This document shows, in pieces, positions 1 to 47,820 of a DNA stretch of 47,820 nt. The stretch spans positions 1 through 47,820 of the forward strand of contig CAZBPC010000018.1 in the NCBI GenBank assembly GCA_964493715.1. Reading direction: 5' to 3'. Origin of the DNA: an uncultured archaeon (GTDB taxonomy: Archaea > Asgardarchaeota > Lokiarchaeia > Sigyniarchaeales > SOKP01). A model generated the notes under the pieces. The model worked only from the letters and a program-made list of their open reading frames with translations, searched no databases and was not told the DNA's origin. How positions within the stretch are numbered: the stretch's first letter is position 1; the number at the start of each line of letters is the position of its first letter. Both the position numbers and the translations under genes were made by a program.

Positions 1-197
1 TTCCCCCATATATATGGGAAAGACGCTCCATTATATTTTAAAAGTTTGATATAAGAAATTTTAATTAATTTAAAATCATCTGAAATAAACGTGGAAAAGT
101 GAGTTATAATATCTTTTAGAGTAACATTTTCAATAATCCGCTAAAGAGTTTAATACGTCGTGCCGTTCAATAAAAAAGTCGATCGAAAGGGATTATT

Positions 198-1478
198 TTA
201 TTGCATGAGATGAGGGATGATTTGAGGTCCGTGAGGTAAAAATAAAATGCGAGCATCTGGACCATGTTTCTTTAATCCCATTGAAATTGCTTTCTCCACA
301 GTTTGGGCATATTTTAATCCAATATTACCCAATTCATTTTCTTTTAATCCTGATACCACATAGATATCAGCTTTTTGGAGAATCCTTGTTAATATTTGGA
401 TTTCCCATTGGTCGGGTACTATAATTTTTTTTTGAATGATTTTATTATATATCTCGGTAGGCGTCATTCCAGAAAAGAGTAGTTCTTTAAATTTTGCTTG
501 TCCCACACCATCAGAACATTCGTTTACGGAAATGATTGTTCCTCCCTGTTTTACTGCCATTTCACCGATTGCCATGCTTTTAACCGCTTGATAGAGATTT
601 AAATCGAGAGGAAAACCCCCATTACCACAAACCACGATATCATAAGGTCTTTTAATTGGACTGAAAACTTTTTTCAATTGATCTTGAACAAGAAAATTAT
701 GAACAACTTCTAATGCTCCAGCAGCAACATTTGTTATTTGATGGTGTTCATCAATGCATACATTTACAATAAAATCTACTCCCGTGATACCTGCTATTTC
801 CATAGAGTTCGAGTACATGGGATTATCTTGGTATTTTCCAAATCGCGAATTTTCTGATGCAATTAATTGAGCGGAATGGTTTGCTTGGATAGTGTTAGCT
901 CCTGCTATGCCAGGAACTATAGATTTACAACCCCCAGAAAAACCAAAAAAGAAATGTGGTTCAACATATCCCGTTAAAATCTTAAGATCGCTTTGAAGAT
1001 AAGTTTTATTAATGTAAATCGGAATTCCTTTTTTAGAATTTCCTAAAGACTCGAGTCTGTCCATATCTGATGCAATATGATCTATACATTCAATTCTTCC
1101 AAAAAGCTTTTTTCCTAAAATAATTTCACGTTCTTCCTCTCGAGATGGTCGATGAAGCCCTGTCGCTATTAAAATGATAATTTGGGAATCTAGAATTCCA
1201 TAATTGTTAAGTTCATTGATTAGAGCTTCCAATAAGATATGGGAGGGTACTGGTCGAGTAGAATCGGAAGAAACAATACATATTCTTTCCACGTGACCTT
1301 TTCCCATTACGATTTGTTTAAGTGATGGTGATCCAACTGGGTGGGCAATTTTATCTTGAATGGTTTGAAGTGGACTTTGTAATATTTGTTGAGGTTTTGG
1401 TTTTAACACTTCTATATTCCAATTAGGATCCAAGGATATTGTAAGCCCTGTTTTTCCATAATCAAATTTTAGATTAAT
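198..1478 (-). CDS. larA: Nickel-pincer-dependent lactate racemase family protein (LarA-like)
   Basis: Motifs SDSTRP, ATGLHR, EPHFFFGFSGGCKSIVPG, NH and YQAVK match LarA. The frame stays open 15 codons upstream of the TTG at 1433 (INLKFDYGKTGLTIS), so the start is placed at ATT 1478-1476. The start is uncertain. Confidence 0.85.
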   Translation of the reverse strand: MNLKFDYGKTGLTISLDPNWNIEVLKPKPQQILQSPLQTIQDKIAHPVGSPSLKQIVMGKGHVERICIVSSDSTRPVPSHILLEALINELNNYGILDSQIIILIATGLHRPSREEEREIILGKKLFGRIECIDHIASDMDRLESLGNSKKGIPIYINKTYLQSDLKILTGYVEPHFFFGFSGGCKSIVPGIAGANTIQANHSAQLIASENSRFGKYQDNPMYSNSMEIAGITGVDFIVNVCIDEHHQITNVAAGALEVVHNFLVQDQLKKVFSPIKRPYDIVVCGNGGFPLDLNLYQAVKSMAIGEMAVKQGGTIISVNECSDGVGQAKFKELLFSGMTPTEIYNKIIQKKIIVPDQWEIQILTRILQKADIYVVSGLKENELGNIGLKYAQTVEKAISMGLKKHGPDARILFLPHGPQIIPHLMQ

Positions 1479-1756
1479 GCCCTAATACACCTTATGAATT
1501 TGATTTTAAGTATAGAACTAATCACCATGTTTAGAAAAATAACTTAAATAGCATCTATTTTGAGAAAAGCTGTAAATAATAAAATTCTATTCTTTCTAAA
1601 TTAAAAAATTATTCAATATGATAATAATTACTTTATATTTTTATATACGAAAATAATATTTATTGACAATAGAGAATTATTTAACGAAATATTTTTATAA
1701 TTTTATAGGAAATTATGTCATTGTAGTTACATTAACCAATGAAATAGGGACATAAT

Positions 1757-2173
1757 ATGGTAAAAATACTTAAAGACGTATGGATAATTACTTCTACTGG
1801 AGTTGTGCTCTATTCACGAGTTCAGTATGAGAAAATTAATCCCCAATTGTTCGGTGCGTTAATGTCTGCTTTAAATACATTTGCAGAAAAACTTTCAGAT
1901 GGTGGTATTACTAATTTCGAACTCAGTAATCTGAAATTTGTAGTTGTAAAAAGAAGGGATTTTCTCTTCATTGCGAGTACTTCTACTAAGATTAAAGAAA
2001 AAAAGACGGAAGAGGAATTGAAAAAAATTGGGGACCTCTTTTTTAAAAGCTATCCTCAAGAAGTACTTTCAAAATGGGATAATGATGTTAGTATTTTTGC
2101 AGATTTCGGAGCTGTTATTGAAAGTTCTTTAGAAAAAGCTGCTAATGGCAAAATGAAAGGAGCTTTCTTGTAA
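1757..2173 (+). CDS. Small longin-like domain protein
   Basis: 138 aa with a beta-beta-alpha-beta-beta-beta-alpha-alpha pattern: VWIITSTGVVLYSR, LFGALMSALNTFAEKL, NFELSNLKFVVV, FLFIA, LKKIGDLFFKSY. Typical of sigma-adaptin/sybindin-like longins. Confidence 0.7.
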   Translation: MVKILKDVWIITSTGVVLYSRVQYEKINPQLFGALMSALNTFAEKLSDGGITNFELSNLKFVVVKRRDFLFIASTSTKIKEKKTEEELKKIGDLFFKSYPQEVLSKWDNDVSIFADFGAVIESSLEKAANGKMKGAFL

Positions 2174-2219
2174 CTCATATTCAATAATCATAAAGAATTT
2201 AAGATTAGAAGTATATTAT

Positions 2220-2576
2220 TTGATCGAAAATATGACTTCAGAAAATACAATAAAAAAGGAAGTTGTTAATCGAGGAGATCCGCGTATTGTCGCAGATTAT
2301 GAAGATTTAATGAATAATAACAGATTAAATTGGATTAATTCAAATGATCCAAATACTATCATGAAGCAATTAAGAAGTCCAAGATTTTTAGGTTCTTATC
2401 ACCTCAAACAAGAAGTAGGTTCAAAAGTTAAACCAATAGGAAATTTACTCCAAGGAAATCTGAGATTAAAACAAGAAAAATCCTTAAAAAGCGCTATATT
2501 TAATCCTTTAACAGTAGGATTAATGATTTTAGCCTTCGCATTTAACTTATTCTGGTTTCTTCAAATGTTTTTTTAA
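2220..2576 (+). CDS. Hypothetical protein with single C-terminal transmembrane helix
   Basis: ORF ending in the hydrophobic segment IFNPLTVGLMILAFAFNLFWFLQMFF. Start may be the ATG at 2232. Confidence 0.6.
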   Translation: MIENMTSENTIKKEVVNRGDPRIVADYEDLMNNNRLNWINSNDPNTIMKQLRSPRFLGSYHLKQEVGSKVKPIGNLLQGNLRLKQEKSLKSAIFNPLTVGLMILAFAFNLFWFLQMFF

Positions 2577-2697
2577 TTTTCCACGATTATTAGGGAAGAA
2601 ATTAATGAATTAAATAGTATCAAAGTTTTAAAGAAGAAAAATGTTCTAATAATTAAGACGCAAGATTATAATTTGATACTATAAGGAGTTATCTTTC

Positions 2698-4164
2698 TTG
2701 ATTTATGATGTAATTATTATCGGAGGTGGCGTGATTGGTTGCTGTATAGCACGAACGCTCTCCAAATATGATATTAAGATTGCTTTATTAGAAAAAGAAG
2801 TTGATATTGCTTCGGGTACTACAAAAGCTAATTCAGGAGTTGTTCATGCAGGTTATGCTGCTGAAAGAGAGTATATAAAACGTGACATGTGCATCAAAGG
2901 AAATAAAATGTACACTCAAGCTGCTGAGGAGCTTAATTTTCCTTTTAAACGGATTGGTTCTTTTGTAGTAGCACTAGAAGATAATCAAATTAAAGAATTA
3001 GAAAAAGAACGGAACTATGGGATTCAAGATGGCATTTTAGGTTTAGAATTAATCCTGGATAAGAAAAAAATAAAACATATGGAGCCAAATTTAACTGATG
3101 ACGTGGTAGGAGTACTTCATGCACCATCCGCAGGGATTGTAAGTCCATATGAGATGACTTTCGCATTAGCAGAGAACGCAGCAATGAATGGCGTAAAATT
3201 TTTTCGGAATCATAAGGTTAAAAAAATTCGTCATCAAAATTATATTTTCGATCTAAAAACTAAGCAAGGTGATTTTAAAGCTCACAATGTTATCAATGCA
3301 GCTGGTTTATTTGGATCTAAGATTTCTAAGATGGTTGGGCTAGATTATTTTGATATAATGCCTCGTAAAGGCGAATATATTTTATTTGATCGCAATGCTA
3401 TGCATCTGAACAAAATTCTGTTTCCAACAGCAACAAAAGTATCAAAAGGAATATTAGTTTGCCCTACTGCCCACGAAAATACTTTTGTGGGACCAAATGC
3501 TCAAAACATATCAGATGAAAAAGATACTTCAACAACAGAAGCGGGTTTAAAAGAAATTCTCGAAGGTGCACGAAAATTAGTACCTAAACTGCCTGTACGT
3601 GCCTCGATTAGAAACTTTGCTGGTTTGAGAGCAATACCAGATAGTTATGACTTTATCATTGATAATACTGATGTGTATGGATTCATCAACGTTGCAGGGA
3701 TTCTTTCTCCTGGATTGACATCTTGTTATGCAATTGCAGAGAGAGTGACTGAATATCTCGAGTTACTTGGTGTTGAATTGAAACCCAATGACAATTATAA
3801 CCCTATTCGACCTAAACCGGAGCGCTTTAAGAATTTTTCTAAAGATGTACTAGATCAAAAAATTAGAAAAGATCCTGCTTGGGGGCGAATAATCTGTAGG
3901 TGCGAGACTATTCCCGAAAGAGAGATTTTAAATGCTATTTATGCCCCTGTAGGCGCAATAACTGTAGATGGAGTTAAATTTCGTTGTAGACCTGGAATGG
4001 GCAGGTGTCAAGGTGGTTTTTGCCGCCCAAGAGTTATGGAAATTCTCGCAAGAGAACTAAACATTCCGTATCAAGAGGTAACTAAAAAAAGTGAGGATTC
4101 ACATTTCTTAGTCTCTAAAACCAAGGATGAATTACTTAGAAAAATAGAGAGAGGTGAAGAATAA
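2698..4164 (+). CDS. FAD-dependent glycerol-3-phosphate dehydrogenase-like oxidoreductase with C-terminal BFD-like [2Fe-2S] domain
   Basis: GGGVIG Rossmann motif, TTKANSGVVHAG, SPGLT, and C-terminal ICRCE...GRCQGGFC. SD-like AAGGAG upstream of the TTG start. Confidence 0.85.
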   Translation: MIYDVIIIGGGVIGCCIARTLSKYDIKIALLEKEVDIASGTTKANSGVVHAGYAAEREYIKRDMCIKGNKMYTQAAEELNFPFKRIGSFVVALEDNQIKELEKERNYGIQDGILGLELILDKKKIKHMEPNLTDDVVGVLHAPSAGIVSPYEMTFALAENAAMNGVKFFRNHKVKKIRHQNYIFDLKTKQGDFKAHNVINAAGLFGSKISKMVGLDYFDIMPRKGEYILFDRNAMHLNKILFPTATKVSKGILVCPTAHENTFVGPNAQNISDEKDTSTTEAGLKEILEGARKLVPKLPVRASIRNFAGLRAIPDSYDFIIDNTDVYGFINVAGILSPGLTSCYAIAERVTEYLELLGVELKPNDNYNPIRPKPERFKNFSKDVLDQKIRKDPAWGRIICRCETIPEREILNAIYAPVGAITVDGVKFRCRPGMGRCQGGFCRPRVMEILARELNIPYQEVTKKSEDSHFLVSKTKDELLRKIERGEE

Positions 4165-5462
4165 TGAAAAGTTATAAATCAGATGTCCTTGTTATTGGTG
4201 CTGGGGCTGCAGGTTTAGCAGCGGCGATAGAAGTTAAAAAAGCGGGGTTAAAAGTATTAATAGTAGAAAGAGATAAAGAATTAGGCGGAATTACATTGCA
4301 GTGCATTCATAATGGTTTTGGTCTTAAGGAATTTGAAGAAGAATTAACAGGACCTGAGTATGCTCAAAGATTTATTAATCAGGTTAAAGATTTGAAAATT
4401 CCTTACATATTAGATACAATGGTTATAGAAATTACAAAGGATAAAAAAATATATGCTGTAAACAATAAAGAAGGTCTTATTGAAGTTAGTGCAAAAGCAA
4501 TTATTCTCGCTATGGGGTGCCGTGAAAGAACAAGGGGTGCCATTAATATTCCTGGATTTAGACCCGCAGGAATATATACTGCTGGACAAGCACAAAGATT
4601 TGTCAATATTGAAGGGTATTTACCGGGACATACATTTGTCATTTTAGGAAGTGGTGATATCGGAATGATAATGGCTCGCCGATTAACTTGGGAAGGATGT
4701 GAAGTAAAAGCCGTGGTTGAGATCCAACCATATGTTAGCGGACTTCTGAGAAACCAGGTTCAATGTTTGGAGGATTATGATATTCCCTTAATCACTAGTC
4801 ATACTGTGACTAAAATTCACGGAAGGGATAGATTACAAGGAGTGTCGATAGCAAAGGTTACAAAGGACTATGATCGAATAATAGGATCTGAAAGATTTTT
4901 TGAATGTGATACATTGCTACTTTCAGTAGGCTTAATTCCTGAAAATGAATTAACACTACAAGCTGGAGCTTCCCTTTCCCAAAATGGAGGTCCATTGGTA
5001 GATAATAATTTAGAGACTACAATTGAAGGGATTTTTGCATGTGGGAATGTCCTTCAAGTTCATGATTTAGTTGATATGGTTTCTTCTGAAGCTAAAAGAG
5101 CAGGAAAAAATGTTGTGGATTATATTCAAAATAGTTATGATAAATCAATATCAAAAGAAGAGAAGATCAAATGCATCCCTGGTGAAAATATTAATTACGT
5201 GAAACCAGATCAAATAAACAAGAGAGATATGGAATCAAATATCATTTTTAATTTTCGAGTAAAGTATCCTGATCGAAGAGTACTCATTCAATTTAAGGAT
5301 GAGACCAATAAAGTCATATACAAACGAAAAAGAGTGTATGTGATTCCTAGTGAAATGATCGAATTGGATCTCAATCTGAAAGAATTTGGGGTGGACATGA
5401 CAATTAAAGAAATACGAATAGAAGTGATTCCTCGTCCTGAAGTTTTGATAGAGGAGGATTAA
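4164..5462 (+). CDS. NAD(P)/FAD-dependent oxidoreductase, partner subunit of the glycerol-3-phosphate dehydrogenase-like operon
   Basis: GAGAAG, QCIHNGFG, AMGCRERTRG, GSGDIG and FACGNV motifs. TAATG stop/start overlap with the preceding gene. Confidence 0.85.
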   Translation: MKSYKSDVLVIGAGAAGLAAAIEVKKAGLKVLIVERDKELGGITLQCIHNGFGLKEFEEELTGPEYAQRFINQVKDLKIPYILDTMVIEITKDKKIYAVNNKEGLIEVSAKAIILAMGCRERTRGAINIPGFRPAGIYTAGQAQRFVNIEGYLPGHTFVILGSGDIGMIMARRLTWEGCEVKAVVEIQPYVSGLLRNQVQCLEDYDIPLITSHTVTKIHGRDRLQGVSIAKVTKDYDRIIGSERFFECDTLLLSVGLIPENELTLQAGASLSQNGGPLVDNNLETTIEGIFACGNVLQVHDLVDMVSSEAKRAGKNVVDYIQNSYDKSISKEEKIKCIPGENINYVKPDQINKRDMESNIIFNFRVKYPDRRVLIQFKDETNKVIYKRKRVYVIPSEMIELDLNLKEFGVDMTIKEIRIEVIPRPEVLIEED

Positions 5463-5468
5463 TACGAG

Positions 5469-5855
5469 GTGAAAAAAATTTCTGAAGTAAGTACTGTTAA
5501 AGTTATCCGGTGCATTGTATGCCCTACGGGTTGCGAAATTAAAGTTCTTAAAGATCCAAATAATAAGATTACATTTGAAGGATATACATGCAAACGGGGA
5601 TTAGAATATGCCGAACAAGAATTTCATGAACCTAAAAGAATTCTTACTACTACAATAAGGGTAGAAAATGGGTTTATTCCCTTAATTCCCGTAAGAACTG
5701 ATAAACCAATACTTAAAGATAAGTTAAATGAGGCACTGATGATAATCGCACAAACAGTCGTAAATGCTCCCATAAAAATGGGAGATGTATTGATTAAAAA
5801 CATTTTAAACAGTGGTGCTAATATTATAGCAAGTAGAGATATAGCTACAAGTTAA
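5469..5855 (+). CDS. DUF1667-family CxxC protein (third subunit of the operon)
   Basis: CIVCPTGC...GYTCKRG...EPKRILTTT...PVRTDKPI pattern, in the position this family usually holds after the two flavoproteins. Confidence 0.8.
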   Translation: MKKISEVSTVKVIRCIVCPTGCEIKVLKDPNNKITFEGYTCKRGLEYAEQEFHEPKRILTTTIRVENGFIPLIPVRTDKPILKDKLNEALMIIAQTVVNAPIKMGDVLIKNILNSGANIIASRDIATS

Positions 5856-5935
5856 ATCCTCGTTTTTAATACATAGATAGGCGAACTTAAAATGAAAAAA
5901 TATACATGATTTAATCGAATATTCAGATACAAAAC

Positions 5936-6391
5936 ATGGTAGAATTAGATCAGATTTACAAGGTTTATCCAAATCTCTATATAGGCGCGTATTGGCCCCG
6001 TTTGAATTTTAAATTATTTAAGGAAATAGGCATAACTGCTATCGTCAATTTAATGGAAGATAATTATTATGATCCCACAGATCTAGGATTTGAATATCTA
6101 TATAAAGGATTTCCTGATGATTGGTATCCTCCACATCGCTATATTGAAGAGATTTTAAATTTTATAGACGTTCACATAAAAAATGGTAAAGTACTGGTAC
6201 ATTGTGCAATGGGAATTTCTAGAAGTGGTGGAATTATAGTGGCTTGGATAATGAAAAAAAATCCAGAATGGAGTTGGACTCAAGCCTTAAAAACGGTTCA
6301 AAAAGAGCGATTAATTTATCCCGCAATTGAAATAAAGATGGCTATATTAGATTACTTCGAATCTATTGAAGGTTATAGGAGACAAGATTAA
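5936..6391 (+). CDS. Dual-specificity protein phosphatase
   Basis: P-loop VLVHCAMGISRS (HCx5R), with upstream NLYIG and GITAIVNL. Confidence 0.9.
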   Translation: MVELDQIYKVYPNLYIGAYWPRLNFKLFKEIGITAIVNLMEDNYYDPTDLGFEYLYKGFPDDWYPPHRYIEEILNFIDVHIKNGKVLVHCAMGISRSGGIIVAWIMKKNPEWSWTQALKTVQKERLIYPAIEIKMAILDYFESIEGYRRQD

Positions 6392-6409
6392 TCTTGATTA
6401 GTTGATATT

Positions 6410-8716
6410 ATGATAAATCTCAAGATGGATGAGGATCAAAGAATTCTTAACGTTTTGATAGCAGGACATGCCCAACATGGAAAAAGTAGTTTAATTCAAG
6501 CAATCTGTGGTGTTTTTCCAGATACTTTAGATTTTGAACTTATTAGAGGTACTACTGTAACATTAAAAGTAATAGAATTCATATTAAATGAGAAAAATAT
6601 AATTATCAATTTTTTAGATAGTCCGGGTCATGCTGATTTCAAGGGTGCAATTGCGTTAGGATTATCGTTCGCTGATTTGTTAATTTTGGTAATTGCTGGA
6701 AATGAAGGTTTTCAAGCAAGAACTTATTGGTTATATGAGAAAGCAAATGAGATGAAGGTGCCAATTATAATCGCAGCGACAAAAATGGATTTAAGAAACG
6801 CAAATGTCGAAATAATTAAGGAAGAATTAAATAAATTAAATTCAACAAAAAACTACTCCATTTTAGAAACCTCTGCTAAAGAAATTTTTGGGATTGATGA
6901 ATTAATAGATAAAATTACATTATATACAAAAATTAGAACCGGTATAAATGAAAATTTATCATTTATTATTTTAGGTTATGATAACAAGAAAGGTTTTGGT
7001 GAATTATTAAGTATAGGAATCTTATCTGGTAGGATTGAAACTAATTGGATAACTGATAAAATCAGAATACGTTATTTATTATCCTTAAGTGGAAAACCAT
7101 TAAAAAAAGCTTTTGAAGGGCAAATCGTTAAAGTTTCTTTAAACATCAATACAGATTTTGATCTTGGTACTATCTATCGTGAAGGTAAATTCTTTCCTGC
7201 AAATTTTACGGGAACCTTTTCGGAAATTAAACCCAGAAAAGAATATTTTATCACGATTAATGATCCAATACGATTTAAAATAGGTATAGATACCTTAGAG
7301 AAATTAAAAAAAGTAATACCTTCTTTCGACTTTTACGTGGATAATGGAACCATAAGTATATTAGTATTAGGTGATTTGCAGTTTGAATTCATCAAGAAAA
7401 ATCTTGAGGAATTAATTGAATTTCAAATTGTAGGTTCTAAAATAAAAGGAATTGTGACCATTAATTCAATAAGTGAAGCTAAATTTGGAACTGCTCATGT
7501 ACGTATTGTTCCTAGGTGTGCAAACAACTTAACGATATCAAGAGGAATTGATGAGCTAATTGAACCAAAACTAATTGATATTTTAGGTGTTTCTGTCGCA
7601 AAACAAGCATTCCATATTGACGGTCTTCACGTTAACATTTATTCAGGAAAGAATGAAGACGATATTGCCCAAGCGATTGCGAAAGCTATTGAAAAAACTA
7701 ACCTTATAAAAATTGTACCTTTTCAAGATGTTTTAGTCAAAGTTGATAATCAACACGATTTATTTCCAATTATTGAGAAATATAACATAGAAGTGTTGCA
7801 CCAAGATATACACAAAAATTTCTTTCTCCAAGTAAAAATTGATGATTTTGATCCATTCTTCAATTCTTTGATGAAAATTTCAAATGGTATGGCAGAAATA
7901 AATCTTTTTCACTTTGACAAAGAAGAATTGGCGCTTGCTGTAGATCCTGGAACTCGACATTTTGGATTTTGTTTAATGGAGCAAGGAGAACTTCCTTCTT
8001 TATGGTATGTAAATCTCAAAAATAAAATAAATAATATTAAGTCATGGAATAGCTCTCAAAAAACTCTTAAAAGGGAACTAGATACATTTGTGCAATATAA
8101 AAAAGATTTGATTAAGAAAATCTTCATTGGAAATGGTCCAGGGTCAGAATTTATAGTAGAATTTCTCAAGGTGTTTTTCGATCTACAAGAAGATAATAAG
8201 GAAACCATTGAACAGAGATTTGCCTCTCCAGAAATTTATCTCGTAGATGAATACAAGACAACAAAAGAAGCATTATATCATCTTCAAAATGGTAAACTCG
8301 TAAATGAAGTGCACTCTAAAGGATTCGTTGATCATGCGATTGCTGCTTTAATAATTGCTAAAAGAGGTATAAAGGGAGAGATTATTAAAATTCAAAAACC
8401 GCCAATTAAAAAATTGCATGATTATATCATCGAAAATTACAGCGGTTCGTATTCCTTTTCTAGTATTCATAAAATAGATAGTTTAGATGATATCAAGCGA
8501 GGTATTTACTTAAGAGTCAAGGATTCAGCAAAACTTGATTCCCGGTTAACTAATGGGGATATCATTGCATTTACGGGCTTTGGACAAGGATATGGAGAGT
8601 TACATGCTAATACGATTTCGGGTAATAAAATTATCGTAAAATTTCAAGGAAATGTAAAAATAAGAAGAGATTTTTTTAAGATCTTTACACCTATGAAAGA
8701 AAGAAGTCATCCTTAA
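6410..8716 (+). CDS. Translation-factor-class GTPase fused to a YqgF/Tex-like RNase H-fold domain
   Basis: G1 GHAQHGKS, G2 RGTT, G3 DSPGH, G4 TKMD, G5 SAK. The C-terminal half has LAVDPGTRHFG, IFIGNG, LVDEYKTT and VDHAIAALII. Confidence 0.75.
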   Translation: MINLKMDEDQRILNVLIAGHAQHGKSSLIQAICGVFPDTLDFELIRGTTVTLKVIEFILNEKNIIINFLDSPGHADFKGAIALGLSFADLLILVIAGNEGFQARTYWLYEKANEMKVPIIIAATKMDLRNANVEIIKEELNKLNSTKNYSILETSAKEIFGIDELIDKITLYTKIRTGINENLSFIILGYDNKKGFGELLSIGILSGRIETNWITDKIRIRYLLSLSGKPLKKAFEGQIVKVSLNINTDFDLGTIYREGKFFPANFTGTFSEIKPRKEYFITINDPIRFKIGIDTLEKLKKVIPSFDFYVDNGTISILVLGDLQFEFIKKNLEELIEFQIVGSKIKGIVTINSISEAKFGTAHVRIVPRCANNLTISRGIDELIEPKLIDILGVSVAKQAFHIDGLHVNIYSGKNEDDIAQAIAKAIEKTNLIKIVPFQDVLVKVDNQHDLFPIIEKYNIEVLHQDIHKNFFLQVKIDDFDPFFNSLMKISNGMAEINLFHFDKEELALAVDPGTRHFGFCLMEQGELPSLWYVNLKNKINNIKSWNSSQKTLKRELDTFVQYKKDLIKKIFIGNGPGSEFIVEFLKVFFDLQEDNKETIEQRFASPEIYLVDEYKTTKEALYHLQNGKLVNEVHSKGFVDHAIAALIIAKRGIKGEIIKIQKPPIKKLHDYIIENYSGSYSFSSIHKIDSLDDIKRGIYLRVKDSAKLDSRLTNGDIIAFTGFGQGYGELHANTISGNKIIVKFQGNVKIRRDFFKIFTPMKERSHP

Positions 8717-8832
8717 GAATTACTTTTTATCTGATATATCTTACGTTCAATCTTGTATTTACAAAAATATTTAAAAATCAAATAGATCATTTATTAAAAT
8801 CGTTTCAAATTGTAAAAAAGAAGGAAAAAAAT

Positions 8833-9153
8833 ATGATTGAATTTGAAGAGAAAATTTTATCACTATTAGAAACAATAAATGAAAAATTAGACAAACTTTT
8901 AGATTTAAAGACTTCTATACATTCAATTCCTGAAAATAGAACCACAGTAAAGCCGTCTGAATTAGTCGAGAGACAACAGGAAGAAGAACGAGCAATTGAG
9001 AAACCTCCTGTGGAAGGAAGAAGAATGTGTCCAAAATGTGGTGGTACAGCATTTAATACGATTGAAGATCAATCCCAAGTTTTATTTCAGCAAGGCGGGA
9101 TGAAAATATATGCTAAATCGTATATTTGCCGCCAGTGTGGTACCAAAGTATAA
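8833..9153 (+). CDS. Small protein with C-terminal zinc ribbon
   Basis: CPKC...CRQC pair and an N-terminal short amphipathic helix. Confidence 0.7.
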   Translation: MIEFEEKILSLLETINEKLDKLLDLKTSIHSIPENRTTVKPSELVERQQEEERAIEKPPVEGRRMCPKCGGTAFNTIEDQSQVLFQQGGMKIYAKSYICRQCGTKV

Positions 9154-9319
9154 CTTTTTTTATACTTTTTTCTATATTTATTGTATTTCATCTTGAAAAA
9201 TAGCTTCTAATGAATTAAATAACATATTTATAATTAGGTAGGTTTTTAATGCTTCTAGACCTTATTATTTCTAATAAACCCTTATAAAGATTTTTATAAA
9301 AGCCACATTTGTTGTTAAG

Positions 9320-10417
9320 GTGAACGAAATTCCTCCAATGAGAATTAAGAATGTGTTTAGATATTTAAGGATCTTCACCTTGAACAAATTTACTCAAATA
9401 AAAGTACCTTATTCTGCCCAAATCGAGGTAACATTGCGTTGTAATGCTGTTTGTCCTTTCTGTTCTTTTCCATTATTACCTAATCGTATTATCTCTAAAG
9501 AAATGACAACACAACAAATAAAAGATATAATTGATCAAATTGCTAAATTAGGAGTCACAACCTTATCATTTACTGGTGGAGAACCCACCTTAAGAAAAGA
9601 TCTTCCTGATTTAATCTATCACGCAGGAGTAGTTCATAATTTTATGAATGGGGTAGCTACAAATGGTTATTTGATGCCTTCCTTACTAAAAAAAAATGGA
9701 GGCTTAGAAGGATTAGATTATCTATTACTTTCTCTTGATTATCCAACTGCAGAATTGCATGATAAAATGAGAGGATTAAGATCATTCCATAAAGTAATAG
9801 AAACAATTGAACTTGCAAATAAAAGAGATAAAAAAGTAATTATTAGCACCGTTGTTATGAATGATAATATTCATTTACTTGATTCAATATGCGAATTAGC
9901 AGAAAAATTTAATTGTTCAATAGAATTATTTCCATGTGAAGATATTATTAGGGATTATCATGGATTAACTTATCAAATAAAGGATATCGAGAGTTTAATT
10001 CCAAAAGTATCTGTTTGGGCTAACTTAATGTTAAAATTGAGAGAAAAATATAAAAACATTCTAACTGATCCTATCAGTATCGCTGTGGTGGGAAGAGGAG
10101 GTTTTGGAGGATATCCTAATTATCATCAGAATTTACTACGTTGCTATGTTGCTGAAGCTTATTTATTTGTTAGGCATGATGGCGTTATCGATTATCCTTG
10201 TAAAATACATCCTTTTATGAGTTTTGATGCATTAAAACACCCGATATCTAAAATATATAATTCTAAAGAAGTAAGAGAAATAATGGTAAATCATGATAAT
10301 TATGATTTTTGTAATAAATGCAGATTAGGTTGTGCTATTGCTTCTTCCATGCCTACTCGATGGAAAACCCTTGCTTCTAAATATATTTTGGGGTATTTGC
10401 ATGGAAACTTGAATTGA
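9320..10417 (+). CDS. Radical SAM protein with C-terminal SPASM/Twitch-like Cys cluster
   Basis: CNAVCPFC (CxxxCxxC), FTGGEP, TNG, and C-terminal C...G...PC...CNKCRLGC. Confidence 0.9.
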   Translation: MNEIPPMRIKNVFRYLRIFTLNKFTQIKVPYSAQIEVTLRCNAVCPFCSFPLLPNRIISKEMTTQQIKDIIDQIAKLGVTTLSFTGGEPTLRKDLPDLIYHAGVVHNFMNGVATNGYLMPSLLKKNGGLEGLDYLLLSLDYPTAELHDKMRGLRSFHKVIETIELANKRDKKVIISTVVMNDNIHLLDSICELAEKFNCSIELFPCEDIIRDYHGLTYQIKDIESLIPKVSVWANLMLKLREKYKNILTDPISIAVVGRGGFGGYPNYHQNLLRCYVAEAYLFVRHDGVIDYPCKIHPFMSFDALKHPISKIYNSKEVREIMVNHDNYDFCNKCRLGCAIASSMPTRWKTLASKYILGYLHGNLN

Positions 10418-10510
10418 ATATATAGAGGTTTAAATTGCTTCCCTTTAGAAGTTTAATATTATGAATAAATTTAATTGGTAGTAAAATTTTTTTACAATAG
10501 TGAAGGATAA

Positions 10511-11119
10511 ATGGCTAATGAGATTATAATCTTTCAGATTTTTCTAGTGACCCTAGCTATGGTCGTTTTGAGCAGGATTTTTAATAAAATTACTGGATTG
10601 AATACAGAAAGTGCAAGAGAAATTAGAGAAAAATCAACGGATCTACAAGAACGAATGAAAGCAGCCCAACAAGAAGGAAATGTTCAAGATTTGAGATCAT
10701 TGCAGCAGGAATCAATAGAATTAACAAAAACAATGATGAAAAAACAATTAATTCCCTCATGTGTACAATGTTTCATCTTTTTAGGCATTTTTGGGATATT
10801 AGGACTCTTTTTTGCCCAGTATACAACTGGACTTCTTCCTTTTCCAATCTTATTTTTCGGAAATGGATGGGTTGGTGTATATTTCTTATTTTCAATTTCA
10901 TTATCTCTTTTGTTCTATTTGGCAAAAAGAGTGTACAGAAAAATGACCGGGAAAGAAGATAGAAGAAAAATGGAAAAGCAAGAAATTATGGGAATGTTAA
11001 ATCCAACATCAAGTAATCCTTTGGGTTATATGCAGTTAAATGCAAAACCTTCTGAAGAGATACCTATAGATGATCCTTCTGAAAGGAAAGATTCTTGGAA
11101 AGAAAAAATAAAAAATTAA
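10511..11119 (+). CDS. DUF106 / EMC3-TMCO1 family membrane insertase-like protein (Oxa1 superfamily)
   Basis: TM1, then a cytosolic coiled-coil hairpin (LQERMKAAQQEGN...LQQESIEL...MMKKQLIP), TM2, LPFPI and GWVGVYFLFS TM3. Confidence 0.75.
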   Translation: MANEIIIFQIFLVTLAMVVLSRIFNKITGLNTESAREIREKSTDLQERMKAAQQEGNVQDLRSLQQESIELTKTMMKKQLIPSCVQCFIFLGIFGILGLFFAQYTTGLLPFPILFFGNGWVGVYFLFSISLSLLFYLAKRVYRKMTGKEDRRKMEKQEIMGMLNPTSSNPLGYMQLNAKPSEEIPIDDPSERKDSWKEKIKN

Positions 11120-11128
11120 AAACCAATT

Positions 11129-11467
11129 TTGAGAAAATTGTCAGATAAAAAAAAAGGGAATGATATTAGAACTGAAGATTCTTGGAAAAAAAGGATTAAA
11201 AAACCACAAGAAGAACAAGAATCGGACTTACACGAAACCGAACCTTTTGTAGACGTTAAACTTAATGATTTAGAGATAGAGCCTCATAAAGAACTCCATC
11301 ATGGGGTTTCGGAAACACCTGCCTTTGTAGATGTTCAAATTAATAACTCTCAATTATCTGAAAGAATTTGTAAAAAATGTGGTCATCACATAAAGGAAGA
11401 AAATCTAAATTTTTGCCCTAAATGTGGTAGTAGATTAAAAAGTTCAAGGTATAACTTCAGGCGTTAA
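11129..11467 (+). CDS. Zinc-ribbon domain protein
   Basis: C-terminal CKKCG...FCPKCG. Internal repeat ETEPFVDVKLN / ETPAFVDVQIN. Confidence 0.7.
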   Translation: MRKLSDKKKGNDIRTEDSWKKRIKKPQEEQESDLHETEPFVDVKLNDLEIEPHKELHHGVSETPAFVDVQINNSQLSERICKKCGHHIKEENLNFCPKCGSRLKSSRYNFRR

Positions 11468-11469
11468 AA

Positions 11470-11952
11470 TTGGACGGAAAAGATGATTTAAATCGCCAAA
11501 TATTCTTATACTTTCTATTCGTTATTTTGATGATCATTTTAAATTATGGTATTCAAAAACTCAATCAATTGTTTTTAGCTCCATTAATTTGCTCTAATTT
11601 TGGAAGTATTGAAATTATTCAAGCCCTTTATTGCTCGATTTTTCCATTTAACATGCCCGATTTGATTGGATCAATTGCTGCTGTAGGCATTACCTATATC
11701 ATCAAATTTTTTCTTGATAAAATTATTGTATTCAAAAAAGGCGGAAGTCAAATAAAAGAAACATCAAAAGAGTTTTTAAAGTATTTCGGATTTGCGATCC
11801 TAACAACGATTGAAAATGTCGGTATACAGTTCCTTCTAAATAATCTCTTGAATTCTCCATTAGAAATCAGCATTATTATTGCACTTCCCATTGGATATTT
11901 AACGAAATTTTATTTTGATAGGAAATATGTATTCAATAAAAAATTTTCTTAA
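11470..11952 (+). CDS. GtrA-family membrane protein
   Basis: Four TM helices with repeated KFFLDKIIVFK / KFYFDRKYVFN ends and EFLKYF. Confidence 0.75.
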   Translation: MDGKDDLNRQIFLYFLFVILMIILNYGIQKLNQLFLAPLICSNFGSIEIIQALYCSIFPFNMPDLIGSIAAVGITYIIKFFLDKIIVFKKGGSQIKETSKEFLKYFGFAILTTIENVGIQFLLNNLLNSPLEISIIIALPIGYLTKFYFDRKYVFNKKFS

Positions 11953-12026
11953 CAGATTTCCCTTTTCTTTTAACCTAATCATTTACTTAAATGCCTTTAA
12001 AATACCTTAGAATAAATTCTTGATTT

Positions 12027-13322
12027 ATGAAGGAAGAAAATAACATAAAATTTAATAGATCAAAACACGTTTTTTATAATATGCCCGAAGATCATGGGAA
12101 TCATAAAGAAGAAGATGATTCGATTATTGAAGCTCTTTCTTCACTTGGATGGGTCGAAGAAGACGAACCTAAGGAGGAACAACCTGTAAATGATGATAAT
12201 GCTTTACAAGAACAATTAACTTTCTTTAAAGAGCAAAATACTGAACTGAATAATGAAGTTGTTAAGATCCGTGAAGATCATGATAAGCTATTACAAGATA
12301 TTACAGAAGTGATTCACCAGAAAGAAAAATTCATGCAAATGGTTGAAAAGAACAATGATACGATTGAAAATTTATTGCAATCCATTAGCCAGAAAGATGT
12401 TAAAATTAAAGAATTAGAATCCAATATCAAATTATCTACTGAATCCTCCTCTGATAATAAGGATATGATTGCTTTACAAAATCAAATTGAAGAACAATCC
12501 CTAAAAATAGAGGAATTGAATTTTATTGATATCGAAAAGAACAAAATTATTGAAAATCAAAAAGAAGAGATAGATAAAGTAAATAAAATCGTAAAAGATC
12601 AGGTTCAAAAGATTCAAGAACTAACTAATGAAGCTGAAGAACTTAAATCTGAAAAAGATGCTAACAAAGGATTAATTGATAAACTGCAGGAGAAAGACCA
12701 AAAATTAAAAGAATTAACGGAACAACTTCAATATTTAGATAAAGATACTGTTCAAAAATCGAAATTCGAGAAATTAGTAAATGAATTATCAGTAAAAGAT
12801 AATATCATAACAGAAAAAGAAAAGATTATATTTCAAATGGAAAGCACAATTGAATCAGCAAATAAAAAAACGAAAGAAAATCAACAACAATTAGAAACGT
12901 TTAGTTTAGTTAAGAGAGATGTCGAGAAAAAAGAAGAGAGAATTAATACTTTAGTTCTTGAAGTTGAAAGATTAAATCAAAAAAACATAACTAATGCTGA
13001 ATTCATTAGCAGTTTACAAGAAAAATTAGAAGTATCTCAAGAAAAATCTGGTAATCTTACAGGAAAATTTGAACTTGAAATGGCAAATTTGAGGGCTCTA
13101 ATTGATGATAATAATACGGAGATCAGGGAATTGAGAGAAAATGATACGAAACTAAAAAATCAACTCTATGAAGCAGAACAGATTGAAGATAGACTATTAT
13201 CTGAAATGCAAAACCTGAAGGATGAAAAGCTAAGGTTTGAATCAGAAATCAAGAAAAAAGATGAAGAAATTGTAGATTTAAAAAAACGAGTAAAAATTGC
13301 TCGAAGAGAATCTCAAAAATGA
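12027..13322 (+). CDS. Long coiled-coil protein of unknown function
   Basis: Continuous E/K/Q/L heptad pattern over most of the length, with no ATPase motifs. Start may be the ATG at 12081. Confidence 0.7.
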   Translation: MKEENNIKFNRSKHVFYNMPEDHGNHKEEDDSIIEALSSLGWVEEDEPKEEQPVNDDNALQEQLTFFKEQNTELNNEVVKIREDHDKLLQDITEVIHQKEKFMQMVEKNNDTIENLLQSISQKDVKIKELESNIKLSTESSSDNKDMIALQNQIEEQSLKIEELNFIDIEKNKIIENQKEEIDKVNKIVKDQVQKIQELTNEAEELKSEKDANKGLIDKLQEKDQKLKELTEQLQYLDKDTVQKSKFEKLVNELSVKDNIITEKEKIIFQMESTIESANKKTKENQQQLETFSLVKRDVEKKEERINTLVLEVERLNQKNITNAEFISSLQEKLEVSQEKSGNLTGKFELEMANLRALIDDNNTEIRELRENDTKLKNQLYEAEQIEDRLLSEMQNLKDEKLRFESEIKKKDEEIVDLKKRVKIARRESQK

Positions 13323-13384
13323 CATATTTTAAATTATGTTCAAAAAGACGTGCCAATTTCATAACAAATTAACTATCCCTTCTT

Positions 13385-14596
13385 TCAGAGATCTACTTTT
13401 AAATCTCTTCTCTTTCTAAGAGTGGCTTTGAGAACTAGAGTTTCTATACGTTGTAAGGCAACTCTATCTTTTTTAGGAATGAGCTCATAAAGTTCCTCAA
13501 GATCCCTCAAGTTAAGAAGGCTAAAGAAATTATTCTTCAATAAATATCTATAAGCTTCAAAATCATCTTCTTTCAGATACATAATTATTTCATTTTTAAT
13601 GGTTTTCTGGGCTCTATCAATTCCTCTTTCAATCAATTCTTTAAGAAGCGGATACCATAATCTTCTTTTCTCCATATGGGCGAATTCGACATTTTTATTA
13701 AGCCATTCATCAAAAATGACTTCCAATTCCTCATTAGAAAAAAGTTTTAGGTACTTCTCATTTAGGTAGAAGATAATGGTATTATAATTTTTTGATGCTA
13801 ACCTTGTTGCAATGCTTTCTTTTAATCTGATAAGGGCCATTTTATCTCCTAGGAAAGCTATTTTCTTAAGTAAGGGGATAGATAAGCTGCTATGCAGAAT
13901 TCTAAGATCATAGCCATTTTCATACCATGCTTGAAGATTAGAACAATGTCCGATAAATTCCGATTCGGGATCAATTAGATTATGCTCTCTTTCATGGAAC
14001 TTATCGATTTCATTATAAATCTCAAAAGCTTCGTCAATTGAATCAAGGTGATCAAACTCATTAAAATCCTTTTGAGTAAGATTCAAGAGAAGATACTTGC
14101 ATTGATGGAATGGAATCTCATCAATAAATATAATCGTTTCCCCTTTTATTAATTTTAACGTAAGATGCTCATTGATTTTAAATTCTCTCTCTTCAGGATA
14201 ATTCGGTTCTTCTTTAGACTTAGGTTTCTCAATGTTGCGAATATATCTCATATCTGCTAATTTATCTTTAACTTGCATTGATTCCAGATTAAATGCATCA
14301 AGAAATTCTTGAATCTCATCTCCTTGGTCAACAGATACAATCTTGCAAAGATGAAAACCAACTTCTTTCATTAATTCTACCTGTAGCTCTCTTGCTACTC
14401 TTGAACTTATGAATCTTTTTTTTACTGTAGATTTCGCACCCTTCCAAATGAATATCCTTCGTAGATCTTCTCGAACAAGCACTAAGACTTGTTCTGGATT
14501 TAGAAATTGTGCTAAATTCGTCTTCGAGAAATTAAGTTCTTTCCGCTCCCCTGTATCCTCCAGTTCATAAACAAAAAAAGTCCTAAATTCAGTCAT
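13385..14596 (-). CDS. Single gelsolin-like domain fused to an uncharacterised C-terminal domain
   Basis: N-terminal EQVLVLVREDLRRIFIWKGAKSTVKKRF...IVSVDQGDE..EFL follows the gelsolin-repeat pattern. The C-terminal part has FHQCKYLL and EFIGHCSNLQAW, then helical repeats. Confidence 0.65.
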   Translation of the reverse strand: MTEFRTFFVYELEDTGERKELNFSKTNLAQFLNPEQVLVLVREDLRRIFIWKGAKSTVKKRFISSRVARELQVELMKEVGFHLCKIVSVDQGDEIQEFLDAFNLESMQVKDKLADMRYIRNIEKPKSKEEPNYPEEREFKINEHLTLKLIKGETIIFIDEIPFHQCKYLLLNLTQKDFNEFDHLDSIDEAFEIYNEIDKFHEREHNLIDPESEFIGHCSNLQAWYENGYDLRILHSSLSIPLLKKIAFLGDKMALIRLKESIATRLASKNYNTIIFYLNEKYLKLFSNEELEVIFDEWLNKNVEFAHMEKRRLWYPLLKELIERGIDRAQKTIKNEIIMYLKEDDFEAYRYLLKNNFFSLLNLRDLEELYELIPKKDRVALQRIETLVLKATLRKRRDLKVDL

Positions 14597-14918
14597 ATCA
14601 AATTAAAAATTCTAATTTTACCATTCTTACGAATTTTCTAATATAAGATTGTTCTTTAATGAAAAATATGAATCTCATTGAAAAAAATTTTGGTTTAAAA
14701 ATATAATCCAAACCACTCTACCCACATCAGCACAATCTGTATTTGTACTTTTTACTATAAACTACGTTTAAGACGTTTTAAACACCTTAAATCAATATTA
14801 AGTAATTAATTGACCATTTCTCAATCTAAAGAATGAAAATCGTAATATAACAATAATAAAAAATATTAAAGAAAAAAGTTATTACTTCTCTTAAATCATC
14901 GGAAATAGCCCAATCGTG

Positions 14919-15935
14919 CTATTTCTCCCTCCATTCTACTCCACACTGACCACATTTGTATTTCTTTCCATAAACTCGCGGATAGTCTAAAATCACGTTG
15001 CTCTTATCAGTACTCTCGTGGATACTCATTTTTTGTTCATTTCCGCACTTTGGACAAATCCGTCGACCCTCAGTTTTTTCAATCGTAAGCAATGAATCAT
15101 CTATGGCTCCAGGTATTCCTGGTGATGCGCTTGAAGCACTTGTTGATTTTACATCTGCAATTTCTGCTTTTAAATCATCAGGAGTGATATCTTTGACTAC
15201 TGATTTAAATTCCGGCTCTATAGCGTCAGCCATTATATCAGCAGCTGTATCTGGCTCTAATTCTGATTCTGCTCTTAATTGATAAGCATCCGATTCCTTG
15301 TAATTTTCGCCTTTCGCTAAAGCTGCAAGAAATTCAGCATCATCTCCTTCTTCGAAAATCGTTTCATTTTGAGAACCCGCTCTATCTGCATCAATTTGCC
15401 TTGCCCATTGTCCCGCTTTTACTTTTTCCTTGACATTACAAGCCTTCCCCTGCCAAATATAGACTTTATTTCCTAAGTCCAATACATAACTATCTTCAGT
15501 ATCTAGACTCTCTTTTTTATAAGGAACTTGTACCATCTTCATGGAATTAATTCCCTCAAATTCCTCAGATGATACTCTATAAAGTACATTAATATGTTCT
15601 GCAAACTGAGCATAATCTCCTGTTACAACATCTTTTAACATAGTTTTAGCTAAATTTTTTTCCACAATCTTCATTGTGCCCATTTTATTTATTGCAGTCA
15701 TAAAGTCGCTAGATTCATGATTTTGATCAACGGTGATTATTTTAGCAGCTCCGCCCCTTTGTTGATCTAAAGTCCTAGCTTCTGCTGCTCCGACAGTTTT
15801 TTCATCTACAGAGCATTTGGCTCCGATCCAAACGTATATAGTTTTATCATCATCGATGAGATAGACATCTCCCGTGGAAAAGATTGGTTTATTTACTTCT
15901 TGTAATTGCCCTTGATTGATCATATAAATTTTCAT
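14919..15935 (-). CDS. Two-domain gelsolin-family protein with acidic linker and C-terminal zinc ribbon
   Basis: Two repeats: GDVYLIDDDKTIYVWIGAKCSVDEK...TVDQNHES..F and EDSYVLDLGNKVYIWQGKACNVKEK...FEEGDD.EFL. C-terminal CPKC...CGQC. The ATG at 15935 is preferred over the TTG at 15947. Confidence 0.85.
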   Translation of the reverse strand: MKIYMINQGQLQEVNKPIFSTGDVYLIDDDKTIYVWIGAKCSVDEKTVGAAEARTLDQQRGGAAKIITVDQNHESSDFMTAINKMGTMKIVEKNLAKTMLKDVVTGDYAQFAEHINVLYRVSSEEFEGINSMKMVQVPYKKESLDTEDSYVLDLGNKVYIWQGKACNVKEKVKAGQWARQIDADRAGSQNETIFEEGDDAEFLAALAKGENYKESDAYQLRAESELEPDTAADIMADAIEPEFKSVVKDITPDDLKAEIADVKSTSASSASPGIPGAIDDSLLTIEKTEGRRICPKCGNEQKMSIHESTDKSNVILDYPRVYGKKYKCGQCGVEWREK

Positions 15936-16025
15936 ATTATTTCCCAATTAAATTTTAAAAGAAACTTACTTAGTATATAAAACTCAATCTTTTTAAATAA
16001 TTAGAAATGAATAAGAAAAAATAAT

Positions 16026-17441
16026 CTAGAAATCAGCTAACGCAGATTTTATTCTTTTAACTGTTTCGGGTATTTGAGTCAAATCTATTGAACAATAAGC
16101 GATCCGTACTCCATTTACATTTTCACTTGGGGTTTCAATTGGAATGACTCCTACCTTATACTTTGTTAATAATAATTCAGCAAATTCACTGGCTTTCATA
16201 TGATTAGGATTAAGATTAATAAATGTAAAAAAGCCTCCTGAATTAGGATCCACGGATATATTAGGGTTTTTAATTTTTTTTAGTTCAGAATTGAGTTTTA
16301 TATATCTTTCCTTGAGAAGACGTTGGATTGGTTCGCGCATCTTAAGAATTTCTTCTATTCCTTTTGTATTGAATAAACTAATCATTACCGCTTGATAAAA
16401 ATGATTACAATTCGATATAGTACTCCTAATTAAGCCAGATAATTTATTATCTATCTCATTTTTAAGCGTTTCCAATTCTTTATCATTTTTGGTCCATGTA
16501 GGTTTTAATCCAATTGTAATAAATCCAATTCGTGCACCATATAAAAGTAATTCCTTTGTTGCCCCATCTAATTTAATTGGGATGATATCTTCCTCTAAAT
16601 CCTGCAGATCATAGAATATTGACCTGTTAATTGCATTATCATCATATATATAAGGTTCATAAGCATCATCGATCATAACAAGTATTGGTTTTTTTACTTC
16701 TTTTTGTTTCGCTTTAAGTAGGTCAATAAGTTTTAAAGATCCTTCTTTTGTGGGCACATAACCCGTAGGATTATTGGGAAAATTAAGAATGATTAGAACT
16801 TTATCTTGAACAACAGCAACCTCATCAATTGCTCCTTCTAACCCTTCGAAGTTGAATTGTTGATCTTTAAAATAATTAAAAGACTTAATTTTTGCCCCTA
16901 AAACCCTTTTTATTATATTATCGTAGTTCCCCCAGCGTTTGTTTGGTGTTATGATAAATTCATTAGCATTTAATAACAATGAGCTAATTAAAAAAATACC
17001 ATTTGTTACTCCCGTTGTTATTATCGGCGTGGTAATGTATTTCTTAAGCTTATCTAGTTTTTCATTATCTTCTTTTTCATTCAGCAAGGATTTATAGATG
17101 ATCCAATTTTTCCAAAGATCTCTTAATTCTGATATGCCTGCTATTGCTGTGTAGGGGACTAAATCATTTATTTCTAAATTTTTAAAATATGCATTTATTC
17201 CGTCAAGATAGCAAGGAAACCATTCCGACTTACCCTCTTTAATGAAGTCATACTCATGAGCGTACGCAGTACCTATCGTACCATTCAATTCTGCCTCTTT
17301 TTTTGCTCTTCCCGACCAATAGAAGACTCCTTGTGGTAAGGATATTCTCTTTCCAAGTTCCGAAAATGCGGAATAAAGAGGTGTGTTTTCCAATATTTTA
17401 GAATCCATATCATCAATAAAAATTTTTGATGTAATAAACAT
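16026..17441 (-). CDS. PLP-dependent aminotransferase class I/II
   Basis: NFPNNPTG, IDDAY, KLDGATKE...GARIG and VRIAY. Start is probably ATG 17441 or 17408 rather than TTG 17510, which would leave only 17 nt before the divergent gene. Confidence 0.85.
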   Translation of the reverse strand: MFITSKIFIDDMDSKILENTPLYSAFSELGKRISLPQGVFYWSGRAKKEAELNGTIGTAYAHEYDFIKEGKSEWFPCYLDGINAYFKNLEINDLVPYTAIAGISELRDLWKNWIIYKSLLNEKEDNEKLDKLKKYITTPIITTGVTNGIFLISSLLLNANEFIITPNKRWGNYDNIIKRVLGAKIKSFNYFKDQQFNFEGLEGAIDEVAVVQDKVLIILNFPNNPTGYVPTKEGSLKLIDLLKAKQKEVKKPILVMIDDAYEPYIYDDNAINRSIFYDLQDLEEDIIPIKLDGATKELLLYGARIGFITIGLKPTWTKNDKELETLKNEIDNKLSGLIRSTISNCNHFYQAVMISLFNTKGIEEILKMREPIQRLLKERYIKLNSELKKIKNPNISVDPNSGGFFTFINLNPNHMKASEFAELLLTKYKVGVIPIETPSENVNGVRIAYCSIDLTQIPETVKRIKSALADF

Positions 17442-17527
17442 TTTTATAACCAATTTGTCATTCTCTATTTTTACATCAGATAATTCATGAAATAAATATT
17501 TAAGTATCAAAATCTTAATATGAAACT

Positions 17528-18136
17528 ATGAGTACGGAAAAGAATTCAGAAGAAGAGAAGAAAATTGAAGACCTTTCAAAACTTAAAAATCTATTTATGC
17601 AAGGTTGGAATGGTTTTGTATCTGAAATAAAGGATGGTTTGGCAAATGTTCAACAATCAATGGAAGACGCATCAAATAGAAATCAAGAATCAATGAATAA
17701 GAATAGAGAAAATGTGGAGAAATTTTTTAACGATATTAAACAATCCACTGAAAAGAATTTAGCCCAATTAACAGAAGATATTCAAAATTCTCACTTAAAA
17801 AATAAAGAAAATTGGGAACAGAATACAGAAAAAATTGCTAATTTTTTTAAAACCTCCCAACAGCAATGGAATGATCAAATAAATATATGGAATGAGGGAA
17901 TTCAACGAAAACAAAACGAAACTGCTGATGAATGGGAAGCACGAAGGATAAAATTCGCAGATGATTTTAATAATTGGAAGGATAAATCCAAGCGTGATTG
18001 GGAAAAAGGACTTAAAACTTTTCGTAGAGAGATGATAAAAGGTTCGTACATGTTTCTTGTTTTTATGGCTCCAATTCTCGTGGTTTTAATTATAGTTGTC
18101 TGGTTAATTACTTGGGCGATGAACGGTTTTAATTAA
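17528..18136 (+). CDS. Amphipathic helical-repeat protein with C-terminal membrane anchor
   Basis: All-helical polar region with spaced Trp/Phe, ending in MFLVFMAPILVVLIIVVWLITWAM. Confidence 0.65.
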   Translation: MSTEKNSEEEKKIEDLSKLKNLFMQGWNGFVSEIKDGLANVQQSMEDASNRNQESMNKNRENVEKFFNDIKQSTEKNLAQLTEDIQNSHLKNKENWEQNTEKIANFFKTSQQQWNDQINIWNEGIQRKQNETADEWEARRIKFADDFNNWKDKSKRDWEKGLKTFRREMIKGSYMFLVFMAPILVVLIIVVWLITWAMNGFN

Positions 18137-18162
18137 TAATATTTAGATTACAACGCAGTATA

Positions 18163-18819
18163 ATGTTTGAAATTTTTCTCTTTTCTTTTTTAGTTGCATT
18201 AACAGGTGCATTATCTCCAGGCCCCTTACTTACTTTTACAATATATAAATCTTTAAAACAAAAAAGAGGGTATTTAGCGGGAGTAAACATAATTTTGGGA
18301 CATGCTACAATAGAGCTCACATTAATAATCGTATTACTTGCTGGAGCATCTTTATTTTTCCAGAATATCTTATTCTTAACTACAATTGGAATAATTGGAG
18401 GAATTTTTTTGGTAGTATATGGTTTTTTGGTTATTAAAGATGTGTTTAAGACCAAAATTAACATTGAATTTGATAATAGTCAACAGATAAAGGGATTTAA
18501 GGGAAATAGTTTTCTCGGTGGTATTGTAGTTAGTCTTTCAAATCCTTATTGGGAATTCTGGTGGGCTGTCATCGGTTTAGGGTTTCTTATATCTTATAAT
18601 GTAAGTTTTGCCAATCCTCTTGGATTGTTGTTATTCTTTTTGGGACATGAATTAGGAGACGCAGCGTGGTATCTTCCAATTTCTACCATTGCCTATTTTG
18701 GTGGAAAATCCTTAAACCCTAAAATCTTTAAATATATTTTGTTAGCATGTGGTGCTTTTATGGTTAGTTTTGGTATATATATGGTAATAAATATTATTAT
18801 TAGTCCTCCAAATTTTTGA
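18163..18819 (+). CDS. LysE-family translocator
   Basis: ALSPGP, GH..E, SFLGGIVVSLSNPY..WW and about six TM helices. Confidence 0.85.
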   Translation: MFEIFLFSFLVALTGALSPGPLLTFTIYKSLKQKRGYLAGVNIILGHATIELTLIIVLLAGASLFFQNILFLTTIGIIGGIFLVVYGFLVIKDVFKTKINIEFDNSQQIKGFKGNSFLGGIVVSLSNPYWEFWWAVIGLGFLISYNVSFANPLGLLLFFLGHELGDAAWYLPISTIAYFGGKSLNPKIFKYILLACGAFMVSFGIYMVINIIISPPNF

Positions 18820-18990
18820 AAAGAATTTAACTCATAATATGCTCGTAATATCCTCATATCACAATGAAATAATAATTTTTTAAAATCTTCTTTTGTTAAT
18901 AACAAATTTCGAAGTTTGAAAGTAATAGAGGTATAATATTCTTTTTTATCAGCTCTATTTACTTGTGTACTATTAAGGTTATAAATTGAA

Positions 18991-19848
18991 ATGATAATGA
19001 CGGAAAAACGATTAATGAAATGTCCCGTGTGTGATAACAAGTTTATTCCCAGAACTTTTTATCCGGAAGATTCAATTTTTTCTAGTTCCGATGGAAAAAA
19101 ATTAGCATCAGGTTTTAATGGATATATTAATGTGGGTGGTAAACCCCCGGAAATGATACTCGGTTCTTGGGTGACTTATTGCCCGAAATGTAATTACATC
19201 ATGAAATTCGTAAAAGAAATTGTAAGAAAAGAAAAAATACAGACACACGGAATTAAAGGTACAGAATTGACAGAAAAATTGAATCCGTATTACTTTGGTT
19301 TTGAATTCGGAGATTATTCACAATATCTTAAAGAAATAATAAGTAAAGTTGAGAAAGAGATTGAAGTTAAAATGAAAGATATAAATATAGAAACGTGGGA
19401 AAATTTATACACGTTAAATGATAACTTCAAATTTCTCGTAAGATTTTTTAATAATTTAAAAGACTACTGCGATAAAACGTTAAAGATCAATAACAATACC
19501 GATATGCCAAATAAAATTAAAAAGTTGCAGCTTCCTAAAGATGTTGAACTCTCATTATTACAGCTAAACAATATTAAAGATGCGATTATTAAAGGTGAAT
19601 ACGATCTGTCGAGTGAGGAAGAAGACATGATAAACCACATTTTAGTAAAATTTGTCTTTTACCTAGTTGAATCGCATATTAAACCTCTTATCAATGAAGA
19701 GCAACTGAAAGATGGCTTTGAATTTATAAGCATGAAGGATCTTGAAGAGGAAATTAGAATCTACTTAGCAACATACTTATATTCTACGTTTAATAGTGAT
19801 CCAACTTCGAGCAAGCAAATCAAAACATTTTTAGAGAATATTTTTTAA
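18991..19848 (+). CDS. Hypothetical protein with N-terminal zinc ribbon and helical C-terminal domain
   Basis: CPVC...CPKC in the N-terminal 75 aa. Confidence 0.6.
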   Translation: MIMTEKRLMKCPVCDNKFIPRTFYPEDSIFSSSDGKKLASGFNGYINVGGKPPEMILGSWVTYCPKCNYIMKFVKEIVRKEKIQTHGIKGTELTEKLNPYYFGFEFGDYSQYLKEIISKVEKEIEVKMKDINIETWENLYTLNDNFKFLVRFFNNLKDYCDKTLKINNNTDMPNKIKKLQLPKDVELSLLQLNNIKDAIIKGEYDLSSEEEDMINHILVKFVFYLVESHIKPLINEEQLKDGFEFISMKDLEEEIRIYLATYLYSTFNSDPTSSKQIKTFLENIF

Positions 19849-19872
19849 TCTATCCTCTCTCTTTTCAACTTT

Positions 19873-21909
19873 TTAATCTATATCAAACATACCTGAATAA
19901 GGTTCGAGAAAATGATTCTGACACATGGGACATGAATTATATTTTGAGAGCCATGCTGCTACACAAAGATAATGATATGTACTTCCACAAAACGGACAAG
20001 TAATAAGTTTATCTTTAGCAAAATTAATAAATTGGTGACAAACAGTGCACTGCACATCTGAAACTGCAATCCCTTGCTTTGTTTTAACTTTATTAGATAA
20101 AATTTCCTCAACCTTAGCTAATTCCACTTGATATAGTCCTAAACTTGAAGTTAAGTTGTTTAATTTTGCATTTAATTCTGTAATCCTTTCTCTTAATTCA
20201 TCCTCTGTCAATTTTTCAGCGAGAAATGAAGATAAGGCAAAATTTATGGGCAAACCCTCAAAATTTTCAGATTGTTTAGTAATTTCAGTGATTTCCGCAA
20301 ACAAAATAGATTCTTCATCAATTAAATCTTTAAAACTTTTAAATATTTTATTCAATAAAATAGTGAGTAGGAAGGTCAATTGTTGTTTTTTTCTATAAAA
20401 ATTGTCCTCCCAATGTTTAATAAGTTGATATGTATCGATATTTCGAAACTTATTTCTATCTATCTTCTCATAGATTTGGGATTTGATAATTTCGATTTTT
20501 GTCTTGTAGTCTCTTAATATTTCTTTTATTTTCTTAAGCTGGGGTAATTCTTCCCTAATTATGACAGAAGTCTTATCCTCATAATCACTCATCATGGCAT
20601 TAACTTCCAGTATCTTGGAATCAACAAATGTTCTTAATTCAACACGCAATCCCTCATCTTTTACACTTGTAAGATATGTCTGATATTCTTCTTTTCTACG
20701 TAATAATTCATCATTTAATCGTGATAATGTTTTTTTTAAGGTTTCTGTAATATTTTCATACGGTTTCAGGTATTTGTCAAATCTTAATACCCAGGTATCT
20801 ATCTCATCAATATTTGACGATATTGCATCTACTTTTTCTCTATAAGAATTAATTATTTTCACAAACTCATCTGTCGAAGTACCCTCAATTTGATTTAAGA
20901 GATTTTGAAGTTTTTTATCTATTGATAAAAAATAATATTCAATCAATTTTGGTAGAAATTCAGAAAATTTTTGTTGAGTTAATGATTCAAAATTAAAATC
21001 TTGTTTTTCCTCAAGTCTGTGTTTTTCATCATATTGTTTAACTTCATTAATGAGTCCTTCTAATTTATCCTCGATTAAAGAGACTATGAAAGGGCGCGTT
21101 TTATCTTTTAGATTTTGCACCACCTCCTTTCTTTCCAGTATGTTTATAAATTCTTCACTGGAATAATCTGCAAAGACATTATTTTTATACATCAAATAGA
21201 TAAGATCCGAATAGACTAATTCGTGATTCTGGTGATTTTCAATAAAATATTGAAAGAGTTCATTGAAATGAAAAGTAGGTAACGGTTCAGATCCTTTTTT
21301 CTTAACTTTTATAGGATCTGATTCAGATAGAGATCGTAAAAATTCAAGGGAACCCTTAATTTCATCCCATTTTTTCAATTCTAAGATTGATTCATTAAAT
21401 TGAAATCCTAAATTTTTAATCTTACTTGCTTGAATCCATAAGAATATCTCATCATCATATTGTTTTTCCACTTTATAGATAATCTTCTCAAGATATTGCC
21501 TTATCATATCACATTTTTTAAGCATTTCTGTGATAATTGTGAGGAAATCATCAAGAAATTTATTCTTCTTTAAAATTCTCTTTATGTTCCTACCATTAGC
21601 GGTGAGATTTGTTAAGTTTTGAGAAATAATTTTAAGTTCTTTTACAAGTTCAGATTTTAAATTATAGTAAAGATTCTTTGAACTTCTGAGTAAATAATCA
21701 TCAACAAATTGTTCTATTTGAGTAAGATATTCCTGATAAAACTCCTGGTGTTGTAGATGGAAATATTTCTTGAGGTAATCATTGATTTCACTTTCCTCCA
21801 CGTTTTCTTCCATAAATCGCGATAACTTCCTTTTTACATCAAGAATCTCATCTATAGTAAAACCTTTTATCTCTCTGGTATCATTAAACTTATTATTGAA
21901 AAGTAACAT
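19873..21909 (-). CDS. Coiled-coil protein with C-terminal C4HC3 RING-like finger (putative E3 ligase)
   Basis: CTVC-x13-CPFC-x4-H-x2-C-x10-CPMC with Trp four residues after the sixth ligand, preceded by a long helical region. Confidence 0.75.
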   Translation of the reverse strand: MLLFNNKFNDTREIKGFTIDEILDVKRKLSRFMEENVEESEINDYLKKYFHLQHQEFYQEYLTQIEQFVDDYLLRSSKNLYYNLKSELVKELKIISQNLTNLTANGRNIKRILKKNKFLDDFLTIITEMLKKCDMIRQYLEKIIYKVEKQYDDEIFLWIQASKIKNLGFQFNESILELKKWDEIKGSLEFLRSLSESDPIKVKKKGSEPLPTFHFNELFQYFIENHQNHELVYSDLIYLMYKNNVFADYSSEEFINILERKEVVQNLKDKTRPFIVSLIEDKLEGLINEVKQYDEKHRLEEKQDFNFESLTQQKFSEFLPKLIEYYFLSIDKKLQNLLNQIEGTSTDEFVKIINSYREKVDAISSNIDEIDTWVLRFDKYLKPYENITETLKKTLSRLNDELLRRKEEYQTYLTSVKDEGLRVELRTFVDSKILEVNAMMSDYEDKTSVIIREELPQLKKIKEILRDYKTKIEIIKSQIYEKIDRNKFRNIDTYQLIKHWEDNFYRKKQQLTFLLTILLNKIFKSFKDLIDEESILFAEITEITKQSENFEGLPINFALSSFLAEKLTEDELRERITELNAKLNNLTSSLGLYQVELAKVEEILSNKVKTKQGIAVSDVQCTVCHQFINFAKDKLITCPFCGSTYHYLCVAAWLSKYNSCPMCQNHFLEPYSGMFDID

Positions 21910-22061
21910 TGAAATGCACTTTAATCTCTTTCTTATTGCATGAAAATATTATCAATGATCCATTAAATTTTTTGTTAAAATTATTACTAAGGAGACAAAA
22001 TATCCATTTTTATTATGATATCGAATCATATTTAAAATTTGGAAATAAAAAGGTGTAAATT

Positions 22062-22679
22062 TTATTCTCCTAACTCATCAATCTCAATCGTTTTTTCTTG
22101 AGCACCGCTTTTGGTTATGATGAGTAAATCAATTCCGTTACCGGACATGGCATCTCTTTTTATAGCATTACTTATAGCTTTTACAACAAGTGCTTCTCCA
22201 GCTTTAATTGTCATATTCGGTTTGTATTCTGCTTCTAATATTCCAATAGATAATAACATTCCTGTTCCTGTTGTTCCATAATCATCAGGCATCAAAGAAC
22301 CAAGAGCATCCAAAGTATATAATTGCGGACCATCATCATCTAATCCTGCAACAACTAAATTTGTATATAATGGAGCTTGTTTTCGTGAATATAAGAAGTT
22401 TGAAATCAATTTAGCTAAACTTTTTGTCGTGATCTGTTTCCCCGCATCAAGTTCATAAAGATTTGCTTGAGCTTGAAGGATTTTAACTAAAATTTGGAAA
22501 TCTCCAATTAGCCCATATGCGGCTACTCCAATATTTTCAGTAATCTTAAAAACCTTCCTTGTTGCTTTATTTGTAACTGTATAACCCCAAGTTGCCCTGC
22601 GATCATTTCCAAGAATAACTCCATCCTTACATTTAATAGCAACGCCACAACTTCCTGGTACCATTATCTGCTGAGACAT
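22062..22679 (-). CDS. psmB: Proteasome beta-type subunit (Thr1 absent)
   Basis: KDGVILGNDRRAT, KVFKI, G...DFQ, GPQLYTLDALGS, TGTG and RDAMSGNGID. Confidence 0.9.
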   Translation of the reverse strand: MSQQIMVPGSCGVAIKCKDGVILGNDRRATWGYTVTNKATRKVFKITENIGVAAYGLIGDFQILVKILQAQANLYELDAGKQITTKSLAKLISNFLYSRKQAPLYTNLVVAGLDDDGPQLYTLDALGSLMPDDYGTTGTGMLLSIGILEAEYKPNMTIKAGEALVVKAISNAIKRDAMSGNGIDLLIITKSGAQEKTIEIDELGE

Positions 22680-23178
22680 TTTTATCTCTAATAAATTTTG
22701 TTTTATAGTTTTAAAGTACTATTTAGTATTAAATTAATGGGAATTAATAATTTTTTGTTTTAAATTATAATATTTTACTGATTAAACTGAAAAATCACGT
22801 TAACGTATCATCATCATATATTGAAGTAGTCTTTAAAATCTTGATATAATGAAAAATCAGCAGTATTCTGTCAATTTTTACCAATTATTTACTTTATGAC
22901 TAAGTTGTGATGATCACTAAATTGATCCCATGACATTTACCCATGATAAAGTCACTTGATAATATTTTTTTTAATTTCCCTTTACCCCATAATAAAACTA
23001 AATTAAATGCCCATTTCTTCAACATAACCCTTTGAATTACTTTGATACTAAAAAATTAAGTTCAACTTTTTCGTGTGATCAATCATCCGATGATCATAGA
23101 TGTTTACTCTTCAATCAAAACATAAAGTTTTTGTCGTGATTTTTTGTTGATTTAATCCCCCATCTTCTTCTCATATTG

Positions 23179-23194
23179 CCAAAAGATTTAAATA
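23179..23194 (+). promoter_or_regulatory. Putative BRE/TATA box for the histone gene
   Basis: CCAAAAGA followed by TTTAAATA (23187-23194), about 100 nt upstream of ATG 23294. The AT-rich context limits specificity. Confidence 0.4.
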
Positions 23195-23293
23195 ATCATT
23201 CGGATATAATATTAACTAAGAAACTCTATTAATAAACAAAAAAAAAGTAAAAATACACGAATTAAAAATTTTTAATTGTGGAGGAATAAGACC

Positions 23294-23541
23294 ATGGCTA
23301 AAAAGAAACATAGATCAAGAATCCTTTCGATTCTGAGTGTAGTTTTGCCTGGTCGCCAATAAGGAGATTAATGAAGCAGCAAGGTGCAAGCATCGTAGCA
23401 AGAAACGCAGTAGATCTTTTAATTGACCATCTCGAAAAGACTGCAACTGGTTTAACTGAACAAGCTCGCGCTTTTACCATGCATGCTAATCGTAAAAAAA
23501 TTACCAAAAACGATCTCCTATTGTCGATCAAGTATAAATAA
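23294..23541 (+). CDS. Archaeal histone (HMf-type fold), interrupted gene: join(23294..23313,23343..23541), 72 aa
   Basis: Spliced translation MAKKKHSFAWSPIRRLMKQQGASIVARNAVDLLIDHLEKTATGLTEQARAFTMHANRKKITKNDLLLSIKYK has PIRRLMK, GA..V, HA.RK.I...D. SD-like GGAGGA at 23280-23285. The ATG and the fold are in different frames unless 29 nt are removed. Confidence 0.9.
23314..23342 (+). other. Putative 29-nt bulge-helix-bulge (BHB) intron in histone pre-mRNA
   Basis: 4-bp central helix ACAT(23308-11)/GTGT(23337-40). 3-nt bulges AGA(23312-14) and AGT(23341-43). Intron stem TCA(A)GAATC/GATTCTGA. Exon stem GAA/TTT. Cutting after the second nucleotide of each bulge restores the frame. Confidence 0.8.
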
Positions 23542-23577
23542 CTATAAGATAAAGTTCTGCTAATTACAAATCCAATC

Positions 23578-23593
23578 TTTTTTTCCTTTTTTT
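23578..23593 (+). terminator. Oligo-T tract, putative archaeal terminator of the histone gene
   Basis: TTTTTTTCCTTTTTTT about 36 nt downstream of the histone stop. Confidence 0.45.
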
Positions 23594-23946
23594 ATATCTA
23601 AATTTGTTTAAAATACGATGTTAGTTTCATTTCTGTTGATTAAATACAAATAAAGCATGTATCATCAGTCCATTTGGACAAAAAAATTGTTTTCTTTTTT
23701 TTTTATTACTTCTTTATTTTAACAAAATTATGCTTTACAGAATTCAAAATTAATGTTCTAAATACCATAAAAATGAAAAACGACGCGCAACCGATATCTA
23801 CATTAATAAGGAGTTATTTCGACGATCTAAATACCTCTTATTAAAGATTCTATTCAATATATCCTCGAAATAGTCCTTCAAAATCTATAGAGATCGTTTA
23901 TAAATTCGACTTTCTTATCATTACTTGGGTTTTGTAATCTATAATC

Positions 23947-24474
23947 ATGTCAAGTTTTAAACTCAAAATAATTCTAACTGGCGCAGCGGCAGTCGGTAAG
24001 ACAGAGTTGGTTCAAAGATTCATCAAAAATCGTTTTGCAGCCAATTATAAATTGACCGTAGGCGTTGATATATTAACTAAGGATGTAGAATTTAGATCGG
24101 GTGAAATAGCAACTCTCTCAATATGGGATATTGGAGGCCAGCAAAGATTTGAGTTTATTCGAAGTACATTTTACAAAGGAGCTGCAGGGGCAATGTTAGT
24201 CTTTGATTTAACTCGTGAACAAACGTATGTAGAAACTCGCAAGTGGTTATCTGAAATTAAGCAATCAGCGGGAGAAAACATACCGTTTGTTTTGATCGGT
24301 AACAATGTAGATTTAGTAGAGGATGTGGGTGTGGTCATAGATCGTGAAGAAGCCAGAAGGTTCGCTGAAAGTGAAGGAAGCATTTACATTGAAACATCAT
24401 CGAAGACGGGGAAACACGTCGATGAATCTTTTACGGAGTTAACTCGACGGATTATTGATTCTCGATCTCAATAA
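23947..24474 (+). CDS. Rab-like small GTPase
   Basis: G1 GAAAVGKT, G2 YKLTVGVD, G3 WDIGGQQRF, FYKGAAGAMLVFD, variant G4 GNNVD, G5 ETSSK. No C-terminal Cys prenylation motif. Confidence 0.92.
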   Translation: MSSFKLKIILTGAAAVGKTELVQRFIKNRFAANYKLTVGVDILTKDVEFRSGEIATLSIWDIGGQQRFEFIRSTFYKGAAGAMLVFDLTREQTYVETRKWLSEIKQSAGENIPFVLIGNNVDLVEDVGVVIDREEARRFAESEGSIYIETSSKTGKHVDESFTELTRRIIDSRSQ

Positions 24475-24649
24475 TATTTATGTATTAAATCCGTATTTAC
24501 GTTCTTGTTAATAAGTTATTGATCATCGATCGATAAAATTTTTTTTCTTCCTTTTTCTTAAATTTCGTATATAAAAATTTAAATTTAGAGATTTAATTAA
24601 TTTAATTAGCATTCTACAAAAATAATAAATGAAATAATCGCAATTTCTC

Positions 24650-24928
24650 ATGCTAGCGGTCGATGATAGAGGAAGACGATTCGATATTTATTTTGATTGC
24701 ATTTTTGGGGGTTCTATTTCAACAATAGCAATTATAATAATTATCGTATATGCTAATCAAAATGTGAATCAAGATCCTATAGTTTTTTATGGTGGCCTAG
24801 GATTTTGGAATTTTATACTTATTGGTTCAATATTCCTGATATATGTGGGCATACATACATATTTTTTGAAGAAAAAGTATCCTGAAGGAATCCCAACTAA
24901 AAAACCGGTAAGGGCTCTAATAATTTAA
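24650..24928 (+). CDS. Small two-TM membrane protein
   Basis: ATG start, two hydrophobic segments and a basic C-terminus. Confidence 0.5.
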   Translation: MLAVDDRGRRFDIYFDCIFGGSISTIAIIIIIVYANQNVNQDPIVFYGGLGFWNFILIGSIFLIYVGIHTYFLKKKYPEGIPTKKPVRALII

Positions 24929-25104
24929 TAATTTTAACGATTTATTTATTATACTTCCCCCTTGATGGGGTTTGATATTTCCTTCATTAATCACTTGATA
25001 ATCATTATTTATAAGCTTTAGAATTCTTGAATTCGTAACCGAAACATATTTTTTCATATCATTCTTTTCAATTCATATTACTTAAAATAACATAATGAAT
25101 AATT

Positions 25105-25758
25105 ATGGCAGATAAAACCAATTCAGAAGCTGGGAAACCAGTAAATGGGAAGGCAAAAGAGATATTGTTTCAATCCATGGAGCTTATTATGAAGAATCTT
25201 CAAGAAAATATGGAACATCTCATGAAACCAAAACATTTCGAGCATACCCAACATTTTATTGAATTAGTATATGATGGTTTAAAAAATAAGAGGAAATTCT
25301 TTTTATTAGCATCAGGACGTTCCGCTTTCATTCTGCAGTGCTTTGCTACCCGATTAGTGCATTTAGGTGCTGAAGTTTATATGGTTACTAATTTAGCGAG
25401 CATGCCTGCTTTAACGAAAGATGATCTACTGATCGTTTTATCAGGATCGGGAACAACTACAATCGTTGTAAGCTTGCTAAAGAATTACGTGAATACTATA
25501 AAACCTTATGGGATCATAACCATAACTTCCCATCCAGAAACCATAATTGGGAGAGTCGGAGATGTTACCATTAAACTGAAAGGGCGTACTAAGAACGATT
25601 TGACAGATCGCCACGATGATACTGCATTGCTAACTCCCGAAGGAACAGCTTTTGAGCAAGTTGCTTTTACATATTTAGATGCGATTATTGCTGAGTTAGC
25701 AATTAAATTAGGTAGAACCAACGAAGATTTGCTTAAAAAACATTCCGAGTCCATTTGA
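25105..25758 (+). CDS. hxlB: SIS-domain 6-phospho-3-hexuloisomerase-like protein
   Basis: ASGRS, FATRLVHLG, DLLIVLSGSGTT, ITS, P.GTAFE...LDAIIAEL and terminal KH. Confidence 0.75.
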   Translation: MADKTNSEAGKPVNGKAKEILFQSMELIMKNLQENMEHLMKPKHFEHTQHFIELVYDGLKNKRKFFLLASGRSAFILQCFATRLVHLGAEVYMVTNLASMPALTKDDLLIVLSGSGTTTIVVSLLKNYVNTIKPYGIITITSHPETIIGRVGDVTIKLKGRTKNDLTDRHDDTALLTPEGTAFEQVAFTYLDAIIAELAIKLGRTNEDLLKKHSESI

Positions 25759-25810
25759 GTCTTTCTCATTCAATGCCAAATTTAATAATATTTTATCACC
25801 TACTGTTTTT

Positions 25811-25881
25811 TGTGCCCATTTATAGTTCTTCTATGAGATTTTTATAAAAAGACGATGAATAGAGGTCTCCAAATGGGCATA
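25811..25881. repeat. Imperfect 71-nt inverted repeat between convergent genes
   Basis: Nested arms TGTGCCCATTT/AAATGGGCATA, CTTCTAT/ATAGAGG and central TTTTTATAAAAA. Confidence 0.55.
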
Positions 25882-25954
25882 CATCAATATTAAAGAGAAT
25901 GTCTAAGAGTAAATTTCAAGATCCAAAAAGAAGATAAAATAGTTTCTTACCTAA

Positions 25955-26848
25955 CTACAAATTTATTGCTCCAATTGCTCCAGCAAATATGGAATGATTA
26001 AGGAATATCGCCTTTTTCTTGTTAATTGAGCACAATAGCGTGAGAATTTGTTTTAATGGTCTGTTATTAGAAACAAAACCTCCACAAAAGATTAAATACT
26101 TTACATCATAATTTTTAGCTTTTTCAATTGCTATAGTTCCAATATTTTCTCCAATCATGCAGATAAGTGAATTTAGGAGATCTCCATCACTATATTTTTC
26201 TACTTTATTCCTTGAGTTTATTTTTCCTAAAGAAGCTGCGGTAAATTGACGAAATATTGCATCTATTCTCTGATCTTGAGGGGAATATATATCTGCAACT
26301 TTTAAATCAACATTATAACGATCTCCTTGTTGTGCTATCTCTACTGCTTCATTAAAATTAGTAAAATTATATAATAATTTGATTAAAGCCATGAAAAATC
26401 CTCCTCCAAGTGCTGATCCTCCGATATGTTCGTAACCCTCTTTTTTTAGAATCATTGATGATCCTGTGCCAATTGTGATTATAAGAGACGTAGTTAAACT
26501 TTTTGATTTATTTATATTAAAAAGAGTGTCAATTCCATTAATATTAGCTTCAAATTCGTTAAATAGGTTTGATATAAAGTCTTTAGAAAGTTGCTCCTGG
26601 AAGTAATATGCTTTTCCTCCAGTTAAATTTAATTTCATATTGGTTAGGTTGTTATCTACTAAATACTTGTTAATATATTCATAATCATCATAAGTAGGAT
26701 GAATTATTAGGTATAGATCATCTTCATATAAATATGCAATTTTTGTAAGACTCTGCCCCAAATCAATCCCAATCACATTCTGGGGAATTTTTCTTAAGTT
26801 TGGTTCATCTTGGAGTTTTATCGAATAAGTAGTAAAAATCTTGATCAC
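25955..26848 (-). CDS. Type II (Fumble-family) pantothenate kinase
   Basis: IGIDLGQSLTK, LTGG, EFEA...G, IGTGSS, HIGGSALGGG, VDLKVADIY, AASLGK, FCGGF and AGAIGA. Confidence 0.85.
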   Translation of the reverse strand: MIKIFTTYSIKLQDEPNLRKIPQNVIGIDLGQSLTKIAYLYEDDLYLIIHPTYDDYEYINKYLVDNNLTNMKLNLTGGKAYYFQEQLSKDFISNLFNEFEANINGIDTLFNINKSKSLTTSLIITIGTGSSMILKKEGYEHIGGSALGGGFFMALIKLLYNFTNFNEAVEIAQQGDRYNVDLKVADIYSPQDQRIDAIFRQFTAASLGKINSRNKVEKYSDGDLLNSLICMIGENIGTIAIEKAKNYDVKYLIFCGGFVSNNRPLKQILTLLCSINKKKAIFLNHSIFAGAIGAINL

Positions 26849-26924
26849 TTTCTAAAAAATTTAATTAAGATTTATTTAATTATTTCATTTATTCAATTTA
26901 ATCTATTTCATATTTTTCAGAATT

Positions 26925-28280
26925 ATGAAAAAACAAGAAACGGATGTAGTTAATGTAGCAATAGCAAAAGCAGATACTCCCATTAACACTTATAATATGA
27001 TTATCACCTTATTAGGTGAAATGGAACACTATGTTTCAAAAAATGATAGAATCCTTATTAAGATTAATTTAAATACACCTAATGGATTCCCCGTGAATAC
27101 AAGCTTAGTCTTGATAAAGTCAATCATAAAATCTTGTAAGAAAGCAGGAGCAAGTGAAATTTCATTAGTAAGTTACTCTAATATGGGAGTAAAAATAAGG
27201 AATATAGACAATCTATTAAAGATCAACGAAATAGTAAATCCATTAGGCGCTCAATTACAATTTTTAGAAGATGGTTTAGAATTACTTGATCTCCTTCAAA
27301 ATTATGATAAATTTTTTGTTATTAATCAAGTAAATGTTGATCCCTTATTCGATTTTACGCTCTCTATGATGAACTCAACTAAAATTAACACATTAAATTC
27401 CCAAGATTTAATGAGACAAGATTTGGAAAGTGAATTTTATATGAAAGAGATGGTCTCAAAATTATTAAGCTTATATGAACAACGGAAACCAGATTTAACC
27501 ATCAATGATCTTTATCATGTGATGGAAGGAGCAGGACCTAATATTTATAAAGATTCCAAATTAATCGAGACTAAGATGATGGTTGGTGGCACTGATTCAA
27601 TTGCAGTAGATTTGATCACTTTAGAACTATTAAATATAGATCCTCTTGGAAATTCCTTAATTCTTGGTGCTCGTGAAAAAAATATCGGTATTACAAATAT
27701 AAATAATATTAACATCATTGGTGAAGATCTTGAAAAATCCAAGGTTAATATTAATTATTGTAAAAAGAATTTAGAGGATATCACTATTCATAATTGTAAC
27801 ATTAAAACGGGTTCAACTTGTTCTGGGTGTTACCACGTAGCATATCATTTATTGAACATTATGAGAACATACATGACTAAAGATTTAAAATATGTAGCCG
27901 CTCAATCTGTTTTAATTGGTAAAAACCCTCCAGAACCAGATTTTAAAAAAGATGTTGTCTTATTTGGTAATTGTGCTATTAAAAGTACAAAAAATTCAAG
28001 CTTTAGAACAATTATTACCTCCAAGGAAGTAATTCCGTTAACTAATAAAATTAAATCAATTTTTAATAAAAAAGAACCCATTAAAAAACTAAAAACTTTC
28101 GAAAAAGCAAACAAGCAGATTCTAAACCTACCTGGATGTCCTCCGAATTTAAATTCAAGCATCAATTTAATCTCAAATTACCATGGAAAACAGCAAGTTC
28201 CCAATTTATATTTATACCATAATCTCATAGAAACATATAACTCAATAAACAATAAGAAAGCGAACAAGGGAGGTATTTAA
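26925..28280 (+). CDS. DUF362-like protein (divergent, putative Fe-S)
   Basis: DRILIKINL, PDLTINDL..MEGAGP, DSIAVD, CSGC, FGNCA and LPGCPP. Confidence 0.7.
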   Translation: MKKQETDVVNVAIAKADTPINTYNMIITLLGEMEHYVSKNDRILIKINLNTPNGFPVNTSLVLIKSIIKSCKKAGASEISLVSYSNMGVKIRNIDNLLKINEIVNPLGAQLQFLEDGLELLDLLQNYDKFFVINQVNVDPLFDFTLSMMNSTKINTLNSQDLMRQDLESEFYMKEMVSKLLSLYEQRKPDLTINDLYHVMEGAGPNIYKDSKLIETKMMVGGTDSIAVDLITLELLNIDPLGNSLILGAREKNIGITNINNINIIGEDLEKSKVNINYCKKNLEDITIHNCNIKTGSTCSGCYHVAYHLLNIMRTYMTKDLKYVAAQSVLIGKNPPEPDFKKDVVLFGNCAIKSTKNSSFRTIITSKEVIPLTNKIKSIFNKKEPIKKLKTFEKANKQILNLPGCPPNLNSSINLISNYHGKQQVPNLYLYHNLIETYNSINNKKANKGGI

Positions 28281-28283
28281 ACA

Positions 28284-29795
28284 ATGATCAATCGCTTTTT
28301 CAAAGATAACTCGGAAAAAATTTTAAGGTTTAATTCAAATGTAGAAATTAATGATAAACCAGAACTCTTAAAAGAATTTGTAAGGATACCTCTGACCCCA
28401 ATTCAAATAGATGCTTTTCTTCTTTACAAGTTGACAGAATTAATATATCCTAAATTCATTTATGATCAACAAAATATTGTAGACATTATCATTTCTGATT
28501 TTAACATTGATAATATTGTTTTGGAAAGTAATGTTTATGAAACTAAAATAGCGGGAATACTTAAAAAAGGGATCTATTTACCGAAAAATTCAATTTCTAT
28601 AACAAGAAAAGACTTAGAAAATATTGAAGGCTTGTTTAAAAAGATCCAAGATGTAATTATTAAAGAAAACGGGATTAAAGTCATGTCCATATGCATTTTT
28701 AAAAAACGGGGCATCGATTTAATAAGTACACATTGTGAAAATCTGAAAAAATTATCCTTTAATGGATTTATGAGTAGTTTGTTAGATTTAGTACAAAAAT
28801 GCATAGAAAAAGGACTAATTATTCTATATCCAGAACCCGAGTTCTTACGATTTATGAGAGAGTTAGTTTCAATATTCCAAGATGTAAAATTTTCCAGTAT
28901 TTATAATTTGATAAATAATTTGTGCCCCTCCTATAAACATGCCATAAAGTTCAATTCTAAAAGCATAACCTTTACATTACAAGTTGAAAAGGGAGATCAT
29001 GATAACGTAGTCAAATTTATTCAATCTGAGTTAACTCCCAATGAATTAGAAGAATTTATGTTGCCAAAATTGAGAGAGGATTATAAACTTGAAAGTGTAA
29101 TTTCTTTAGATTTGGATGCCGCAATTAGTTTTTTAAGTGAAATTTTTGAACTGAAAGTTCCTATAATAGCTGATCAATTGAAACTTCTACTACAAAAATT
29201 TTTGTTTGGTTTAAGAAGTATCGAAATCTATTGGAAGATGTATCCTCGTCCGAAGATATATAACGTGTTAATTAGATATATATTAAGATTAATTGGATTT
29301 AATGTTAATCTAAGAAAGCTTTCTCATTGGAATCTTCCCGAGTTTATCATTAATCTCTTTAATTCTAACTTTGGATTAAATTCAAAAATATTAATACTTT
29401 TAACCAATAACAGTCATAATAGAATCCAAAATGCTCTTCAGCTTCAATTTTTAAATGGTTCCTTGGTAAAAATATCCGCTGTTGATAAAACCAATGTATT
29501 TGATAATAATTTTGATTTAAAAGAAATTTATTCACAATTAGTAGAATCTATGGAATATTTAGATTTTATATTTAAAATAGACATCGATTTAATTAAAGAA
29601 TTTATAGAGAAATATATTTTTAAAATTTATGCTGTAACACCACTCAAACAATATAAAGTTTTAAAAATGGCTAAAAAATCCAAATACCTTGAAATGTATC
29701 CAAGTATACCTGCTTATGAGCTGTTTAAATCAAAAAGCTTATTTTCCTTATTGAAATTATTACTCCCTATTATCATTGACAAACATGAATTTTAA
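28284..29795 (+). CDS. Hypothetical protein
   Basis: 503-aa ORF 3 nt after the previous stop, with SD GGAGGT. No family recognised. Confidence 0.7.
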   Translation: MINRFFKDNSEKILRFNSNVEINDKPELLKEFVRIPLTPIQIDAFLLYKLTELIYPKFIYDQQNIVDIIISDFNIDNIVLESNVYETKIAGILKKGIYLPKNSISITRKDLENIEGLFKKIQDVIIKENGIKVMSICIFKKRGIDLISTHCENLKKLSFNGFMSSLLDLVQKCIEKGLIILYPEPEFLRFMRELVSIFQDVKFSSIYNLINNLCPSYKHAIKFNSKSITFTLQVEKGDHDNVVKFIQSELTPNELEEFMLPKLREDYKLESVISLDLDAAISFLSEIFELKVPIIADQLKLLLQKFLFGLRSIEIYWKMYPRPKIYNVLIRYILRLIGFNVNLRKLSHWNLPEFIINLFNSNFGLNSKILILLTNNSHNRIQNALQLQFLNGSLVKISAVDKTNVFDNNFDLKEIYSQLVESMEYLDFIFKIDIDLIKEFIEKYIFKIYAVTPLKQYKVLKMAKKSKYLEMYPSIPAYELFKSKSLFSLLKLLLPIIIDKHEF

Positions 29796-29799
29796 GGAT

Positions 29800-30888
29800 T
29801 TATATAAATCCTTTTTTCATTAACAACTCCGCATTTAAAATTGCACCCCCCGCGGCGCCTCGAATTGTATTGTGACTTAAAGCAACGAACTTATAATCAA
29901 GTACTTGATCCTTTCTTAGTCTACCAACAGTAACTGCCATTCCTTTATCATTATCGCGATCTTTTTTGGGTTGAGGACGGTTTTCATTCTCTAAATATAT
30001 AATTGGCTGTTTTGGAGCATAAGGAAGTGATAGTTCTTGTGGAATTGCACGGAACGATCGCCAAATATCTATAATTTCATCTTTAGAAGGTATTTTTTCC
30101 TGGAATTTAATATTAACACAAGCTGTATGTCCATCTATTACCGGTACTCTAGTACAAGTAGCACTTATTTTGATTGAATCGTTATTAATTATCCCATTTT
30201 CTCCGATACTCCCTAAAATCTTTAAGGGTTCCAATTCTGATTTTTCTTCTTCACCCCCAATGAATGGTACTATGTTATCAATCATGTCTAATGAAGCGAC
30301 TCCCGGATATCCAGCTCCAGAAACCGCTTGAAGCGTGGAAACTATCAATTTATTGACTTTATATCCTGCTTTTTGCAGTGAATAGATTGGGGTCATGAAA
30401 CTTTGTATGGAACAATTAGGTTTTACAGCCACAAACCCTTTTGAAAAACCTCTATTTTGTTGTTGGATTGGAATAATATTAATATGGTCAGGATTTATTT
30501 CAGGGATTATCATTGGCACATCAGCAGTCCATCTATGAGCAGAATTGTTACTGATTACCGGAATTCCTTTTCGAGCATAATTGAATTCTAATTCCTTAAC
30601 ATCTTCCTTGCTAGGTAAATTTATTGCGGAGAACACGAACTTTATCTGGGGATCTAACGAATCAATATCATGAACATCTCGTACTATTAAATTCGTAATA
30701 TTCTCTGGAATATTAGTTGACATCTGCCATTTATTCCTTACAGCGTCTGTATATGTTTTTCCCGCAGATCTTGAAGATGCCGCAACATCCATAACCTGAA
30801 ACCATGGATGATTCCTTAGGAGTTTAATATAATTTTGCCCCACAACTCCAGTTGCACCAATAATTCCAACCATTAATTTTTCAAGCAT
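29800..30888 (-). CDS. asd: Aspartate-semialdehyde dehydrogenase
   Basis: GATGVVG, KPNCS, QAVSGAG, EEEK, RVPVIDGH and HNTIRGAAG. Confidence 0.95.
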   Translation of the reverse strand: MLEKLMVGIIGATGVVGQNYIKLLRNHPWFQVMDVAASSRSAGKTYTDAVRNKWQMSTNIPENITNLIVRDVHDIDSLDPQIKFVFSAINLPSKEDVKELEFNYARKGIPVISNNSAHRWTADVPMIIPEINPDHINIIPIQQQNRGFSKGFVAVKPNCSIQSFMTPIYSLQKAGYKVNKLIVSTLQAVSGAGYPGVASLDMIDNIVPFIGGEEEKSELEPLKILGSIGENGIINNDSIKISATCTRVPVIDGHTACVNIKFQEKIPSKDEIIDIWRSFRAIPQELSLPYAPKQPIIYLENENRPQPKKDRDNDKGMAVTVGRLRKDQVLDYKFVALSHNTIRGAAGGAILNAELLMKKGFI

Positions 30889-31125
30889 TTATTTAGATTT
30901 TGGAAATTTATAACTTGTTTTTTTTGATTTATATAAAAGGAAATATGTAAGAAAATTTAATAAATTAGATAATAACAATTACTTTAAAAAATATTACTTA
31001 GTTTATTGTATACATCCTAAGACTTACCTTACGGTTTATATTATAACAAATATAATTAGATATCAAGGAAACAAAGTTTAAGATGTCTTTTTCATTTTAG
31101 TTATTGAAAAACCTGATGTGAAAAT

Positions 31126-32844
31126 ATGTCATTTATGATGAAATTGGCTTATATATTTGTCCCTTTTATCAGATTGATTAATTTAATCAAAAGAACAGTT
31201 TCTCCGCCCATTAAACGTTATTTTGCACCGAAAATATCAGATCATACTTACGAGCTTGGTGCTTGGAATAATAATGCTACTATCCAAACAAGATACGGTC
31301 TTTTAACTGGTTTTTCGGATAAAAATACCTGGTGTTGGAAGGGGATTCCCTATGCGACTCCTCCAGTAGGGAAACTACGGTGGAAAGCACCACGCAGCCC
31401 TGTTCCTTGGTCCGGAACGCGCAAAACAAAAAAATTTGGGAATTCCGCATCGCAAGTAATGCCTATACTAGGTTCAATTGGTTCAGAAGATTGTCTCTAC
31501 CTTAACATCTGGCGACCTAAAAGTTCAGAAACAGAGTTACCTGTTTATTTATATATCCACGGGGGAGGTAACTCAATAGGAACGGCTGCTACGACCGAAT
31601 ACTATGGTAATGCGGTAGTTGGGAAGTCAAACTTGTTATACATCTCTGTTAACTACCGTCTAGGGGCAATGGGATGGTTCATCCACTCTGCTGTAACAGA
31701 AGGTGGTTCTTCAGAAGACCAAAGCGGGAACTTTGGTACTCTTGATCTGATAAAATCCTTGGAGTGGGTACAAGAAAACATCAGAGCATTTGGTGGTGAT
31801 CCAAACAATGTAACAATTGCAGGTGAATCTGGTGGAGCTTTTAACGTACTCTCACTCCTTGTTTCTCCCGCAGCAAAAGGACTGTTCCACCATGCTATTT
31901 CAGAGAGTGGCCTTTCGCTCCTATGGAGCACTAATGATGCTATAATCCAAAGTAACAAACTTCTTGTATCTCTCCTCATTAAGGAGCGAAAAGCTGGGAA
32001 TGAAGAAGAAGCGGAACATCTCATCAGCAAGATGAAAGACGATGAAATTAATGAGTATCTCCGTTCGAAATCAGCGTTTAAAATCATGAAAAACATTCCT
32101 ACTATAGATTTTGGAATGGCAGATTGGCACACGATCTTCACCGATGGGGTTGTGCTGCCTGAAGAAGGGTACGACATATTTTCATCTGGAGAGTGGTCAA
32201 ACGAGGTACCTTTAATTATTGGTTGTACTAAGGACGAAATGAAGCTCTTTGGTCATTTTAGAAAAAATCCTTCATTAAATTCACGAGAATATGATTTGAT
32301 ATGGGGATACTATTCATTATTATGGCGTGCAAATGGCGTCGATTTTATAGCAGAAAAAATTACTTCTAATAGCGATGTACCTGTTTATGCTTACCGATTT
32401 GACTGGGGAAGCCTTGATAGCAATGGTTTAAGCGTTCTGCCAAGAAATAAGGGACAAGAATTTGGGGCTCATCATAGTGCAGAAGTACCTTTCTTTTTAG
32501 GTATGGGAGCTGGTGAAATTGCCATGTTAATAGGAAGAACCCATACAAAGCATAACTATCTAGGTCGCGAAAGACTAACTAACTTATGCATGAGCTATCT
32601 AGCCAATTTTGCAAAGAATGGGAATCCTAACGGAGAAATGGTCCCTCATTGGCCTGCTTGGGATAACACTAAAGGAAAAGAAAAGATTCTTGTCCTTGAC
32701 GCGGGAATTAACGATTTAAAGCTTTCTTTTCTGAGCGAGATGATCAATGTCCGAAGTGTTCTAGATCTTATCAATTCTGAACTCAAAGAACCTGAACGGG
32801 GTAAATTACTGGCGATTCTCGATGGTTTCATACCTTTAGACTAA
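31126..32844 (+). CDS. Type-B carboxylesterase/lipase
   Basis: GIPYA.PP...RW, SEDCLYLNIW, IHGGG, NYRLG, FGGDP.NVTIAGESGG, catalytic Glu region (TKDE) and GAHH..E. Confidence 0.93.
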   Translation: MSFMMKLAYIFVPFIRLINLIKRTVSPPIKRYFAPKISDHTYELGAWNNNATIQTRYGLLTGFSDKNTWCWKGIPYATPPVGKLRWKAPRSPVPWSGTRKTKKFGNSASQVMPILGSIGSEDCLYLNIWRPKSSETELPVYLYIHGGGNSIGTAATTEYYGNAVVGKSNLLYISVNYRLGAMGWFIHSAVTEGGSSEDQSGNFGTLDLIKSLEWVQENIRAFGGDPNNVTIAGESGGAFNVLSLLVSPAAKGLFHHAISESGLSLLWSTNDAIIQSNKLLVSLLIKERKAGNEEEAEHLISKMKDDEINEYLRSKSAFKIMKNIPTIDFGMADWHTIFTDGVVLPEEGYDIFSSGEWSNEVPLIIGCTKDEMKLFGHFRKNPSLNSREYDLIWGYYSLLWRANGVDFIAEKITSNSDVPVYAYRFDWGSLDSNGLSVLPRNKGQEFGAHHSAEVPFFLGMGAGEIAMLIGRTHTKHNYLGRERLTNLCMSYLANFAKNGNPNGEMVPHWPAWDNTKGKEKILVLDAGINDLKLSFLSEMINVRSVLDLINSELKEPERGKLLAILDGFIPLD

Positions 32845-33036
32845 GCTTTTTGACTAAATCAGGGCTTAATGTATCTTTTGGTAAAAAGGTGATAATTCTT
32901 CTTGAAACTGAGAGATTCCATTTGTTGTTTTAATTATAAAAAAGAAGGATCTAAATGGAAGTATATTAATAATGATTAATATTAGTTTAATGAATAATTT
33001 TATTATCTTTTTTAAGAATAATTAATAGTAATTACT

Positions 33037-34356
33037 ATGAATGACCCTTTAATAAAAGAAGCTGAAAAACTAGAAGAACATTCAAAATTACAGCTTAAAT
33101 TAAAGAATTACGATTCTGCAATTACATCTTTATTAGAAGCAAAAGAACTTTATACTCGTTTAGGATTAACTGGACAAGTTGGGATTGTTATTAAAGAAAT
33201 AGTTCGAATAAAGAACTTGAAACGTACCAGTCCCGCAAGAGACACGAAGTTAGAAGTTCTTGAAGAACAAGAAGATTTAGAAATTGATGAGGATTTAAAA
33301 ACTATTGAATATTCAGAAAAAAATGGATATGATATATTGGATAAAGCACGAGAGCTCGCAATACAAGAAAAATATGATGAAGCGTTAAAACTATTCGATC
33401 AAGCTTATAGTCTTTTCAAAAAAATAAATTATGATTTCGAAAGCAATCAAATTCTATTACAAATTAATGAAATCAAGGAACATTTACGATGGAAACAATC
33501 TGGGAAAGGATTAAAGAATAGAGTAAATATAAAGGATATAGTTACTTTAGCATCTGCAGAAAGAAGAAGAAATAAGCTTCAAAAGCAAATTGAAACGCCT
33601 AGAAGTCCAATTACTACAAAGAATCCCATAACCCCTCATATTGAGAAAGAAAGTATTGAAACAAGGTATCCCAAATTATACCAACAGCAAATTCAAGACC
33701 AAAAGAAAGAGTATGATGAAAAAAAATTTCAAGGGAATATTTTAAAGGAAAATGACAATTTACGCAAACAACAAATTGAAGAAAGAAGAAATCGCGTAAA
33801 ATTACTGCAAGAGAAAAAGAAAAAAGAAGAAAATCTTCTCAAAGAAGCTGAAGATTTGTTATCTGATGGAAATCGAGCATTAATGAGTAAAGATTATGAT
33901 GGTGCAACATCTTTATACCAACAAGCTATTAAAATCTTTAATCAGATGGGTTGGTTGAATCAAACGCGTACACTACAAAAAGAACTTAGGAACATCGAAT
34001 TATATAAAAAAGAAGAACAGAGAAAAATTACACAAAAAATCCTAATAAAAGAGAAGGATGATCAGGAATTTCAAAAACGAGTTGAAAGCATAACTAGTGA
34101 AAAACAGAGAGTTGAGGAAAAGAAATTGCAACAACAAGTTGTTTTACCTCCTTTGATAAGGAATAAGTTAGAGAAAATAAATTTGGCAAAAATAAAAGCA
34201 GAGAAAGAAGAAAAAATGGGGAAATTTGAAAGAGTAATTTCTCGATTTCAATTCATCTTAGAGGAGTTAAAATCTATTCCTATTGATGTAATTGATCTAA
34301 GCAGTGAGATTACTGCAACAGAGCAAAAATTGATGGAATTAAAAGAGAAAAAGTAA
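33037..34356 (+). CDS. TPR-like repeat / coiled-coil protein
   Basis: Repeated YD.A...(L/F/Y)..A..(L/I)(Y/F)..(L/I/M) helical hairpins separated by charged coiled segments. Confidence 0.65.
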   Translation: MNDPLIKEAEKLEEHSKLQLKLKNYDSAITSLLEAKELYTRLGLTGQVGIVIKEIVRIKNLKRTSPARDTKLEVLEEQEDLEIDEDLKTIEYSEKNGYDILDKARELAIQEKYDEALKLFDQAYSLFKKINYDFESNQILLQINEIKEHLRWKQSGKGLKNRVNIKDIVTLASAERRRNKLQKQIETPRSPITTKNPITPHIEKESIETRYPKLYQQQIQDQKKEYDEKKFQGNILKENDNLRKQQIEERRNRVKLLQEKKKKEENLLKEAEDLLSDGNRALMSKDYDGATSLYQQAIKIFNQMGWLNQTRTLQKELRNIELYKKEEQRKITQKILIKEKDDQEFQKRVESITSEKQRVEEKKLQQQVVLPPLIRNKLEKINLAKIKAEKEEKMGKFERVISRFQFILEELKSIPIDVIDLSSEITATEQKLMELKEKK

Positions 34357-34405
34357 TATCGAATCAATCTTTATTTTTTATAAATATATAATTATTCACA
34401 TCACC

Positions 34406-35446
34406 ATGAAAAACCCATTCTTGGAATTTTATCATGTTCCAAACACAAAAGAATTATTGGATATCGCCTTCAAACGAGGAATGAAAAGTTCCGCTCAAGT
34501 ATCGAAGAATGCTCCCATTCTCTTAAAAGCAAAAAAAAAGGAACGTAAACGAATAAACGTAGTGATTGAAGAGTTAATTGAGCGAATTCTAAAGATAATT
34601 AAGAGTGTTCCCATGATTGAAGAATTACCCGATTTCTATCGGGAATTAGCGTCTTTGCTTGTTGATGTTGATGAATTAAGGCTTACATTAGGAAAATTGA
34701 ATGGGATATTACCCATACTTAGTCAGGTTGAAAGGGATAGTTTTAAATCGCTCTCGAAAATCGAAACACCTAAGGAAGCAGATAGTATACGTCGTTCGGT
34801 ATTTGGAAGAGTTTCATCTATTTTAAGAAAACAAAATGAAAATCTTGAATATTTAAATAATATCAGAGGAAAGTTAAGAAAAATACCCTCTATTGATTAT
34901 GAAATGCCTTGCGTTGTATTTGCAGGTTATCCCAATGTAGGAAAGAGTAGTTTAGTAGTTAATGTATCAACAAATAAGAAGATTGAAGTTCAAGAATATC
35001 CATTCACTACAAAAGAATTAATTTTAGGACATTTACATATTGAACGCAAATTTGATACGATCAAACTTCAATGCATGGACACTCCAGGTATCTTAGATAG
35101 ACCAATGTCAATGCGTAATAATATTGAAGCTCAAGCAATTTTAGCATTAAGATTGATCTCTGATTTAATTGTGTTTGTATTCGATCCAACTCCCGCTTGT
35201 GGGTATTCCATTGACTCTCAAATTGATCTCTATAAAGAAATAAAACAGAATTTTACGCAAGATGGAAAAATAGACATGTTAATAATTATGAACAAGAAAG
35301 ATTTAGCAAGTCTGACTGAAATCAATTACTTGAAAGAAAAATTAAATTTAAATGAAGGAGACTTTTTCATGACAAACGCTTTAACAGGAGATAATGTAGA
35401 TAAGTTAATATTTTATCTCAAGCAGAAGTATGAAAATAAATCCTAA
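34406..35446 (+). CDS. NOG1-family GTPase (large ribosomal subunit biogenesis)
   Basis: N-terminal helical domain (LPDFYREL), GYPNVGKSS, YPFTTK, DTPGILDRP...RNNIE.QAILAL and NKKD. Confidence 0.92.
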   Translation: MKNPFLEFYHVPNTKELLDIAFKRGMKSSAQVSKNAPILLKAKKKERKRINVVIEELIERILKIIKSVPMIEELPDFYRELASLLVDVDELRLTLGKLNGILPILSQVERDSFKSLSKIETPKEADSIRRSVFGRVSSILRKQNENLEYLNNIRGKLRKIPSIDYEMPCVVFAGYPNVGKSSLVVNVSTNKKIEVQEYPFTTKELILGHLHIERKFDTIKLQCMDTPGILDRPMSMRNNIEAQAILALRLISDLIVFVFDPTPACGYSIDSQIDLYKEIKQNFTQDGKIDMLIIMNKKDLASLTEINYLKEKLNLNEGDFFMTNALTGDNVDKLIFYLKQKYENKS

Positions 35447-35475
35447 TCTAAAATACCATATATTGATTCTTTATT

Positions 35476-36582
35476 ATGCCTGAAGAAAGTCATATTTCTA
35501 TTTTAGGATTAGATATTGGAGGCGCTAACACAAAAGCAGCCTTGTTGGAGTATGATAAGGGTAAAATAATAAAAGCATCATCCTCTATTGAATACTTTCC
35601 GTTTTGGGAAAAGACTCTCAATGATATTCCAGAGATGCTTTCTCGCATTACAAATGCACTTTTATACCAAAATAATCTCACACTAGATGATATAAAATAC
35701 ATTGCCATCACTATAACATGTGAACTTTCTGACGCCTTTCAAACCAAAAAGGAAGGGATTGATAAAACTATAGATGCATTATCACAGATTTTTCACTGCA
35801 AGAAATTATTCTTTATGAGTACCGATGATGTCTTTATCTCAGAAAAAGAAGCTAGAAAAAATTATATTAAAGTTGCAGCTGCTAATTGGGTGTCTACGGC
35901 GTTGTTTTTAGGGAAGATTGTCCCTAATTGCATTTTAATTGATTCTGGATCCACTACAATTGACATAATACCTATAAAAGATGGAAAACCGATCTCAAAC
36001 GGAAAAACAGATGTGGATCGATTAATGTATCATGAACTAATTTATACAGGGGGTTTAAGGGCTACAATACCTTCAATTACTCATAGCGTCCCATACAAAA
36101 ATAAGTTGATTCAAATTTCATTTGAAAAGTTTGCTTTGGTTTCTGATGTCCATCTTATTCTAAATAATATTACAGAAAGCCAATATATCAATGATACTGC
36201 AGATAATAGAACAACTTCCTTAGAGAATTGCTATTCTCGTTTAGCAAGAATAATTTGTGCAGATAAAACTATGCTAACAATAGAAGAATTGAATAAAATA
36301 GCGGAATATATCTATGAAAAACAATTAAGTCTAATAGCCATTGAAATTAAATCATTTCTCCATGATTTAGAGTTAAGAGAGCCCAACTTAGTTAGAAAAC
36401 CTAAATTTATAATAACGGGATTATCAGCAGATTACCTTATAAAAATTAATCTTCAAAAAATGGGTTATGATGAGATATTTTCTTATGAATCACTTACACA
36501 AATACCTGATAAGATTAGTTCCTCTGCTTTTGCTGTAGCAGGAGCACTTTATTACCAAAAACAGGATTTAAGAGGATCATGA
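35476..36582 (+). CDS. mfnF: MfnF-like methanofuran biosynthesis protein (hydantoinase A family)
   Basis: GLDIGGANTK, YFPFW, TCELSDAF.TK.EG, AAANW, DSGSTTIDIIPI, ELIYTG.LR and RLARIICAD. Confidence 0.8.
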   Translation: MPEESHISILGLDIGGANTKAALLEYDKGKIIKASSSIEYFPFWEKTLNDIPEMLSRITNALLYQNNLTLDDIKYIAITITCELSDAFQTKKEGIDKTIDALSQIFHCKKLFFMSTDDVFISEKEARKNYIKVAAANWVSTALFLGKIVPNCILIDSGSTTIDIIPIKDGKPISNGKTDVDRLMYHELIYTGGLRATIPSITHSVPYKNKLIQISFEKFALVSDVHLILNNITESQYINDTADNRTTSLENCYSRLARIICADKTMLTIEELNKIAEYIYEKQLSLIAIEIKSFLHDLELREPNLVRKPKFIITGLSADYLIKINLQKMGYDEIFSYESLTQIPDKISSSAFAVAGALYYQKQDLRGS

Positions 36583-37307
36583 TAAGTAAAAATGCCCTTT
36601 TTAAAATTGGGGGTAAAATCCTTGAAAATGAAGCAAATTTGGAAAATTCAGTATCACAATTAAGTAATCTCTTCATTAAAAACGTTCTAGATAAGATCAT
36701 TATTGTTCCAGGAGGGGGAACTCTCGCTAACTTCGTTAGGAATCTCGATTTAAAAATCAATTTGGGAGATGACAAGTCACATTGGATGGCAATTCATGCA
36801 ATGGATTTTAATGGACAAGAGTTAGCAGCGCGTTATAAGCACATGGAAATTATTGAAAATATTGAAGAGATTAACAATGAAAGACGTATATTCGCAATTT
36901 TTCTCCCTTTCAAACATCTAAAAAATAATGATATTTTACCTCATAATTGGCAAGTAACTTCTGATTCTATTGCATTATTCTTAGCGCATGAATTAAACTT
37001 CGAATGTGTTTTTTTGATAAAAAATGTTGATGGAATAATTCTTAAAGATAATTCTTGTATAAGAAAAATCTCTACTCAAGAATTTAAAAAATTAAAAAGT
37101 GAAAATCAATTATTAAAAATGGAAGAAGATAATCTCAATAAGAAGAGCTCAACACCCATCGATGAATATTTACCTGATTTAATTAACAAATATAAATTAC
37201 CATGTGTAATTTTAAATGGTGCTGAATCAACAAGAATCACTGATTTTTTCTTAGAAAATAGTAAGGCATATCATACTCAATTGATTCCTTCAGATTTGGA
37301 TAAATAA
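36579..37307 (+). CDS. mfnE: MfnE-like kinase (amino-acid kinase fold)
   Basis: KIGG, VPGGG..AN.VR, HWMAI.AMD, LPHNWQVTSDSIA and KNVDGI. ATGA overlap with mfnF. Confidence 0.8.
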   Translation: MISKNALFKIGGKILENEANLENSVSQLSNLFIKNVLDKIIIVPGGGTLANFVRNLDLKINLGDDKSHWMAIHAMDFNGQELAARYKHMEIIENIEEINNERRIFAIFLPFKHLKNNDILPHNWQVTSDSIALFLAHELNFECVFLIKNVDGIILKDNSCIRKISTQEFKKLKSENQLLKMEEDNLNKKSSTPIDEYLPDLINKYKLPCVILNGAESTRITDFFLENSKAYHTQLIPSDLDK

Positions 37308-37396
37308 AATTATCTTTAATCAATCCCGAAATCAAAGTTTTAATTATATAAATCACGAATTTAATAATAATAATTCAAATAATATTGTGAGTTAAG

Positions 37397-37897
37397 ATGG
37401 ACGAGGCAGAAATGAAAAAAAATGCAGATTTTCTAATTAATAATCTGGTTGGAATGGAAATACCTGGTAAAGCAACGGTATCAATAAGGTATAAAACCCT
37501 TGTTAATTTCGCACAAATTTATGGTATTACAGATCCTAAATACATAGGACTTGAGGAAAATGGAATTGTTGCTTGTCACGCATTTGCTAATCATTTTACA
37601 ATTAAAGCACTATACAAATTATTACTTGGAATGAAACTAATTCAAGATGGTGTAGAACGACCTTTTATGTTGAATGTTAACAAGCTACTACATGGAGGTC
37701 AGAAATATGATTGGGAGGGATGTGTGGATGTTAAACCAGGTGATAAACTATCAATTACAGCAAAATTTGGTAAAGTATGGGTCATTGAAAAAACAATGGT
37801 TCTTTTTACTGAAATAGAAGTACTGGTTAAAAATCAAAATGATGAATTAGTATGCAAGCCCTTGATAACGGCTGCAGTAAGACCTGGAGGATATTGA
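37397..37897 (+). CDS. MaoC-like hotdog-fold protein (N-terminal / non-catalytic type)
   Basis: NFAQIYG..DP.Y, LLHGGQKYDW, VKPGD.L and NQNDELV. Confidence 0.75.
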   Translation: MDEAEMKKNADFLINNLVGMEIPGKATVSIRYKTLVNFAQIYGITDPKYIGLEENGIVACHAFANHFTIKALYKLLLGMKLIQDGVERPFMLNVNKLLHGGQKYDWEGCVDVKPGDKLSITAKFGKVWVIEKTMVLFTEIEVLVKNQNDELVCKPLITAAVRPGGY

Positions 37898-37913
37898 AAG
37901 AGGTGAAAAAAAA

Positions 37914-38462
37914 GTGGTAAAAATATCAGATATCAAGGTTGGTCAAGTTATTAAGAACGAATTTAATCAAATCACTCGAGAATTGTTGAAGGAATATGCT
38001 AAAGCATCAGGAGATACGAACCCAATTCATACAAGTGACGAAATAGCGATAAGGGCAGGTTTGAAGGGGGTAATAGGTCATGGTCTTTTTAGTTTCGGAT
38101 TCATATCCAAGTTGTTTGAAGATTTTCTAAATCAAGAAGAATATGGAAAACTAATCGATATTGATATCGAGATGCGTGGGATGGTAAGATGCGGGGATAT
38201 CTTAGTCACTGAGGCAAAAGTCACAAAAATAGAAGGGAAAAGAGTCTATTTTGACGTAACACAAACAACATTTACTAATGTAGATATTAAGGATAAGGAT
38301 GGAAACATCATTAAACAATTTGAAGCGGGAGAAAGGGGTTATATTTCTGAAAAAGATATTGAACGAAACCTAGTTAAAACTAAAGAAGTAGATAATGGAA
38401 TCTTAACATTTCGAGAAAGAGTATCAATGCCTGGAACGGCAACTATAGAATTATATGATTAA
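37914..38462 (+). CDS. MaoC-family (R)-specific enoyl-CoA hydratase/dehydratase
   Basis: Hydratase motif YAKASGDTNPIH...GVIGHG. SD GAGGTG before the GTG start. Confidence 0.85.
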   Translation: MVKISDIKVGQVIKNEFNQITRELLKEYAKASGDTNPIHTSDEIAIRAGLKGVIGHGLFSFGFISKLFEDFLNQEEYGKLIDIDIEMRGMVRCGDILVTEAKVTKIEGKRVYFDVTQTTFTNVDIKDKDGNIIKQFEAGERGYISEKDIERNLVKTKEVDNGILTFRERVSMPGTATIELYD

Positions 38463-38680
38463 TTTACAATCTTTTCTTTTTTTTGTATATTTATAAAGAT
38501 TTCTTATTATTTTTGCTTTTTATTTCAAAATTTAAATCAAATAATCCAAACTCATTAATTTTAAAAAACTGAAATGTTATGTATTTTTTGATTTAATAAA
38601 AAAACATTTTTATAGTTTTACGACAAAAGAGTTTATTGCCAAGAATAAAACACAAAATTATTATTTAGATAAGGTTTAGC

Positions 38681-41605
38681 TTGACGATTTTGACCCTAGA
38701 TGAAGTACGGATAGAGAAGTTGATATATAGCGGTAATTATGAGGAGGCGGCTGAGCTCATTTTTGATTTAATCGAAAATCGAGATAGTCTGGATAAGGAA
38801 ATACTATACAAAACATTAAATCTGTTGAATAATATTTGTGATAAAACACCATCTATTTCTTTACGTGCTGTAAAGTACATAATTTTTCTAATAAACGATG
38901 CAAATTCATGGATTCGTTTAGTTTCATTAGAAATTCTTTATCAAATTTCAATCTATCGCCCCAATCTCTTAATTGAGTTAATAGAAAAAATTCGAACTCG
39001 TTTATTTGATCATGAACCAACAGTGAGAAGATTAGCGGTGAAAATAATGGGAAATTTATTAGTTTCTCTACATATTGACCAAGAAGAGATCCAAATAATA
39101 ATTGAGGAATTTATAAACAAATTAATAGATGATGACTGGAAAGTTAAATTAGAAGTAATAAAAACTCTTAAAAAGATTTTGAACCAAGATTTTTCTAAAA
39201 TTCCCGATTTAGAGCCTCTTCTTTCAATTGTGATAATTAATTTACGCGATTTAGACGAGGATGTAGCTCGATCTTCAGCAGAATTATTGAAAATTTTAGG
39301 AACTTATTTTTTATCGAAAGATAAAATTATGCATATTCTATTAAATCTGCTGTATAATGAGGAAGATCGAGTAAAAGAACTCATTATTTGGTTAATTGGG
39401 GAGATCGGGAAAGAAAAGTCGTATGAAATAATTCCAATAATTCCTAAATTAATCAATTTGTTAAAGGAAGATGATTACCGAATCCAACAAAGAGTAATTG
39501 ATGCTCTTGCAAGCATCTCCAAAAATAATTTCGATCAAATATGGTCAAACTTAATAAATTCGTTGGATATTGGTGATGAAGATTATAGAAATACCATAAT
39601 TAATGCTTTATATCTTCTTAGCCAAAATAATATTCTTGATATTTTTACTTATATTTTTGAGGAATTAGAGAGTCCTTCAGAAATTGTGAGAGATAGTGTT
39701 GCATTAGTTTTCAAAAGGTTATATGAAGAATATCAAGTTGAGATTGAGAATGAAATAACAAAGATATTATACCGATTAGAGTCGAAATATTGGAGAGAAA
39801 GAAAAAAAAATACTGCTCTTCTCCAGAATTTGATTTTTATACTAGATATTAAGAAGATCGCTGTATGGATCTTCATAGAATTAGATAAAGTACTGAAAGA
39901 TGAAACAGATCCAGATGTAAAAAATGAGATTATTTTTACTCTTAAGAGTATTAAAAGCAATTTTAAAAGAATGGATGAGACAATTAGAAGAGTTAATTAT
40001 GAATTGGAGCTATTCACAAATAAAATCAGAGAATTTCAGAAAGCACCCGCTCAATTTCGCGAAAAGATGAACGCTCTAATAAAAGAATTCAAATTTAATG
40101 AAACTGAAATCGAGTTGAACAATACTTATAGAAAGATATTAAATAAAATTAAGAAATTCAATAAAAAGCTCAACAAATTCGAGTATAAAAGATTAGCATT
40201 TAATTTAATTGAAGATTGGGAGGAAACTAAATTACAAATCATTGATGAACTCAGTCTTATTAAAGGATTTATTCATGAAATTTTTGAAGAGAAAAAAATG
40301 GAATTCTCTTCTGGATTGAAAGGCAAAATAAAGATATTTCAGGATCGTATTAACATTTTAAGAATTCAATATGAAGCGTTAAAATTTTATGAATTTCCAG
40401 ATAATTTAGATGAGATTATCTTGTCTAACGAACAAAATGAAGAATTAGAAGAAAAATTCACTCAAATCACACAATTGAGAAATTATTTGTTTAAATTGGA
40501 TGATGAAATTAGAGATCTTATAGTAAGTAACATAGAATTTGACATTTTTAAGCAATTGCTTAGAAATTGGGTCGAATTAAAAATTGAAATCCAAGAATAC
40601 TTGAGTAGACTTGATAAAAAAATTAAGGTAATCAAGGACAAATTTATTGATTACTTCATTGAAATTGAAACCCGTGAAGAATTTTCAACTGATAAAATCA
40701 AAGATATCACCAATGAACTCGGATTCCAATTATTCCAAGGACATATACATTCAATTATAAGTCAAGGAATTGAAGGATTTAAGAAATTCAATGAAAAATA
40801 TGAACAATTAAATGAAAAAGTAAGTCAATTAATAAAAAAGAATGAATTTAATGACGCAAAAAAATTTATTGATATGAATCAAAAGCAGATTCAGAACTTT
40901 ATCGAAGATTATGAAAATCAGATTGATACAATCATAGGTAAAATCACGAATGATAATAACATATTCAATTTGTATATTCGTCCATTCATTACTAGATTCG
41001 TTTCTTCAAAAGAATTGCTCATAAATAGGATGAAAATTTTCCAACAAAAGAATCTTGAAAAGATTTACCTAAATCAAATTAAATACTACTTAGAAGTAAT
41101 GAATCCTATTAAACTAAAGAATTTAGCATCATATATTGATTTGGAAATTGACCAACTTACCGATTACATACTTAAATTCATAAATAAAAATAAATTAAGC
41201 GGGAAAATCATAAATGATACGCTTTATTCACCTAAATTAGAAGATTTATATGAATCAAAAGATCTCCTTCTATTTAAAAAAGTTAAAACGATTGGTAATA
41301 AAATCCATCTTGAATTTAAGTTAAGTAATCCAACAACCCTCACTTTTAAGGATCTACAAATCATACTTCGCATACCTGTATATTTGATCTTTGAGAAGAG
41401 TGAAAGTTTTCCTAGAAATCTCTACGTGAATGAATTAAAGCCTGGAAGCGCTTTAAAATTCAATTATATTGTAAAAATGAATCGGATGGTTGAAAAAAGA
41501 CTATCAGATCCTGGTGCGGATGAGATCACTTTAAATCTATTTTATCGGGATCCATTTAATGTTACCAGGAAAATATCCAAAAAAATAGATCTGTTGTTAT
41601 CTTAA
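38681..41605 (+). CDS. HEAT-repeat protein with coiled-coil, PCI/winged-helix and C-terminal Ig-like domain
   Basis: About ten HEAT repeats (LFDHEPTVRRLAV, LIDDDWKVKLEVI, LRDLDEDVARSSA). PIKLKNLASYIDL...ILKFI..NKLSGKI winged helix. C-terminal LEFKLSNPT...DLQI...ELKPGS beta sandwich. Confidence 0.7.
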   Translation: MTILTLDEVRIEKLIYSGNYEEAAELIFDLIENRDSLDKEILYKTLNLLNNICDKTPSISLRAVKYIIFLINDANSWIRLVSLEILYQISIYRPNLLIELIEKIRTRLFDHEPTVRRLAVKIMGNLLVSLHIDQEEIQIIIEEFINKLIDDDWKVKLEVIKTLKKILNQDFSKIPDLEPLLSIVIINLRDLDEDVARSSAELLKILGTYFLSKDKIMHILLNLLYNEEDRVKELIIWLIGEIGKEKSYEIIPIIPKLINLLKEDDYRIQQRVIDALASISKNNFDQIWSNLINSLDIGDEDYRNTIINALYLLSQNNILDIFTYIFEELESPSEIVRDSVALVFKRLYEEYQVEIENEITKILYRLESKYWRERKKNTALLQNLIFILDIKKIAVWIFIELDKVLKDETDPDVKNEIIFTLKSIKSNFKRMDETIRRVNYELELFTNKIREFQKAPAQFREKMNALIKEFKFNETEIELNNTYRKILNKIKKFNKKLNKFEYKRLAFNLIEDWEETKLQIIDELSLIKGFIHEIFEEKKMEFSSGLKGKIKIFQDRINILRIQYEALKFYEFPDNLDEIILSNEQNEELEEKFTQITQLRNYLFKLDDEIRDLIVSNIEFDIFKQLLRNWVELKIEIQEYLSRLDKKIKVIKDKFIDYFIEIETREEFSTDKIKDITNELGFQLFQGHIHSIISQGIEGFKKFNEKYEQLNEKVSQLIKKNEFNDAKKFIDMNQKQIQNFIEDYENQIDTIIGKITNDNNIFNLYIRPFITRFVSSKELLINRMKIFQQKNLEKIYLNQIKYYLEVMNPIKLKNLASYIDLEIDQLTDYILKFINKNKLSGKIINDTLYSPKLEDLYESKDLLLFKKVKTIGNKIHLEFKLSNPTTLTFKDLQIILRIPVYLIFEKSESFPRNLYVNELKPGSALKFNYIVKMNRMVEKRLSDPGADEITLNLFYRDPFNVTRKISKKIDLLLS

Positions 41606-41743
41606 TATTTTATTTGATTATTTGCCTAGTTTAATGTTAATCTTTACTTATTTATCGAGAAAAGGAATAATTTATAACGAAATTCTTAATAAATGATAAT
41701 CATCTATAAATTTACGATAATTAAGGTTATAACCGAGAGGTGA

Positions 41744-42781
41744 ATGTTGCAAGTAGAAGAGAGTTATCGATTGACGCTCCAAACGAAATTATTCGGTTGA
41801 AATTGTAAAGTAGACTCCAATAAGTTAAATGAACTTCTTAATAACGCTGGTTTGGTTGGAGATATAGAAGATTCTGCAATAATTCCCGTACCAAATTCAG
41901 ATTTAGTAATGGTAAAAAATATCGACATCTTTACACCAATCATCGATGAACCAGAAATAATGGGTGAAATCGCTGCTGCTAATGTAACTAATGATGTATT
42001 TGCATTAAATGTTCTAGATATTTCGGGAATGCTGATATTTCTCGGTATGAAAAAAAATATGCCTATGAGAATCGCAGAAGGGATATTGAAAGGTATCCGA
42101 AATTTTATTGAAAATAAGATTGATTCAAAAGTATTAGGAGGGCATACTATCTATTCTGAATGGCCTTTGATCGGTGGGGAAGCAAGTGGATTTGTTGATA
42201 AAAGCAAAATCATTAAAAAGGATCGTGTAGAATCTGGTGATACATTAATAGTCACTAAACCTATAGGAAACCAAGCAATCATGGCTGCTTATCGTCTCCA
42301 AAAAAACAATCCCGACCTTCTGAAATCTTATTCTAAAGCTGAAATTGATGAATCTATTGATTTAGCTGTAGAATACATGACTTTACCATTACGTGACGTT
42401 GTAAAAGCTATTCATTCTTACGATGATGTATCTTTTATCCATTCAATGACAGATGTGTCTGGCTTTGGTCTATCTGGTCATCTAAAGGAAATGCTTCAAA
42501 ATTCAGATCTTTCTGCAAAAATCACAAAAGTTCCTATTTTTAAGCTCACTCAAGAATTATCATATGATTTCGGTTATAAATTTGATGAATGTGAAATGTC
42601 TGAAACCGCAGGGGGTATGTTACTTGCGGTTGATAACAAGCACGCTCAAGAGTTTTCTGAAAGGCTTGAAAAAGAATTTCATGTACTTAATTGGATAATT
42701 GGATCAATCGATAACCAAAACGATCCTCGACGTGTTCGTGTTTCAAAAAACGTTGAATATGTCGAAATAACCACAATCTAA
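41744..42781 (+). CDS. selD: Selenophosphate synthetase, selenocysteine-containing (UGA at 41798-41800), paralogue 1
   Basis: Extended N-terminus MLQVEESYRLTLQTKLFG-U-NCKV, in frame with the 41852 ORF. SD GAGGTGA at 41737-41743 (start ATG 41744 or TTG 41747). Motifs EDSA, DIFTP, GGHTI, TKPIG, TDVSGFGLSGH and ETAGGML. Confidence 0.93.
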
Positions 42782-42853
42782 CAATGTTAATGATATAAGC
42801 TAAAACACGCTAGGTGAATGCTTATTGAAAATTCCGGTGCAATACGGCATTGT
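42781..42853 (+). promoter_or_regulatory. 3'-UTR SECIS element of selD paralogue 1
   Basis: ATGA(42790-93)...GA(42827-28) core, stem ATAAGC/GCTTAT, unpaired AAAA, mini-stem CAC/GTG, basal stem ACAATG/CATTGT. Conserved in the second copy. Confidence 0.85.
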
Positions 42854-42883
42854 AAGTATCTTCTTTTTTTACTATAAAATTGT

Positions 42884-43210
42884 TTACTTATTCTTAAATC
42901 TAGCATTATTAATTAATGTGGGATTCAAGAATACATTTTGACACATTGGGCATGAATTATGCTCCATGAGCCAAGAAGACACACATAAATTATGAAATTT
43001 GCTCCCACAAAAGGAACATTTAATAGTATTTTTTGTTCCCATTACGATAAAATTATGACAAATCGTACATTGAACCTGTTTTTCTTTAGATATCACCGCT
43101 GTTTTTAGTTTTTTCCCACAATTAGAACAAAAATTTGGTAATGTTCCATTAAATGTTCCCAATTTTTTACCACAATAGGGACAATAGTTCAATTTATATC
43201 CTGTCAACAA
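42884..43210 (-). CDS. Zinc-ribbon plus C4HC3 RING-like finger protein
   Basis: CPYCG...FCSNCG, then CTIC-x13-CSFC-x4-H-x2-C-x10-CPMC. Confidence 0.8.
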   Translation of the reverse strand: MLTGYKLNYCPYCGKKLGTFNGTLPNFCSNCGKKLKTAVISKEKQVQCTICHNFIVMGTKNTIKCSFCGSKFHNLCVSSWLMEHNSCPMCQNVFLNPTLINNARFKNK

Positions 43211-43547
43211 GAAATCACTCTAATCATAATTCAAATTTAAATATCCTGTAATAATTTAGTAGAAATACACCCTAAAAAATGATACCTAGTCCAATTTTTC
43301 ATTATTACCAATATCTCCATGAAACTTTTAAGATAAATTTCATATCGATATTTATATCAACTAGAGTTTTAATCCTCTCAATAACTATAGATTAGGAATT
43401 TCTATTACGTGAAAATATCCTTTTTTATCCGACCTATCGAAATTATTAATAAATACGATTAAAAAATTAAATAAACATCCCATAATTATTACAGAATAAT
43501 GGTAGGATATAATAAAAAACAAAAAAATGTAAAGTATGAGGTGAAAA

Positions 43548-44573
43548 ATGGAAAAAAATGATTACAGGCTCACAAAACAAGTAAAAATCTATGGATGATC
43601 ATGTAAACTTAGTTCAGATCAATTAAATGAATTATTGAAGAGAACGGGTTTATATAAAAATTATGAAGATGCTGCTGTCGTTTCTATTCCAAATACAGAT
43701 CTAGTTCAAGTAAAAAATATAGACATTTTTACTCCGATTGTAGATGAACCCGATATTATGGGTGAAATAGCTGCTTGTAATGTAACGAATGATATTTTTG
43801 CTATGAATGTTCTAGATATTTCAGGAATGCTCGTGTTTTTAGCTATAAATCCGAACACACCAATGAATATCGCAGAAGGAATCCTTAAAGGAATTAAGCG
43901 CTTCATGGAAAAAAAAATCGATTCCAAAATAGTGGGAGGTCATACAATTTACAGCGAATGGCCATTGATCGGTGGGGAAGCAAGCGGGTTTGTAAATAAG
44001 GATTCAATCATAAAGAAACAAGGTGTAAAAAAGGGAGATAAATTGCTTTTGACAAAACCAATTGGATTACAGGCTGTAATGGCTGCATACCGAATGCTAA
44101 AAGATTTTCCTGAGATGTTAGAGGGGTATTCTCATGAAGAACTTACAAAATCTATTGATCTTGCGATTAAAATTATGATTACTTCAAATCGAGGAGTTGT
44201 TAAAACAATACACTCATATGAAGATTTCTCCTTCATTCATGCAATGACTGATATTACTGGATTCGGGTTATCTGGACATTTAAAAGAAATGCTACTAAGT
44301 TCAAGATTATCAGCTATAATCGATGCTATCCCATCAATTAAACTCTCTAAAGATCTTTCCAATGACTTTGGATACAATTTTACTGAGTGTTTATGTTCAG
44401 AAACTGCTGGTGGAATGCTTTTATCTATTGATCCCAAAAAAATAGAAGATTTTTCTAATGCTCTCTTTAGTAATGGTATCTCGAATTGGACTGTTGGTCG
44501 TATTGATAGTGTCGAACATGAGCTTGTTAGGATATCGGATAAAGTTAAACAGATCGAAATCACTAAAATATAA
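43548..44573 (+). CDS. selD: Selenophosphate synthetase, selenocysteine-containing (UGA at 43596-43598), paralogue 2
   Basis: MEKNDYRLTKQVKIYG-U-SCKL, in frame with the 43635 ORF. SD GAGGTG at 43538-43543. Same SelD motifs as paralogue 1. Confidence 0.93.
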
Positions 44574-44574
44574 A

Positions 44575-44642
44575 GATGTCAATGAAATAAGCTAAAACAC
44601 GTGTGTGGGTGCTTGTTGAGAATACCGTTGCAAAACGGCGTC
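44575..44642 (+). promoter_or_regulatory. 3'-UTR SECIS element of selD paralogue 2
   Basis: ATGA(44582-85)...GA(44618-19) core, stem ATAAGC/GCTTGT, AAAA, CAC/GTG mini-stem, side hairpin CCGTT-GCAA-AACGG, basal stem GATG/CGTC. Confidence 0.85.
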
Positions 44643-44719
44643 AATTTTTTGCCAAATATCCTTTTTTCTCATTTGATTTAATTAAACCATTTTAATTTTT
44701 AGTTTAATGCTCGGGAGTA

Positions 44720-45511
44720 TTACTGCTTTATTTTTCCCTTTAGTTCTATAATTACCTTTCTTAATTCTTCTAATGCACCTTCAGCTAATTTTTCTCCATT
44801 CTCTAAATTAAATGCAGTGATTGATAACTCAACTTCAACAGCTAATCCAATACGGGGATGTGTTTTGATCCAAAGTTGTGGATATTTCTTTTCTAAACTT
44901 GTAACATAAGGAGCTATTTGGGATTCACCAATTCCTTCAAATATAAATCCCCTCTCAATGAATGTTCCTTCATTTTCTCTTAAAATTGGTTTAATGCTAT
45001 TTGAAAACATTGCTTTCATTTCAGAAGGAACTCCCGGCAGCACATAAATTGTAGTCGTATTGGTTGCATCAATCTTAACTCCTGGGGCGGTTCCTCTAAT
45101 GTTAGGCAAGGGTGTTGCACCTTCCGGTAGGTAAGCCATTTTAGTACGTTCTTTTGTCATGCCTTCTAATTTCAGAATCTTTTGTTTATGGGCTTGTTCA
45201 TATGACTTTTTTATCATGTTATACGCCTGATCATTCAGCTTCAATTTTTTATTCAATCCTAATCCAATTCCCTCAAGCGTCATGTCATCAAATGTTGGTC
45301 CCATCCCGCCTGACGTAATAATTATATCGGGATTTCTACTCAAAATATCTCGCATTGAATGTGATATTTCTTCCAAGCTATCGCCTATAGTTGTGATTCT
45401 CCTTAATCTATGACCATATTTTGTAATTCTTTTAGCCATCCAATTTGAATTTGTATCTTGAGTTTTACCGATAAGTACTTCATTACCTATAACTAAAATC
45501 TCGACATCCAA
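44720..45511 (-). CDS. CinA N-terminal-like (molybdopterin-binding fold) protein
   Basis: IGNEVLIGKTQDTNS, SGGMGPTFDDMT, GTAPG, LPGVPSEM and GESQIA. Confidence 0.88.
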   Translation of the reverse strand: MDVEILVIGNEVLIGKTQDTNSNWMAKRITKYGHRLRRITTIGDSLEEISHSMRDILSRNPDIIITSGGMGPTFDDMTLEGIGLGLNKKLKLNDQAYNMIKKSYEQAHKQKILKLEGMTKERTKMAYLPEGATPLPNIRGTAPGVKIDATNTTTIYVLPGVPSEMKAMFSNSIKPILRENEGTFIERGFIFEGIGESQIAPYVTSLEKKYPQLWIKTHPRIGLAVEVELSITAFNLENGEKLAEGALEELRKVIIELKGKIKQ

Positions 45512-45655
45512 TATTAATTACTCCATAATCTATAAAAAGAGAAATGAATTCTTTCTAAAGAATATTTTATAAAAATATAAATAGTTTTATTAAAATCACC
45601 TTAAACATTTTTATAGATAAAAGTCAAATAATCAATATATTGCTCCATAGAATGA

Positions 45656-47035
45656 TTGAAGATTATGGAAAGGAAATCTGAACCGAATAGAAGTTGGACA
45701 TTTAAATCAATATGGATACTATATTTCATTTTGTATTTCTGCATTGGTATCTTACCTGTAAATATCGATAATTTGGTTTTAGATCTACCAGGGACGACGG
45801 AATTCGGTATAGGAATGGTAATTGTGATTCAAATGTCTATAGGGACATTTAGCTTACTGTTTTTTGGATACTTTGGTGAAAAAATATCAAAGACCATATT
45901 AAGAAAAAAACTCTTCATTTTTACAAATTTAATTTGGGTTCTCTCGTATGGATTAAATGTAGTGGCATCAAATTATCAATACTACTTATTTTTTATGATT
46001 TTAGCTTCAATAGGGAGTGGTGCTTTTTTACCACTTGGATTTTCAATCATTGGTGATTTATTTCCTCCCAAAGAACGAGGAAGCAAATATGGAATCATGG
46101 CTCTTGGACTAAACTTAGGTTCAGGGATGGGATTATTATTTGGGGGGTTGTTAGGGAGTTATACGGGACCCGAAGGTTGGCGTTGGGCGTATCTATTTGG
46201 ACCAATCTTAGGTTTTTTAGGACTAGTTGTATATGCTATAAGAGGTATTGATCCTGAAAGGGGAAGATCAGAACCGGAATTTGAAAATTTTGAAGGTATA
46301 ATCAATTATAACTATAAAATAACCTATAAATCAGTTCTTAACATATTTCAAAAAAGAACCGTAAGGGGAATACTTCTTTTTATCATTACTAATGGAATAG
46401 CAACAGCTACGTTAGGAAATTGGGCAATTTTCTATTTATCTCAGAAAATTATAGCCGAGGATCCTGGATTGATTGCTACAACGCTTTATTTGCTAGCAGG
46501 TATAGGAATTCTTCCAGGTTCAGTTGTTGGAGGAAAATTGGGTGATAAATATGTTAAAGTTAAAAAAAGAAATGGAAGGATTATTATAACTTTAATTGGT
46601 CTAATTGTTGGTATAAGTTTGCTAATGTTGTTTTACTTATTACCAATTCCTAGCAGCAATCCATTAGAAATAATTCTATCTTGGATTCTATTTCTTATTC
46701 TTGGTATGTTAGGAAACTTCTTTTCGAGCTTGTATTCTGGGAATGTTTTCGCGATTTATTCAGAAGTATGTGTTCCTGAAACTAGAAGCACGATAAATGC
46801 ATTTAATGGCGTAATGACTAATATTGGTGCAATTATAGGAAATCTAATTCTTTCTTCTTTAATCCAACAAGATACTGCCTTTTTACCATTTGCGATATTT
46901 CTTGTGTTATTTATATGGTTATTTGGATCATTATTTTGGATAATTCCATTAAAAAATTATTCAAGAGAAGTAAAAGAATGTAGTGAGCTTAAACTACTCC
47001 GCAGATCTGAAATAGAAGAAAATTCATATCCTTAA
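45656..47035 (+). CDS. MFS transporter
   Basis: About 12 TM helices, IIGDLFPPKERG, GWRWAY, GGKLGDKY and PETRS. Confidence 0.88.
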   Translation: MKIMERKSEPNRSWTFKSIWILYFILYFCIGILPVNIDNLVLDLPGTTEFGIGMVIVIQMSIGTFSLLFFGYFGEKISKTILRKKLFIFTNLIWVLSYGLNVVASNYQYYLFFMILASIGSGAFLPLGFSIIGDLFPPKERGSKYGIMALGLNLGSGMGLLFGGLLGSYTGPEGWRWAYLFGPILGFLGLVVYAIRGIDPERGRSEPEFENFEGIINYNYKITYKSVLNIFQKRTVRGILLFIITNGIATATLGNWAIFYLSQKIIAEDPGLIATTLYLLAGIGILPGSVVGGKLGDKYVKVKKRNGRIIITLIGLIVGISLLMLFYLLPIPSSNPLEIILSWILFLILGMLGNFFSSLYSGNVFAIYSEVCVPETRSTINAFNGVMTNIGAIIGNLILSSLIQQDTAFLPFAIFLVLFIWLFGSLFWIIPLKNYSREVKECSELKLLRRSEIEENSYP

Positions 47036-47081
47036 TATTAATAAATTTGAAATTATAGATTTCATTTTCAAAAATATTGAA

Positions 47082-47633
47082 ATGACTATTGAAATTGATG
47101 ATAGCGGAACTGGAGATTTAGTTGGTGACGCTTTTATAGGATTCCTTCGACAAGAGACGGGAGAAATTCTATTCAAAACGCTTTCCGTGGAACTATTTAA
47201 AGGGGATAACTGGAAAGATAAAGAACCATATAAAATGACTGTGGATTTAGTCAAGGAAGGATTAAAGGAACTAAATTTTGATAAGAAGAATGAAAAAGTG
47301 TTATTATGTCGTGGTAACATCTTTGATCAAGTAAGACAATATTTCGATGATGTTGGTATCGTTTATGAACCCGCGATTATCGAGGGTAAGTTACAAGATG
47401 CTGTCGAGGGAAGATTAATTAAACATTTAAAAAATGATCTAGGAATTCATTCAAAAAAATTAACGATAGAAAGTGGAGCAAAAAGATATTTTGTTCTGTT
47501 TAATTGGGTTTGTCGTAATTTTTATAAAAGAGAAAAATATGTAAAATCAGGGTTTAAAAAATGGAATACTTATTGGCGAGACATTGCAATAGAAAAATAT
47601 GAGAATTATATAGAATCAAGCAATAATAAATAA
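47082..47633 (+). CDS. Hypothetical protein with an RNase HII-like acidic N-terminal motif
   Basis: IEIDDSGTGDLVG resembles the GxDExGxG..G first strand of RNase HII-fold enzymes. The rest is not recognised. Confidence 0.55.
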   Translation: MTIEIDDSGTGDLVGDAFIGFLRQETGEILFKTLSVELFKGDNWKDKEPYKMTVDLVKEGLKELNFDKKNEKVLLCRGNIFDQVRQYFDDVGIVYEPAIIEGKLQDAVEGRLIKHLKNDLGIHSKKLTIESGAKRYFVLFNWVCRNFYKREKYVKSGFKKWNTYWRDIAIEKYENYIESSNNK

Positions 47634-47820
47634 TTATCTTAACCTTCTCTTTATGATCCTTCTTCTCATAAGCCCAACCCCAGCTAAACCTATCAATGAG
47701 CCTCCTGATATTACCATGCTCGTTTGAATAGTGTTCCCAAGTGTTGTTGAGTCTAATGATAAACCCATTTCCTCTTGAGCTAAAAATGGCATGACATTAT
47801 TTTTAAATCGAGGTAACCAA
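47634..47820 (-). CDS. 3' end of a membrane-anchored protein (truncated by window edge)
   Basis: Open frame ...WLPRFKNNVMPFLAQEEMGLSLDSTTLGNTIQTSMVISGGSLIGLAGVGLMRRRIIKRRLR* with a hydrophobic helix and a basic tail. Confidence 0.6.
   Translation of the reverse strand, partial: WLPRFKNNVMPFLAQEEMGLSLDSTTLGNTIQTSMVISGGSLIGLAGVGLMRRRIIKRRLR

Follow-up and report, generated by a model that had tools for sequence, protein, structure and literature searches.

An open reading frame in Lokiarchaeal DNA encodes a translational GTPase (trGTPase) with a predicted EF-G-like body, fused to a YqgF-type nuclease domain and a small basic beta-barrel. The ORF occupies positions 6410..8716 of the forward strand of the window (the whole stretch of DNA analysed, 47,820 nucleotides of contig CAZBPC010000018.1); it starts with ATG, encodes 768 amino acids plus a stop codon, and is the sole copy in a 3.68-Mb genome. 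The architecture recurs in other archaea, the residues expected for GTPase and nuclease activity are conserved, the distribution is patchy, and the protein belongs to no named trGTPase subfamily. On balance, and with moderate confidence, we read from these features an accessory RNA nuclease that binds the ribosome and is gated by GTP; the observations carry the architecture, whereas ribosome binding, cleavage, the choice of RNA as substrate, gating by GTP, and the biological role are inferred.

The G domain (residues 1-175; 6410..6934) is compact, lacks a G' insertion, and was delimited using Pfam, sequence motifs, and PDB sequence matches. Pfam GTP_EFTU matches residues 11-172 with 96.9 bits (E 1.4e-27; cut-off 26.5), and the PDB sequence matches are to the G domains of IF2, LepA, SelB, and TetM. 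The trGTPase hallmarks that had been read in this region are present as G1 GHAQHGKS, G2 T49, G3 DSPGH (with H74), G4 TKMD, and G5 SAK. All 31 aligned relatives share G19, H20, G24, K25, S26, T49, D70, G73, H74, K125, D127, and S155, so that the catalytic His directly after DxxG (H74 in DSPGH) is found in every row. The substitution of Gln for the usual Asp of G1, also pointed out in the earlier note, is a family trait: position 22 is Gln in 25 of the 31 rows and Asp in three. G4 reads TKMD instead of NKxD, with Thr in 30 of 31 rows. These deviations in G1 and G4 count against the reading as a GTP-gated nuclease. An uncontrolled complex prediction that paired residues 1-270 with the C-terminal half of aP1, the stalk protein of this genome, scored 0.00 and is uninformative about stalk binding.

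The intermediate region of about 330 amino acids between G domain and nuclease corresponds to residues 176-505. It begins with domain II (residues 176-268; 6935..7213), a beta-barrel assigned from the AF2 model, NCBIfam selB, hhalign against LepA, and VIA. A beta-barrel domain II beside the G domain is described as a defining feature of trGTPases (PMC4342817, drawn on here in part). The AF2 model has an all-beta segment at 184-262, which aligns with domain II of IF2 and EF-Pyl with an rmsd of 1.9-2.2 over 78-80 residues (VIA). The NCBIfam selB alignment reaches residue 257, and Pfam EF-G_D2 recognises the Methanopyrus relative above its cut-off (31.4 vs 27 bits). Domain III (residues 269-345; 7214..7444) is predicted to have the order beta-alpha-beta-beta-alpha-beta and is identified by AF2, Foldseek, VIA, and hhalign against LepA. 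The 31-member family alignment (A1) aligned with LepA over 328 columns (99.65%, E 5.2e-25), spanning G, II, and III through residue 344; within domain III, GDLQFEFIKKNLE aligned with LepA GLLHMEIIQERLE. A short domain IV-like module follows (residues 346-430; 7445..7699; AF2 and VIA), with four strands and then alpha-beta-alpha, and after it a ferredoxin-like domain V (residues 431-505; 7700..7924; AF2, Foldseek, and VIA).

In Foldseek, domains II-V match EF-G, aEF2, and Snu114 over 370-420 columns (E 5.5e-16), and VIA aligned residues 95-329 of the model with residues 404-674 of Staphylococcus aureus EF-G, which we take to be domains III-V (229 residues, Z 13.6). Domains III and V follow domain II, as in the EF2 family (EF-G, aEF2, LepA, BipA, RF3, Tet, Snu114, and Ria1), according to Foldseek, VIA, and the hhalign match to LepA. 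As modelled, the body is a shrunken EF-G in build, with domains G, II, III, a short IV, and V. The earlier assignment of the N-terminal part to the trGTPases is therefore upheld by Pfam, Foldseek, VIA, and hhalign, and can be refined to the EF-G-like five-domain type. Among the matches to domains III-V, identity was highest to Snu114 (18-19%), and a precursor of the Snu114/Prp8 system was considered. This reading was rejected because the family also occurs in Methanopyrus and because Snu114 is derived from eukaryotic EF-2 in a published phylogeny (PMC6143161, used here in part).

To place the family among trGTPases, we compared it with the NCBIfam equivalog cut-offs for EF-G, LepA, TypA, RF3, Tet, SelB, IF-2, aIF5B, aEF1A, and aIF2-gamma. 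All of these were missed, including selB (83.8 vs 242.25 bits), IF-2 (77 vs 424.4), lepA (61.3 vs 533.9), TypA (51.4 vs 757.3), and EF-G (50.9 vs 583). The sole model above its cut-off, among the best 25 of 42 families, was the generic small_GTP domain. In an ML tree of domains G and II (30 sequences, 264 columns), the family was monophyletic with support of 100 and fell outside every named subfamily sampled, including the EF-G/aEF2 clade. Its attachment point (supports 94 and 97) lies on the branch that separates the EF2 group from the EF-Tu/SelB/IF2 group. The family is therefore not nested within the EF2 family, although depending on the root it could be the sister of that family. It is best read as a separate, deep-branching kind of translational GTPase and is a member of no named subfamily sampled.

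The nuclease domain (residues 506-655; 7925..8374) was identified from AF2, VIA, Foldseek, and Pfam. The RNase H-fold motifs that had been placed near 7930-8370 were found at 7943-8347: AVDPG (D512), IGNGPGS (574-578), VDEYKTTKEA (613-620), and VDHAIAA (640-646). The AF2 fold is beta-beta-beta-alpha-beta-alpha-beta-alpha, and its Foldseek matches include Tex, RuvX, and RuvC. VIA gave Z-scores of 11.7 for Tex, 10.2 for Deinococcus radiodurans YqgF (DrYqgF), 10.1 for Spt6, 9.6 for RuvX, and 9.3 for Escherichia coli YqgF. In the model, D512 lies on beta1, E614 just after beta5, and the last helix begins with D641-H642. This is the carboxylate pattern of YqgF, in which beta1 and the last helix contribute one residue each and the third sits at the C-terminal end of beta5, not of beta4 (PMC9601230, PMC3985635, both consulted in part). 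The triad is kept wherever the alignment covers it (D512 in 35 of 35 rows, E614 in 36 of 36, D641 in 36 of 36), in relatives with identities down to 31%. The earlier note had called the domain YqgF/Tex-like. Its RNase H fold is indeed nearest those of Tex, YqgF, Spt6, and RuvX, and the label can be refined: the third carboxylate is kept here and is missing from Tex (PMC3985635, in part), so the domain is YqgF-type and not Tex-type.

This conservation bears on whether the domain cuts. The YqgF domain and barrel might only bind RNA, as in Tex/Spt6, in which case the protein would remodel or chaperone ribosomes under stress in the manner of LepA or BipA. The closeness in structure of the Tex and Spt6 domains (Z 11.7 and 10.1) and the position of LepA as the best sequence-level relative of the body are in keeping with such a role, as is an older survey that regarded nuclease activity as then unproven for YqgF or Tex; the same survey doubted a functional YqgF site, which counts against the favoured nuclease (PMC3985635, in part). 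We nevertheless consider a non-cutting factor unlikely, given that all three carboxylates persist in lineages only 31% identical. In later work, Ala mutants of exactly these carboxylates impaired or blocked the RNase activity of DrYqgF, which cleaved RNA and none of the DNA substrates tried (PMC9601230, in part).

Sequence-level matches to YqgF are weaker. On the Lokiarchaeal protein, Pfam RuvX scored 19.3 bits, over residues 598-649 only, which is below the cut-off of 29.2. Four of seven distant relatives reached the cut-off (33.2, 31.1, 30.7, and 29.2 bits), covering positions 2-128 of the 134 in the profile, and three missed it (23.4, 21.3, and 18.2 bits). At E values up to 0.1, 11 of the 31 members of the A1 alignment were matched. 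In hhalign, the match to E. coli YqgF was weak, both for that sequence by itself (E 0.021) and after the addition of 13 enterobacterial relatives (close YqgF sequences, 83-100% identity; E 0.011), and it covered no more than the final two motifs. When PDB sequences were queried with a profile built from the C-terminal part, two chance-level matches came back and neither was a YqgF/RuvX protein. The protein's own sub-threshold RuvX score and the weak hhalign result count against the reading as a GTP-gated nuclease.

A different reading places the protein away from the ribosome. It would then be a resolvase or a flap/R-loop nuclease under GTP control, with DNA or RNA-DNA hybrids as its substrate, and its EF-G-like body would serve as a nucleic-acid mimic or switch. 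EF2-family proteins can act off the ribosome, with Snu114 as the precedent, which counts against a ribosome-bound role, and RuvC, MOC1, and poxvirus resolvases are also near in fold (Z 9.4-9.9). For some YqgF homologues, resolution of DNA junctions has been reported: in vitro, RuvX homologues of Mycobacterium tuberculosis and Helicobacter pylori resolve Holliday junctions, and cleavage of RNA/DNA hybrids was reported for E. coli YqgF. Together with the presence of only three carboxylates, the junction resolvases count against the favoured RNA nuclease (PMC9601230, in part). However, the RuvC-type Glu after beta4 is lacking, with GNGPGS in its place, and no conserved DNA-repair genes were found near the gene. 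The protein also retains the invariant His74 and the full trGTPase motif set, features that are tuned to activation by the ribosomal sarcin-ricin loop. We therefore regard an off-ribosome enzyme as very unlikely.

Beyond the nuclease domain, a linker with two short helices (residues 656-692; 8375..8485) is modelled with low confidence (pLDDT <50 for model residues 169-198). It leads to the small beta-rich C-terminal domain that had been proposed from the sequence, which comprises residues 693-768 (8486..8713) and is delimited by AF2 and by computation of charge. AF2 predicts a barrel of five strands and a short helix (pLDDT 81-94). Its pI is 9.99 and its net charge +6; among 31 relatives the net charge has a median of +6 and a range of +2 to +10, and the barrel is basic in all of them. 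A protein atlas search with residues 660-768 gave no usable match for the barrel. Retroviral integrases, in which a small C-terminal barrel accompanies an RNase H-like core, were among the Foldseek matches with low TM (0.19-0.25), a hint at most.

The fusion is not an artefact of one assembly. About 97 homologous clusters cover most or all of the 768-residue length and the ORF is intact in more than 30 independently assembled genomes, which places the fusion far beyond chance. It was found in at least three archaeal lineages, and the relatives include proteins that NCBI names Methanopyrus sp. In-frame TGA stops flagged in two orthologues resembled gene breaks; the one checked (L014) is a normal terminal stop codon. 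Our literature search found no description of an EF-G-like GTPase joined to YqgF. The parts used of two trGTPase/EF-2 surveys (PMC4342817 and PMC6143161) make no mention of one, although their supplements may list minor archaeal groups, and the subfamilies listed in the portion used of a 2015 survey include no trGTPase with a nuclease. With an RNase H-like fold, a fusion recurring in many assemblies, and no match to a characterised family or paper, the earlier suggestion that the protein could be an undescribed factor stands.

The gene is present in 32 of the 132 genomes of its own family and 35 of the 398 in the phylum (absent from 100 and 363, respectively). Five genomes of the same genus that are 99-100% complete lack it, and in one of them, a complete genome, both flanking genes are intact with neither a copy nor a remnant of it. 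The gene is therefore dispensable. The upstream phosphatase and the downstream Zn-ribbon ORF stay together in the genome without the gene and are unlinked to it in distant lineages, and were rejected as operon partners. No clue to function comes from the neighbourhood, which is not maintained in distant lineages, and such an uninformative context is a further point against the GTP-gated nuclease. A defence or mobile-element role was also rejected: PADLOC gave no meaningful match (best E 0.0062, with no stretch above threshold), none of 27 pattern matches on viral contigs was confirmed as a relative, and synteny is chromosomal and stable.

This distribution weighs on the possibility that the protein is a pre-rRNA processing enzyme, an archaeal counterpart of YqgF that would trim one end of the pre-16S rRNA inside a ribosome-like particle, with the GTPase as a built-in test of the subunit before the cut. 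The reported ribosome-linked role of YqgF is 16S rRNA processing in E. coli (work cited in PMC9601230, used in part). The gene is the only RuvX match anywhere in the genome, and in one distant lineage the same strand carries an RsmB/F-type 16S rRNA methyltransferase gene at a distance of about 4 kb, with three opposite-strand ORFs between. That link exists at a single locus, however, and absence from so many genomes, including those nearly complete ones of the same genus, is unexpected for a core maturation step unless it is redundant. We consider this enzyme possible, although doubtful. Of the ribosome maturation, quality-control, or rescue functions suggested at the outset, an essential role in maturation is thus disfavoured, and the dispensable and patchy gene (32 of 132 in the family) argues for an accessory one.

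For the GTP-gated, ribosome-bound nuclease that we favour, the following scheme can be proposed. The GTP form would dock at the factor-binding site of the ribosome, like other trGTPases with the catalytic His. The EF-G-like body would position the tethered nuclease, the basic barrel would grip RNA, and the YqgF domain would then cleave ribosome-bound RNA; hydrolysis of GTP triggered by the ribosome would let the factor go. The dispensability of the gene favours accessory surveillance or rescue, in which mRNA, tRNA, or rRNA might be cut on stalled or defective ribosomes. In its boldest form, which we hold only tentatively and think rather improbable in full, the protein could be the first translational GTPase with an RNA-cutting domain of its own, probing stalled or faulty archaeal ribosomes at the A site or factor site and making a GTP-licensed cut there in mRNA (or tRNA/rRNA).

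To our knowledge, named trGTPases work through binding and conformational change. Coupling the GTPase switch of the ribosome to RNA cleavage would be a new mode of surveillance, rescue, or rRNA processing. If the boldest reading is true, a single archaeal polypeptide would take the part played by the endonucleases that initiate no-go decay in eukaryotes and bacteria. As far as we know, archaeal nucleases acting on the mRNA of stalled ribosomes are poorly defined, as are some of those trimming rRNA ends, which makes this gene a concrete candidate. It is found in Asgard archaea, to which eukaryotes are more closely related than to any other known group, and in Methanopyrus, which includes a cultured hyperthermophile. 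The predicted catalytic residues H74, D512, E614, and D641 make the reading testable, and Methanopyrus sp. relatives exist.

Compared with EF-G/aEF-2, the Lokiarchaeal protein has the same domain order (G-II-III-IV-V), catalytic His, and G motifs, but it lacks the G' insertion, all its domains are shorter (505 residues for G-V vs about 700), and profile alignment with EF-G/aEF2 is restricted to the G domain. EF-G has no equivalent of the 260-residue nuclease and barrel extension. LepA (EF4) and BipA/TypA are likewise compact EF2-family GTPases without G' that carry an extra C-terminal module past domain V. LepA is the best profile match of the body and yet not its sister in the tree; it lacks domain IV, and its C-terminal domain is no nuclease. 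Both LepA and BipA are bacterial and organellar, whereas this family is archaeal.

Tex/Spt6 provide the best structural match to the nuclease domain overall, and there too the YqgF domain sits inside a large multidomain RNA-associated protein. Their partner domains, which include helix-hairpin-helix and S1 domains, are wholly different from those found here; Pfam matches at E up to 1 included no other Tex- or Spt6-specific domain family. Tex lacks the third carboxylate, which is the invariant D641 here. The YqgF/RuvX family (PF03652) shares the RNase H-like fold (Z 9.3-10.2 to the E. coli, Bacillus subtilis, D. radiodurans, and M. tuberculosis proteins), the placement of the three carboxylates, and the motif words xDxGTKxxG, DE..(S/T)T.EA, and VD..AA. 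YqgF itself is bacterial and stands alone, at about 140 residues, whereas the archaeal domain is fused, has an insertion between the post-beta4 helix and beta5, and carries an invariant His (H642) directly past the last Asp. RuvC has its catalytic Glu at the end of beta4, where this protein has no acidic residue; the last helix of RuvC carries two residues that are acidic or His, to which D641-H642 bears a partial resemblance. The Glu here follows beta5, as in YqgF and unlike in RuvC.

The focal gene is a single ATG-initiated open reading frame (ORF; 6410..8716, + strand) encoding 768 aa, and it occurs once in the window's genome (3.68 Mb in 160 contigs, 100% complete with 3.85% contamination). 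The G+C content of the window is ~30%. An earlier note had described this ORF, from the sequence alone, as a translational GTPase (trGTPase) with the usual G-domain motifs, RNase H-fold motifs and a beta-rich C-terminus, and with glutamine in place of the usual aspartate in the G1 motif. All of these features are present: GHAQHGKS, RGTT, DSPGH, TKMD and SAK in the G domain are followed by AVDPGTRHFGF, IGNGPGS, VDEYKTTKEA and VDHAIAALIIA (residues 510-650, nt ~7940-8360) and by a beta-rich tail. An alignment of 31 relatives spanning the full protein shows no variation in the P-loop, at T49, D70/G73, K125/D127 and S155, or at the catalytic H74; the G1 aspartate is replaced by Q22 in 25 of the 31 rows, and the G4 motif reads TKMD in 30.

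The Pfam GTP_EFTU model matches residues 11-172 (96.9 bits against a cut-off of 26.5), and the closest sequences in the PDB are G domains from IF2, LepA, SelB and TetM. Profile-profile alignment of the family with LepA extended over domains G, II and III (query 7-344, 328 columns, 99.65%, E 5.2e-25). The aEF2/EF-G profile aligned over the G domain only (137 columns, E 5.7e-16), which we attribute to the lack of the EF-G insertion G' in the focal protein. Among the best 25 of the 42 NCBIfam families listed, no equivalog cut-off was approached (selB 83.8 against 242, IF-2 77 against 424, lepA 61 against 534, EF-G 51 against 583).

Domains II-V were modelled with AlphaFold2 (residues 175-505, pLDDT 79.2). 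The model contains four modules in the order beta-barrel, beta-alpha-beta-beta-alpha-beta, four-strand plus alpha-beta-alpha, and a second ferredoxin-like domain. In a Foldseek search of the PDB, the model matched EF-G, Snu114 and archaeal EF-2 with a best E of 5.5e-16, the alignments spanning 370-420 columns. VIA-align placed model residues 95-329 onto residues 404-674 of Staphylococcus aureus EF-G, which correspond to domains III-V (229 residues, Z 13.6). Differences in domain orientation account for the large rmsd of ~10 Å. Fewer residues were aligned with LepA, which lacks domain IV. Together with the GTP_EFTU match and the invariant motifs, these results bear out the proposed N-terminal trGTPase: the first 505 residues form a compact EF-G-like translational GTPase.

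The earlier note had also called for a trGTPase phylogeny. A maximum-likelihood tree of domains G and II (30 sequences, 264 columns) was constructed under the LG+F+G4 model with 1000 ultrafast bootstraps. As references we used eight trGTPases of Escherichia coli, five encoded in the window's genome and eight database matches belonging to IF2, SelB or LepA; one truncated own-genome match and the second tuf copy were excluded. The nine family members form their own clade outside the named subfamilies sampled (support 100), with a Methanopyrus protein sister to the other eight. This clade joins the branch between EF-Tu/aEF1A/CysN/SelB plus IF2/aIF5B (94) and LepA/BipA/RF3/EF-G/aEF2 (97). The family is therefore a separate deep trGTPase lineage in a tree that is unrooted and has long branches; depending on where the root lies, it could be sister to the EF2 family, which would fit the common domains III-V. 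The window's genome also holds a second EF-2-like gene (locus L098, G000:C76:4749-5348, - strand), whose 739-aa open frame contains a single in-frame TAA close to the N-terminus and which groups in the tree with the aEF2 of the same genome (99). This gene may correspond to the Asgard EF-2 paralogue of PMC6143161 (in the part consulted), the TAA being either a sequencing error or a genuine break.

The model of residues 490-768 (pLDDT 72.8 overall, 87-94 in most core blocks) has a beta-beta-beta-alpha-beta-alpha-beta-alpha core, a low-confidence linker and a confident five-strand barrel. Foldseek matched it to TsaB/YeaZ, Tex, RuvX, RuvC, Spt6 and Ydc2 (E 1e-4 to 1e-3). An independent VIA comparison with 48,161 representative chains ranked the Tex YqgF domain first (Z 11.7, 128 residues aligned), followed by the unrelated enzyme yeast pantothenate kinase CAB1 (11.1), Deinococcus radiodurans YqgF (10.2), Spt6 (10.1), a chloroplast resolvase (9.9), phage RuvC and Mycobacterium tuberculosis RuvX (both 9.6), the Bacillus subtilis YqgF homologue 1vhx (9.4) and E. 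coli YqgF (9.3). The RNase H fold anticipated from the motifs is thus certain for the modelled domain. Other RNase H-fold and sugar-kinase-like (ASKHA) proteins rank only slightly lower; the subfamily was assigned from the residues.

According to the sections consulted of PMC3985635, the acidic residue on beta4 of RuvC is shifted in YqgF to the end of beta5, and a third carboxylate in the last helix is absent from Tex, while YqgF has all three. The focal protein has its predicted catalytic carboxylates at the end of beta1 (D512), two residues past beta5 (E614) and in the first turn of the last helix (D641); GNGPGS follows beta4, with no acidic residue there. A 36-row alignment, some of whose members share just 31-38% identity, has D512 in 35 of 35 covering rows and E614 and D641 in all 36; H642 and E620 are likewise invariant. 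Pfam RuvX scored below its cut-off on the focal protein (residues 598-649, 19.3 bits against 29.2) and was found at E up to 0.1 in 11 of the 31 full-length relatives. The cut-off was reached by four of seven distant relatives (33.2, 31.1, 30.7 and 29.2 bits); three of these and one below the cut-off matched profile positions 2-128 of 134. Weak hhalign alignments with E. coli YqgF (E 0.011-0.021) pair VDEYKTTKEA with HDERLSTVEA and VDHAIAA with VDSASAV. On these residues, the C-terminal domain is predicted to be a YqgF-type nuclease. In the consulted part of PMC9601230, D. radiodurans YqgF cut RNA and did not cut the DNA substrates tested, its RNase activity being impaired by D22A and blocked by E106A and D122A.

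The barrel (residues 693-768) has a pI of 9.99 and a net charge of +6, and is basic in all 31 full-length relatives (median +6, range +2 to +10). In many Lokiarchaeal orthologues the YqgF domain is extended by 15-25 residues between the helix after beta4 and beta5 (columns ~605-640 of the 31-row alignment), and this insertion contains a conserved pair of cysteines (PCE/DxxxC). Neither the window's subclade nor the distant lineages have it, and several other Lokiarchaeal orthologues are likewise without it.

Searching 5.8 billion proteins with a word index returned ~97 clusters at 54-100% identity, most near full-length and some truncated, all named only 'GTP-binding protein' and from Lokiarchaeota/Promethearchaeota MAGs, and three more at 34-35% identity. 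When 1.84 billion representatives were scanned exhaustively with HMMER, just 10 proteins had E values of 1e-30 or lower. Four of these are fragments and six are near full-length, one being a Loki cluster and the other five sharing 31-36% identity; the remaining matches cover G or G+II only. One divergent cluster and a 93%-identical relative bear the NCBI name 'GTP-binding protein [Methanopyrus sp.]'. Of 398 genomes in the phylum scanned with the last 279 residues of the protein, 35 gave a match, including 32 of 132 in the window's own family and the single genome in each of two other families; no other family was positive (11 of 90 high-quality genomes were). With ~97 clusters and 35 genomes, the fusion is not peculiar to one assembly. 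A whole-protein profile search of five same-genus genomes (99-100% complete) recovered standard trGTPases only. One of these is collinear with the window across 16 genes, its phosphatase and Zn-ribbon flanks lie ~750 bp apart, and tblastn found no gene remnant. The absence of the gene from these genomes is real.

Among 17 family loci (the window and 16 others), a dual-specificity phosphatase gene lies upstream in 15 and a 106-aa Zn-ribbon ORF downstream in 16, the remaining contig ending there. This fixed position is what one would expect of a vertically inherited gene that has been lost repeatedly, and not of a mobile one. No relatives were found in the viral contigs searched, and the gene matched no defence-system model. 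Two distant Asgard orthologues have neighbours unrelated to those of the window. The gene for the Cys-based phosphatase (5936-6391, +; 151 aa, HCAMGISRSG motif, Pfam DSPc 2.2e-17) lies 18 nt from the start of the GTPase gene; as a genome lacking the GTPase gene still has the phosphatase, the linkage may be only syntenic. The ORF directly 3' (8833-9153, +), also retained where the GTPase gene is missing, has a coiled-coil-like N-terminus and a CPxCG...CxxCG zinc ribbon, with no Pfam match. Further downstream is a radical SAM protein with a SPASM domain (9320-10417, +), whose radical SAM domain (35-185) overlaps weak matches to pVip (viperin) in PADLOC (residues 37-185, E 9e-15); many relatives have two paralogous ~610-aa genes between it and the Zn-ribbon ORF. 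A 202-aa EMC3/TMCO1-like membrane protein (10511-11119, +; PF01956, 7.7e-12) follows, from a family of Oxa1-type insertases. Three upstream genes (2698-5855, +) form a cluster that is syntenic across the family. They encode a 488-aa FAD oxidoreductase containing a BFD-like 2Fe-2S domain, a 432-aa pyridine-nucleotide disulphide oxidoreductase and a 128-aa DUF1667 protein.

Translational GTPases are activated at the GTPase centre of the ribosome, and the distal domains of EF2-family members enter the intersubunit space. In the focal protein, the EF-G-like body retains an intact GTPase switch, catalytic histidine included; joined to it are a YqgF domain whose triad is conserved across deeply diverged relatives and a basic barrel. 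We consider it somewhat probable that such a factor would bind the ribosome in its GTP form, with the EF-G-like body positioning the nuclease domain, the barrel holding RNA, the YqgF domain cutting ribosome-bound RNA and GTP hydrolysis releasing the factor. YqgF-type enzymes are reported to cut RNA and are linked to 16S rRNA processing (PMC9601230, in the part consulted), and the protein could accordingly be imagined as an rRNA maturation factor; we regard this as unlikely, and as an essential step it is at odds with the dispensability of the gene. A factor that binds RNA and does not cut it is less likely still, all three carboxylates being invariant, and an off-ribosome DNA or hybrid nuclease seems to us very improbable, the RuvC and resolvase matches notwithstanding. 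Because the gene is dispensable, we favour an accessory role in surveillance or rescue.

Searches of the full-text literature on YqgF/RuvX, EF-G-like GTPases, nuclease domains, Asgard/Lokiarchaeota, archaea and Methanopyrus found nothing relevant. The portion consulted of a 2015 trGTPase survey (PMC4342817) does not mention Methanopyrus, nuclease, YqgF or RNase H, and no such archaeal subfamily appears in its Table 1; the consulted text of a 2018 Asgard EF-2 paper (PMC6143161) reports aEF-2 and one paralogue only, without the word 'nuclease'. As far as these sources, the NCBIfam scores and the G+II tree extend, the protein matches no characterised family, and neither its scores nor its phylogeny place it in any of the named trGTPase subfamilies tested. 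It joins known domains in an undescribed combination and forms an undescribed trGTPase lineage. EF-G/aEF2 is nearest to it in architecture, LepA in sequence and compactness, and YqgF/RuvX is nearest to its nuclease domain; the named trGTPase subfamilies tested have no nuclease, whereas the focal protein carries one.

What the first reader, a model, noticed from the sequence alone, without database searches (positions are those of the whole stretch)
23294..23541. Histone gene interrupted by a frame-shifting 29-nt bulge-helix-bulge intron
Seen: the SD-preceded ATG at 23294 reads MAKKKHRSRILSILSVVLPGRQ* (stop 23360-62). The histone fold (SFAWSPIRRLMK...HANRKKITKND) is in another frame, which is closed upstream by TAG 23311-13. 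The intervening RNA folds into a canonical BHB: central helix ACAU/GUGU, 3-nt bulges AGA and AGU on opposite strands, an 8-bp intron stem with a CUUUC loop, and an exon stem GAA/UUU. Cutting after the second base of each bulge removes 23314-23342 and gives CAU-AG|U-UUU, an intact 72-aa histone. Established: archaeal EndA cuts BHBs at those positions and RtcB ligates the exons. The best-known archaeal protein-gene example is cbf5 in crenarchaea. Inference: histone synthesis here needs tRNA-type mRNA splicing and may be regulated by it. I know of no described histone case but cannot check the literature.
Basis: partly seen in the sequence, partly recalled or inferred. Interest (0 to 1): 0.97.

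Follow-up and report, generated by a model that had tools for sequence, protein, structure and literature searches.

The report
Spliced mini-intron inside an Asgard histone gene

Summary
The ATG at 23294 opens a frame that stops at 23360-62. The histone fold lies in another frame that is closed upstream by TAG 23311-13. Removing 23314-23342 joins the two frames.

The intron reading is strongly supported by comparison, not by RNA data.
- Of 33 congeneric genomes holding the orthologue, 26 lack exactly these 29 nt, 6 carry them and 1 is unreadable.
- Twelve distinct insert alleles keep the helices through compensatory changes.
- The in-silico spliced frame is under strong purifying selection (pN 0.016, pS 0.481).
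- Relatives carry two further inserts in the same gene, each forming a bulge-helix-bulge only at the cut that restores the protein.
- In this genome rtcB, nadE and leuS carry 29-30-nt inserts of the same geometry.
- Two EndA subunit genes and one RtcB gene are present.

Caveats:
- No RNA contig bridged the junction.
- The first central base pair is absent in 8 of 12 alleles.
- The BHB is not the minimum-energy fold.
- Regulation by splicing is untested.

Eight literature searches found no report of such introns in histone or Asgard protein genes. Confidence is 0.9.

The parts
23280..23287 (+). Shine-Dalgarno-like GGAGGAAT upstream of the start codon
   Evidence: Read directly. GGAGGAAT is invariant in all 23 orthologous loci aligned.
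23294..23313 (+). Exon 1 (20 nt): ATG plus five codons and the first two bases of the Ser codon
   Evidence: It is co-linear with intron-less orthologues that read MAKKKH followed by S/T/A and FAWSP.
23314..23342 (+). 29-nt bulge-helix-bulge intron
   Evidence: Exactly these 29 nt are missing in 26 of 33 congeneric genomes, in 73 of 80 genome-contig loci and in 65 of 80 metagenome loci. Twelve distinct alleles are all 29 nt long.
23343..23541 (+). Exon 2: last base of the Ser codon, the histone fold and stop TAA 23539-41
   Evidence: PF00808 positions 6-64 of 65, E 3.3e-8. The in-silico spliced frame gives 72 aa. pN/pS is about 0.03 among carriers.
23305..23307 (+). Outer (exon-exon) helix, 5' strand; it pairs with 23344-23346
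   Evidence: 100% of cells paired in 12 alleles (G-U or A-U, A-U, A-U).
23308..23311 (+). Central helix, 5' strand (exon); it pairs with 23337-23340 (intron)
   Evidence: 4/4 pairs in the window. Across 12 alleles three pairs are kept in 12 of 12, and pair 23308-23340 in 4 of 12.
23312..23314 (+). 5' bulge AGA; predicted cut between 23313 and 23314
   Evidence: Geometry. This is the only one of the three cut positions compatible with a 29-nt excision that keeps the Ser codon in alleles whose 3' bulge is AAU (G053, L218, L231).
23315..23336 (+). Intron stem-loop: 8 bp with a bulged A at 23317, loop CUUUC at 23324-28
   Evidence: Five of its 8 pairs show changes on both sides; 93.8% of cells are paired.
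23341..23343 (+). 3' bulge AGU; predicted cut between 23342 and 23343
   Evidence: Geometry.
23630..23653 (+). Remnant of the last codons and stop of an older, resident histone allele
   Evidence: Window 23641-23720 is 96-99% identical to the 3' end and downstream flank of the intron-less gene of G006 and G022. Exon 2 is only 80-81% identical to them and 96% identical to carrier G005 (sequence).

Best explanation
Window 23314-23342 is a true archaeal bulge-helix-bulge (BHB) intron inside the mRNA of a conserved histone of a Promethearchaeota (Lokiarchaeia-type Asgard) archaeon. Shown: the gene is split into a 20-nt exon 1 and a 199-nt exon 2 in different frames; the RNA around the insert can form helix, 3-nt bulge, 4-bp helix, 3-nt bulge, helix; and removing the 29 nt reproduces the coding sequence of intron-less orthologues. 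Inferred: the heteromeric splicing endonuclease EndA (two subunit genes in the genome) cuts after the second base of each bulge, and RtcB joins the exons to give CAU-AG|U-UUU, read as a 72-aa histone. Unspliced RNA would give only a 22-aa peptide, and perhaps a truncated 56-aa product from ATG 23371. The intron is a recent, patchily distributed gain within one genus. In this genome the intron-bearing allele itself appears to have arrived by recombination into a background related to intron-less genomes. It is one of several such mini-introns in protein genes of this lineage.
For: (1) Exact presence/absence. Of 33 congeneric genomes with the orthologue, 6 carry the insert, 26 lack exactly 29 nt and 1 is unreadable. 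In genome contigs, 5 of 80 loci carry it, 73 lack it and 2 were not scored. In metagenome contigs, 9 of 80 carry it, 65 lack it and 6 are unreadable.
(2) Covariation in 12 distinct alleles. 92.2% of cells are paired against 86.1% in shuffles (0 of 500 reach it). Five pairs changed on both sides (18 of 500). Slid controls give 17-51% paired.
(3) Purifying selection on the in-silico spliced frame among 10 carriers: mean pS 0.481, pN 0.016.
(4) The same gene has a second insert (30, 34 or 35 nt) in 11 alleles. Of the 5-6 frame-restoring cuts per allele, only one has BHB geometry, with central helix 4/4 in 8 alleles and 3/4 in 3. A third insert (30 nt, L139) has a perfect BHB at 1 of 8 cuts.
(5) In the same genome, rtcB (29 nt; Pfam model 1-47 | 48-426), nadE (30 nt; 3-143 | 144-242) and leuS (30 nt) have BHB inserts at the exact break. 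Orthologues lack exactly 29 nt in rtcB in 31 genomes and mostly 30 nt in leuS.
(6) Two EndA-domain genes and one RtcB gene are present. Passages of PMC5829648 state that Asgard archaea have the (alpha-beta)2 EndA with the L1 insert linked to broad specificity.
(7) 12 of 27 aragorn tRNAs carry introns of 11-39 nt.
(8) No intact second copy exists; the nearest paralogue is 59% identical.
Against: There is no RNA-level evidence. None of the contigs laid from 4 runs bridges the junction. The BHB conformer is not the predicted minimum-energy fold in any of the 12 alleles (for example -4.5 against -9.6 kcal/mol). The first pair of the central helix (23308-23340) is a standard pair in only 4 of 12 alleles, so most alleles have a relaxed motif. 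Frame 0 stays open through the insert in all alleles I read, so a recoding route is not formally excluded. The genome-wide BHB-plus-ORF scan showed no excess over slid controls, so such introns are few and this support rests on hand-verified cases.
Confidence: 0.9

Rival explanations
1. Translational recoding. The ribosome reads the ATG frame through the insert and shifts -1 on the U-run at 23343-46 (or hops over the insert), giving a longer histone without RNA splicing.
For: Frame 0 has no stop inside the insert in the 12 alleles (sequences). A run of four U lies at the point where the frames must join.
Against: There is no X XXY YYZ slippery heptamer at 23341-47 (read directly). The insert evolves as paired RNA, and its frame-0 peptide changes freely. 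The second and third inserts of the same gene, and those of nadE and leuS, carry in-frame stops or are in frame, so a frameshift cannot rescue them. Intron-less orthologues have no counterpart of the extra 10 residues.
Confidence: 0.03
2. A dead or dying gene. The 29 nt are a small DNA insertion that inactivated the histone, and nothing removes it.
For: The genome has four other histone paralogues, so loss could be tolerated. No RNA evidence of splicing was obtained.
Against: pN/pS is about 0.03 over 45 carrier pairs. Exon 1 and the SFAWSPIRRL codons show only synonymous changes between carriers. The insert length is invariant at 29 nt, with compensatory changes. Some carriers hold two inserts in three frames with every exon intact.
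Confidence: 0.04
3. Only a truncated 56-aa histone is made. It would start at ATG 23371, which is preceded by AGGAG at 23363-67, and the upstream part would be irrelevant.
For: An SD-like AGGAG lies 3 nt upstream of ATG 23371, and a 56-aa ORF is listed there.
Against: AGGAG is simply the Arg-Arg codons and is absent in carriers L223 and L192, which use other Arg codons. The upstream codons remain under purifying selection. The product would lack most of helix alpha-1 when compared with the paralogues.
Confidence: 0.02
4. Assembly or sequencing artefact.
For: None was found.
Against: The insert occurs in 6 species-level genomes and 9 metagenome contigs, as 12 distinct alleles.
Confidence: 0.01

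Closest known systems
cbf5 pre-mRNA BHB intron of Crenarchaeota (Desulfurococcales, Sulfolobales)
   Same: [quoted passage not shown] It shows lineage-specific gain and loss and is linked to hetero-oligomeric EndA. Sources: abstract of PMC2738675, and titles of Watanabe 2002 and Yoshinari 2006 seen in reference lists.
   Different: The gene differs (a histone), as does the phylum (Asgard, not TACK). There are up to three intron sites in one 216-nt coding sequence, polymorphic among species of one genus. Further introns sit in rtcB, nadE and leuS of the same genome. Splicing is not shown experimentally here.
Archaeal tRNA and rRNA BHB introns
   Same: They share the hBHBh' geometry and size range. 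This genome's tRNA introns are 11-39 nt, four of them 29-30 nt. The same enzymes are presumed to act.
   Different: The host RNA here is an mRNA and the excision must restore a reading frame. No Rfam family matches the region.
Unconventional HAC1/XBP1 mRNA splicing in eukaryotes (IRE1 cleavage, RtcB or Trl1 ligation)
   Same: It is spliceosome-independent removal of a short frame-shifting intron from an mRNA, with RtcB-type ligation. This is recalled knowledge; only the title of Tanaka et al. 2011 was seen, in a reference list.
   Different: The nuclease there is IRE1, which acts on twin stem-loops and is stress-regulated. Here it would be EndA acting on a BHB, and no regulation is known.
Phage T4 gene 60 translational bypass (recalled)
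   Same: A short non-coding gap inside a coding sequence is skipped to give one protein.
   Different: In gene 60 the bypass is ribosomal and needs matched take-off and landing codons. Here the gap has BHB geometry with covariation, and sister introns carry stops in every arrangement.

Membership tests
Archaeal BHB (hBHBh') intron | Two 3-nt bulges on opposite strands, separated by a 4-bp helix | tested here: met
   The window has bulges 23312-14 and 23341-43 and central pairs A-U, C-G, A-U, U-G. In 8 of 12 alleles the first pair is A.G or A.C, so those alleles are relaxed.
Archaeal BHB (hBHBh') intron | Flanking helices on both sides (exon-exon and intron-intron) | tested here: met
   The outer helix has 3 bp with 100% of cells paired. 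The inner helix has 8 bp with 93.8% paired, and 5 of its pairs changed on both sides.
Archaeal BHB (hBHBh') intron | Excision at the symmetric bulge positions yields the functional RNA | tested here: met
   Removing 23314-23342 gives the coding sequence of intron-less orthologues. Of 146 frame-joining cuts only this one does so and also has BHB geometry.
Archaeal BHB (hBHBh') intron | The organism encodes the splicing endonuclease and an RtcB ligase | tested here: met
   PF01974 matches twice (102.1 and 68.2 bits, open frames of 208 and 206 aa). PF01139 scores 484.5 bits, but that gene is itself split by a 29-nt BHB insert.
Archaeal BHB (hBHBh') intron | Cleavage by EndA and exon ligation observed in vivo or in vitro; excised, often circular, intron | not testable with these tools
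   Read laying on 4 runs gave no contig across the junction.
Archaeal histone (HMf type, PF00808) | Histone fold matching the family profile above its cut-off | tested here: met
   Exon 2 scores 34.1 bits against a cut-off of 21.4, over positions 6-64 of 65. Four paralogues in the genome are 44-59% identical.
Programmed -1 ribosomal frameshift site | Slippery heptamer X XXY YYZ at the frame junction | tested here: not met
   The sequence at 23341-47 is AGUUUUG in frame 0 (GUA GUU UUG), with no heptamer of that form.

The most novel reading that the evidence does not exclude
In this Lokiarchaeia-type genus the EndA-RtcB tRNA-splicing pathway may act as a general, evolutionarily active mRNA-splicing system. 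Mini BHB introns are gained, lost and moved between species by allele replacement. They sit at three different sites of one small histone gene. They also interrupt essential genes, including rtcB itself, so the ligase would be needed to mature its own mRNA. If so, spliceosome-independent mRNA splicing of the HAC1/XBP1 kind would have a working counterpart in the archaeal relatives of eukaryotes.
Probability: 0.35. Interest if true: 0.95.

Novelty: new member of a known kind. Interest (0 to 1): 0.88.

Why it matters
The eight literature searches turned up introns in archaeal protein-coding genes for one gene only, cbf5, in Crenarchaeota. Here a core chromatin protein of an Asgard archaeon, together with its RNA ligase, NAD synthetase and leucyl-tRNA synthetase genes, appears to depend on tRNA-type splicing.

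- Annotation: gene callers will report these genes as truncated or frameshifted.
- Evolution: intron gain, loss and lateral spread can be watched within one genus.
- The prokaryote-to-eukaryote transition: this would be an mRNA-splicing route independent of group II introns and the spliceosome in the closest archaeal relatives of eukaryotes.
- Self-dependence: an rtcB gene that needs RtcB is a self-dependent loop that can be tested directly.

Tried and rejected
RNA evidence. The look-up of sequencing runs found only metatranscriptome contigs holding at most 0.36 of the sampled words. Read laying on X1, X2, X3 and X20 at 90% likeness laid 0, 3, 1 and 1 contigs. None covers 23200-23339 and none joins across the insert. 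Two X2 contigs begin at 23340. The X3 match begins at 23341 behind 13 loose letters that look to me (recalled) like the 3' end of 16S rRNA, which would make it a chimera. No DNA run runs on across that place, so I draw nothing from this.

Genome-wide scan. A BHB-geometry-plus-ORF scan of the own genome gave as many hits with the 3' cut slid by 1-4 nt as with the true geometry (for example 120 against 100-121 at a minimum of 150 nt open on each side). It cannot count introns. It served only to nominate candidates, which I then checked by hand.

Candidates that stayed unproven:
- C28:34412-34441 (VWA_CoxE upstream, nothing downstream).
- C145:299-328 (weak thiolase match).
- C21 near 20733-20762 (AcnX downstream only).

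nadE in relatives. The matches are only 64-69% identical. Six genomes are 27 nt shorter, not 30, and G016 is 3 nt longer. This is suggestive only.

Other blanks. Supplementary files of papers were not opened. The supplements of PMC5829648 (EndA trees) might bear on the EndA type of this lineage. I did not test EndA subunit identity beyond the two PF01974 matches. L155 and L208 were dropped from the pN/pS count because my pattern failed to find their intron-2 site.

Literature. Eight searches (as passage look-ups, 68) found no report of BHB introns in histone genes or in Asgard protein-coding genes. Subscription journals are not covered.

Full report
**What is there.** The window reads GGAGGAAT at 23280-87 and ATG at 23294. 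That frame gives a 22-aa peptide and ends at TAA 23360-62. The frame that encodes the histone fold is open only from 23314, just after TAG 23311-13. It runs to TAA 23539-41, and its first canonical start is ATG 23371. Exon 2 matches the archaeal histone family PF00808 over positions 6-64 of 65 (E 3.3e-8). The genome holds four other histone genes, 44-59% identical, whose N-termini (for example MAKKVFAWSP and MAAFAWSP) show what a normal start looks like.

**The motif.** The proposed pairs exist:
- an outer helix, 23305-07 with 23344-46;
- a central helix, 23308-11 with 23337-40;
- bulges at 23312-14 and 23341-43;
- an inner stem of 8 bp with one bulged A, closing a CUUUC loop.

I enumerated every excision of 14-59 nt that joins the ATG frame to the histone frame. 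Of 146 such cuts, two have a 4/4 central helix. There is a caveat. ViennaRNA prefers another hairpin: -9.6 against -4.5 kcal/mol for the BHB conformer in the window, and similarly in the 11 other alleles. The 61-nt fold has a modest z-score of -2.22.

**Comparative test.** Three searches gave the distribution of the insert.
- Congeneric genomes (DNA search): of 33 with the orthologous locus, 6 carry the insert (G000, G004, G005, G023, G042, G053). Another 26 lack exactly these 29 nt and read MAKKKH-S-FAWSP without interruption. One (G047) is cut by a contig end.
- One-genome-per-species collection: 5 of 80 loci carry it, 73 lack it and 2 were not scored. Record titles name the group Promethearchaeota.
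- Metagenome contigs: 9 of 80 carry it, 65 lack it and 6 are unreadable.

The insert is 29 nt long in every carrier.

**Covariation and selection.**
- 92.2% of cells are paired, against 86.1% in shuffles (0 of 500 reach it).
- Five pairs have changes on both sides (18 of 500).
- 15 cells have changes on both sides (0 of 500).
- With the partner slid by 1-3 columns, 17-51% of cells are paired.

All five double changes lie in the intron stem. The outer helix is always paired. Three central pairs are invariant or improved (U-G to C-G). The pair 23308-23340 is a standard pair in only 4 of 12 alleles, the window among them. Most alleles are therefore relaxed BHBs. [quoted passage not shown] Among 10 carriers the in-silico spliced frame has mean pS 0.481 and pN 0.016 (two carriers were dropped by my pattern). 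This is not a decaying gene.

**More introns in the same gene.** Eleven alleles carry a second insert between the codons for R-K and K-I-T. The insert is 30, 34 or 35 nt long and comes in several unrelated-looking sequence types. Some of these alleles also have intron 1 and some do not. For each allele, only one of the 5-6 cuts that restore the protein has BHB geometry, and it is the same cut in all of them. The central helix is 4/4 in 8 alleles and 3/4 in 3, with outer and inner helices present. Several of these inserts carry in-frame stops, so frameshifting cannot rescue them. One more distant relative (L139) has a third 30-nt insert between G-A-S and I-V-A. It forms a perfect BHB (central 4/4, inner 10/10) at 1 of 8 possible cuts. 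The window itself has only intron 1.

**Other genes of this genome.**
- rtcB. The only RtcB gene matches its Pfam model in two pieces, 1-47 and 48-426, that are 29 nt apart and in different frames. Of 12 cuts tried, one has a 4/4 central helix with a 9/9 inner helix, and it restores the conserved G-V-G-Y-D-I-N-C motif. G001 shares the insert, 31 genomes lack exactly 29 nt and 5 matches are partial.
- nadE. A 30-nt BHB insert sits exactly where the Pfam match breaks (3-143 | 144-242).
- leuS. A 30-nt BHB insert sits where PF09334 breaks (4-46 | 48-135). Eight genomes are co-linear through the leuS insert and 28 are 26-30 nt shorter, most by exactly 30.

A blind BHB-plus-ORF scan showed no excess over slid controls. 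Such introns are therefore a handful in this genome, not hundreds.

**Machinery.** Two EndA-domain genes, both with open frames, and RtcB are present. aragorn finds 27 tRNAs, 12 with introns of 11-39 nt. One tRNA-Gly intron resembles intron 1 in its stem and loop, but this is only a resemblance.

**History of this allele.** The window's flanks are 97% (23100-23287) and 96-99% (23641-23720) identical to the intron-less genomes G006 and G022. Exon 2 is 96% identical to carrier G005 and only 80-81% identical to G006 and G022. The last codons of an older allele survive at about 23630-23653. The intron-bearing allele was evidently recombined into this lineage.

**What is missing.** No RNA contig crosses the junction. 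Splicing, its efficiency and any regulatory use are inferred, not shown.

**Literature.** Eight searches of the held library (with passage look-ups and the abstract) found protein-gene BHB introns only for cbf5 of Crenarchaeota. They found nothing on histone genes or Asgard protein genes.

**Verdict.** This is a real feature and very probably a tRNA-type mRNA intron (confidence 0.9). It is a new member of a known kind, in a lineage and a gene where it will surprise specialists.

Noticed in passing
own genome G000, contig C2:12136-12164 (minus strand); locus L153: The only RtcB ligase gene is itself split by a 29-nt BHB insert, so the ligase presumed to finish splicing would be needed to mature its own mRNA. 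G001 shares the insert and 31 congeners lack exactly 29 nt.
   Followed up: yes
own genome G000, C39:8748-8777 (nadE, L148) and C44:26027-26056 (leuS, L149): 30-nt BHB inserts lie exactly where the Pfam matches of NAD synthase and leucyl-tRNA synthetase break. The leuS insert is shared by 7 other congeneric genomes.
   Followed up: yes
loci L038, L039, L040, L131, L136, L143, L213, L215, L218, L220, L223, L225, L228, L231 (second insert); L139 (third insert): The same histone gene carries two further BHB introns at other codons in relatives. Their sequences are very different at the same site, which suggests repeated gain or fast turnover.
   Followed up: yes
window 23288-23653: Mosaic locus. 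The flanks match intron-less genomes G006 and G022 at 96-99% identity, while the coding part matches carrier G005 at 96%. A remnant of the older gene's last codons lies at about 23630-23653, which points to allele replacement by recombination.
   Followed up: partly
own genome G000, C24:22458-22559 (tRNA-Gly GCC) and 11 other tRNA genes: 12 of 27 aragorn tRNAs carry introns of 11-39 nt, several at non-canonical positions. The 30-nt tRNA-Gly intron has a UCAAGA/UCUUGA stem and AAAUC loop resembling histone intron 1. Only 27 tRNAs were found, so more disrupted tRNA genes probably exist.
   Followed up: partly
own genome G000, C28:34412-34441, C145:299-328, C21:20733-20762: These are further BHB-shaped 29-30-nt candidates in a VWA_CoxE-like, a thiolase-like and an AcnX gene. 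Pfam continuity across the break was not shown.
   Followed up: partly
window 23363-23373: AGGAG (the Arg-Arg codons) lies 3 nt upstream of ATG 23371 inside exon 2. It could allow a truncated 56-aa product from unspliced RNA. It is not conserved in all carriers.
   Followed up: partly
window 22062-22679 (minus) and 23947-24474 (plus): The neighbouring ORFs look, by eye, like a proteasome beta subunit and a small Ras/Rab-like GTPase, which fits an Asgard genome. Neither was tested.
   Followed up: no

Follow-up and report, generated by a model that had tools for sequence, protein, structure and literature searches.

The window, that is the whole stretch of 47,820 nt that was analysed, carries two selD genes, selD-1 and selD-2. 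These probably encode two selenophosphate synthetases read through UGA that derive from a tandem duplication and are not fully redundant, with selD-1 being tuned differently. In the scheme proposed, selD-2 (motif U-S-C-K) would be the ancestral and indispensable enzyme supplying SepSecS, and selD-1 (U-N-C-K) would be a derived, dispensable partner possessing the whole catalytic set, with a remodelled shell around its Sec loop and metal sites. As selD-1 appears to keep the catalytic set with this shell remodelled, the copies are read as not fully redundant. It is most likely that selD-1 still produces selenophosphate, and the difference in tuning may lie in the selenium donor, in affinity or in regulation. 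Each gene is predicted to carry its own eukaryote-like three-armed SECIS right after the stop codon and to be transcribed separately.

A preliminary description of this DNA had held that both selD calls are N-terminally truncated, that each frame extends through a TGA to a start preceded by GAGGTG, and that the genes stand nearly in tandem. All of this was borne out. Standard ORF calling (table 11) yields only 41852..42781 and 43635..44573; with TGA read as U, the starts become ATG 41744 and ATG 43548 and the N-terminal peptides are YRLTLQTKLFG-U-NCK (selD-1) and YRLTKQVKIYG-U-SCK (selD-2), as described. The blocks GGHTIYSEWPLIGGEASGFV and GFGLSGHLKEML were likewise found in both proteins, which are identical at 208/338 aligned residues (62%). 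Both genes are encoded on one strand and are separated by 766 bp, within which an opposite-strand ORF is located. The features of the locus are as follows:

41737..41742, + strand: GAGGTG Shine-Dalgarno-like motif of selD-1, 1 nt ahead of ATG 41744
41744..42781, + strand: selD-1, 345 aa, motif F-G-U-N-C-K; predicted derived Sec-containing selenophosphate synthetase paralogue
41798..41800, + strand: in-frame TGA, predicted Sec19 of selD-1
42864..42870, + strand: T7 run after selD-1, likely archaeal terminator
42884..43210, − strand: RING/zinc-ribbon ORF, 108 aa, between the selD genes and convergent with selD-1
43538..43543, + strand: GAGGTG Shine-Dalgarno-like motif of selD-2, 4 nt ahead of ATG 43548
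43548..44573, + strand: selD-2, 341 aa, motif Y-G-U-S-C-K; predicted ancestral-type Sec-containing selenophosphate synthetase
43596..43598, + strand: in-frame TGA, predicted Sec17 of selD-2
44645..44650, + strand: T6 run after selD-2, likely terminator, with a second T6 run at 44662-44667

A GGTG motif was present no more than 20 nt from the start in 39/42 selD-1-type genes. The intervening ORF matched zf-RING_2 with 29.4 bits (cut-off 27.3) and is kept at the same place in three near relatives at 67-76% identity. In another genome (G001) the RING gene is kept and selD-1 is absent. This ORF is outside the selD system.

The reading of UGA as selenocysteine was examined across the Lokiarchaeal family. 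The codon at the site is TGA in all 116 selD genes that hold it (40/40 selD-1 and 76/76 selD-2-type). The twelve codons 5' of it keep their amino acids with many synonymous changes over the same 116 genes; the Leu at position −9, for example, is encoded by TTG, TTA, CTG and CTA. By this measure, the coding conservation that runs through the in-frame TGA exceeds chance, and we infer that Sec is actually inserted at both UGAs. The truncated frames are exactly what standard ORF calling yields, and it could be argued from this that the UGAs are real stops with starts at the downstream TTG codons (41852 and 43635), leaving proteins that lack the Sec loop, or that one copy is a pseudogene. This is extremely unlikely and already disfavoured, as the 5' extension keeps its protein sequence through synonymous changes, contains the equivalent of the essential K20 and is headed by the Shine-Dalgarno-like motif, covarying SECIS elements lie behind both genes, omega is about 0.1 and no further stops occur.

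These predicted SECIS elements begin 1-4 nt after the stop codon, in the 3' UTR, and share the same three-armed architecture:

42782..42852, + strand: selD-1 SECIS, beginning 1 nt past the stop codon
42782-42786 / 42848-42852: basal helix of the selD-1 SECIS
42790-42793 and 42827-42828: AUGA and GA of its core
42795-42800 / 42820-42825: helix II
42802-42805: AAAA bulge
42806-42808 / 42814-42816: ministem
42834-42847: side hairpin
44575..44642, + strand: selD-2 SECIS
44582-44585: AUGA of the selD-2 SECIS
44625-44638: side hairpin of the selD-2 SECIS, with a GCAA loop

In an alignment of 105 sequences (A2), 95.7% of the cells were paired compared with 87.4% after shuffling. None of 500 shuffles reached the observed value, and slid controls gave 26-52%. 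Both sides had changed in 18 of the 19 pairs, including changes on both sides of helices II and III (98.9% and 93.8% paired). Within AUGA, the G and A did not vary among the 105 sequences, nor did the A of the 3' GA, whose partner G was almost invariant. When the two 3' UTRs were folded as single sequences, z-scores of −0.29 and −0.10 were obtained; folding energy alone is therefore uninformative and the structure rests on covariation. Both elements show the features of Asgard type II eukaryote-like SECIS, namely an AUGA...GA core, an unpaired run of A above helix II and a ministem, and their predicted role is to direct Sec insertion at the upstream UGA. A covariance model (R1) scored 85.7 bits at selD-1 and 81.8 bits at selD-2, and these were the only two elements to score well across the whole genome, with a model that is too selD-specific to detect the SECIS of other selenoprotein genes. 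Two weak R1 matches (E 0.05 and 0.43) were dropped as chance, the preceding ORFs having no in-frame TGA. Scanning the window against Rfam at gathering thresholds returned no match, and none of the Rfam models caught these elements.

It should also be noted that in two relatives only (G096 and G094) selD-1 has a 31-nt insert immediately 3' of the Sec codon. The insert shows bulge-helix-bulge intron geometry of the HBh' class, with central helices GUUG/CAAC and GCUG/CAGU, bulges AAA and AAU and a hairpin of the intron that stacks on the helix; there is no exon-exon helix h. It was seen in contigs of one DNA sequencing run, another run representing a relative without it, and no RNA run was found in a search of sequencing runs for the insert locus. 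It is a candidate intron, the geometry of which predicts its removal from RNA.

The machinery for Sec was searched for in the genome, as the preliminary description had proposed, and tRNA-Sec, SepSecS, PSTK and a SelB-like factor were all present. The tRNA-Sec was called by ARAGORN and scored 59 bits against RF01852 (threshold 47), and SepSecS scored 476 bits against TIGR03531 (cut-off 224.85). PSTK (TIGR03574, 169 bits) and the SelB-like factor (TIGR00475, 233.8 bits) were below their cut-offs of 290.5 and 242.25, but each was the top family for its ORF. The combination that marks the archaeal/eukaryal Sec-decoding trait (tRNA-Sec, SepSecS, PSTK and EFSec/SelB) thus occurs in one genome. In addition, an in-frame TGA was found in 4 of the 11 FlpD/MvhD-domain matches of the genome. 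A link to tRNA 2-selenouridine synthase (SelU) was rejected for the Lokiarchaeal family: TIGR03167 was over its cut-off in 0/133 family genomes, with the positive controls detected.

Both products belong to the SelD family. Against TIGR00476 (cut-off 125), selD-1 and selD-2 scored 179.3 and 195.1 bits, the AIRS (PF00586) and AIRS_C (PF02769) domains were both over their cut-offs, and the best solved relatives of the two proteins were SelD/SPS, down to an E-value of 5.5e-36. The best full-length model was NF010705/PRK14105, the Sec-type SelD of Methanococcales, with 260 and 281 bits over residues 3-345; both proteins resemble this family in length (about 345 aa) and architecture and fall just below its cut-off of 291. 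SelD converts ATP and selenide to selenophosphate, AMP and Pi. The preliminary description had placed the U at the catalytic Cys/Sec-x-x-Lys site of SelD, and the alignment agrees, with U and K at the positions of E. coli C17 and K20. The equivalents of E. coli C17 (as U), K20, D51, D68, N87, D91 and D227 are kept in 42/42 selD-1 rows (40/42 for the Sec column) and in 74/74 selD-2-type rows. The last five of these, which we take to be metal and ATP ligands, are also invariant in 6/6 outgroup rows. The Sec site aligns with Thr29 of human SPS1 (G-T-G-C-K); an SPS1-type duplicate has a non-Sec, non-Cys catalytic residue there, but both genes of the window have TGA. These features suggest that selD-1 and selD-2 are intact selenophosphate synthetases, with presumed enzyme activity.

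A selD-1-type gene was present in 58/94 genomes of two genera (g1, 22/41; g22, 36/53) and in 0/39 genomes of 11 other genera, and across the phylum 59 genomes had at least two selD matches, of which 56 belong to one of these two genera. The gene order is HEAT-selD1-selD2-CinA where both copies occur and HEAT-selD2-CinA otherwise, so that selD-2 occupies the HEAT-selD-CinA position common to the single-copy genera. The extracted single-copy loci all read U-S-C-K (23/23). In trees from 'quick' IQ-TREE searches, the selD-1 clade (42 rows) had an SH-aLRT of 99 and a support of 99-100 across trees, with a stem of 0.19-0.29. It branches at the base of the family, and a tree joining all rows of the two genera was not rejected (AU p = 0.21); the gene tree leaves the duplication undated. 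On the selD-2 tree, 14 changes of selD-1 state were counted. The selD-1 gene has been lost many times, and therefore cells do well without it. Judged from gene order and phylogeny, selD-2 is the apparent ancestral copy and selD-1 a derived accessory clade, and the pair most probably arose by in-situ duplication at the HEAT-selD-CinA locus within one Lokiarchaeal (Promethearchaeota) family.

The possibility that two strains were merged in one MAG and each supplied one copy had to be considered, as such 'apparent paralogues' have been warned of for Loki metagenomes (Mariotti et al., 2016, PMC4989117) and the contamination of this genome is 3.85%. However, a single contig carries both copies, separated by 766 bp, the ordered pair was found on single contigs in 38 extracted genomes, including closed or near-closed ones, and the copies are merely 55-65% identical within a genome. 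An assembly or binning artefact is hereby refuted for practical purposes; the pair is real and old.

Five differences are fixed in selD-1, namely N20, S44, A79, L131 and L216. Three changes stand beside catalytic residues, S to N after the Sec, A to S after the D51 equivalent and C to A before the N87 equivalent, this nearness to the active site being judged by alignment and by the residue roles known for SelD. N20 is found in 40/40 and L216 in 42/42 selD-1 rows; at the same sites the other copies have S in 74/74 and N in 70/74 rows, and S and N are also present in 6/6 outgroups. Asn was not found after the Sec/Cys site in any of the 72 diverse SelD representatives covering it. L216 replaces the conserved Asn of the '..LN..' helix (N214 in selD-2), which is invariant in 4/4 distinct solved SelD/SPS sequences and present in 127 of 142 diverse SelD representatives, five of which have Leu. 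With Leu at this site, selD-1 could have lost or altered its canonical activity; it is also conceivable that the five or six fixed differences are neutral or compensatory. Both copies are under strong purifying selection, the median omega over 95 genome pairs being 0.082 for selD-1 and 0.105 for selD-2. Gene conversion was rejected as an explanation for the identical protein blocks: with a dS of 2.7 between the paralogues there is no sign of it, the codon itself is shared at just 88 of 197 positions with the same residue, and no identical run is longer than 20 nt.

With a derived accessory selD-1, changes fixed near catalytic residues and purifying selection, functional divergence of the two copies is plausible, and they may divide the labour. 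The subfunctionalisation suggested in the preliminary description fits the clade-specific substitutions near the active site and the accessory distribution of selD-1, and stands as a suggestion drawn from sequence. The same description had raised a heterodimer as the other option. SelD is a homodimer with its active sites at the subunit interface. An obligate or preferred selD-1/selD-2 heterodimer giving an asymmetric enzyme would agree with the adjacency and constant order of the genes and the retention of Sec in both copies. It is nevertheless very unlikely, as 24 of the 62 selD-2 genes of the two genera in the extracted sample are from genomes without selD-1, so that selD-2 works without its partner; the window pair is, moreover, split by a convergent gene and co-translation is therefore not enforced.

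Plain redundancy, in which isoenzymes of the same activity are kept because more SelD, or SelD from two promoters, is useful to a cell rich in selenoproteins and the fixed differences are neutral, is unlikely but draws on several observations. All catalytic residues are retained in both copies, purifying selection is similar, selD-1 is frequently lost without loss of the Sec trait, and 'a more active role in Sec biosynthesis' is one of the options listed by Huang et al. (2024, PMC11227280). On the other hand, an omega of 0.08 across 58 species and the fixation of N20 and L216 are not expected of a neutral duplicate, and the long stem of selD-1 followed by slow change is what a shift in constraint usually leaves behind. 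Neofunctionalisation, with selD-1 outside Sec synthesis as a source of activated selenium or sulfur for another pathway or as a selenium sensor or carrier, is quite improbable. The change of a near-universal Asn to Leu, a U-N-C-K motif absent from 72 diverse representatives and the patchy, accessory distribution would speak for it, and NCBIfam holds SelD relatives of AIR-synthase fold that are products of duplication and now have different roles involving selenium or sulfur (TIGR04369 'fusion_not_SelD' and NF038049 'SelD_rel_HyperS'). Unlike these, selD-1 is unfused, has no such neighbours and scores far under their cut-offs (74.5 versus 700 and 47.5 versus 250) while being above that of SelD. 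It also retains the ATP and metal ligands, Sec and Lys; the search with TIGR03167 gave no second selenium trait in the 133 family genomes, and no selenium-related gene was found adjoining the pair. SenC of the selenoneine clusters is a further SelD-like paralogue with another role, and by analogy these three families might serve as a model for what selD-1 could have become. The preferred reading remains that of two selenophosphate synthetases with selD-1 tuned differently.

Multiple selD genes have been reported before in this group. Huang et al. (2024, ISME J, PMC11227280) counted 51 Loki- and Thorarchaeia organisms with two or more, so the bare finding is already known; they called multiple Sec-containing SelD rare among prokaryotes, guessed at either a more active role or some new function, and described type II eukaryote-like SECIS on selD. 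The phenomenon and the group are those seen here. Their text gives it one sentence and the count, in which a tandem origin, two clades, U-N-C-K, the change of Asn to Leu, the accessory distribution and selection figures were not found; part of this may appear in Fig. S3 and Table S3. What appears new here is the subfamily anatomy of selD-1 and selD-2, as deduced from sequence. The Loki SPS of Mariotti et al. (2016, MBE, PMC4989117) is, like both copies here, Sec-containing with one UGA at the homologous site, and its 'distinct' lokiSECIS, also located in the 3' UTR, has a type II-like form in which the main stem is short and an additional stem stands at the apex. No mention was found, in the description of lokiSECIS, of the basal helix and side hairpin by which the present elements form a three-way junction. 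That paper describes one gene and treats multiple SPS matches as possible 'apparent paralogues', whereas the copies here are true paralogues on one contig. The SECIS of Methanococcales is, as given by Huang et al. (2024, PMC11227280), of the archaeal type and unlike the selD elements here. In metazoans, an ancestral SPS gene with Sec was duplicated and subfunctionalisation was proposed (Mariotti et al., 2015, Genome Res, PMC4561486), the Sec of the derived SPS1 being replaced by Thr, Arg, Gly or Leu and selenophosphate synthesis being lost. Compared with this, the retention of Sec in both duplicates is unusual, as had been noted at the outset: the TGA is kept by the derived copy in 58/58 genomes, including the two with the insert.

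With a duplicate that has kept its Sec, a predicted SECIS of its own and strong constraint in dozens of species but has changed around its active site, the selD pair is a natural experiment on the role of the residues around the Sec loop. To our knowledge, selenium enters all known selenium-dependent biology through SelD, which is the one selenoprotein family that Asgard archaea share with eukaryotes. Should their functions prove to differ, the two copies would provide the first example among prokaryotes of a pair of specialised Sec-dependent selenophosphate synthetases. It is a tentative and rather doubtful further step to regard selD-1, with its U-N-C-K motif and its Leu for Asn, as a new lineage-specific Sec-enzyme subfamily with a separate task and not as a spare SelD; such a task may involve a different selenium donor, a product other than Sec-tRNA or a partner subunit that gates SelD. 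Were this so, some Lokiarchaea would run two selenium-activation channels.

Table 11 ORF calling placed two frames at 41852-42781 and 43635-44573, both short at the N-terminus. With the in-frame TGA of each read as selenocysteine (Sec), these extend to two selD genes whose products are 62% identical (208/338). The preliminary description had reported this near-tandem pair; on re-reading the sequence, its coordinates and motifs were all correct, and the peptide blocks it quoted were found in both proteins. Other genes of the window, which holds typical Asgard 'eukaryotic signature' genes, are also listed.

Features of the window (position, strand, description)
14919-15947, - strand, gelsolin-repeat protein
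19873-21909, - strand, 678-aa protein with a RING finger at its end
34406-35446, + strand, NOG1-type GTPase
41737-41742, + strand, GAGGTG ahead of the selD-1 ATG, by sequence reading
41744-42781, + strand, selD-1, 345 aa, ATG start once TGA is read as Sec
41798-41800, + strand, TGA, Sec codon of selD-1 (U19), by read-through translation
42884-43210, - strand, RING-finger/double zinc-ribbon ORF between the selD genes, 108 aa, convergent
43538-43543, + strand, GAGGTG ahead of the selD-2 ATG, by sequence reading
43548-44573, + strand, selD-2, 341 aa, ATG start once TGA is read as Sec
43596-43598, + strand, TGA, Sec codon of selD-2 (U17), by read-through translation

Both proteins contain AIRS and AIRS_C domains, and their closest solved structures are SelD/SPS without exception. 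Their scores against the curated SelD model TIGR00476 exceed its cut-off of 125 (selD-1 179.3 bits, selD-2 195.1 bits), and those against the Methanococcales-type model NF010705 fall narrowly under 291 (260 and 281). The U of each aligned to E. coli Cys17 and human SPS1 Thr29, and the motif Lys to K20. Residues matching D51, D68, N87, D91 and D227 of the E. coli enzyme, which we take to have catalytic roles in SelD, were invariant in all copies examined. Only these two selD copies were detected by tblastn in the 3.68-Mb, 100% complete genome. A T-run lies 3' of each gene and the ORF between them is convergent, which suggests that the two are transcribed as separate units. Among relatives, only the nearest (G006, G022 and G001) have this 108-aa ORF at the same position, at 67-76% identity. 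It matches the selenoprotein family MbdU weakly (22.5 bits; cut-off 600), apparently through common Cys spacing alone.

The Sec-site codon was TGA in 116 of 116 genes of the family, and the amino acids of the 12 codons preceding it were kept through many synonymous changes, which shows that the 5' extension is coding. A search for Sec machinery had been proposed in the preliminary description, and tRNA-Sec, SepSecS, a SelB-like GTPase and PSTK were all found, the last two under their curated cut-offs. The tRNA-Sec was detected by ARAGORN and by RF01852 (59 bits vs 47), with SepSecS (476 bits) adjoining. The GTPase, 3 kb away, had SelB as its best family (233.8 bits, ~100 bits over EF-Tu), and PSTK was the best family of its ORF (169 bits).

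Sec gene cluster on contig C26 of the same genome
C26:11292-12746, - strand, SelB-like GTPase
C26:15797-15889, tRNA-Sec
C26:15961-17262, SepSecS

This cluster (C26:11292-17262) fits inside 6 kb, and other contigs carry PSTK and the selD pair. Of the genome's 11 FlpD/MvhD-domain matches, 4 contain one or two in-frame TGA codons, suggesting that the Sec trait is in use outside SelD. It should also be noted that ARAGORN, at default settings, found only 16 tRNA genes in this genome rated 100% complete, in agreement with a 2026 preprint whose available part describes Asgard tRNA genes as heavily loaded with introns.

The 3' UTRs of selD-1 and selD-2 are 82% identical across ~110 nt. An alignment of 105 of the 113 distinct selD 3' UTRs, leaving out 8 of deviating form, supported four SECIS helices. 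The basal helix begins 1-4 nt past the stop codon, the core consists of AUGA/GA with helix II, and a ministem tops the A-rich bulge, as in the type II form already published. A side hairpin, its loop often GNRA-like (GCAA, GUAA, GAAA-type), follows the core and precedes the 3' strand of the basal helix. Paired cells amounted to 95.7%, against 87.4% in shuffled and 26-52% in slid alignments; changes on both sides were seen in 18 of 19 pairs, and none of 500 shuffles matched any measure.

SECIS helices located by covariation
42782-42786/42848-42852, + strand, selD-1 basal helix
42834-42847, + strand, selD-1 side hairpin
44575-44578/44639-44642, + strand, selD-2 basal helix
44625-44638, + strand, selD-2 side hairpin

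Side hairpin and basal helix surround the type II element known from the literature, making the selD SECIS a three-way junction, and all four helices covary. This arrangement was not found in the available text of Huang et al. (2024; PMC11227280) or Mariotti et al. (2016; PMC4989117). Run on the whole genome, the SECIS covariance model scored well only at the two selD sites. The deviating form (8/113; loci L103, L111, L112, L106, L108, L110, L087:1436-1526 and L092:1427-1517) has a longer helix II and another apical sequence with the side hairpin still there, and occurs in the genera g15 and g21 as well as behind two selD-2 genes of g22.

Within the family of 133 genomes, a selD-1-type gene was present in 22 of 41 genomes of g1, the genus of the window, and in 36 of 53 of g22. 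The 39 genomes of eleven other genera had none; 34 of them carry one selD copy, and in 5 none was found. Across the phylum, 330 genomes reach 80% completeness; SelD was found in 203 of them, with two or more matches in 59 (56 in g1 or g22, 3 in one other family). Gene order at the two-copy locus is conserved (HEAT-repeat gene, selD-1, selD-2, and a CinA-like gene on the opposite strand), and single-copy genomes and other genera show HEAT, selD, CinA. The extracted single-copy loci were of the U-S-C-K type in 23 of 23, with the HEAT gene upstream and no selD-1 between in 19. In the near relative G001 the RING gene remains but selD-1 is gone, a deletion scar. Extra stops lie inside the matches of two selD-2-type genes of relatives, G123:C1:758857-759903 (two TGA; cut at 148 aa as extracted) and G049:C18:1118-2134 (one TGA, one TAA), and may represent a second Sec codon, a pseudogene or sequencing error.

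A SelD phylogeny, also proposed in the preliminary description, placed the U-N-C-K copies in one clade (SH-aLRT 99-100, stem 0.19-0.29). The other 72 rows formed a second clade with support of 95, one genus being unresolved on the trees. Read at face value, this topology dates the duplication to around the base of the family and implies numerous losses. A tree joining all g1 and g22 rows was not rejected (AU p = 0.21), however, and we claim no more than the g1/g22 split as a minimum age for the duplication. Mapped on the selD-2 tree, selD-1 presence required at least 14 state changes, a figure blending real losses, assembly gaps and tree error.

Fixed sites set selD-1 apart from all other copies and outgroups.

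Fixed sites (selD-1 numbering)
Residue after Sec: selD-1 N20 (40/40); others Ser (74/74), outgroups 6/6
After the D51 equivalent: selD-1 S44; others A/C
Before the N87 equivalent: selD-1 A79; others C
Site 131: selD-1 L131; others V
Site 216: selD-1 L216 (42/42); others N

SelD of human, Leishmania, E. coli and Aquifex all have the Asn at the site-216 equivalent, as do 127 of 142 diverse representatives; Asn following the Sec/Cys site occurred in none of the 72 covering it. Past its long stem, selD-1 changes slightly slower than selD-2 (mean pairwise identity 77% and 74%; median omega 0.082 and 0.105 over 95 pairs), and of the 703 genome pairs compared, 520 showed it to be better conserved than selD-2. 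Gene conversion as the source of the identical peptide blocks was ruled out, since dS between the paralogues is saturated at 2.7; the blocks reflect selection.

TGA is present in all selD-1-type genes. In 2 of 58, both from g22, a 31-nt insert lies directly behind it, between TGA-A and AC-TGT (G096, L083:1611-1641; G094, L084:1982-2012). The inserts share length and place and differ in sequence; an independent contig set confirmed the insert as DNA, and one relative was without it. A 4-bp helix, with two unpaired letters per side, joins the last six letters of the exon to the last six of the insert. A 3-nt bulge and insert hairpin are stacked on this helix, one pair of which is C-G in one species and U-A in the other, a compensatory change. 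This geometry fits a putative HBh' bulge-helix-bulge (BHB) intron, a form counted as canonical in the available part of the 2026 preprint on Asgard tRNA introns. The remaining ORF is intact and the branch length ordinary. A disrupted gene and translational bypassing are rival readings. A full-text literature search listed a paper on the pre-mRNA intron of crenarchaeal Cbf5 (pseudouridine synthase) and turned up no description of such mRNA introns in Asgard archaea. If spliced, the insert would be a protein-coding BHB intron in an Asgard archaeon.

The available text of Huang et al. (2024) reports two or more selD genes in 51 Loki-/Thorarchaeia organisms, describes multiple selD as rare in prokaryotes and suggests a more active role or new function for SelD there. 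In that of Mariotti et al. (2016), the SPS of Loki is a Sec protein whose SECIS is distinct and type II-like, so the core of the preliminary description is already published. The tandem in-situ origin with its ancestral/derived split, the U-N-C-K and Asn-to-Leu signature, and the accessory distribution and selection figures were not found in these texts; the supplementary tree and tables of Huang et al. may bear on all of these.

That the pair is an assembly artefact is hardly credible beside the conserved order of the two-copy locus, and truncated proteins, as the ORF calls would have it, are very improbable beside the coding 5' extension. A SelD-1/SelD-2 heterodimer would suit the close pairing of the genes and appears improbable, many genomes having selD-2-type genes only. 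A new, non-Sec task for selD-1 would suit its fixed substitutions and is unlikely: the catalytic equivalents and the TGA are kept, SelU, as a sign of a second selenium trait, was above cut-off in 0 of 133 family genomes (positive controls scored), and no selenium-related neighbour gene was found near the pair. Plain redundancy, which would suit the patchy presence of selD-1, is a somewhat better candidate and still doubtful in view of its low omega. In the preferred reading, selD-2 would be the ancestral enzyme supplying selenophosphate for SepSecS, and selD-1 a derived second synthetase, dispensable yet constrained, in which the shell surrounding the Sec loop is remodelled. On these sequence comparisons, selD-1 most likely still makes selenophosphate and would differ in donor, affinity or regulation.
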